Assembly: GCA_001873345.1 (NCBI GenBank)
Contig: MNYY01000107.1
Coordinates: forward strand, 1-33,415
Reading direction: 5' to 3'
DNA length: 33,415 bases
DNA from: Candidatus Infernicultor aquiphilus
GTDB taxonomy: Bacteria; Atribacterota; Phoenicimicrobiia; Phoenicimicrobiales; Phoenicimicrobiaceae
Below the pieces are notes generated by a model. That model saw only the letters and a program-made list of their open reading frames with translations. It was not told the origin of the DNA and made no database searches. The position numbers and the translations under genes were made by a program. Positions 1 to 33,415 of the stretch are shown one piece after another. Each line of letters begins with the position of its first letter. Positions within the stretch are counted from its first letter, which is position 1.

Positions 1-22
1 TGATACTTTGTTATCATTAGGA

Positions 23-77
23 GTTCGCTATGTATTGATATTTTATGTTATTAATAAGGGTTCGCTATGTATTGATA
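23..77. repeat. 18-nt direct repeat GTTCGCTATGTATTGATA (23-40, 60-77), part of a degenerate ~37-nt tandem unit
   Basis: Two exact copies seen; flanks also similar (TGATACTT at 1 and 73). Confidence 0.8.
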
Positions 78-126
78 CTTAATAACTATGTACTATATAA
101 TACTAAATAAATAGGAGGATTTTAAA

Positions 127-1149
127 ATGTCAAAAAATGTATTTTTTTTGAAGAGAAGTAAGATATTAGTTTGTGTTTTTGCCACCTTATTGATTTTTCT
201 TTGCTTGGCTATGATAGGGATTAGTTATGCTCAAAGTGCAGAAGAGACCGAAAAGATGAAAAGTATTCAAATTATCAATCCTCATCCTGCTTTTTCTCTT
301 AGATTATGGCTGGATAAAGAGAGGGGGGCAACTTATGCTCCTGGAGAGAGGATTAAAATTTTCTTCCAGGTTTCCAGAGATTCCTTTGTAACCTTATATA
401 GCTATGATACTGGAGGCAGAGGAAAAATTATTTTCCCTAATCCATATTCACCGCATAATTTAGTAAAAGCAGGAGAAGTTAATACCTTTGAAGGGCAAAT
501 TGACCCTTCTTCTCAACCGGGGATTGAGTATGTTCTGGGATTTGCTACCATCAGACCTATCTCTATAGGGTTAATTCCAGAATTAAATAAAGATTATAAA
601 GCTTTTACCCATCAAATTAAAGGTATAATCCAACCTTTACCTCCCACAGATTGGGTACAGGGTAACCTATTAAGTTATACTATAACCCCAATTATTCCAC
701 CTACTAATTATGGTAGAATTATTGTGATGTCCAATCCTCAAAGGGCAAAGGTATATTTAGATAATTCTTATCAAGGAGACACTCCTCTAAATTTAGATAG
801 CATTAGTTCAGGTCAGCATAGTATTAAATTGGTGTTGTCCGGCTATCAGGAATGGAATAGTTATGTTTCCGTCTTCCCTTCGCAGACGACTACTGTTTCT
901 GCTGATTTGATAGTGGAACAGTCTTATGGTACAATCTCCATTTCTTGTAATCAGAGTGGGGCTAAAATATTTTTAGATGGCACCTATAAAAAGACTACCT
1001 TTTCAAGTAATCCGGTAGCCTTAGAAAATATAAAAGACGGATATCACGAACTTACCATAATTAAAGACGGTTTTAGAACCTGGGTAGAAGATATTTGGGT
1101 ATATTTTGGAGAAATATCTTCAGTGGATGTAACCATGACTAAATTATAG
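127..1149 (+). CDS. Secreted protein with DUF4384-like domain and two C-terminal PEGA domains
   Basis: AGGAGG SD; N-terminal signal; 'Y.PGE.I.I' and 'IFPN' DUF4384-like motifs; PEGA patterns SNP..AKVYLD..YQG.TPL and GAKIFLDG..GYHELTI.KDGF. Confidence 0.75.
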   Translation: MSKNVFFLKRSKILVCVFATLLIFLCLAMIGISYAQSAEETEKMKSIQIINPHPAFSLRLWLDKERGATYAPGERIKIFFQVSRDSFVTLYSYDTGGRGKIIFPNPYSPHNLVKAGEVNTFEGQIDPSSQPGIEYVLGFATIRPISIGLIPELNKDYKAFTHQIKGIIQPLPPTDWVQGNLLSYTITPIIPPTNYGRIIVMSNPQRAKVYLDNSYQGDTPLNLDSISSGQHSIKLVLSGYQEWNSYVSVFPSQTTTVSADLIVEQSYGTISISCNQSGAKIFLDGTYKKTTFSSNPVALENIKDGYHELTIIKDGFRTWVEDIWVYFGEISSVDVTMTKL

Positions 1150-1191
1150 AAGTAGCTGGGAATAAATTTTATTAGGAGGAGACAGACCAAT

Positions 1192-2586
1192 ATGAACGAG
1201 ATTGATGTAGCCATTATTGGTGGAGGACCTGGTGGATATGTGGCCGCTATAAAAGCCGCTCATTTAGGGCTAAAGGCAGTCCTGATAGAAAAGGATAAAT
1301 TAGGAGGAGTCTGTTTAAACAGAGGTTGTATACCTACCAAAGCTTTGGTAGGTACCGCTGAGCTATTAAACCAACTCCAAAGGGCTAAAGAATTTGGAAT
1401 TCAAGTTAAAGAATATTCTTATGATTTTCCGGCCATTATGAAGAGGAAAGAAATGATAGCTAAGAGAATGAGTTCCGGGGTAGGACAGCTGATGAAAGCT
1501 AATCAGATTAGGGTAATTCAGGGAGAAGGTAATATATTAGAGCCAGGAGTAGTGGAAGTCATTAATATTGAAGGTAAAAAAGAGCTTATAAAGACTGAGA
1601 ATATTATTATTGCTACCGGTTCCTCAGTGATGAAGATACCTATTCCAGGTTTAGAAAATGAGGGGGTAATAGATAGTGACGGAGCTTTATCCTTAAGCGA
1701 GTTGCCCACCAAGATGATAATTATTGGAGGAGGAGTAATAGGTATAGAATTTGCCGGTATCTTTAAAGCTATGGGAGTGGAAGTTACCGTGGTAGAGATG
1801 CTCCCCAGAATCTTACTTCCTATAGATGAGGAGATAGCCAATAGGCTTGCCTTTATTTTAAAAAGACAGGGAATTAAAATTCTAACCAATAGTAAGGTTG
1901 AAGGGATAGAAAAGACCAATCAGAATTTTAAGGTCCTAATTTCTAACCCAGAAGGAAAACAAAGACTGGAAACCGAAAAAGTTCTTTTAGCTGCCGGTAG
2001 AGTTCCAGATTTTGGGAATATAAATGTTCAAAAATTGGGTATCGAATTGGAGGGAAGAGCTATTAAAGTAGATCAGAAGATGAGGACTAATATCCCTGGC
2101 ATCTATGCAGTAGGAGATGTAGTAGGCAAGATAATGTTAGCTCATGTTGCTTCCCGAGAAGGGATAGTGGCGGTGGAGAACATCTCTGGGAAAGAAGTGT
2201 TAATGGATTATAAAGTGGTGCCTAATTGTGTATTTTCTTTACCTGAAGTAGCCAGTGTAGGATTAACCGAAGAAGAAGCCAGAAAAAAATATGATCAGAT
2301 TAAAGTTTCCAAATTTCCCTATCTAGCCAATGGAAAGGCTTTAGGAATGGGAGAAACTGAGGGGATGGTAAAGATAATTGCCGATAGCGATACTTCTGAA
2401 CTTTTAGGTTTACATATTTTGGGGGCCCATGCTAGTGACTTAATTGCCGAAGGAACCTTGGCTCTTTCTATGGAAGCAACTGCTGAAGAGATTGTAAATA
2501 CTATTCATGCCCATCCCACCCTGGCAGAAACTATCGCTGAAGCAGCTGAGGGAATAATAGGAAAGCCTATTCATCTGACCAGGTAA
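1192..2586 (+). CDS. lpdA: Dihydrolipoyl dehydrogenase
   Basis: GGGPGGY FAD motif, GGVCLNRGCIPTK redox disulfide, GGGVIG NAD motif, C-terminal HAHPTLAE. Confidence 0.95.
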   Translation: MNEIDVAIIGGGPGGYVAAIKAAHLGLKAVLIEKDKLGGVCLNRGCIPTKALVGTAELLNQLQRAKEFGIQVKEYSYDFPAIMKRKEMIAKRMSSGVGQLMKANQIRVIQGEGNILEPGVVEVINIEGKKELIKTENIIIATGSSVMKIPIPGLENEGVIDSDGALSLSELPTKMIIIGGGVIGIEFAGIFKAMGVEVTVVEMLPRILLPIDEEIANRLAFILKRQGIKILTNSKVEGIEKTNQNFKVLISNPEGKQRLETEKVLLAAGRVPDFGNINVQKLGIELEGRAIKVDQKMRTNIPGIYAVGDVVGKIMLAHVASREGIVAVENISGKEVLMDYKVVPNCVFSLPEVASVGLTEEEARKKYDQIKVSKFPYLANGKALGMGETEGMVKIIADSDTSELLGLHILGAHASDLIAEGTLALSMEATAEEIVNTIHAHPTLAETIAEAAEGIIGKPIHLTR

Positions 2587-2596
2587 TTGGTCAAAG

Positions 2597-2658
2597 TTTG
2601 CCAAGGGACGGTCCTTTGACAAAGTCTTAAGTTTGTCAAAGGACCGTCCCTTGGCAAA
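2597..2658. repeat. REP doublet (REPIN-like): perfect 27-bp inverted repeat with 8-nt spacer
   Basis: TTTGCCAAGGGACGGTCCTTTGACAAA (2597-2623) and its exact reverse complement (2632-2658); near-identical to the repeats flanking the transposase at 10513 and 11401; lies between convergent genes. Confidence 0.9.
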
Positions 2659-2661
2659 GTA

Positions 2662-3342
2662 TTAAGTGAGATAAAATAATATACCAAAAAAATGAGAAAT
2701 ACTTCCCCCCAGGACAAAAAGATGCCAGATGGGGTGGTGGTAAGGCAATCTTTTCCATAAATAAAAGATTATTCCCAAAAGGTAAAAAGCTCCCCCGATA
2801 AACAGACAGAAAATCATTTTTTGAGGCAGTATCAGCAGCATTGGTTTAAAGGCAACAACAATGAGTAATCCCATAACTACATAAGATAAAACCATTACCG
2901 GTTTGAGTTTTTCTTTAAAGGCTATAGAGATTATAATCCCAGCTATGGCCATTCCCCAGATAAGCCCAAAAAGAGTCCATCCCCAGGCTCCCCTCATAGA
3001 AACAAGAGTTATGGGAGTATAGCTTCCGGCGATAAGAAGATAGATAGCCAGATGATCCAGGATTCTAAAAATATTTTTTACCTTTGGGTTTACAAAACTA
3101 TGGTAAAGGGTGGAAGATAGATAAAGCAAGATAAGCGTAGCTCCATATATACTGAAACTTACCATGCGCCAGGCATCGCCGCGTTTGCTGGCCAGAACTA
3201 CCAGAATTACCAGAGCTGCAGTACTTAAAACCACTCCCAGGCCATGAGTAATACTATTGGCAATTTCTTCACCAATAGTTTGAGCTCCAAAGAGATTAGT
3301 CTCTTTTTTTAATTTATTTTTTTTATTTTCTATTTTTTTCAT
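2662..3342 (-). CDS. Hemolysin III / PAQR family membrane protein
   Basis: EEIANSITHG, SSTLYH, LDH.AIYLLIAGSYTP and HPIWHLFVL.G motifs; about 7 TM segments. Confidence 0.92.
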   Translation of the reverse strand: MKKIENKKNKLKKETNLFGAQTIGEEIANSITHGLGVVLSTAALVILVVLASKRGDAWRMVSFSIYGATLILLYLSSTLYHSFVNPKVKNIFRILDHLAIYLLIAGSYTPITLVSMRGAWGWTLFGLIWGMAIAGIIISIAFKEKLKPVMVLSYVVMGLLIVVAFKPMLLILPQKMIFCLFIGGAFYLLGIIFYLWKRLPYHHPIWHLFVLGGSISHFFGILFYLT

Positions 3343-3584
3343 CTATTTTTTAATTTCAGGCTATTTTTAAAAAGATAGTTATTTTATTAAAATTATATAG
3401 GTTATTTATGGAGAAATCAACCTCCCGATGAATAATGTTTTATTAGTATGGTTTTATTTAAAAAGAAAGAATAGTATAATATGCTAAGTTGATTAAAATA
3501 TTATTTTAACTCCCGTAGTAGATATAATAATTATACTGAATTTAATTATTTAAAAAAGATATAGATAGAAAGGAAGATTGATTA

Positions 3585-4955
3585 ATGAGGGAAATATTAG
3601 AAAAAGCCTTAAGGAAAAAAGGTAAAGTAGATTATCTGGAGATAAGAGCGGAAAAAAGAGAAACTACTACCATTCATTTTCAGGGTAAAAATTTAGAAAA
3701 ATTAAATTGTGCTCAAGAATGGGGAGGAAATATCAGAGCCCTGGTCAAAGGGGGATGGAGTTTTATTACTTTCAATCAGTTTAATGATTTAGAGGAAAAA
3801 GTAGAACAAGCAATAAAGATAGCGAACTTAATTACTAAAGAAGAAAGTAAACTAGCAGCTATTCCTCCCGTAGTAGAAATAGTAAAAAAAGAGTTGGATG
3901 AAGATTTCCGTCAGGTAAGTTTAAAAGAAAAAAAAGAAGTAATCGAAAATTATAATCATAGAATTTTAAATTATGATCAAAAAATACAATCATCTAGTGT
4001 GGTTTATGCTGATATTTTTTCCACGGTTTATTTTGTTAATTCTGAAGGAAGTTATATAGAACAAGAAAAACCCTTTCTAAGAGTAAGTTTTACCGCTATA
4101 GCCCGAGAAGGAGATAATGTCCAGATGGCTAGTGAGACTTTAGGAACTACCAAAGGTTTTCGTATAGTAAGAGATATTTTACCCCGGGCAGAAAAAGCTA
4201 CTACCCGAGCCCTGGCTCTCCTTAAAGCTCAGCCAGTGGAGGGAGGAGAATATACCGTTATTATAGATCAAACCCTGGGAGGTGTTTTTATCCATGAAGC
4301 CTTTGGGCACTTAAGTGAAGCAGATTTTCTTTATGAAGATGATAGGATGAAAAGTTTAATGATTTTAGGGAAAAGAATTGGTTCTCCCCAACTTAATGTA
4401 GTGGATGATGGATCTCTTCCGGATTTGATAGGTTCTTCTAAATATGATGATGAAGGGGTTAAAACAAAGAAGAATTATCTGATTAAAGATGGAATTTTAG
4501 TGGGGAGACTTCACTCCAGAGAGACGGCAGAAAAGATGGGAGAGGAACCGACCGGAAATGCCCGGGCCCTTGACTATAATTTTAAACCTATGGTCAGAAT
4601 GACCAATACTTATATTGAGAATGGGGAGGTTCCTTTTAAGGATTTATTGTCTGGAATAAAAAAAGGAATTTATGCCAAAGACTGTTTTGGAGGTAATACT
4701 ACTTTTGAGATGTTTACTTTTAGCTCCGGAGAAGGGTTTATGATCAGGGATGGAAAAATTGCTGAGCCGGTTAGAGATGTAGTCTTAAGCGGCAATCTTT
4801 TTTCTACTCTTCTGAATATCGAAGGGATAGGGGATGACTTAAAAATAATAGAAGCAGCTGGAGGATGTGGTAAAGGTGGTCAGTCTCCCTTGCCGGTATC
4901 TTTCGGTAGTCCACACCTTAGGATAAAAAAAATAATCGTAGGAGGTGGACAGTAA
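3585..4955 (+). CDS. tldD: TldD metalloprotease subunit
   Basis: HEAFGH zinc motif, DDEG, TGNAR, RMTNT, C-terminal GCGK. Confidence 0.9.
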   Translation: MREILEKALRKKGKVDYLEIRAEKRETTTIHFQGKNLEKLNCAQEWGGNIRALVKGGWSFITFNQFNDLEEKVEQAIKIANLITKEESKLAAIPPVVEIVKKELDEDFRQVSLKEKKEVIENYNHRILNYDQKIQSSSVVYADIFSTVYFVNSEGSYIEQEKPFLRVSFTAIAREGDNVQMASETLGTTKGFRIVRDILPRAEKATTRALALLKAQPVEGGEYTVIIDQTLGGVFIHEAFGHLSEADFLYEDDRMKSLMILGKRIGSPQLNVVDDGSLPDLIGSSKYDDEGVKTKKNYLIKDGILVGRLHSRETAEKMGEEPTGNARALDYNFKPMVRMTNTYIENGEVPFKDLLSGIKKGIYAKDCFGGNTTFEMFTFSSGEGFMIRDGKIAEPVRDVVLSGNLFSTLLNIEGIGDDLKIIEAAGGCGKGGQSPLPVSFGSPHLRIKKIIVGGGQ

Positions 4956-6273
4956 ATTGAAAAAATTAATGAAAAAAATCAGTAAAAAAGTGGATTCCGC
5001 TGAGTTATTTAAAATAAAAAACCAGACTGTTCCGGTAAATTTTGAAGTAAATAGATTAAAAGCGATAGATATTTCTGAGACTGAAGGGCAAGCTTTACGG
5101 GTAATAAATAATGGGAAAGTGGGATTTTCTTCTTCCACTGGGGGATATAATTTAGACTTGATGATTGATAAATCAATAGCTACTTCTGAATTTGGTCCCA
5201 GAGCTTCTTTTGATTTTCCTAAAGAAGTAAAATTAGAAGAGAAAGAGAAAGTAAATATTTACGATGCTCAAGTGGCAGAAAAAAGTATTGAAGCAATGAT
5301 TAGTACCGGGGAAGATATTATTAAGGAGATAGGAAAAGTCAATCGAGAGTTAAGGTGTGATGTTAATATTTTAAAGAATTACCTGGAAGTAAAATACCTG
5401 AATTCTAAAGGAGGAAGTTATTCTTATCAAAAGACCATAATGGCTTATTCTGCAATGGTGCAAAAAACAGAAGAGGAAGATATGTTGATCTTATATTCCT
5501 CTTTAGAATCGGGGAGAGATAATCTTAATTCAGGAAAATTGTGTGCTGAACTGATTGAAAAATTAGAATGGGGAGAAAAAATTGTTTCAGTAGAAAGTGG
5601 AAAGATGCCAGTTATATTTACTCCTGAGGCAGCTTTGGTGTTAATCCTTCCTCTAATTATGGGCTTAAATGGAAAGATGGTGCTCAAGAAAGTATCCCCT
5701 TTGTCCGATAAAAAAGGAGAAAAAATGTGGAGTGAATTATTTTCCCTGGATAGCGATGGAACTATAGATTTTGCCCTGGGGAGTGCTCCTTTTGATGATG
5801 AAGGAGTAAAGATGAAAAGGTTGCCTTTAGTAGAAAAGGGAGCAATTAAAAACTTTTATTATGATTTACAGACTGCGGGGATAGTTGGAGTAGAAAGCAC
5901 CGGTAATGGATTAAGGGGGTATATACATAGTGGACCTGCCCCGGAAGTAAATAATTTAATTATACCAGAAGGGAAAGTTTCCTTTTTAGAGATGGTAAAA
6001 GATATTAAGCAGGGGATAATTGTAGATCAGGTTCTGGGGTTAGGACAGGGGAATATAATTAGCGGAGCTTTTTCCAATAATGTACAATTAGGTTTTAAAA
6101 TTGAGAATGGTAAAATAGTAGGAAGAGTCAAGGATGTAATGATCGCTGGTAATGCTCTCCAAGAATTAAATAATATAATAGCTTTAGGTAATAAAGCCAA
6201 ATGGGTTTCAGGAAAACATAAATTTCCCCACATCTACTTAAAATCCCTTTCCGTTTCTACTAAGAATAAATAA
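4945..6273 (+). CDS. pmbA: PmbA/TldE family subunit (start may be TTG at 4957)
   Basis: PFDDEG and STGNG motifs, no HExxH, coupled to tldD; GGAGGTG at 4941-4947 fits a TTG start at 4957. Confidence 0.85.
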   Translation: MDSKLKKLMKKISKKVDSAELFKIKNQTVPVNFEVNRLKAIDISETEGQALRVINNGKVGFSSSTGGYNLDLMIDKSIATSEFGPRASFDFPKEVKLEEKEKVNIYDAQVAEKSIEAMISTGEDIIKEIGKVNRELRCDVNILKNYLEVKYLNSKGGSYSYQKTIMAYSAMVQKTEEEDMLILYSSLESGRDNLNSGKLCAELIEKLEWGEKIVSVESGKMPVIFTPEAALVLILPLIMGLNGKMVLKKVSPLSDKKGEKMWSELFSLDSDGTIDFALGSAPFDDEGVKMKRLPLVEKGAIKNFYYDLQTAGIVGVESTGNGLRGYIHSGPAPEVNNLIIPEGKVSFLEMVKDIKQGIIVDQVLGLGQGNIISGAFSNNVQLGFKIENGKIVGRVKDVMIAGNALQELNNIIALGNKAKWVSGKHKFPHIYLKSLSVSTKNK

Positions 6274-6372
6274 GAGATAGAGCAATATTTTTAAAACAGA
6301 TAAACATCTAAATCGGGAATAGCAATTATGATAATATATCATATATTTTCCCAAAAGAAGAGGAGGCAGAGA

Positions 6373-7380
6373 ATGATAATTAATAATTTTAAACCTTTTA
6401 ACGGTCAACACTGTGAAACAACTGCCACCGGAAGTTTACTTCAGCATTTAGGAATTTATTTTTCCGAACCCTTACTCTTTGGATTAGGTGGAGGGTTAAG
6501 CTTCATTATTTGGAATAGGAAAACAATGGATTTCCCTTTTATTGGAGGGAGAATAAAAACTGATTTATTGACTCAGAATATTACCCGGCATCTTAACTTG
6601 AAGTTTAAGGTTCAGGAAACCTCTTCAGTGAAAAAAGCCTGGGAGAACGTAAAAGAAAAGATTGATTTAGGTATTCCGGTGGGAATAAAGCTGGACTCTT
6701 ATTATCTGGACTATTTTACTAAAAAATTTTATTTCGCTGGTCATTATGTAGCTATGTATGGATATGATGAAAATAATGCTTATCTGGTGGATACTATCCA
6801 ACAGGGTGGATTGGTGAAAACTTCTTTAAAGAACCTTGAACTGGCCAGGAATGAAAAAGGACCGATGTCATCTAAAAATCTCTCTTATACCTTTCAGACT
6901 ACCAATAAAAAATATGACCTAAAGAAAGAAATAATGCAGGCTATCAGCGATAACGCTAAAAATTACTTGAATCCTCCTATCGAAAATATTAGCTATAAAG
7001 GTATCTTAAAGGCCAGTAAAGAAATAATAAAATGGTTTAAGAGAAGTAAAGATGTGGAAGGAGATTTTAAAACAACTGCCATGTTAATGGAAAAAGCCGG
7101 TACCGGCGGGGCACTGTTCAGAAATCTTTATCGAGACTTTTTAAAAGAAAGTTATCAGCTGTTAAAAGTAGAAGAAATAAAAAAAGCTTACGGTTTATTT
7201 GTTAATATTGCCCAGTTGTGGAGAACAGTTTCTAAATTATTTATGAAAGCAGGAGATAAGAAGGACATGGTGTATGTCAATAAGGCCTCAGATGTATTAG
7301 CAGAAATATCCCACCAAGAAAAAGAAGCGATGAGTATTTTGTTAAAGATAGGTCAAGAAATAATCCTTCAACAAGTTTAA
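6373..7380 (+). CDS. BtrH N-terminal / DUF4872 family protein (papain-like fold)
   Basis: G.HCET motif, SEPLLFGLG.GL.F, FAGHYV, GTGGALFR.LY.DFL; AGGAGG SD favours ATG 6373 over 6328. Confidence 0.8.
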   Translation: MIINNFKPFNGQHCETTATGSLLQHLGIYFSEPLLFGLGGGLSFIIWNRKTMDFPFIGGRIKTDLLTQNITRHLNLKFKVQETSSVKKAWENVKEKIDLGIPVGIKLDSYYLDYFTKKFYFAGHYVAMYGYDENNAYLVDTIQQGGLVKTSLKNLELARNEKGPMSSKNLSYTFQTTNKKYDLKKEIMQAISDNAKNYLNPPIENISYKGILKASKEIIKWFKRSKDVEGDFKTTAMLMEKAGTGGALFRNLYRDFLKESYQLLKVEEIKKAYGLFVNIAQLWRTVSKLFMKAGDKKDMVYVNKASDVLAEISHQEKEAMSILLKIGQEIILQQV

Positions 7381-7527
7381 TATTTTTTGAGAAATGGAGT
7401 ATATATCTTGAAATTTTTATGCTGGTGTGATAAAAAGTAATTAGAAAAAGAGCTATTTTTTAGTAAAATACTGCAACAAGGTAATTTATAGTGTTCTCAG
7501 ATAATAAATAGGAAAGGTAAACAGAAA

Positions 7528-8076
7528 ATGGAAGAAAAAATTGTTTATTTCGAAAAACCGGGAAAAGAAAATACCGCAGAAGTTATAAAATTAGTTCTAG
7601 AAAGGGCCAAATTAAGAAATATCCACCGGATTGTTCTGGCCTCAACCAAGGGGAATACTGCAAAATCATTCTTAGATGCTGTGGAGGGGAAGGATGTTAA
7701 TTTAGTGGTAGTTCCCTGGCAATTCAGTTTTAAAGAGGAGGGGAATCCTTTTCCGCAAGAATTAGCAAATGAACTACGGGGAAAGAAACATGTGGTACAC
7801 TTTGGAACGATGCTATTTCATACTGTTGATTTATATGGGACAAATACACCACAGGCCTTGGCTAATATGCTTAGAGTTTTTGGACAAGGAATGAAGGTAT
7901 GTGTGGAGATAATTATGATGGCTTGTGATGGCGGCTGTATAAAAATGGGCGAAAAAGTAATTGTAGTTGCCGGGACGCATTCTGGTGCAGATACAGCAGT
8001 GGTAGCTACTGCAGCACCCAGTACCAAGGTAACTTTACTACGAATTAATGAGATTATTTGTAAACCTATTTTATAA
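7528..8076 (+). CDS. Pyruvate kinase C-terminal-like alpha/beta domain protein (MTH1675-like)
   Basis: YFEKPGKENT, VLAST.G.TA, FGQGMKVCVEI..MA.D.G, GADTAVV, EIICKP. Confidence 0.85.
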   Translation: MEEKIVYFEKPGKENTAEVIKLVLERAKLRNIHRIVLASTKGNTAKSFLDAVEGKDVNLVVVPWQFSFKEEGNPFPQELANELRGKKHVVHFGTMLFHTVDLYGTNTPQALANMLRVFGQGMKVCVEIIMMACDGGCIKMGEKVIVVAGTHSGADTAVVATAAPSTKVTLLRINEIICKPIL

Positions 8077-8251
8077 TTCTTAATAAGAAAAAATTAATAA
8101 GTAATATTTCCATTATAATTATCAAAGTAGTAATTTTAATTGAATCACTTATGGAGATAAATATCTATTAAACTCATATTTTTCAACTTATTCGTTTGGT
8201 TGGATTTTATAGAAATAAAAATATTAATTAAATTAATAAGGAGGGGAAAAG

Positions 8252-8986
8252 ATGTTTAAATTTATTTTACTTATATTGTTCTTTATGGGTATGGCGAGCT
8301 CAGCGAATGCTCAGACTCAATTTGAAACAGATATTATCACCACCTCTGCTGGTGATCTAAAAATTACCTTTATCGGTCACGGCAGCTTAATCTTTACCTT
8401 TAATGGAAAAGTTATTCATATTGACCCCTACGGTGAGCTGGCGGATTACTCTATACTTCCTAAAGCAGATATTATTCTGATAACCCACGAGCATAGCGAC
8501 CATTTTGACTTAGCAGTAATCAAGATGTTACGAACTAATAAAACCGAATTGGTTCTTACGGAAACCTGTGCCCAGAAGATTTCAGGTGGTATGGTTATGA
8601 AGAATGGGGGGGTGCAAACTGTTCAGGGGATAAAAATTGAGGCAGTGCCAGCATACAATATTATTCATAAACGTGATAATGGTCAACCCTTCCATCCGCA
8701 GGGTGTAGGAAATGGGTATATCCTGACCTTTGGTGATAAACGAATCTATGTGGCCGGTGATACCGAAAATATTCCCGAGATGAAAACAATACAGGGAGTT
8801 GATGTAGCTTTTTTACCTATGAATCTGCCCTACACGATGACACCGGGGATGGTTGCTGATGCTGCAAAAGTCTTAAAGCCGAAAATCCTGTACCCCTATC
8901 ATTACGGTGATACGGATACTTCTAAACTGGTGGAATTGCTGAAGGATGAGCAGGAGATTGAAGTGCGTATTCGTAAGATGAGCTAA
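8252..8986 (+). CDS. Exported MBL-fold metallo-hydrolase
   Basis: Signal peptide; GHGS, IDP, THEHSDH, YVAGDT, PYHYG. Confidence 0.9.
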   Translation: MFKFILLILFFMGMASSANAQTQFETDIITTSAGDLKITFIGHGSLIFTFNGKVIHIDPYGELADYSILPKADIILITHEHSDHFDLAVIKMLRTNKTELVLTETCAQKISGGMVMKNGGVQTVQGIKIEAVPAYNIIHKRDNGQPFHPQGVGNGYILTFGDKRIYVAGDTENIPEMKTIQGVDVAFLPMNLPYTMTPGMVADAAKVLKPKILYPYHYGDTDTSKLVELLKDEQEIEVRIRKMS

Positions 8987-9027
8987 ACCTACGATTTTAT
9001 ATTATTCTAATTTTTTGGAGAAATTTG

Positions 9028-10545
9028 ATGCCCAAAAAACTCTCCGCCAATATGCTCTATAACTACGTCAAATGTCCTCACCGTGTAAGATTAGATCTTT
9101 TTGGAGATTATTCAAAACAAGATCCCATCAGTGTATTTGTCAAATTATTATGGGAAAAGGGTACTGATTTTGAAAAACAAGTAATCCAGGGTTTGGAGTT
9201 ACCATTTTTAGATTTAAGCTCCTACTCAGGAATGGAAAGAGAAAAGCGAACCAAAGAAGCTATTGACCGTGGCGAAGATTTAATCTATGGTGGAAGAATC
9301 AGTACCGAGGGGCTGGTCGGCGAACCTGATCTTTTAAGAAAATATGGTAAGGGCTACATTAGCGGTGATATTAAGAGCGGTTCCGGTTTAGAGGGAGAAA
9401 ATGATACCTCCGAAGGTAAGCTGAAAGTCCACTATGCAGTCCAGCTTGCCCTTTATACCGATATCCTGGAAAGACTCGGTATATCGGGAGGCCGAACCCC
9501 TTTTATTTGGGATATCCAGGGACGAGAAATTGAATATGATTTAAATTCACCCCAAAGTATACGAAAAATAGAATCCTGGTGGGTTAGATATGAAAATTGT
9601 TTAGAGGCAGTTAGTAAAATAGCGAACCAGGACTTAAAAACTTTGCCTGCCTATTCAGGAATATGCAAATTATGCCAATGGCGGACTTATTGCTTTAGAT
9701 GTTTAAAAAAGGCTAATGATTTAACCTTGATACCGGAACTGGGTCGGGTAAAAAGAGATGCGATGATTAGCTATATAGATTCCGTTTCTGATTTTGCCAC
9801 CATTGATTTGGAGATGTTTAAAAGGAAAAATAAAACCATTTTCCCAGGTATCGGGATAGAAAGCCTGCGAAAATTTCAAGAAAGAGCAATCCTTTTATCA
9901 AAAAAAGATTCCCAACCCTATTTGAAAGAGCAAGTCACCTTACCAGATGCCTCCACTGAATTATTTTTCGATATTGAGACCGATCCGCTGAGAGATATCT
10001 GCTATCTGCATGGTTTTCTGGAACGTCGCAATCGAGATACTACCACCGAGCGATATGTTTCTTTCTTTTCCGACCAACCAAATAAAGAAGAACAAAAACA
10101 AGCCTTTGGTAAAGCCTGGGAATTTATTCAAAGATCAATGCCCTGTATCATTTATTATTATTCACCCTATGAAAAAACCCAATGGAAAAAATTGCAAGAA
10201 AAATATCCCGAGGTGATGTCCAAAGACGATATAGAAGGGATGTTTAATTCCGGTTATGCAATTGATCTCTACCTTGATGTGGTGAAGAAAAAAACAGAAT
10301 GGCCCACTAATGATTACTCTATTAAAACATTAGCCTCCTATCTGGGATTTCGTTGGCGGGATACCAGTCCATCCGGTGCTGAATCTATTGAGTGGTATCA
10401 TCGATGGGTAGAGACCGGTGATGAAAACATAAAAAAGAGGATTCTCCAATACAATGAAGATGACTGTATTGCCACCCGCGTTTTATTGGAGGGTATTTGT
10501 TCATTACCTTTATTGTCAGGGGACGGTCCTTTGACAAAGTTTTAG
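9028..10545 (+). CDS. TM0106-family RecB-like nuclease with C-terminal RNase H-like/DnaQ-type domain
   Basis: N-terminal CP.R..L, PD-LL...GDIK and QLALY PD-(D/E)xK motifs, C..C.W...C cluster; FFDIET, YSIK..A..LGF.WRD, YNEDDC.AT. Start is ATG 9028 or TTG 9025. Confidence 0.85.
   Translation: MPKKLSANMLYNYVKCPHRVRLDLFGDYSKQDPISVFVKLLWEKGTDFEKQVIQGLELPFLDLSSYSGMEREKRTKEAIDRGEDLIYGGRISTEGLVGEPDLLRKYGKGYISGDIKSGSGLEGENDTSEGKLKVHYAVQLALYTDILERLGISGGRTPFIWDIQGREIEYDLNSPQSIRKIESWWVRYENCLEAVSKIANQDLKTLPAYSGICKLCQWRTYCFRCLKKANDLTLIPELGRVKRDAMISYIDSVSDFATIDLEMFKRKNKTIFPGIGIESLRKFQERAILLSKKDSQPYLKEQVTLPDASTELFFDIETDPLRDICYLHGFLERRNRDTTTERYVSFFSDQPNKEEQKQAFGKAWEFIQRSMPCIIYYYSPYEKTQWKKLQEKYPEVMSKDDIEGMFNSGYAIDLYLDVVKKKTEWPTNDYSIKTLASYLGFRWRDTSPSGAESIEWYHRWVETGDENIKKRILQYNEDDCIATRVLLEGICSLPLLSGDGPLTKF
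10513..10540 (+). repeat. Left REP palindrome of RAYT locus
   Basis: TTGTCAGGGGACGGTCCTTTGACAAAGT; imperfect palindrome, inverted relative to 11399-11427. Confidence 0.88.
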
Positions 10546-10592
10546 ATTATAGATATAATAAATTAAATAAAAAAAGATAAAAGGTAAACAAT

Positions 10593-11387
10593 ATGTCTAG
10601 ACAAAGAAGAAAATTAAGTTCAAGTCAAATTTATCATGTTATGCTTCGAGGTAATTCTGGAAGAGATATTTTTATTGATGATGAAGATAAGCATAGATTT
10701 TTAAATATTCTGACTAACAAGAAAAAGGATAATGAATTTGTTATTTATGCCTATTGTCTAATGGATAATCATATCCATTTACTTTTAAAAGAGAATAAAG
10801 ATAATATTTCTCATATAATGAAGAGGATTGGTACTGCTTATGCAGTGTATTTTAACAAAAAATACCAGCAGAATGGTCACCTCTTTCAAGATAGATTTAA
10901 GAGTGAAGTTATAGAAGGCGAACTATATTTATTAGCGGTTATCCGTTATATCCACAATAATCCCCTCAAGGCCAGATTAGTAAAATTGCCAGAAGATTAT
11001 AAGTGGAGTTCTTATTCTGAATATCTTAAAAATCGGACTAAAATGGTTATAGTAGAAGATATTTTAAAGCTATTTTCTAAGAATTTATCAAAAGCTCTCC
11101 CTTTATTTATGAAATTTTCTCAAGCAGAAGATAATCATGATTTTTTAGAATACAAAGAAGATAATCAGACTAAGAAAGATATAAATACTTATCAAAAGGC
11201 CTCTAATTTCCGTGACCAATATTTAAAAAGAAATCATTTTGAACTTATTTTATTAAGAAAGAGAAGAAACAAAATATTTCGTGATAAGCTGATAAGGGAA
11301 TTAAAGGAGAAATCAATATTATCGAATAGAGAAATCGCTAATCTTTTAGAGATTAATCGAGGAATTGTGCAATTAGTTAAGTTATAA
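10593..11387 (+). mobile_element. REP-associated tyrosine (HUH/Y1) transposase, RAYT/TnpA-REP-like, with C-terminal HTH-like extension
   Basis: YHVMLRG, AYCLMDNHIHLL (HUH), GHLFQDRFKS, RYIHNNP (catalytic Tyr), Y.WSSY; no tnpB; flanked by inverted palindromes. Confidence 0.9.
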
Positions 11388-11398
11388 AAAGTTTATAG

Positions 11399-11427
11399 AC
11401 TTTGTCAAAGGACCGTCCCTTGACAAA
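11399..11427 (-). repeat. Right REP palindrome of RAYT locus
   Basis: ACTTTGTCAAAGGACCGTCCCTTGACAAA; reverse complement of the left copy with one mismatch in the shared span. Confidence 0.88.
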
Positions 11428-11433
11428 TTATAG

Positions 11434-12039
11434 TCAGGAAATGATTCCGGTAATCTTTATCGCCGTATAGACCAGAAGAAGGGATAGGATAATGTTTAAA
11501 ATGGTTCTTAATTTTGCCTGATGCAAATATTGGTTAATGATTGCCCCGAATAAAGCCCAGGTTAAAATAGAGCAGAAGCCTAGGAGGGCAAAGCCCAATG
11601 AGAATAGAACTATATAGAAAAAATTGCCGATAAGGGGATTTAGAAAGACCGAATAAAGGGTCAAGCCATAAATGATTCCTTTAGGATTTAAAAATTGGAG
11701 CAATACACCTTTATAAAAACCCCAAAGATACTGATTAGTTTTTTCCTTAAAGGAAAAGCTAGTTTTAAAAGTGCCATAGGCTAAGTAGAGAATATAGGTC
11801 GCTCCAATCCAACGCAGGATAGGTTCAATAGAGGGAATGGCCGTGAGAAGCAGATTAGAAAAAAATCCACAAAGCAAAAGCAGTAAGAAAAATCCGGTAA
11901 TAATTCCAAAGAGGTAAGGCCTAGTTTTTTTAATTCCAAAATTAATACCCATAGAGGCGCAGCTCAGGTTATTAGGTCCTGGGGTGAAGGTAGTAATCAG
12001 AGCGAAGGGAATCAAAGCACTAAAGTCTATTAAGTTCAT
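11434..12039 (-). CDS. LysE/RhtB family exporter (EamB-like)
   Basis: TPGPNN, G..YILYLA, LQFLNPK; about 6 TM segments. Confidence 0.9.
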   Translation of the reverse strand: MNLIDFSALIPFALITTFTPGPNNLSCASMGINFGIKKTRPYLFGIITGFFLLLLLCGFFSNLLLTAIPSIEPILRWIGATYILYLAYGTFKTSFSFKEKTNQYLWGFYKGVLLQFLNPKGIIYGLTLYSVFLNPLIGNFFYIVLFSLGFALLGFCSILTWALFGAIINQYLHQAKLRTILNIILSLLLVYTAIKITGIIS

Positions 12040-12111
12040 TTTTCTTCCCTCCCCGATTATTTATTTTGAATTATAATTTTTGGATTCAGGCAGTAAGTAA
12101 AAGTGTTTATC

Positions 12112-12171
12112 AATTTACAGTAAAAAAGTTCTATTGTCAAGAAATTTACATAAATTTACATAAGTTACAAA
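12112..12171 (-). promoter_or_regulatory. Putative sigma70 promoter for the LysE gene with adjacent 10-bp-period direct repeats
   Basis: Minus-strand TTGACA (12140-12135)-N17-TAAATT; AAATTTACAT x2 plus AAGTTACAAA at 12142-12171. Confidence 0.45.
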
Positions 12172-12281
12172 ACCTGCTAAAATTAAAAATGTTTAAGAAT
12201 AGTTAAACTTATTATATAATTTAACCGAATAATGGGTGAACTCAAGGATGATTTAAAAATAGAATATAGATAGGGTAAGGC

Positions 12282-13223
12282 ATGAGTAAAAAGATTAAAA
12301 ATGTCTGTGTATATGGTGTAGGAGGCGTTGGTGGATATTTTGGCGGGAAGATAGCTTATGAAATTAGTAAAGGTAAGCATGCTATACAGGTCTATTTTAT
12401 AGCCCGAGGAGAACATTTAAAAGCCATTCGAAAACAGGGGTTACATTTACTTACTGATAAAGGAGAATTTGTTTGCTATCCGAATGTTGCTACAGATAAG
12501 GTAGAACAAATTCCTATCCCAGATTTATACTTATTGTGTGTAAAAGGGTATGACCTGGATAATACTGTTGCATCAATTTCAAAAAAGATACACCATGATA
12601 CCATAATTCTTCCCTTGCTTAATGGAGTAGATATCTATGAACGTATCAGGACCAATTTGCATCAAGCGATAGTTTCGCCTGCCTGTGCCTATGTTTCCTC
12701 TAGTATTGAAAACCCCGGGACGATCAGACAAAAAGGTCCTGAGGGGCAGATCGTATTTGGTAAAGACCCAAAATATGTAGATTATAATTATACGTATCTT
12801 ATTGAGTTCTTTAATGAGATGGGAATTGGCAACACCTGGTATGATAATCCCTATCCGGTAATATGGGAAAAGTATATATTTATCACTGCGCTTAGTTTAA
12901 TGACCGCTTATTCAGGAAAAACGATAGGAAAAGTACTCGCTGATGATAAGTTAAAGAGTATGACGGAAAATATTATGAAAGAAGTTGTTTTAATTGGGAG
13001 AGCAAAAAATATAGATTTTGAGCAAGATATAGTGGAAAAAACTCTACAAAAAGCCAGGAATTTTCCCTACGAAACCAAGACCTCCTTTCAAAGAGATTAT
13101 GAAAAAGGGAATGCCAGACATGAGGGAGATATTTTCGGAGGGACTTTAATCCGTTGGGGAAAAGAATATAATATTTCAATTCCCATCATTACAGAGGTGT
13201 ATGGAGCGTTAATGGCACGGTAA
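12282..13223 (+). CDS. panE: 2-dehydropantoate 2-reductase
   Basis: G.GGVGG.FG, ARGEHL, CVKGYDL, LLNGVD, WEKY, TSFQRD. Confidence 0.88.
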   Translation: MSKKIKNVCVYGVGGVGGYFGGKIAYEISKGKHAIQVYFIARGEHLKAIRKQGLHLLTDKGEFVCYPNVATDKVEQIPIPDLYLLCVKGYDLDNTVASISKKIHHDTIILPLLNGVDIYERIRTNLHQAIVSPACAYVSSSIENPGTIRQKGPEGQIVFGKDPKYVDYNYTYLIEFFNEMGIGNTWYDNPYPVIWEKYIFITALSLMTAYSGKTIGKVLADDKLKSMTENIMKEVVLIGRAKNIDFEQDIVEKTLQKARNFPYETKTSFQRDYEKGNARHEGDIFGGTLIRWGKEYNISIPIITEVYGALMAR

Positions 13224-13259
13224 AATTTAAGAGGATCTTACTTTAGGAGGGAGAAATAA

Positions 13260-13601
13260 ATGTTGAAAGAATTAATCCAAGAAGGGTACGGGGTTAAAGA
13301 AGATTTAAATTGTGCCGAAACTATTTTGTATGCTGCTAATCAGGTTTATCATCTTAACTTAAACTCAGATTCTCTAAAACTGGCCGCTACCTTTGGTGGG
13401 GGGATGGGAATTGAAAGTGTCTGGGGTGTATTGGCTGGTTCTCTTATGGTTTTAGGAAGGCTTTTTATTAAAGAGACTGCTCACAAACATCCTGAAATTA
13501 AAGAATTAAGTAAAGAATTATTTGATACTTTTCAAAAGGAAATGGGCGATATTCTGTGTAAACCATTAAAAAATAATAGAGAAAAGGAGAAGTTAGTATG
13601 A
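13260..13601 (+). pseudogene. C_GCAxxG_C_C family redox protein, degraded or truncated
   Basis: LNCAE and FGGGMG retained; expected CGA reads WGV; ends just after ILC..L with no final Cys helix. Confidence 0.6.
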
Positions 13602-14146
13602 GTGAGATTATTGACTACAAGATTTATGGGGATGACATGCAGATTGTGGAGATTGAATTAGATCCAGGTGAAGGGATAAGGGCTGAAGCAGGGGCAATGA
13701 TGTATATGGACGAAAAAATAGAAATGCAAACTTCTACTGGAGGAGGCTTGTTTAAAGGATTTAAACGTATAATCACTGGTGAGTCTTTCTTTATCACCAC
13801 TTTTCTTAATCAGGGAAATGGAAAAAGTCATATTGCCTTTGGAGCCCCTTTTCCAGGTAAGATAATTCCTCTGGAGATAGATAAACTGGGCGGAAAATTT
13901 TTATGCCAGAAAGATTCTTTCTTATGTGCGGCGAGAGGGATTGAAATTGAAGTAGCCTTTACTAAAAAGATTGGAGCCGGACTTTTCGGAGGAGAAGGTT
14001 TTATCCTGCAGCGATTGGAAGGCGATGGGTTGGCTGATCGAATTATTGCCGCCTCTCGTTTTCATAAAAGAGAAGAACAAAAGGGCATTGCAGGTTTCGG
14101 CGGTAACATTTTAGGTGGAATATTAGGGGGAGATAAAAAATTTTAA
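13598..14146 (+). pseudogene. TIGR00266/AIM24 family protein with in-frame internal deletion
   Basis: AEAGAMMYM, GESFF, CQKDSFLCAA, GGEGFILQRLEGDGLA jumps directly to DRII; the usual third repeat is absent; only 182 aa. Confidence 0.7.
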
Positions 14147-14272
14147 ATTATTAATCAAGGGCTTGACAGCAGGAAGTACTAAAGGATAAGATAGGTCATT
14201 AATAGAAAATATTTAGTTAGATTAAGTTTTTATTCTTCTGGAAGAAAATATAAAATAAAAGGGAAGGTTAAT

Positions 14273-15751
14273 ATGAAAATACTTCTTGTTTACCCTGAGT
14301 ATCCAGAGACTTTCTGGAGCTTTAAATATGCCTTAAAGTTTATTTCTAAAAAAGCGAGTCTCCCACCTTTGGGGTTGTTAACTGTAGCTGCCTTGCTTCC
14401 TAAGGAATGGGAGAAAAAGCTGGTAGATATGACCTTAATAGAATTAATTGATAGAGACATTAAGTGGGCTGATTATATATTTATTAGTGCTATGTCTATT
14501 CAGAAGGAATCTGTGAAGAAGATAGTTGATAAATGCAAAAAGTTAGGGGCTAAGATAGTGGCAGGCGGTCCACTTTTTACCTCTGAATATGAAGATTTTA
14601 AGGAGATAGATTATTTTGTACTTAATGAAGCTGAAATTACTTTGCCTTCTTTTTTAAAAGATTTAGAAGAAGGACATCCTAAACATCTTTACACTTCGGA
14701 TCAATGGGTAGATATAAAAAATACACCTATTCCACTTTGGGAACTAGTTGATCTAAATAAATATGCCACTATGTGCATTCAATATTCTCGAGGTTGTCCC
14801 TTTAATTGTGAATTTTGTGATGTTACCTTACTTTTTGGGCATAAAATGCGGCTTAAAATTAAAGATCAGATACTCGCAGAATTAGATAGTCTCTACTCAC
14901 GGGGATGGAGAGGTGGAGTATTTATTGTCGACGACAATTTTATCGGCAACAAGAGAGAGTTAAAAAACGAGGTACTTCCCGCCATAATTGATTGGATGGA
15001 AGAGCGAAAACATCCTTTCTCTTTTACTACTCAGGCTAGCATAAATCTATCCGATGATGAGGAGCTTATGCAGTTAATGGTTCGGGCCGGATTTGGTTCA
15101 GTATTTGTGGGTATTGAGACTCCTAATGAAGAGAGTTTAGCTGAATGCAACAAATTGCAAAATAAAAATCGTGATCTAATAGCTTGTGTTAAAAGGATGC
15201 AAAAATCTGGTTTAATAGTTAATGGAGGATTTATTGTGGGCTTTGATAATGATCCGCCTTTAATTTTCGAAAGAATAATTGAATTCATTCAAAAAAGTGG
15301 AATTGTAAGTGCTATGGTCGGATTATTAAATGCTCCTCGCGGCACCAAACTTTACCAGAAACTGGTTAAGGAAAATAGATTGCTTCAGGAAGCTTCTGGT
15401 GATAATACTGACCTTTCTATTAACTTTATCCCTAAAATGAAATATAAAACGCTTATTGATGGTTATAAAAAAGTATTAAGTACAATTTATTCCCCCAAAT
15501 ATTACTATGCACGTCTCCTGACCCTTTTAAAGAATACTAAACCTTTACAAAAAAATAAATATCAATTCCATCTTTATTATCTTACCGGATTTTTTAAATC
15601 TATCTGGCATCTGGGTATAGTAGGGAAGGAAAGAACTTATTATTGGAAACTCTTTTTCTGGTCTTTATTTCGACGCCCACAACTTCTTCCTATGGTAATA
15701 ACCTACGCTGTATATGGATTCCATTTCCGTAAGATTTACGAAAATTATTAA
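14273..15751 (+). CDS. B12-binding radical SAM protein (DUF4070-type C-terminus)
   Basis: PPLGLLTVAA, VAGGP, SRGCPFNCEFC (CxxxCxxC), DDNFIGN, FVGIET, GFIVGFDND. Confidence 0.9.
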   Translation: MKILLVYPEYPETFWSFKYALKFISKKASLPPLGLLTVAALLPKEWEKKLVDMTLIELIDRDIKWADYIFISAMSIQKESVKKIVDKCKKLGAKIVAGGPLFTSEYEDFKEIDYFVLNEAEITLPSFLKDLEEGHPKHLYTSDQWVDIKNTPIPLWELVDLNKYATMCIQYSRGCPFNCEFCDVTLLFGHKMRLKIKDQILAELDSLYSRGWRGGVFIVDDNFIGNKRELKNEVLPAIIDWMEERKHPFSFTTQASINLSDDEELMQLMVRAGFGSVFVGIETPNEESLAECNKLQNKNRDLIACVKRMQKSGLIVNGGFIVGFDNDPPLIFERIIEFIQKSGIVSAMVGLLNAPRGTKLYQKLVKENRLLQEASGDNTDLSINFIPKMKYKTLIDGYKKVLSTIYSPKYYYARLLTLLKNTKPLQKNKYQFHLYYLTGFFKSIWHLGIVGKERTYYWKLFFWSLFRRPQLLPMVITYAVYGFHFRKIYENY

Positions 15752-15771
15752 TTATACTGGTAACAAAAGTT

Positions 15772-15800
15772 TTGACTGAACTTGACATCTATGTTATAAT
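15772..15800 (+). promoter_or_regulatory. sigma70/sigmaA promoter of the T-box leader
   Basis: TTGACT-N17-TATAAT with an extended -10 TG. Confidence 0.75.
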
Positions 15801-15819
15801 TTTAAAAATGAATATTTAA

Positions 15820-16111
15820 AAGCTAAGCGTGGGAGAAGTAGCAGATTACAAAATTGGACAGAGAGTCGTTTATGGTGAGAATCGACAAAAGATTTTAAAT
15901 AATTTGTGAAATGGACCCACAAGCTTCGGGCTAAAAGGGCTAAAATAGCCTGAGTAAGTTTTGACGGATTTTTCCACCGTGAAAAGGAAAAGTATATCGG
16001 TATATAATTAATGTACTGGTATTCTATAGAGTAGGATTTTCTAAATAAAAATCCTATTAGAGTGGTACCACGGAATTAACCTTTCGTCTCTCAGAGATGA
16101 AAGGTTTTTTT
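15820..16111 (+). ncRNA. T-box riboswitch, Trp specifier
   Basis: Stem I base GTGGG/CCCAC, AGAGA and GGTGAGAA motifs, specifier GAAA-TGG-A (TGG 15912-15914), AGTA box, stem III TAGGATTTT/AAAATCCTA, T-box AGAGTGGTACCACGG (16059-16073), terminator 16078-16111. Confidence 0.92.
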
Positions 16112-16149
16112 ATTTACAATTTATATTATATACCCATATGCCATATAAG

Positions 16150-16272
16150 AGGAGTTTAATAATTAAGACTGTATATTATATTAATTTATTAGACTCAATA
16201 AGGGTGGCACCGCGGAAAAATAGCTCTCCGTCCCTATTATTAAAATAAGCTGGGATGGAGAGCTATTTTTTT
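16150..16272 (+). ncRNA. Second, partial T-box module (stem III plus antiterminator/terminator, no stem I)
   Basis: GAGTTTAATAA/TTATTAGACTC hairpin, AATAAGGGTGGCACCGCGG, CCGTCCCT partner, terminator AAAAATAGCTCTCCGTCCC...GGGATGGAGAGCTATTTTTTT. Confidence 0.88.
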
Positions 16273-16289
16273 AACCAAGGAGGTGCAAT

Positions 16290-16319
16290 ATGTTCATATT
16301 ACGTAATTGGCCCCCTTAA
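16290..16319 (+). CDS. Putative leader peptide MFILRNWPP (9 aa)
   Basis: AAGGAGGTG at 16277-16285 before ATG; contains a Trp codon; ends Pro-Pro-stop inside the palindrome GCCCCCTTAAGGGGGC (16310-16325). Confidence 0.55.
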   Translation: MFILRNWPP

Positions 16320-16408
16320 GGGGGCAAAGACTATTTTCAAAAGAGAGTAATAGAAATAAAAGAAAACTTAATTAGAGAAAATAATTTTAAAAATAAAAGG
16401 AGAAAAAG

Positions 16409-17767
16409 ATGAAAAGAGTTAAATTTGTTCTTGATGAAAAAGAAATGCCGACTACCTGGTATAATATTCTGGCCGATTTACCTGAATCACTTCCACCTCC
16501 TTTGCACCCGGCAACCAGGAAACCAATTAAGCCTGATGACCTTACTCCCTTATTCCCCATGGCTTTAATTGAACAGGAAATGAGTACCCAGCGGTATATT
16601 GAAATTCCGGAAGAAGTACAGGATATTTATCGAATGTGGAGGCCAACTACCCTTTATCGGGCCTGGAGATTAGAGAAAGCATTGGATACACCGGCTAAGA
16701 TTTATTATAAATATGAAGGGAGTAGTCCTTCTGGAAGTCATAAACCCAATACTGCAGTAGCTCAAGCTTACTATAATAAAAAAGAAGGAATTAAGCGAAT
16801 AACTACTGAAACGGGAGCAGGTCAGTGGGGTAGTGCCTTATCTTTTGCTGGTGCCTGTTTTGGTCTGGAGATTAAAGTATATATGGTTAAAATCAGTTAT
16901 ATGCAAAAACCTTATCGTAGAGTAATGATGCAGACCTGGGGGGCAAACTGTATTCCTAGTCCTTCTCCTGATACCCAAGCCGGGAGAGATATGTTGGCTA
17001 AAGATCCTGATTGTCCCGGAAGTCTTGGTCTGGCTATTAGTGAGGCGGTAGAGGAGGCCGCTAAGCGTGATGATACCCATTATTCCTTAGGAAGCGTATT
17101 AAATCATGTCTTGCTGCATCAGACTATCATTGGATTAGAATCAAAGAAGGTTATGGAACAGATTGGTGAATATCCCGATATTATTATTGGATGTGTGGGG
17201 GGAGGATCAAACTTTGCCGGTCTTTTCTTACCATTTTTAAAAGATAAAATTGAAGGGTTGAAGCCTGATTTAAGGATAATATGTGTTGAACCGGCAAGTT
17301 GTCCGACTTTAACCAGGGGTCCTTATAGTTATGATTATGGTGATGTAGCTGGGCTTACTCCTTTATTAAAGATGTATACTCTGGGACATGGTTTTATTCC
17401 TCCACCAGTTCATGCCGGAGGTTTGAGGTATCATGGTATGGCTCCTATTATCAGTCATTTACTTAAATTAGGATTAGTTGAAGCACGAGCAGAACACCAA
17501 TTGGGGACTTTTCAGGCTGGAGTGACCTTTGCCAGAAATGAAGGTATTATTAGTGCTCCGGAAACCAACCATGCCATTAGAGCTACTATCGATGAAGCAC
17601 TTAAATGTAAAGAATCTGGAGAGGCAAAAACTATATTATTAGGTCTTAGTGGACATGGTCATATGGATATGGCTGCATATGAGGCTTATTTTGCCGGAAA
17701 ATTAAAAGATTATGCCTATCCTAAGGAAAAAATTGAAGAAGCCTTAAGAGAATTACCAAAAATTTAA
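16409..17767 (+). CDS. trpB2: TrpB2, stand-alone tryptophan synthase beta-like PLP enzyme
   Basis: P..WYNI.ADL N-terminus, GSHKPNTA (PLP Lys), [33 protein letters not shown]; no trpA nearby. Confidence 0.93.
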
Positions 17768-17779
17768 AATAAAATATTT

Positions 17780-17838
17780 AGGTAAGGGGATTTTTCTATC
17801 TTATTTTACTCTAAAACAATAGAAATTTCCCCTGCCTG
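17780..17838 (+). terminator. Long imperfect hairpin after trpB2
   Basis: AGGTAAGGGGA.TTTTCTAT ... ATAGAAA.TTCCCCTGCCT; no clear U-tract. Confidence 0.4.
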
Positions 17839-17946
17839 AATATACCAAATCAAGAAATTTCCTTTTTGAAAAACTACTATTATAAATAATGGTTGTAACC
17901 CAAAAAGTAAACAAACCTGTCCTCGACCTGATTGGGGAATGGTAAT

Positions 17947-18004
17947 GTAGGGGTCGGATTTATCCGACCCGCTTATTTACGGGTTCGATAAATCGAACCC
18001 CTAC
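17947..18004. repeat. GTAG-type REP doublet (REPIN-like)
   Basis: GTAGGGGTCGGATTTATCCGACCCG (17947-17971) and inverted GTAGGGGTTCGATTTATCGAACCCG (18004-17980), 8-nt spacer. Confidence 0.85.
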
Positions 18005-18356
18005 AATATAATTATAACCAAAAAATTATAATTTACTATAAAATTATCTACAACGCACTAAATATATAATCTATTGAAAATATTTTTGGCTTTTTGGGAA
18101 ATAACCAATAATTATATAAATTAGTGAAAATCTATTTTTTATTTTCAGGAGACTACCTACCTCTATTCCTATTTTAAACTCCATATTTTCTTTAAAATTT
18201 ATTTGAATTAATATTTTATTGATTACTTTAAAAAAAAGAAGGATTTTTTAGATTTAATGTAGTATTTAAGATAAAAGAGTTTTAAAAAATATTTTATTTA
18301 AAATTTAAGTAGTATAGTATAATAAATATAATCATAATAATAGGAGGTTTAAAGAG

Positions 18357-19314
18357 ATGATAAAAATAAGAAATATCTTATTCACAATTTTAATCGTTAT
18401 TTTGCTTGCATCAAATTTAGGATTTTCAGCAGAACTACCCCGAGTAGCGGTTATCGGATTTGATTCCACTTCTCCTGGTTACCTCTGGAGTATTGATTCA
18501 GAGCTATCCAAGGCAGCTACAGATTTAATGGTCAATGCTTTAATTAATACTTAATCGTTTTCGGGTCTTTGAAAGAACTAAGGTAGAGGCCATCTTACAG
18601 GAACAAGATTTTCAAGTTACTTCAGGGAGAGTTGATCCTTCTACCGCAGTTAAAATTGGAAAAATGTTCGGGGTAGATTCTATAGTAACTGGAAGTGTAA
18701 CTAGTATAATGTTTAGTAAGTCAGGAGGGATTGCTTTAGGACCTATAAATCTGAAGAAATCAACAGCTACCGTAACGATTATGGTAAGGGCGATAAATGT
18801 AACTACGGGAGAAATTATTTTTTCGGAAGTGAAAAAAGGAACTACTTCCAATTCTGGAGTATCTCTTCGTATCCCAGTCCCAGTGGTCGGAGGATTAGGT
18901 TTATCTTCTGAATCAGCAACCGACATTTTTTTAGCTATAGACGATGTCTGCCGGCAAGTCGCAGTAGAATTTGCGGCAAAATTGGATAGTAATTTAATAA
19001 TATCTTCTTCCACTTCCCTGCCTTTAGAAGGATATGTAGTAAAAGTGGATTCCACTTCCAGTGGGGAAATAACCCAGGTTTATATAAATCTGGGAGCAAA
19101 TTCGGGAATTCAGGTAGGGGAGGAAATAAAAATATCCCAGAAAGGAGAAGTTATTTTAGATCCTAATACTCAAGAAGTTTTAGATACAGAGTTAATTTTA
19201 GTTGCCCAGGCTAGAATAATCGAAGTTAAAGAAAAACTTTCTATTGCCCTGGTTACTACTAAATACTCTAATCTGTCTATAATGCCTACTGATATTGTAG
19301 AAGTTATTAGATAA
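18357..19314 (+). pseudogene. CsgG/HfaB-like secreted protein split by a 1-nt frameshift at ~18551
   Basis: Signal peptide plus PRVAVIGF...ALINT-stop; the +1 frame continues NRFRVFERTKVEAILQEQ...DPSTAVKIGKMFGVDSIVTGSV (CsgG-like) to the stop at 19314. Confidence 0.8.
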
Positions 19315-19341
19315 AGATAAAAAAGAAAAGGAGAATAAATA

Positions 19342-20130
19342 ATGAAAAAATCTCAACTAAAAAGTTTATCCATTCTAAATTTATTGAGCTTTGTTAGTAT
19401 GGTTATCGTAAACTATCTAGTGGTCACCCTTCCTTTAAATAACAAAACTACTGGTGCCTTAGCTGATCAATATCCCAACCTTTTTGTGCCAGTAGGACTT
19501 ACTTTTTCTATCTGGGGGATCATTTACTTATTACTGGCTATTTTTATAGTCTATCAGTTAGCTTATGCTTTCCGAAAAAATACTCCCGATTCCTCTTTTT
19601 TAGAAAAGATAGGTTTATTGTTTTTTCTTTCTTGTTTAGCGAACTTTAGCTGGATTTTTGCCTGGCATTTTGAAAGGGTCTTTCTATCTTTTTTGATTAT
19701 GTTAATTCTTTTGTTATCTTTAATAGCGATCTATCAAAAACTAAATATTGGCCGTTCGGCTGCCTTAAAATCTGAAAAATATTTAGTCCATCTTCCCTTC
19801 AGTGTATATTTGGGCTGGGTTACCATCGCTACTATTGCCAATACTACCGCACTTTTAGTGAATCTAAACTGGAATCGTTGGGGACTAAGTGAACCATTCT
19901 GGACCATAGTAGTTATCATTATTGGTCTGTTCATTTCGCTGATGATGCTTTTTTATCGAAAAGACATTTTCTACTGTCTGGTAGTGGATTGGGCTTTACT
20001 GGGAATATTAATCAAAAGACTTACCGTAGATATGGTAAGGATACAAAGTATAATTACGATAGTTTACCTGGGATTAGTGATTATTTCCCTGGGAATCATC
20101 ATCCAAATAATAAGAAAGAAAGTTTATTAA
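19342..20130 (+). CDS. TspO/MBR-like tryptophan-rich membrane protein
   Basis: Y.NLFVP.G.TFSIWG.IY, N..WIF.WH, PFSVYLGWVTIATIAN. Confidence 0.75.
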   Translation: MKKSQLKSLSILNLLSFVSMVIVNYLVVTLPLNNKTTGALADQYPNLFVPVGLTFSIWGIIYLLLAIFIVYQLAYAFRKNTPDSSFLEKIGLLFFLSCLANFSWIFAWHFERVFLSFLIMLILLLSLIAIYQKLNIGRSAALKSEKYLVHLPFSVYLGWVTIATIANTTALLVNLNWNRWGLSEPFWTIVVIIIGLFISLMMLFYRKDIFYCLVVDWALLGILIKRLTVDMVRIQSIITIVYLGLVIISLGIIIQIIRKKVY

Positions 20131-20248
20131 AAAAATAGAGTTATGCTGGTAACTACGACTATTAGGTCAAGTAAGAGTAGTAAAGTTTTAAAAGGGTAGA
20201 AATAAAATGAAAAGTGAAAAGAAACATTATAGGTAGGGTAAATTAATT

Positions 20249-21169
20249 ATGCAAAACTTGATTGCAGGGATACAAAAAACTATTGGGTTGAGCCCTGAAA
20301 TACAAATAAAACTCTTTACTTCGATAATTATTATTTTGATCCTCTGGTTTCTTCGAACCTTAGCTATAAAGTTGGTTCGGTTTCGTACTGAAGATGTGCG
20401 CATTAGTTATAACTGGAGAAAGATTTTAAGTTATATAACCATTATTTTAGGCATTCTTTCAGTTACCCGAGTATGGTTTGTAGGTTTTCAGTCTATTACT
20501 ACTTTCTTAGGTCTATTAACAGCAGGTATTGCTATTGCCTTAAAAGATCTGATTGCTAATGTAGCCGGGTGGATTTTTATTATTTGGGGTAAACCTTTTA
20601 GTGCTGGAGATCGTATCCAGATTGGGAATCATGCTGGAGATGTTATAGATATACGAGTTTTTCAATTTACTATTTTAGAAATAGGTAATTGGGTGGAAGC
20701 CGATCAAAGTACCGGTCGAATTATTCACATTCCTAATAGTATGATACTAAATCAAACCTTAGCTAATTATAGTAAAGGTTTCCAATATATATGGAATGAG
20801 ATTCCGATCCTTATCACCTTCGAGAGCAATTGGGAAAAGGCAAAAGATCTACTGCAAAAAATCGCTAATAAACATGGAGAACATTTAAGTCAAGCAGCTG
20901 AAAAGAGAGTAAAAGAAGCAAGTAAAAAATTTATGATATTTTATTCTAAACTTACTCCCATTGTTTATACTAGCGTAGAGGAAAGTGGGGTATTATTAAC
21001 CATACGTTATCTTTGTGAACCCTCCCGTCGTCGGGACAGTAAACAAGCGATATGGGAAGATGTTCTGAAAGAGTTTGCTAAAAATAAGGATATAGATTTT
21101 GCCTATCCTACTCATAGAATAGAACATTTAAGTCAAGCAGCTGAAAAGAAAGTAAAAGAACCAAATTAG
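20249..21169 (+). CDS. MscS family mechanosensitive channel
   Basis: AIALKD.IAN..G, PFSAGDRIQIG...GDVIDI, IPNS, IDFAYPT. Confidence 0.9.
   Translation: MQNLIAGIQKTIGLSPEIQIKLFTSIIIILILWFLRTLAIKLVRFRTEDVRISYNWRKILSYITIILGILSVTRVWFVGFQSITTFLGLLTAGIAIALKDLIANVAGWIFIIWGKPFSAGDRIQIGNHAGDVIDIRVFQFTILEIGNWVEADQSTGRIIHIPNSMILNQTLANYSKGFQYIWNEIPILITFESNWEKAKDLLQKIANKHGEHLSQAAEKRVKEASKKFMIFYSKLTPIVYTSVEESGVLLTIRYLCEPSRRRDSKQAIWEDVLKEFAKNKDIDFAYPTHRIEHLSQAAEKKVKEPN
20878..21164 (+). repeat. 44-nt in-frame direct repeat (20878-20921 and 21121-21164)
   Basis: 42/44 identical; encodes EHLSQAAEK(R/K)VKE twice. Confidence 0.9.
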
Positions 21170-21204
21170 AAATCTAAAAAAAGTAAAGAAGGTGATTTAT
21201 TTAT

Positions 21205-21522
21205 ATGCAGTTATTATTAATTGTAGGTATTATAATAGCTATTTTGGCTGTTGTTTTTGCACTTCAGAATGCGGTTCCTATAACAGTGAGTTTTTTAGTT
21301 TGGAAATTTGAAAGCTCATTAGCCTTGGTGCTTTTGATTGCAATTGCGTTAGGGGTTCTAATGAGTTTATTGGTTTCAGTACCTTCAATGATAAAAAGAA
21401 GAGGGATGATTTCCAGTCAGAAAAAAAAGATTAAACAGTTGGAGAAGAGTCTTCAAAGAGAAAGTGAAATTGAAAAAGAGAACGAAAGTAAAAATAAAGA
21501 ATCTGAACTGCCCTTAGAATAA
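21205..21522 (+). CDS. LapA (DUF1049) family small membrane protein
   Basis: FALQN...V.FL.W....SLALV, two TM segments plus coiled-coil tail. Confidence 0.85.
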   Translation: MQLLLIVGIIIAILAVVFALQNAVPITVSFLVWKFESSLALVLLIAIALGVLMSLLVSVPSMIKRRGMISSQKKKIKQLEKSLQRESEIEKENESKNKESELPLE

Positions 21523-21570
21523 TCATCCTCTAATTCAATTCATGAATCAAGATTATAAATTATTAAACAT

Positions 21571-21717
21571 TTGACTTTTATAGTCGGCATTTATGGGATG
21601 AATTTTAAATATATGCCAGAACTTAAATGGGTCTGGTCTTATCCGGTGGTTTTATTAAGAATGTTAATTATGGGGATTATTATGGTTTTCTATTTTAGGA
21701 GAAAAAAATGGATGTAA
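21571..21717 (+). pseudogene. corA: C-terminal remnant of a CorA Mg/Co transporter
   Basis: Translates LTFIVGIYGMNFKYMPELKW..SYP...YFRRKKWM-stop (GMN and MPEL motifs); the rest of the gene is absent. Confidence 0.85.
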
Positions 21718-21759
21718 AGCTAATTAATAATATTTTAAAGAATATTTAAGGAGTGAATT

Positions 21760-22557
21760 ATGAGGAAAAATAAAGTAAAAGAGAAACTCCTAAGAGGAGA
21801 ACCAGTATTAGGAATTTGGCAGAGTATCAATTCAATGGATCTTGCTGAAATGTCAGGTTATTCAGGATATGATTTTGTTATTTTTGATACAGAGCATGGT
21901 CCAATGTCTGCTGAATCTTGCATACCTTTAATTTGTGCTTCTGAACGGACTAACCTTATTCCAATTATTAGGGTAAGCGAAATTCAAAAAACATATATTT
22001 TAAAGGCATTAGATGTAGGGGCTATGGGAATTATTTTTCCAATGGTCAGCACTTATGAAGAGGCCAAAAAAGCCGTATCATGGTCTAAATACATCCAAAG
22101 AGAGGGGGAAAAAAGAAAAGAATTTAGAGGATTGATAAGTGTTAGTCGTGCAGCTGGATATGGCCTGGCGATTGACGAAAAAACCCACCTAAAGACTTCA
22201 AATAAAGAGATTATGCTCATTGTTCAATTCGAAACCAAAGAAGCAGTTGATAATCTGGATGAAATCCTCAAGCTTGAAGAAATAGATGTAGTTTTTATTG
22301 GGTCTTATGATTTATCTCAATCATTAGGCTTTCCGGGAGAAATTAATAACCCAATGGTAAAAAATATAATAGAAGAGGCTATTAAAAAAATAATAAATTC
22401 GGGTAAAGTGGCTGGTGCGATAGTGGTATCACCTGATTCGATAAAATATTGGATTGAATTAGGAGTAAAGTTTATTACTTGTCACCAAACCATAATTTTA
22501 ACGAAAGCGTTAAGTAATTTTGTAGATAACTTTAATAAAGTTATTCAAGATTGGTAA
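21760..22557 (+). CDS. HpcH/HpaI aldolase family protein
   Basis: FDTEHG, ALDVGA.GI.FP.V, VQFET, FIG..DLS.SLG.PG. Confidence 0.9.
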   Translation: MRKNKVKEKLLRGEPVLGIWQSINSMDLAEMSGYSGYDFVIFDTEHGPMSAESCIPLICASERTNLIPIIRVSEIQKTYILKALDVGAMGIIFPMVSTYEEAKKAVSWSKYIQREGEKRKEFRGLISVSRAAGYGLAIDEKTHLKTSNKEIMLIVQFETKEAVDNLDEILKLEEIDVVFIGSYDLSQSLGFPGEINNPMVKNIIEEAIKKIINSGKVAGAIVVSPDSIKYWIELGVKFITCHQTIILTKALSNFVDNFNKVIQDW

Positions 22558-22568
22558 AAAAATAACCA

Positions 22569-22600
22569 GTCCTTTGGCTTTTGCTGAAGGGCTTATTATT
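22569..22600 (+). terminator. Probable intrinsic terminator
   Basis: GTCCTTTGGC-TTTT-GCTGAAGGGC (with G-U pairs) followed by TTATTATTT. Confidence 0.5.
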
Positions 22601-22734
22601 TGAAAAGAAGGATTTTAAAAAGTTTTATCGTAGATATAATTATAAATAATTTTACTATATATCTTTTAGGTACCACGCGAATGTCTTGAAGAGAAAATGA
22701 ATACATGGTGGACTTCATATCCAAGGAGTTATAG

Positions 22735-23300
22735 ATGATATCAACTGAGTATAAACGGTCAATTCTAATATGGGAAATCAGCTGCACTTTATTCGTGATA
22801 TTTTTTGGTTCCATGCTCCATTTCATATATGGATGGACCAATCATTTATCAGTAATAGGACTATTTGCTCCCGTAAATGAAAGTGTTTGGGAGCATCTCA
22901 AATTGGGATTTTGGTCCTTAACTATCTTTTCGATCCCCGAATACTTTTTAATAGGAAAGAAAGTAAAAAACTTTTTTATTGCTAAATTAGCTGGAGTGTT
23001 CGCGCTTGAAATTGTAATTGTAGTGATCTTTTATATATATACCTCAATATTGGGAAAGGATCTATCAGCTATGGATATAGGTTCATATGTTGCAGGAGCT
23101 ATCGTATGTCAGATCATAGCAATGCAAATCTTCATTAAGACCAAGCAAAGCAACCAAGGTAACTCTTTTGCAATTGCTGGCATTGTGGCATAACATTAAT
23201 CTTTATGCTATTTACTTATATCACACCAAGAATCCCCATTTTCAAGGATAAGAATACCGATGAATATGGTGCAAAATGGGGAATAGAAACTATGCAATAG
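22735..23300 (+). pseudogene. DUF6512-like membrane protein, frameshifted at ~23190
   Basis: G..LHF.Y.W and PVNESVWEHLKL motifs; after the stop at 23193 the -1 frame gives ITLIFMLFTYITPRIPIFKDKNTDEYG..., the expected C-terminus. Confidence 0.75.
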
Positions 23301-23550
23301 TAAGTAGAGGCAATATTTAAGCGCTTTGTTAAAGAATGATATCCATTAAAATAAGATTAAATTCCTATTTGAGCCTTGACCCCACTTACACTGAACCTTT
23401 CACTTACAGTGGGAATGGGAAGGTTTATAATCTTTAAGAAAAAATGACAAAAAATCTTTTTTACTGTATATATATTATATTAATTGGTCGATCAAATCTT
23501 ATGATTGTCTTGCTCTCGTTTTAAACTTTTAAGAAAGTGAGGTGATTTTA

Positions 23551-23628
23551 ATGTCGTGCTATGGTGATAAAAAGGATAAAGGTAAGGATAAAGGTAAGGA
23601 TAAAGGTAAGGAAAAGAAGACAGAATAG
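23551..23628 (+). CDS. Putative 25-aa microprotein MSCYGDKKDKGKDKGKDKGKEKKTE
   Basis: GAGGTGA SD at 23539-23545; 12-nt tandem repeat AAGGATAAAGGT x3 (23572-23607) in frame. Confidence 0.5.
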   Translation: MSCYGDKKDKGKDKGKDKGKEKKTE

Positions 23629-23767
23629 TTATATCGGTTAACTTCATATATAAAAATGCCAGGTTATCTCTTTAATTAAATAAATAAGAGTTTAAGGAAC
23701 CTGTGCCAGTCATTTCTATAACTAGCTTGACTTACTATTAAAAAAAACAAAGAAATCCTTTAGATTA

Positions 23768-23800
23768 AGCCCTGACCATTCTGTAGTTCAGGGCTTTTTG
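23768..23800 (+). terminator. Intrinsic terminator
   Basis: AAGCCCTGA...TCAGGGCTT followed by a T-run. Confidence 0.7.
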
Positions 23801-24096
23801 TATTTATTGATTATAATAGTGGAATCTCGTTCCGAACGCCCTATAGCTAAAGTTATTACAGTATCTTCTAAGGAGGGATAACTATTTAAAAGGTATCTTC
23901 TCTGATCAAAATTTAAACGTTTTTAAAAAATTTATCTTTAAAAAGGAAGTGATAATAGATACTCCCAATACAGCTTTAGATAAAAAAGTAGACAGAATTT
24001 TAAATTTATTACCTAAGGAAGAGGAGTCAAAAGTAATTAAAAAGAAAGTTAAGCCAGTAAAGAATGTAGAAGAAGAGAAAGAAGAAAAGGCTTGAT

Positions 24097-24366
24097 ACTT
24101 TTATAAACTATGAGTATTGGATGGACCCTAAAAATATTGATGATTTAATAGCTCAGGATATCCGGATCATATTTTTACTTGAATATATACCGCCATCTCC
24201 TTTAAATACATTACTTCTTACTCCAGAACAAAGGAGAGAATTTAGAGCCCAAATCCTTGAATTTCGGAAAATAAAACCTAGTGCTTTATTTGCCCATCCA
24301 GATGAGGTCTCTAATCTTGCTCAATTAGTTGGTGCCTATAAGACAAATATGAATTTAGAGGAATAA
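24097..24366 (+). pseudogene. Internal fragment of a radical SAM/SPASM-type protein
   Basis: IDDLI.....FLLEYIP.....LLLTPEQRREFR..I...RK.KP....PDE resembles the segment before the SPASM domain; no CxxxCxxC. Confidence 0.5.
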
Positions 24367-24461
24367 AATAAAAATAAAATAATTAAAGATAATATGGTTT
24401 TTTAAAATTAGCAAGCTAAATAGGATTGGACAGATGTTAAAACATATGAAAAGAAAAGATT

Positions 24462-24504
24462 AAAAAACCCTTTAGTATTTAGTATATGTACTAAAGGGTT
24501 TTTT
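24462..24504. terminator. Bidirectional intrinsic terminator downstream of the RRM gene
   Basis: AAAAAACCCTTTAGTA ... TACTAAAGGGTTTTTT, 16-bp perfect stem. Confidence 0.85.
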
Positions 24505-24534
24505 GTTTCTTAACTAAGATATTTTAACTAAAAC

Positions 24535-24807
24535 TTAATAACGTTTTCGGCTATCGTTAAAATCTCTTCTGGGTTTTTGCGGACGAGCTTCATCAATCTT
24601 TAAAGGACGACCTTCAAAGTCAGTATCATTTAAAGCTTCTCTAGCCTTTTCAGCTTCTTCTGAAGAAGACATTTCCACAAAACCAAAACCTTTGCCTTCG
24701 ATAATATTGACACTTTTTACAGTACCATGATTACCAAAAAGCTCTTCCAGCTTCTGTTTAGTTACGGAATAGTTTAAATTTCCGACATAAAGCTTACTAC
24801 CTTGCAT
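24535..24807 (-). CDS. RRM (RNP-1) RNA-binding protein
   Basis: RNP2 LYVGNL, RNP1 KGFGFVEM, GRPLKIDEARP; AAGGAGG SD. Confidence 0.93.
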   Translation of the reverse strand: MQGSKLYVGNLNYSVTKQKLEELFGNHGTVKSVNIIEGKGFGFVEMSSSEEAEKAREALNDTDFEGRPLKIDEARPQKPRRDFNDSRKRY

Positions 24808-24988
24808 ACCTTCTCCTCCTTTTTTATTAATTTATTCAGTAACATTTTATTTAGAGATAAAGTAGAACAAGATAGAAAAACTCTATTTAATATATTACTG
24901 TAAGCCAATCTTCAAATAAAAGATTGCCTTCTAATGTTATAAACTGTTTATTTTATAACATTTGCACTTATTGGTAAGTGACTACATT

Positions 24989-25018
24989 ATTATATATATT
25001 AATTGGGAAAAATGTCAA
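24989..25018 (-). promoter_or_regulatory. Consensus sigma70 promoter for the RRM gene
   Basis: Minus-strand TTGACA (25018-25013)-N18-TATAAT (24994-24989). Confidence 0.6.
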
Positions 25019-25349
25019 GCATTATTTAGTTTTTTAATAATAATTTTTTCAGTTGGGGGAGAGTATTTGTCTTACAACTTGGTTAGCTGTGGTTCAGTGG
25101 AATGCAATTGGCAGCTGTATTTATGCTGATAAATTCTGTCTTGGACGCTATAGAAAATATTCCTTTAATTCCATTAAAGAAAATGTCTTCGGGATCAGAT
25201 TCAGGGAATCGATGATGATTTTATCCCTGATGTCCTGGAAAACGCACAATTTTAATTTCAAAAAAAGAGGATTTTATGGTATGATGTTTTATTAAATATA
25301 CCATAAAGATAAAAAATAATAGATTAACTTTTCAACTAAGGAATAAAAA

Positions 25350-25856
25350 ATGTTACTATCTACTTTTTTATTAGAAGCAGTCTTAATCTCTTTATCTGGA
25401 GTGGTAGCTCCCGGACCGGTTACTGCAGTAACGGTTAGTAAAGGGACTAAATCTCCTCATGCCGGAGCAATTATTGCCCTGGGGCATGGGATAGTAGAAA
25501 TTCCTTTTATGGTTTTAGTCCTTTATGGTTTTAGTGAAATATTAAAAATAACTTACGTTAAAGCGATAATAGGTTTACTGGGTGGCATGGTTCTCTTCAA
25601 GATGGGCCTCGACTTACTTAAGGGGATTAAATCAGAAAAAATGATTCATCTAATGATTCACATTCTCCTCTGATGGCTGGAATTATACTTACTCTGGCCA
25701 ATCCTTATTTTCTGGTCTGGATGGCCACCATTGGTTCTATTCTCATTTTTTGGTAAAAAACTCCAACAGGGACTATTTTTTATTTGTGGAGTTTTTCTCC
25801 TATTTTTCAGCGTTAAATTTATCTTCGATGCAATAAAAATACTTATTTCTTTATAA
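25350..25856 (+). pseudogene. LysE family translocator with frameshift (~25640) and internal deletion (~25750)
   Basis: SLSGVVAPGP and GHGIVE; the next frame gives AGIILTLANPYFLVW.ATIG; a third frame gives the terminal helix FGKKLQQGLFFICGVFL. Confidence 0.8.
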
Positions 25857-25868
25857 ATATTTAAACCA

Positions 25869-26003
25869 ATGGAGCGAATAGGAATGAGGGAAGAAGGGTA
25901 TTTACGAGAAAGTGTATAGTTCAAAGACGAGTGGGCGGATGATGTAATCTATGCGATTCTCGAGAAAGAGTGGAGGTTACAAGGAAGGAAAAAAGATGAA
26001 TAA
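25869..26003 (+). pseudogene. C-terminal remnant of a RimJ/RimL-type GNAT acetyltransferase
   Basis: MERIGMREEGYLRESV*FKDEWADDVIYAILEKEW; in-frame TAG, N-terminus missing. Confidence 0.8.
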
Positions 26004-26331
26004 AAAAGAAAATAGTATTAAAATAACCCATCTTATGCGTAGAGAAATAATAGAACTAATAAGGACAAAAACTATAATGGAAGGATATGAATGTTGTGAT
26101 TTTCGATATGTGCAAAAACAAAGATATAATTAGCTCTACCTTATACCTGACTTTGCCCTCTGCCTGAGGAACTGATCCAAAGGACTTTTGCTACTGTGGT
26201 TCAATCGTCAAATTTTATTACTAACCATCGAAGCTAACTTTGCTATATATAATAAGGGAGTGGTTATTACAGTCCGCTCTATTTAGAAAGGGCTTTATAT
26301 GTATTGATTAATTAAAAGGAGGTAAAAGGTT

Positions 26332-26493
26332 ATGTTAAAAAAAGAGCGTCGTGGTGGGAAAGAGCGTAGGTCAGGACTAAACCGCAGGATTAGTAATGAT
26401 TCGGATTATAAAGGACCTGAACGCCGAGGTGGCCGAGATAGGAGATCCGGAAAGAATCGAAGAAAGACGGTCTTAAAGACCGGGATACGTTAA
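26332..26493 (+). CDS. 53-aa arginine-rich repeat microprotein with YKGPERR motif
   Basis: AAGGAGGT SD at 26316-26323; MLKKERRGGKERRSGLNRRISNDSDYKGPERRGGRDRRSGKNRRKTVLKTGIR; own terminator downstream. Confidence 0.8.
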   Translation: MLKKERRGGKERRSGLNRRISNDSDYKGPERRGGRDRRSGKNRRKTVLKTGIR

Positions 26494-26517
26494 GAGAAAG
26501 ATGGGGATAATCTGTTT

Positions 26518-26552
26518 AAAGCCCTTTGGCCGGTAAGTTGAAGGGCTTTTTT
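26518..26552 (+). terminator. Intrinsic terminator
   Basis: AAAGCCCTT...AAGGGCTTT followed by TTT. Confidence 0.75.
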
Positions 26553-26655
26553 AATTGAATTTTTTAAAAAGAAGGCATTTAAAACTATTATCGGGTATAA
26601 TAAAATAAAAGAAAAGCTTCTTACTCACCAAGATTAAAAAGAGAAAAGGGAGAAA

Positions 26656-27180
26656 ATGATTAGTTATCTGAAAAGATTAAAGATTCTAATATTTGTATCG
26701 ATTATAAGCGTAGGAGCTGATCAGCTGGCTAAATACGCTGCTAAAAAATTACTTCCTTATGGTGCAATGACTAGCCTTATGGGTGATACGATAAGGTTAC
26801 AGTACCTTAAAAATAAAGGGGCTTTTTTAAGTCTGGGTGCTTCTTTACCCGAAGAAACACGATTTTGGATTTTTATGGTCTCAGTATCTTTAGTGCTAAA
26901 TATTATATTTCTTTACCTGATTTTTTCGAAAAGGCTGTCCTTTTTACCGACCCTTGCTATATCCCTGATCTTCAGTGGAGCGATGAGTAATCTGATTGAC
27001 CGACTGACTTATGATGGTGCGGTAATCGATTTTTTAAATATCGGAATAGGAAAGTTGCGGACTGGTGTATTTAATTTAGCTGATTTTGCAGTTATCTGCG
27101 GAGTTGCACTGCTCTTTTATTTTAGTCTATTTAATCACCTACAACCTGAAATTCTTTTAATTAAAAAGAAGGATTTTTAA
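26656..27180 (+). CDS. lspA: Lipoprotein signal peptidase II
   Basis: DQLAK, N.GAFLSL, GA.SNLIDR...GAVIDF, FNLAD. Confidence 0.92.
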   Translation: MISYLKRLKILIFVSIISVGADQLAKYAAKKLLPYGAMTSLMGDTIRLQYLKNKGAFLSLGASLPEETRFWIFMVSVSLVLNIIFLYLIFSKRLSFLPTLAISLIFSGAMSNLIDRLTYDGAVIDFLNIGIGKLRTGVFNLADFAVICGVALLFYFSLFNHLQPEILLIKKKDF

Positions 27181-27259
27181 AACTTTTGTCGAATATAAAA
27201 AGGTAAAGAAAGGTAAAGAGGAGAATATAAGTAAAACTATATTATATAGAGGTGGTAAG

Positions 27260-28381
27260 ATGAAATACAAGAGGGTCCGGGAAATATTAACCGGCCTTAT
27301 TCCTATAGCGGCGTTTCTCCTTGCCCTGTTAATGGGGACAATGATGATTGCTATTCTCGGAATAAATCCCTGGGTTGCCTACCAGGCCCTGTACAACGGT
27401 GCGTTTGGGAGTATAAATGCTATAGCAGACACCATAGTCAAGGCAACTCCTTTGCTTTTCGTAGGGTTGGGAATTTGTATTGCCTTTCGTGCTGGGGTAT
27501 TAAACATTGGCGGGGAAGGTCAGCTGGTAGTTGGAGCTCTCTCCGCCACTATAATTTGTCTTACCTTTCCAGATTTAGCCGGTTGGATACTGATTATTAT
27601 TGCTTTGTTGGTTGGACTCTTAAGTGGAGCGATATGGGGAGGAATTGCTGGATTTCTTAAAGCTTATTTTAATGTAAACGAGATCCTGAGCACCATAATG
27701 CTGAATTATATTGCGGTTTATGGGATGAATTATCTTCTTCGTGGACCGATAATGGACCCTCTCCAGGTAAAACTTGGCTCCTTTATTCCTCAGACTGCCC
27801 GTTTACCTCAAGCAGTTGACCTTCCTCGCCTTATTCCTACTCGTCTTAATCTGGGAATCATAATTGCCATTTTTTTTGCTATTCTGGTTTATATTTTTCT
27901 CTGGCGGACCACCATTGGCTTCCGTATCCGAATGATAGGGCAAAATATACCAGCCTCACGAGCGTCTGGAATTAATGTACCGAAGTATATGGTCCTTGCT
28001 TTTTTCTTAAGTGGAGCTTTAGTGGGATTAGGTGGAGCAATTGAAGTGCTGGGGGTCCATCACCGGATGTTCACCGATGGTTCCGCATCTGGTTTTACTG
28101 GTAGTGCGGGCTTTAATGGGATTGTGGCTGCTTTGTTTGGCCAACTTCATCCCCTGGGAACAATTCCAGCTTCCTTATTATTAGGAGCACTTCTTACCGG
28201 AGCAAATAAAATGCAAAGAGTAGTGCAAATACCTTCTGCATTGATTGGTGCTTTAAACGGTCTGATTGTACTCTTCGTAGTAGGAAGTGAATATCTACGC
28301 CGTAGTCAGGCTCGGCGGGTGGAACTGATTACCGAAGTGGGATATAATTCTAAGCATAAAAGTAAAAAGGAGGATGAATAA
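27260..28381 (+). CDS. ABC transporter permease (nucleoside/BMP-type)
   Basis: LNIGGEGQ, VNEILSTIMLNYIA, G.N..AS..SGI. Confidence 0.9.
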   Translation: MKYKRVREILTGLIPIAAFLLALLMGTMMIAILGINPWVAYQALYNGAFGSINAIADTIVKATPLLFVGLGICIAFRAGVLNIGGEGQLVVGALSATIICLTFPDLAGWILIIIALLVGLLSGAIWGGIAGFLKAYFNVNEILSTIMLNYIAVYGMNYLLRGPIMDPLQVKLGSFIPQTARLPQAVDLPRLIPTRLNLGIIIAIFFAILVYIFLWRTTIGFRIRMIGQNIPASRASGINVPKYMVLAFFLSGALVGLGGAIEVLGVHHRMFTDGSASGFTGSAGFNGIVAALFGQLHPLGTIPASLLLGALLTGANKMQRVVQIPSALIGALNGLIVLFVVGSEYLRRSQARRVELITEVGYNSKHKSKKEDE

Positions 28382-29301
28382 TGGAAGCGATTATTATTGG
28401 GATTACAAAATCTGCAATTCGTCTGGCCACACCATATCTCTACGCTTCCATTGGAGAAACACTCGGGCAGTTGAGTGGGGTCCTTAATCTTGGGGTAGAT
28501 GGGGTGATGCTTATGGGAGCCTTTAGTGCCTTCTATACGGTTCTTAAGACTGGAAATCTTGGACTGGGCTTGTTAGTTGCCATAGTAGTCGGAGCAATAT
28601 TTGGTCTTCTGATTGCTTTTGTTAATGTTACCTTAAAAGCTGAACAAGGGATTAGTGGAATTGGGTTTTATATATTCGGTCAAGGGCTAAGTAGTGTCTT
28701 ATTTAGTGTGATGATAGGATCAGTACATACGGTTAATGGTTTCCCTCCCCTTCCTATCCCTTGGTTTTCTGATCTCCCGCTGGTGGGTGAAATCTTATTT
28801 CAGCAAAATATCCTGGTATACGGTGCCTTTGCCTTGATTCCTCTATCCTGGTTTTTGTTGACTAAGACTCCTTTAGGGCTTAATATTCGAGCGGTAGGAC
28901 AAAACCCCCAGGCTGCCGACTCATTGGGGGTTAATATTGTGCGTATTCGCTATTTCACGGTAATAGCAGGTGGAATACTGTCTGGGATTGCCGGAGCGTC
29001 TCTCTCTATTGCTCTACTCAATGTATTTCAGCAAAATTTGACTAATGGAATGGGGTTTATTGCTGTAGCACTGGTATATTTTGGAGCTTGGCGTCCTCTA
29101 AGTGTTCTTAATGGTGCACTGCTATTCAGCACTGTAAATGCTATTCAGATCTGGGTTCAGGTAAAAGGTATTAATATTCCCCCTGATTTTACCTTGATGA
29201 TGCCTTATCTGGTTACTATCGTGGTGCTTACCGCAATGGCTAAACGTCGTGTACGCCCCCCTGCTGCATTAAATAAGCCTTTCCAGCGTGGAGAGGAATA
29301 G
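28381..29301 (+). CDS. ABC transporter permease (nucleoside/BMP-type)
   Basis: SGVLNLGVDG.ML.GA, RAVGQNPQAADSLG, GFIAVALV.FG.W.P, P.AL..PF.R. Confidence 0.9.
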   Translation: MEAIIIGITKSAIRLATPYLYASIGETLGQLSGVLNLGVDGVMLMGAFSAFYTVLKTGNLGLGLLVAIVVGAIFGLLIAFVNVTLKAEQGISGIGFYIFGQGLSSVLFSVMIGSVHTVNGFPPLPIPWFSDLPLVGEILFQQNILVYGAFALIPLSWFLLTKTPLGLNIRAVGQNPQAADSLGVNIVRIRYFTVIAGGILSGIAGASLSIALLNVFQQNLTNGMGFIAVALVYFGAWRPLSVLNGALLFSTVNAIQIWVQVKGINIPPDFTLMMPYLVTIVVLTAMAKRRVRPPAALNKPFQRGEE

Positions 29302-29397
29302 AAAGAGGAGGTGATTAATAATAAGATAAAGTACTGAAAATAATAAAAGGTTTTCTATATTCAAAATTTTAATATTAAAAAATAGGAGGAATAAAAA

Positions 29398-30366
29398 ATG
29401 AAACGGAATAAAATAATAATAATACTTACTATAATAAGTATTTTTGTCTTATCTCTTGGTATCGGAGCAAGTGCGGAAGCCTTCCGGGTAGCCTTAATTA
29501 TGCCCAGTACGATTAATGATTTTGCCTGGAGTCAAAGTATGTATGATGCCCTGCTTACGATTCAAAATGAGATGGGTAAGGAGAATTTTCAGTTTGTCTA
29601 TTCAGAGAATATGTTTGTAGTAGCAGATGCTGCGGCTGCTATTCGAGATTATGCCAGTGAGGGTTATAATTTGGTAATTGCTCATGGTTCGCAGTATGGA
29701 GCCTCTTTAGCAGATATTGCTCCTGATTTCCCCAAGACGAGTTTTGCCTGGGGGTCAACTGCTAATGTTTTTGCTGATCAGGGTATTACTAATATATTTG
29801 CCTATGAACCTTACTCTGAGGAAGGGGGCTATGTTAATGGTGTCCTGGCCGCAAAGCTTTCCAAGAAGGATATCTTTGGAGTAATTGGTCCGATTGAGAC
29901 TGGTGATGCCAAACGTTATACCGAAGGATTCAAAGCTGGTATACAAGCAGTAAAGCCAAATGCTCAAGTAAACGTAACCTGGATTGGTTCTTATAGTGAT
30001 GTTGCCCTTGCTTCCGAAGCAGCACAAACTCATATTAATGCTGGAGCAGATGTTCTTACTGGCACAGCGCAGATGACCGTAGGAGCAATTGGAGTAGCGC
30101 GTCAGAGAGGGGCTCTCTGGTTTGGATATGATGTGGACCAATCTGCCCTGGCCCCTAAAAATGTGATCTGTAGTGTAGATGTTGACTGGGTAGTTGCCCT
30201 TAAGCCAATGATTGACCTGATTAAAAAAGGAGAGAGGGGAGGTAAAATCTTTACTCTTAACTTAGCTAATGGTGGTCTCAAAATGGTTGTAAATCCAGAA
30301 GCACTGGTAGGCCAAACCATCGAGGATATAGTTAAAGGAAATATTCAGGTCAAGGTAGAGAAGTAA
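29398..30366 (+). CDS. BMP family ABC substrate-binding protein
   Basis: I.D.AWSQ, YASEGYNLVIAHG.QY, GY..G.LA, GADV, GYDVDQ; signal peptide without Cys. Confidence 0.88.
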   Translation: MKRNKIIIILTIISIFVLSLGIGASAEAFRVALIMPSTINDFAWSQSMYDALLTIQNEMGKENFQFVYSENMFVVADAAAAIRDYASEGYNLVIAHGSQYGASLADIAPDFPKTSFAWGSTANVFADQGITNIFAYEPYSEEGGYVNGVLAAKLSKKDIFGVIGPIETGDAKRYTEGFKAGIQAVKPNAQVNVTWIGSYSDVALASEAAQTHINAGADVLTGTAQMTVGAIGVARQRGALWFGYDVDQSALAPKNVICSVDVDWVVALKPMIDLIKKGERGGKIFTLNLANGGLKMVVNPEALVGQTIEDIVKGNIQVKVEK

Positions 30367-30411
30367 AGATAGATTCAGAGTGCCCTACAGAGCTCTGGTC
30401 TTCATTTAGAT

Positions 30412-31971
30412 ATGATAAAAAATAGTTCTAAAATAATTAATTTGATCAAGGTCGAAACAGTAGAGATGAGAGGAATAGTGAAGCAGTTCCCAGGTGTCCT
30501 GGCCAATGACCACATTAACTTTGATGTCCATGTAGGGGAAGTTCATACTCTCCTGGGTGAAAATGGAGCTGGGAAAAGTACTCTAATGAAAATTCTTTAT
30601 GGTATATATCACCAGGATGAAGGTGAAATTTACGTTAATGGAAAATTGGTTAATATACGTTCTCCGCTGGATGCAATTCGACTGGGGATTGGAATGGTCC
30701 ACCAGCATTTTATGCTGGTCCCTACTCTTACGGTAGCAGAAAATGTAGCCTTAGGACTTCCTTCCTCACGAAAGTTTCTTCTTGATCTGGATATGGTCAC
30801 TGAGCGTATTAAAGAGCTAGTCAAAATAAATGGTCTCTATGTTGATCCAGAGGCAAAAGTATGGCAACTCTCTGTAGGAGAGCAACAACGAGTGGAAATA
30901 TTGAAAGTCTTATATCGCGGAGCTTCTCTCCTTATCTTGGATGAACCGACTGCTGTTCTTACTCCGCAGGAGGTGGAAGAACTCTTCCACGTCTTGCGGA
31001 GTATGATAAAGAGGGGATATACTATTATTTTTATCAGTCATAAACTTCGTGAAGTTCTATCTTTAAGTAATCGTATAACCATACTGCGTGATGGTAAGGT
31101 AGTAAAGACTCTTCCTGCTGTGGAAGCAACTCAAGAGAAACTTGCCCGCCTTATGGTGGGGAGAGAAGTTCTTTTGCAAGTTGAACATCCTGCAGTAAAA
31201 CTTGGGAAAGTAGCTCTTGCTTTAGAAGGAATTTGGGTTCAAGGAGATGAAGGACTTCATGCCCTGCGGGGAATTGATTTGGAAGTGCACTCTGGTGAAA
31301 TTCTTGGCATTGCCGGGGTTTCCGGAAATGGTCAAAGTGAACTGGCAGAAGTTATCGCTGGTCTACGAAAACCTACCCAGGGGAAAGTATTTATAAAAGG
31401 AATTAATGTTACTAATTGGTCGCCTTCCCAGCTTCTTGATTATGGTCTTTCTTATATTCCCGAAGAACGGATGCGGGACGGTGTAGTTCAGGAATTTAAT
31501 ATAGAAGAAAATCTGATTCTTAAAGATCATATCCACCCGCCTTATGCTAAGGGAATATTTATGAATTTCCATAAAATCGGTCAGGAAAGCGAACGTCTAA
31601 TCAAGAATTTTGATATCAGGACTCCTTCTCGCTATACTTCTTTAAAAAGCCTTTCCGGTGGAAATATTCAAAAACTAATCTTAGCGCGAGAACTCTCTCG
31701 AAAACCCAGTGTTCTAGTAGCTGCTCAACCAACCCGCGGATTAGACATTAGTGCTACAGAATATGTTCATCGGCAATTGATTGAACAAAGGATAAAATTA
31801 AAAACCGCAACACTTCTTATTTCTGACGACCTGGATGAAATTTTATCACTTGCTGATCGGATTGCAGTTATTTACGAGGGTGAGATTATGGGAGTAGTAA
31901 AGCGAAATGAAGTTAGTGTTGAGGAATTGGGTATGATGATGGGAGGGGTACATAAAGATAATATCCCCTGA
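30412..31971 (+). CDS. ABC transporter ATP-binding protein (duplicated NBD, CUT2 type)
   Basis: GENGAGKST, LSVGEQQRVE, LILDEPT, LSGGNIQK, QPTRGLD. Confidence 0.93.
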   Translation: MIKNSSKIINLIKVETVEMRGIVKQFPGVLANDHINFDVHVGEVHTLLGENGAGKSTLMKILYGIYHQDEGEIYVNGKLVNIRSPLDAIRLGIGMVHQHFMLVPTLTVAENVALGLPSSRKFLLDLDMVTERIKELVKINGLYVDPEAKVWQLSVGEQQRVEILKVLYRGASLLILDEPTAVLTPQEVEELFHVLRSMIKRGYTIIFISHKLREVLSLSNRITILRDGKVVKTLPAVEATQEKLARLMVGREVLLQVEHPAVKLGKVALALEGIWVQGDEGLHALRGIDLEVHSGEILGIAGVSGNGQSELAEVIAGLRKPTQGKVFIKGINVTNWSPSQLLDYGLSYIPEERMRDGVVQEFNIEENLILKDHIHPPYAKGIFMNFHKIGQESERLIKNFDIRTPSRYTSLKSLSGGNIQKLILARELSRKPSVLVAAQPTRGLDISATEYVHRQLIEQRIKLKTATLLISDDLDEILSLADRIAVIYEGEIMGVVKRNEVSVEELGMMMGGVHKDNIP

Positions 31972-32170
31972 TATTTTCCGGATACAAGATCCACTTTTTC
32001 GGAAACGGTCTATTGACCAAATACCGGAAGGTGCGGAATTACCCTATACCATTTTAGATTTATAATCTAAGATAAATTAGTATATAATAGATAAAGCGAT
32101 GGTAATAATTTAGAAGAGAAGAAAAAGTATAAAATTAAATAAAAAATAAAAAGAGAAGGAGGGGGTAAAA

Positions 32171-32407
32171 ATGCCTCATGTAATTATTAAAATGTATGCT
32201 GGTAGAACCGAAGAGCAAAAGAAAAAACTGGTCAAAGCTATTACCGATTCTATCGTGAAAATAGTCGATGCTGATAAAAAATATGTCTCTATTGCTATTG
32301 AAGATGTAAGTCCGGAAGACTGGGCGGAAAAGGTATATCGTCCGGATATATTAGAGAAGCAAAACACACTTTATAAGAAACCAGGATATAATCCGTTTTG
32401 TGAATAA
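32171..32407 (+). CDS. 4-oxalocrotonate tautomerase family protein
   Basis: N-terminal Pro, PHV.IK...GRTEEQK, VS.AIE.V...DW...VY. Confidence 0.9.
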   Translation: MPHVIIKMYAGRTEEQKKKLVKAITDSIVKIVDADKKYVSIAIEDVSPEDWAEKVYRPDILEKQNTLYKKPGYNPFCE

Positions 32408-32558
32408 TAAGACTGTTCTATTTATATATCTTATATAAATAGTATGATAAGGGATTAAAGTAAGGGACAGTTAACCAGCTCAAGGTAGTATTTTTATGGA
32501 GAGAAGAGATAGAAGGCTGGAAAGAGCCAAAGGAAGGTTTTTTTTAAAGGAGGTTAAT

Positions 32559-32903
32559 ATGTTTTGGGCCTTAGTAGTAGGAATTATTTCTATGGCGGTA
32601 TTAGGTTCTATTCCTTTGTTTGGTCCACTTTTGGCTGGTTTTATCGCCGGATTGATCGTTAGAGGAACAGGGAATGGAGCCTTAGCTGGTTTTTTAAGTG
32701 GGAGTATCGGAGGAATTTTAGCTATGTTTATCCTTACTAGTTTAGGTGGGGTAGTCGGCAGTGTCACTGGCGGATTACTGGGAGGGGTATTAGGTGGAAT
32801 GTTTGGGGCCATATTAGGAGGAGGGATTTTTATAGCTACCCTTTATTTCGGTTTATTGGGACTAATCGGGGGAGCTCTGGGAGGTTTGGCCCGACCTAGA
32901 TAG
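32559..32903 (+). CDS. Gly-rich small membrane protein (DUF5518-like)
   Basis: AAGGAGG SD before ATG 32559; IP..GPLLAGFIAG and GALAGFLSG motifs. Confidence 0.7.
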   Translation: MFWALVVGIISMAVLGSIPLFGPLLAGFIAGLIVRGTGNGALAGFLSGSIGGILAMFILTSLGGVVGSVTGGLLGGVLGGMFGAILGGGIFIATLYFGLLGLIGGALGGLARPR

Positions 32904-33010
32904 GGAATATAGGTCTGAAGGAAATCTTGAAAATAAATTAGGTAAATTGGAATTAATAACTGAAAAATAGTAGTTTCTTCAATGCGAATTTTTATCTTCC
33001 ATCTTTCGAG

Positions 33011-33142
33011 GGAAACTGTTGTGGGAATCCATTAGCCTATAGTGAAGTTAGAGAAGGGGAGACTGTACTTGATCTGGGTATGGGTGCAGGGCTTGATTTT
33101 TTGATTGCTTCCCGCAAGGTAGGTCCTTTAAATACCTCTTTA
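33011..33142 (+). pseudogene. Fragment of an ArsM-like SAM methyltransferase
   Basis: CGNPLAYSEVREGETVLDLGMGAGLD..IASRKVGP, then stop. Confidence 0.75.
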
Positions 33143-33205
33143 AATTTTATCAAACCTATCTTAAACTGTTTTTTGGTATATGTTTCATAAAGTATTATAA
33201 ATTAT

Positions 33206-33412
33206 TGTTAGTTAAAAGTTAAAAGTGGACTATTTAAAAGTTAAAACTGGACTAAATTAAACTCAATATTTCTCTTAGTTACACTTTAAAAGTGAGCCAC
33301 CTTTAAAGATTAAAAATATACTATTTTTTTCTCTATAGCTGTAAATAAATTATTAATTAAAACTTAAACCTGGACTAAATTAAGGTCTGTATTTTTAACT
33401 TTTTGACTACCT
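33206..33412. mobile_element. Possible IS21-like end or MITE with multiple ~21-nt repeats
   Basis: Starts TGTTAG; TTAAAAGTTAAAA(G/C)TGGACTA at 33212 and 33234, variants at 33279 and 33357, partial inverted copy at 33391-33409. Confidence 0.45.
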
Positions 33413-33415
33413 AAA

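Follow-up and report, generated by a model that had tools for sequence, protein, structure and literature searches.

Does a short, arginine-rich open reading frame in the genome of Candidatus Infernicultor aquiphilus encode a working protein, and if it does, what might that protein bind? The reading frame lies in a stretch of 33,415 nucleotides from contig MNYY01000107.1 (hereafter the window, meaning this whole stretch), and a preliminary description, made from its letters, had put forward the 53-residue product as a stand-alone module that binds cyclic di-GMP (c-di-GMP). In the present study, we followed up this proposal through the gene and its surroundings, the spread of its relatives, the likeness of the protein to a characterised c-di-GMP-binding peptide, the gene context of the family, and the c-di-GMP machinery of the host.

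The gene and its surroundings

The features of the locus are given below, all by window position. The coding sequence was assigned from the reading frame itself, from a dN/dS of 0.14 and from the presence of the exact protein on 71 contigs of public assemblies, whose sources give it no name other than "hypothetical protein".

26316 to 26322, plus strand: Shine-Dalgarno sequence AAGGAGG, read from the sequence, 9 nt before the ATG
26332 to 26493, plus strand: coding sequence of the 53-residue, arginine-rich microprotein, ATG start, stop codon included
26344 to 26388, plus strand: N-terminal half, residues 5-19, with three [E/N]RR units of period 6
26380 to 26439, plus strand: core resembling the arginine-rich region (ARR) of Cle proteins, residues 17-36, NRR-x11-RR-xxx-D with Y26-K-G-P, which aligns to CleD D154 to D172
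26419 to 26463, plus strand: C-terminal half, residues 30-44, with three [E/D/N]RR units of period 6
26518 to 26555, plus strand: intrinsic-terminator-like hairpin with a T run, between the microprotein gene and lspA

The GGAGG core of the ribosome-binding site (26318-26322) and the 13-pair stem of the hairpin (26518-26549, T run after it, folding energy about -14 kcal/mol) bear out the preliminary description, which had credited the gene with a strong Shine-Dalgarno sequence and a terminator of its own. In a 1-kb scan, three terminator-like sites were found, against 0.4 +/- 0.8 in shuffled sequences, and the structure recurs at a locus of the same genus (L009). The same description had placed the gene amid decayed genes, which is true of the upstream side only. 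There, a LysE gene is broken over two frames (25350-25673 for profile positions 1-87, and 25673-25756 for positions 102-125), and of an ATC_hydrolase gene just the last 25 profile positions persist (25951-26133); downstream, lspA is intact, and so are the four genes of a Bmp-type ABC transporter operon. The microprotein gene is single-copy in the host genome (1.59 Mb, 152 contigs, 93% complete), with no second copy detected by a protein search at E up to 10 or by a motif regular expression run over six frames (3.19 million residues). An Rfam scan of the window returned no match.

A short reading frame beside two decayed genes, rich in Arg codons and followed by a terminator, calls to mind something non-functional, be it a chance ORF, an arginine-supply leader peptide or the leftover tail of a decayed gene, and the module is indeed also found as a tail in longer proteins. 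What follows downstream, however, is lspA and a transporter rather than arginine biosynthesis, and the Arg codons are mixed (CGT 4, AGG 3, CGA 3, CGC 2 and AGA 2).

A possible trace of transcription was seen as well. Nine runs hold part of a 1.5-kb stretch of the locus, three of them being RNA libraries. One of the three (X3), an rRNA-depleted sediment metatranscriptome, yielded a contig of 233 nt at a depth of 10.9 that covers 26293-26524 with 15 differences and one gap; it starts 39 nt upstream of the ATG and stops within the terminator stem, a span that is just the unit of the microprotein gene. Ten of the listed differences lie within the coding sequence, five of them synonymous and the others E5D, I20V, S21G, G33R and R53C, and no mapped contact residue is affected. 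The other two RNA runs (X1 and X2) have contigs only on the A-rich 25980-26023, on lspA and on the 37 nt of 26977-27013, most of them less than 90% identical, and their having none on the microprotein gene is uninformative either way. We read the X3 contig as a weak hint that the gene is transcribed; such contigs neither prove transcript ends nor exclude DNA carry-over.

Spread of the family and selection on the gene

A word-indexed protein search gave 15 relatives of 42-90 residues, and a match was present in 18 of the 61 related genomes, with 16 of 29 inside the host's own family. A scan with the pattern YKGPE[RH]R[SGR]G, taking one genome per species, led to 60 loci, whose source labels are distributed as follows:

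Nitrospirota: 15 of 60, by label
Deltaproteobacteria or Desulfobacterota-type: 11 of 60, by label
Unlabelled bacteria: 6 of 60
WOR-3: 5 of 60, by label
Alphaproteobacteria: 4 of 60, by label, including the cultured Sphingopyxis granuli NBRC 100800
Other Proteobacteria: 4 of 60, by label, including Novilysobacter longmucuonensis
Treponema: 4 of 60, by label
Atribacterota: 3 of 60, by label
Anaerolineaceae: 2 of 60, by label
"Archaeon": 2 of 60, by label
Cloacimonadota, Aminicenantes, Acidobacteriota and Betaproteobacteria: 1 each of 60, by label

The family also reaches the Sphingomonadales.

A profile built from 34 stand-alone members (A2; consensus MxxxERRSGKxRRSGxDRRKxxDPNYKGPERRSGxDRRSGKDRRKSxx) was searched against 1.84 billion representative proteins and matched 622 clusters (50% identity) at E<=1e-3, 59 of them at E<=1e-10. 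By length, the best 150 of these 622 clusters comprise 58 of up to 60 residues, 60 of 61-100, 19 of 101-250 and 13 longer ones, which places 118 of the 150 at 100 residues or fewer. Matches in the ESM Atlas were unnamed "hypothetical protein" clusters only, one of which is labelled viral. The microprotein is therefore a member of a large family without database annotation, and the stand-alone homologues that the preliminary description had suggested looking for do occur in many phyla, not merely as tails of longer proteins. In a scan of viral contigs, six stretches matched the pattern, two of them encode a relative, and no usable locus emerged, after which the idea of a phage origin was dropped.

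Between the window and L009, we counted six synonymous and three non-synonymous changes, the source of the dN/dS of 0.14; because of this ratio and the homologues in many phyla, the ORF is more than chance. Pooled pN/pS was 0.38 in Atribacterota (21 pairs), 0.18 in WOR-3 (15 pairs) and 0.27 in Nitrospirota (15 pairs), values that come from non-independent pairs of a short gene with pS close to saturation. A Shine-Dalgarno sequence precedes many of the aligned family genes, with a 4-mer core in 24 of 34 and a 5-mer core in 17 of 34. Taken together, the gene is real, conserved and under purifying selection. With pooled pN/pS of 0.18-0.38 in three clades whose synonymous sites are near saturation, with so many of the best clusters no longer than 100 residues, and with a Shine-Dalgarno sequence of their own in 24 of 34 members, the non-functional reading is close to refuted, and we give it hardly any credence.

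A Tat signal and an arginine-attenuation leader were rejected alongside the chance ORF and the tail remnant. Relaxed selection, as suggested by lost arginines in the near-identical sequences P0002-P0004, was rejected as well: these are rare alleles or errors, since they occur on one or two contigs each, against 71 for the window sequence.

An arginine-rich repeat without a predicted fold

The microprotein contains 14 Arg, 7 Lys and 6 acidic residues among its 53, which gives it a pI of 11.9 and a net charge of about +14. Six [E/D/N]RR units begin at residues 5, 11, 17, 30, 36 and 42, with a period of 6 inside each of two 15-residue halves, and these halves share 12 of 15 residues versus only 28 of 45 bases. 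The recount agrees with the preliminary description, both in the 14 arginines and six units arranged as two halves and in the observation that the repeat is kept at the protein level despite differing codons. In the alignment of 34 family sequences, R13, R18, R19, R38 and R43 are invariant, while R12, D23, D36, R37 and R44 are nearly so, position 36 being D or E in all 34.

For the 53-mer, neither Pfam nor NCBIfam gave a domain match at E up to 10, and AlphaFold2, run on the 34-row alignment, returned a pLDDT of 61.7, a pTM of 0.19 and one four-residue helix. Such a prediction is consistent with a free microprotein that is disordered without ligand, like the apo form of CSP1, a peptide engineered from CleD that is unfolded by NMR (PMC7382256).

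A protein so basic and with no predicted fold might also be a general binder of polyanions, i.e., a coat for RNA, DNA or polyphosphate of the protamine-like or ARM-like kind, whose likeness to the ARR of Cle proteins would then be a matter of composition. No sequence family defines the ARM peptides, short basic chains that bind a specific RNA target. Charge and pI fit this idea well enough; less easily accommodated is the strict conservation of residues that are not basic. D23 and D36 hardly vary and an acidic residue stands before every RR pair, and Y26, G28, P29 and E30 are invariant, although the invariance from Y26 to R32 is partly circular, 27 of the 34 rows having been fished by the pattern YKGPE[RH]R[SGR]G itself.

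Likeness to the c-di-GMP-binding peptide of CleD

In the CheY-like Cle proteins of Caulobacter, the ARR serves as a linear binding motif for a c-di-GMP dimer of the intercalated kind. Its core motif is [Y/F]xGP[D/E][R/K]R, present in tandem with 13 residues from the first Tyr to the second (PMC5677366), and the motif given in the preliminary description matches this printed form. An NMR complex (6SFT) holds the C-terminal peptide of CleD with a c-di-GMP dimer (PMC7382256). The peptide alone binds two ligands with a Kd of 108 nM, and a 19-mer, D154-D172, that excludes the first Tyr is sufficient (Kd 177 nM), its motif being DRR-x11-(R/K)RxxD (PMC7382256). Direct contacts to c-di-GMP are made by D154, R155, R156, Y163, R168, R169 and D172, G165 is also required, and alanine at any of these positions, or at R157 or R167, leaves binding weaker or lost (PMC7382256). 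More specifically, D172A binds about 10-fold less strongly, the peptide minus its last three residues shows no binding, alanine at D154, R157 or R167 of the optimised peptide costs 4- to 10-fold, and the turn from R169 to D172 mimics the I-site of GGDEF domains (PMC7382256).

When the family profile was compared with 177,635 distinct PDB sequences, 6sft_A came out on top (E 0.0034 with 10 sequences, 0.00079 with 34) and was the sole significant match, the next one having an E above 1; the single 53-mer sequence found no PDB match with phmmer. The alignment to 6sft_A spans the third RR unit through YKGPERR, and it rests on the non-repetitive stretch between RR pairs, which speaks against a likeness of mere composition, as the polyanion binder would have it. 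The positions correspond as follows:

CleD D154: window N17 (D in 23, N in 5 and E in 4 of the 34 sequences)
CleD R155: window R18
CleD R156: window R19
CleD R157: window I20
CleD Y163: window Y26
CleD G165: window G28
CleD R167: window E30 (the natural Cle consensus here is D/E)
CleD R168: window R31
CleD R169: window R32
CleD D172: window R35 (D36 is one residue further on)

Of the seven direct-contact residues, five are thus the same in both proteins, a sixth differs conservatively (N for D), and the seventh is shifted by one position. Both the core motif (Y26-K-G-P-E-R-R32) and the DRR-x11-(R/K)R spacing (N17-R18-R19, 11 residues, R31-R32) are present. The earlier reading as a c-di-GMP-binding module accordingly gains from the CleD/c-di-GMP peptide being the top PDB match of the profile, and loses at the cap, where R32-G-G-R-D36 forms RxxxD and not the published RxxD (R169-x-x-D172), a departure that we count against c-di-GMP binding. 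The best 150 clusters contain 103 core motifs, of which 83 place the first acidic residue after RR at index 3 and 9 place it at index 2, as CleD does. Furthermore, the first tandem unit is degenerate (R13-S-G-L-N-R-R19), with the Gly and RR kept, the Tyr and Pro lost, and an Arg (R13) in the place of the Tyr. At three positions to which the optimised peptide is sensitive, the window protein has N17 for D154, I20 for R157 and E30 for R167.

In the pattern-free search, the best 150 clusters include 98 with the loose core motif and 84 with the strict form [DENQ]RR-x6-[YFW]xGPx[RK]R. The profile also finds, in an alphaproteobacterial MAG, a 197-residue protein in which a tandem ARR follows a receiver domain, as in Cle proteins (E 0.0076 for that genome); among the 23 matches listed from the "longer" search with the Sphingopyxis member, no receiver fusion was seen. 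Judged by its sequence, the microprotein is ARR-like and is no Cle protein, having 53 residues and no receiver domain.

Neighbours and fusions of the relatives

For the context scan, we took the closest ORF to either side of 47 stand-alone loci, which came to 89 proteins, and left out the duplicate loci L030, L042 and L059, a 26-residue fragment in L079 and second-nearest ORFs. A c-di-GMP gene adjoins 8 of the 47 loci, and all eight are among the 13 Nitrospirota-labelled ones. In six of them (L040, L041, L043, L044, L049 and L062), a tandem-PilZ gene follows 55-75 nt downstream on the same strand, L062 having an HD-GYP gene upstream too, and in L063 and L067 the neighbour is a DUF4118-GGDEF cyclase; these eight loci are kin and represent roughly two independent arrangements. 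In the lineage of the host, the neighbours are ordinary, with lspA and/or the Bmp-type ABC transporter downstream (the window, L009, L010, L011 and L019).

As to fusions, the module stands directly N-terminal of a complete PilZ domain (P0141 and P0142), N-terminal of receiver domains (L055 and L073), and C-terminal on three chemoreceptors of one alphaproteobacterial MAG (L074 and L079), the same MAG that holds the 197-residue receiver and ARR protein. It is joined, moreover, to zinc ribbons, an ABM domain, an HNH protein (P0021) and a ParA-like ATPase, it lies within beta-CASP RNases of Treponema (L066 and L070), and it forms the C-terminal tail of some longer proteins. The gene context of the relatives lends independent support to a link with c-di-GMP. 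The polyanion binder, for its part, would account for the fusions to nucleic-acid enzymes (the HNH endonuclease, the RNases) and to zinc ribbons, but links to PilZ, GGDEF, receiver domains and chemoreceptors would be unexpected for a nucleic-acid coat.

One further idea concerned a split PilZ site, to which the microprotein would contribute the RxxxR that its PilZ neighbour lacks. The second PilZ domain of the tandem-PilZ neighbours is without RxxxR; the first has its own RxxxR together with DxSxxG, and the idea was set aside as speculative.

c-di-GMP in the host and in other carriers

The host has three GGDEF genes, and GG[DE]EF and an RxxD I-site are present in every one of them; it further has three HD-GYP genes, in which GYP is kept, and one c-di-GMP-I riboswitch scoring 41.6 bits (gathering score 35). 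It uses c-di-GMP, and the check for c-di-GMP enzymes raised in the preliminary description thus turned out in favour of its proposal. No PilZ or EAL was found in the host genome at 93% completeness. Co-occurrence with GGDEF is itself uninformative, since all 61 of the 61 relatives have GGDEF, gene carriers or not; it is also present in four of five other carrier genomes tested. The exception among the five is an archaeal MAG of 1.0 Mb (L071), whose completeness is not established; neither GGDEF nor a diadenylate cyclase (DAC) was detected in it, and its relative is a divergent protein of 74 residues encoded beside a RadA gene.

This archaeal relative, in a MAG with no GGDEF found, is the remaining point in favour of a general polyanion binder, and with the kept non-basic residues, the PDB match and the signalling links on the other side, we regard that reading as unlikely. 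A different nucleotide messenger (c-di-AMP, cGAMP, pGpG or (p)ppGpp), bound through the RxxxD cap and the extra RR units, seems less plausible still. It would make sense of a cap spacing that is unlike the single characterised c-di-GMP site, and the host does have one DAC (148 bits). Nevertheless, PilZ, GGDEF and HD-GYP, the genes associated with the relatives, are all c-di-GMP-specific families, conservation falls on the very Arg and Tyr contacts by which guanine Hoogsteen edges are read in the solved complex, and the archaeal MAG is without a DAC as well.

How the peptide may act

On balance, we think it probable, without being confident, that the microprotein is a stand-alone, ARR-type binder of c-di-GMP. 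In support of this, we have a real and conserved gene, a likeness to the CleD peptide, an association of the relatives with c-di-GMP genes, and c-di-GMP machinery in the host. Moreover, since the characterised site is a linear one and a free peptide is enough for it to work, the step from motif to function is stronger in this case than is usual for motifs.

We infer binding, stoichiometry and the type of output along the following lines. Before meeting its ligand, the free peptide would be disordered. c-di-GMP, made by the three GGDEF cyclases of the host, would be clamped between the N17-R18-R19 and Y26-K-G-P-E-R31-R32 units, with D36 as the cap, and the peptide would fold around it. Because there is no output domain, the effect would be either that of a sponge, which lowers or buffers free c-di-GMP, or that of an adaptor, which is folded by the ligand and docks to a partner; the variable C-terminal tail (TVLKTGIR here) could serve such docking. 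Further capacity or affinity may come from the other four conserved [D/E]RR units. The RxxxD cap, the absence of the first Tyr and these four units, to which nothing in CleD corresponds, are real differences, and the microprotein may therefore differ from CleD in affinity, in stoichiometry and even in specificity.

We also entertain, tentatively and at less than even chances, a bolder view. The microprotein would be the founding member of a widespread class of disordered peptides of 40-60 residues with up to six ARR units, which soak up several c-di-GMP dimers per chain and set a threshold for the free messenger. In small genomes that lack PilZ, the host's being one, such peptides could be a main protein-level reader, and the tool engineered in 2020 as an anti-biofilm peptide would have evolved long ago in many phyla.

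Relation to known systems and significance

The closest relatives in kind are the Cle ARR and the CSP peptides, with which the microprotein shares a linear, Arg-rich motif, the [Y/F]xGP[D/E][R/K]R core, the DRR-x11-RR spacing, the Tyr and the Gly, and, by prediction, disorder without ligand. Unlike Cle proteins, it is without a receiver domain, and unlike their ARR, in which two units lie 13 apart, it has six [D/E/N]RR units with a period of 6, RxxxD in place of RxxD, and an Arg for the first Tyr. Its family also lies mostly outside the Alphaproteobacteria, whereas a survey of 2017 found the ARR in 302 proteins, 294 of them from Alphaproteobacteria, with 91% being CheY-like and 5% lacking a known domain (PMC5677366).

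Single-domain PilZ receptors, of which MapZ/PA4608 is named in PMC7382256, are likewise small, with binding of a c-di-GMP dimer via arginines as their sole known activity, and relatives of the microprotein are encoded beside PilZ or fused to it. A PilZ domain is a beta-barrel that bears RxxxR and [D/N]xSxxG; the microprotein, however, is about half their size, has no PilZ fold, is predicted to be unfolded, and shows neither [D/N]xSxxG nor a match to PilZ (PF07238) or any other Pfam entry at E up to 10. Like the I-site (RxxD) of GGDEF domains, it would contact an intercalated c-di-GMP dimer through Arg and Asp, but its spacing is RxxxD and it has no GGDEF domain. With the phage sponges Tad1, Tad2 and Acb2, the microprotein would share the concept of a small protein whose sole action is to sequester a nucleotide messenger. 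The sponges are folded oligomers with which phages counter the defence signals of their hosts, whereas the microprotein is chromosomal and predicted to be a disordered peptide.

That the ARR exists, and that it suffices as a peptide, is already known. What is new, as far as motifs can tell, is a stand-alone, multi-unit, RxxxD-capped and ARR-like family across many mostly uncultivated phyla. In the literature searched, we found no description of a natural stand-alone ARR family, the string YKGPERR is absent from the searched paper texts, and the main-text passages of the 2017 survey contain no follow-up of its 5% of domain-less ARR proteins (PMC5677366).

A broader problem gives the finding its interest. 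Receptors of c-di-GMP are hard to predict, and many cyclase-bearing genomes have few known ones. The present host is such a case, with three GGDEF genes, three HD-GYP genes and one riboswitch, yet no PilZ found. If the proposed function is true, the stand-alone ARR family of 40-60 residues, with its hundreds of clusters, would be a class of receptors or buffers that gene callers and domain databases have missed. It would be a natural counterpart to the engineered peptides that sequester c-di-GMP, and would offer natural sequence variants ready for tuning such peptides as research tools.

Gene order and neighbouring sequence

Within the host's family, the position of the gene for the 53-aa arginine-rich protein, a candidate c-di-GMP binder, is preserved: it precedes an ABC transporter operon of Bmp/PnrA type that encodes two permeases, a binding protein and an ATPase, and lspA intervenes in some of these loci but not in all (window 26656-31971; related loci L010, L011 and L019). 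A perfect TATAAT hexamer (26248-26253) lies 79 nt 5' of the microprotein ATG; it is without a good -35 partner and is absent from the list of the promoter scan.

Further upstream, the following features were found:

23200-24530: ORF-poor stretch of ~1.3 kb
24535-24807, minus strand: gene for a 90-aa RRM-domain protein, adjoining this stretch
25350-25856: LysE-type exporter gene
25951-26133: 60-aa ORF

In the ORF-poor stretch, neither strand has an ORF of 90 aa or longer, and Rfam gave no match there. The profile match of the LysE-type gene is split over two frames (positions 1-87 in frame 1, 102-125 in the next), so this gene is broken by a frameshift, being either a pseudogene or the product of an assembly error. 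The 60-aa ORF, in turn, is a gene remnant, since it retains no more of the ATC_hydrolase profile than its final 25 positions, whereas the same-genus locus L009 carries an intact methylguanine-DNA methyltransferase-type gene upstream of the microprotein gene.

Fusions of the module resembling the arginine-rich region

The module, which resembles the arginine-rich region (ARR) of Cle proteins, was also found as an insertion in Treponema beta-CASP/metallo-beta-lactamase RNases of 533-557 aa (L066, L069, L070, L072), where it separates the Lactamase_B match from the Beta-Casp match at around residue 230-250. In one alphaproteobacterial MAG, a single RRx-DPxY[KR]GPERR unit forms the C-terminal end of three chemoreceptors (MCPsignal), and the same MAG encodes a Cle-type protein:

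L074:1799-4126: chemoreceptor with this terminal unit
L079:1928-4102: chemoreceptor with this terminal unit
L079:945-1790: chemoreceptor with this terminal unit
L090:1444-2034, minus strand: Cle-type receiver-plus-ARR protein

PilZ neighbours and c-di-GMP elements

In Nitrospirota, a conserved tandem-PilZ gene is paired with the microprotein gene:

L040, L043, L049, L062, ~4186-4900: tandem-PilZ gene
L041, 864-1541: tandem-PilZ gene

The first PilZ domain of these genes has both RxxxR and DxSxxG, and the second has [D/E]ISxxG and lacks RxxxR; the PilZ reading frame of L044 is disrupted beyond ~105 residues. Closer to the host, in two same-family genomes (G025:C115, G021:C161) the contig with the microprotein gene also carries a GGDEF gene ~1.4 kb away from it, and the host genome itself carries one c-di-GMP-I riboswitch:

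L080 (G000:C127:1245-1323), minus strand: c-di-GMP-I riboswitch, 41.6 bits
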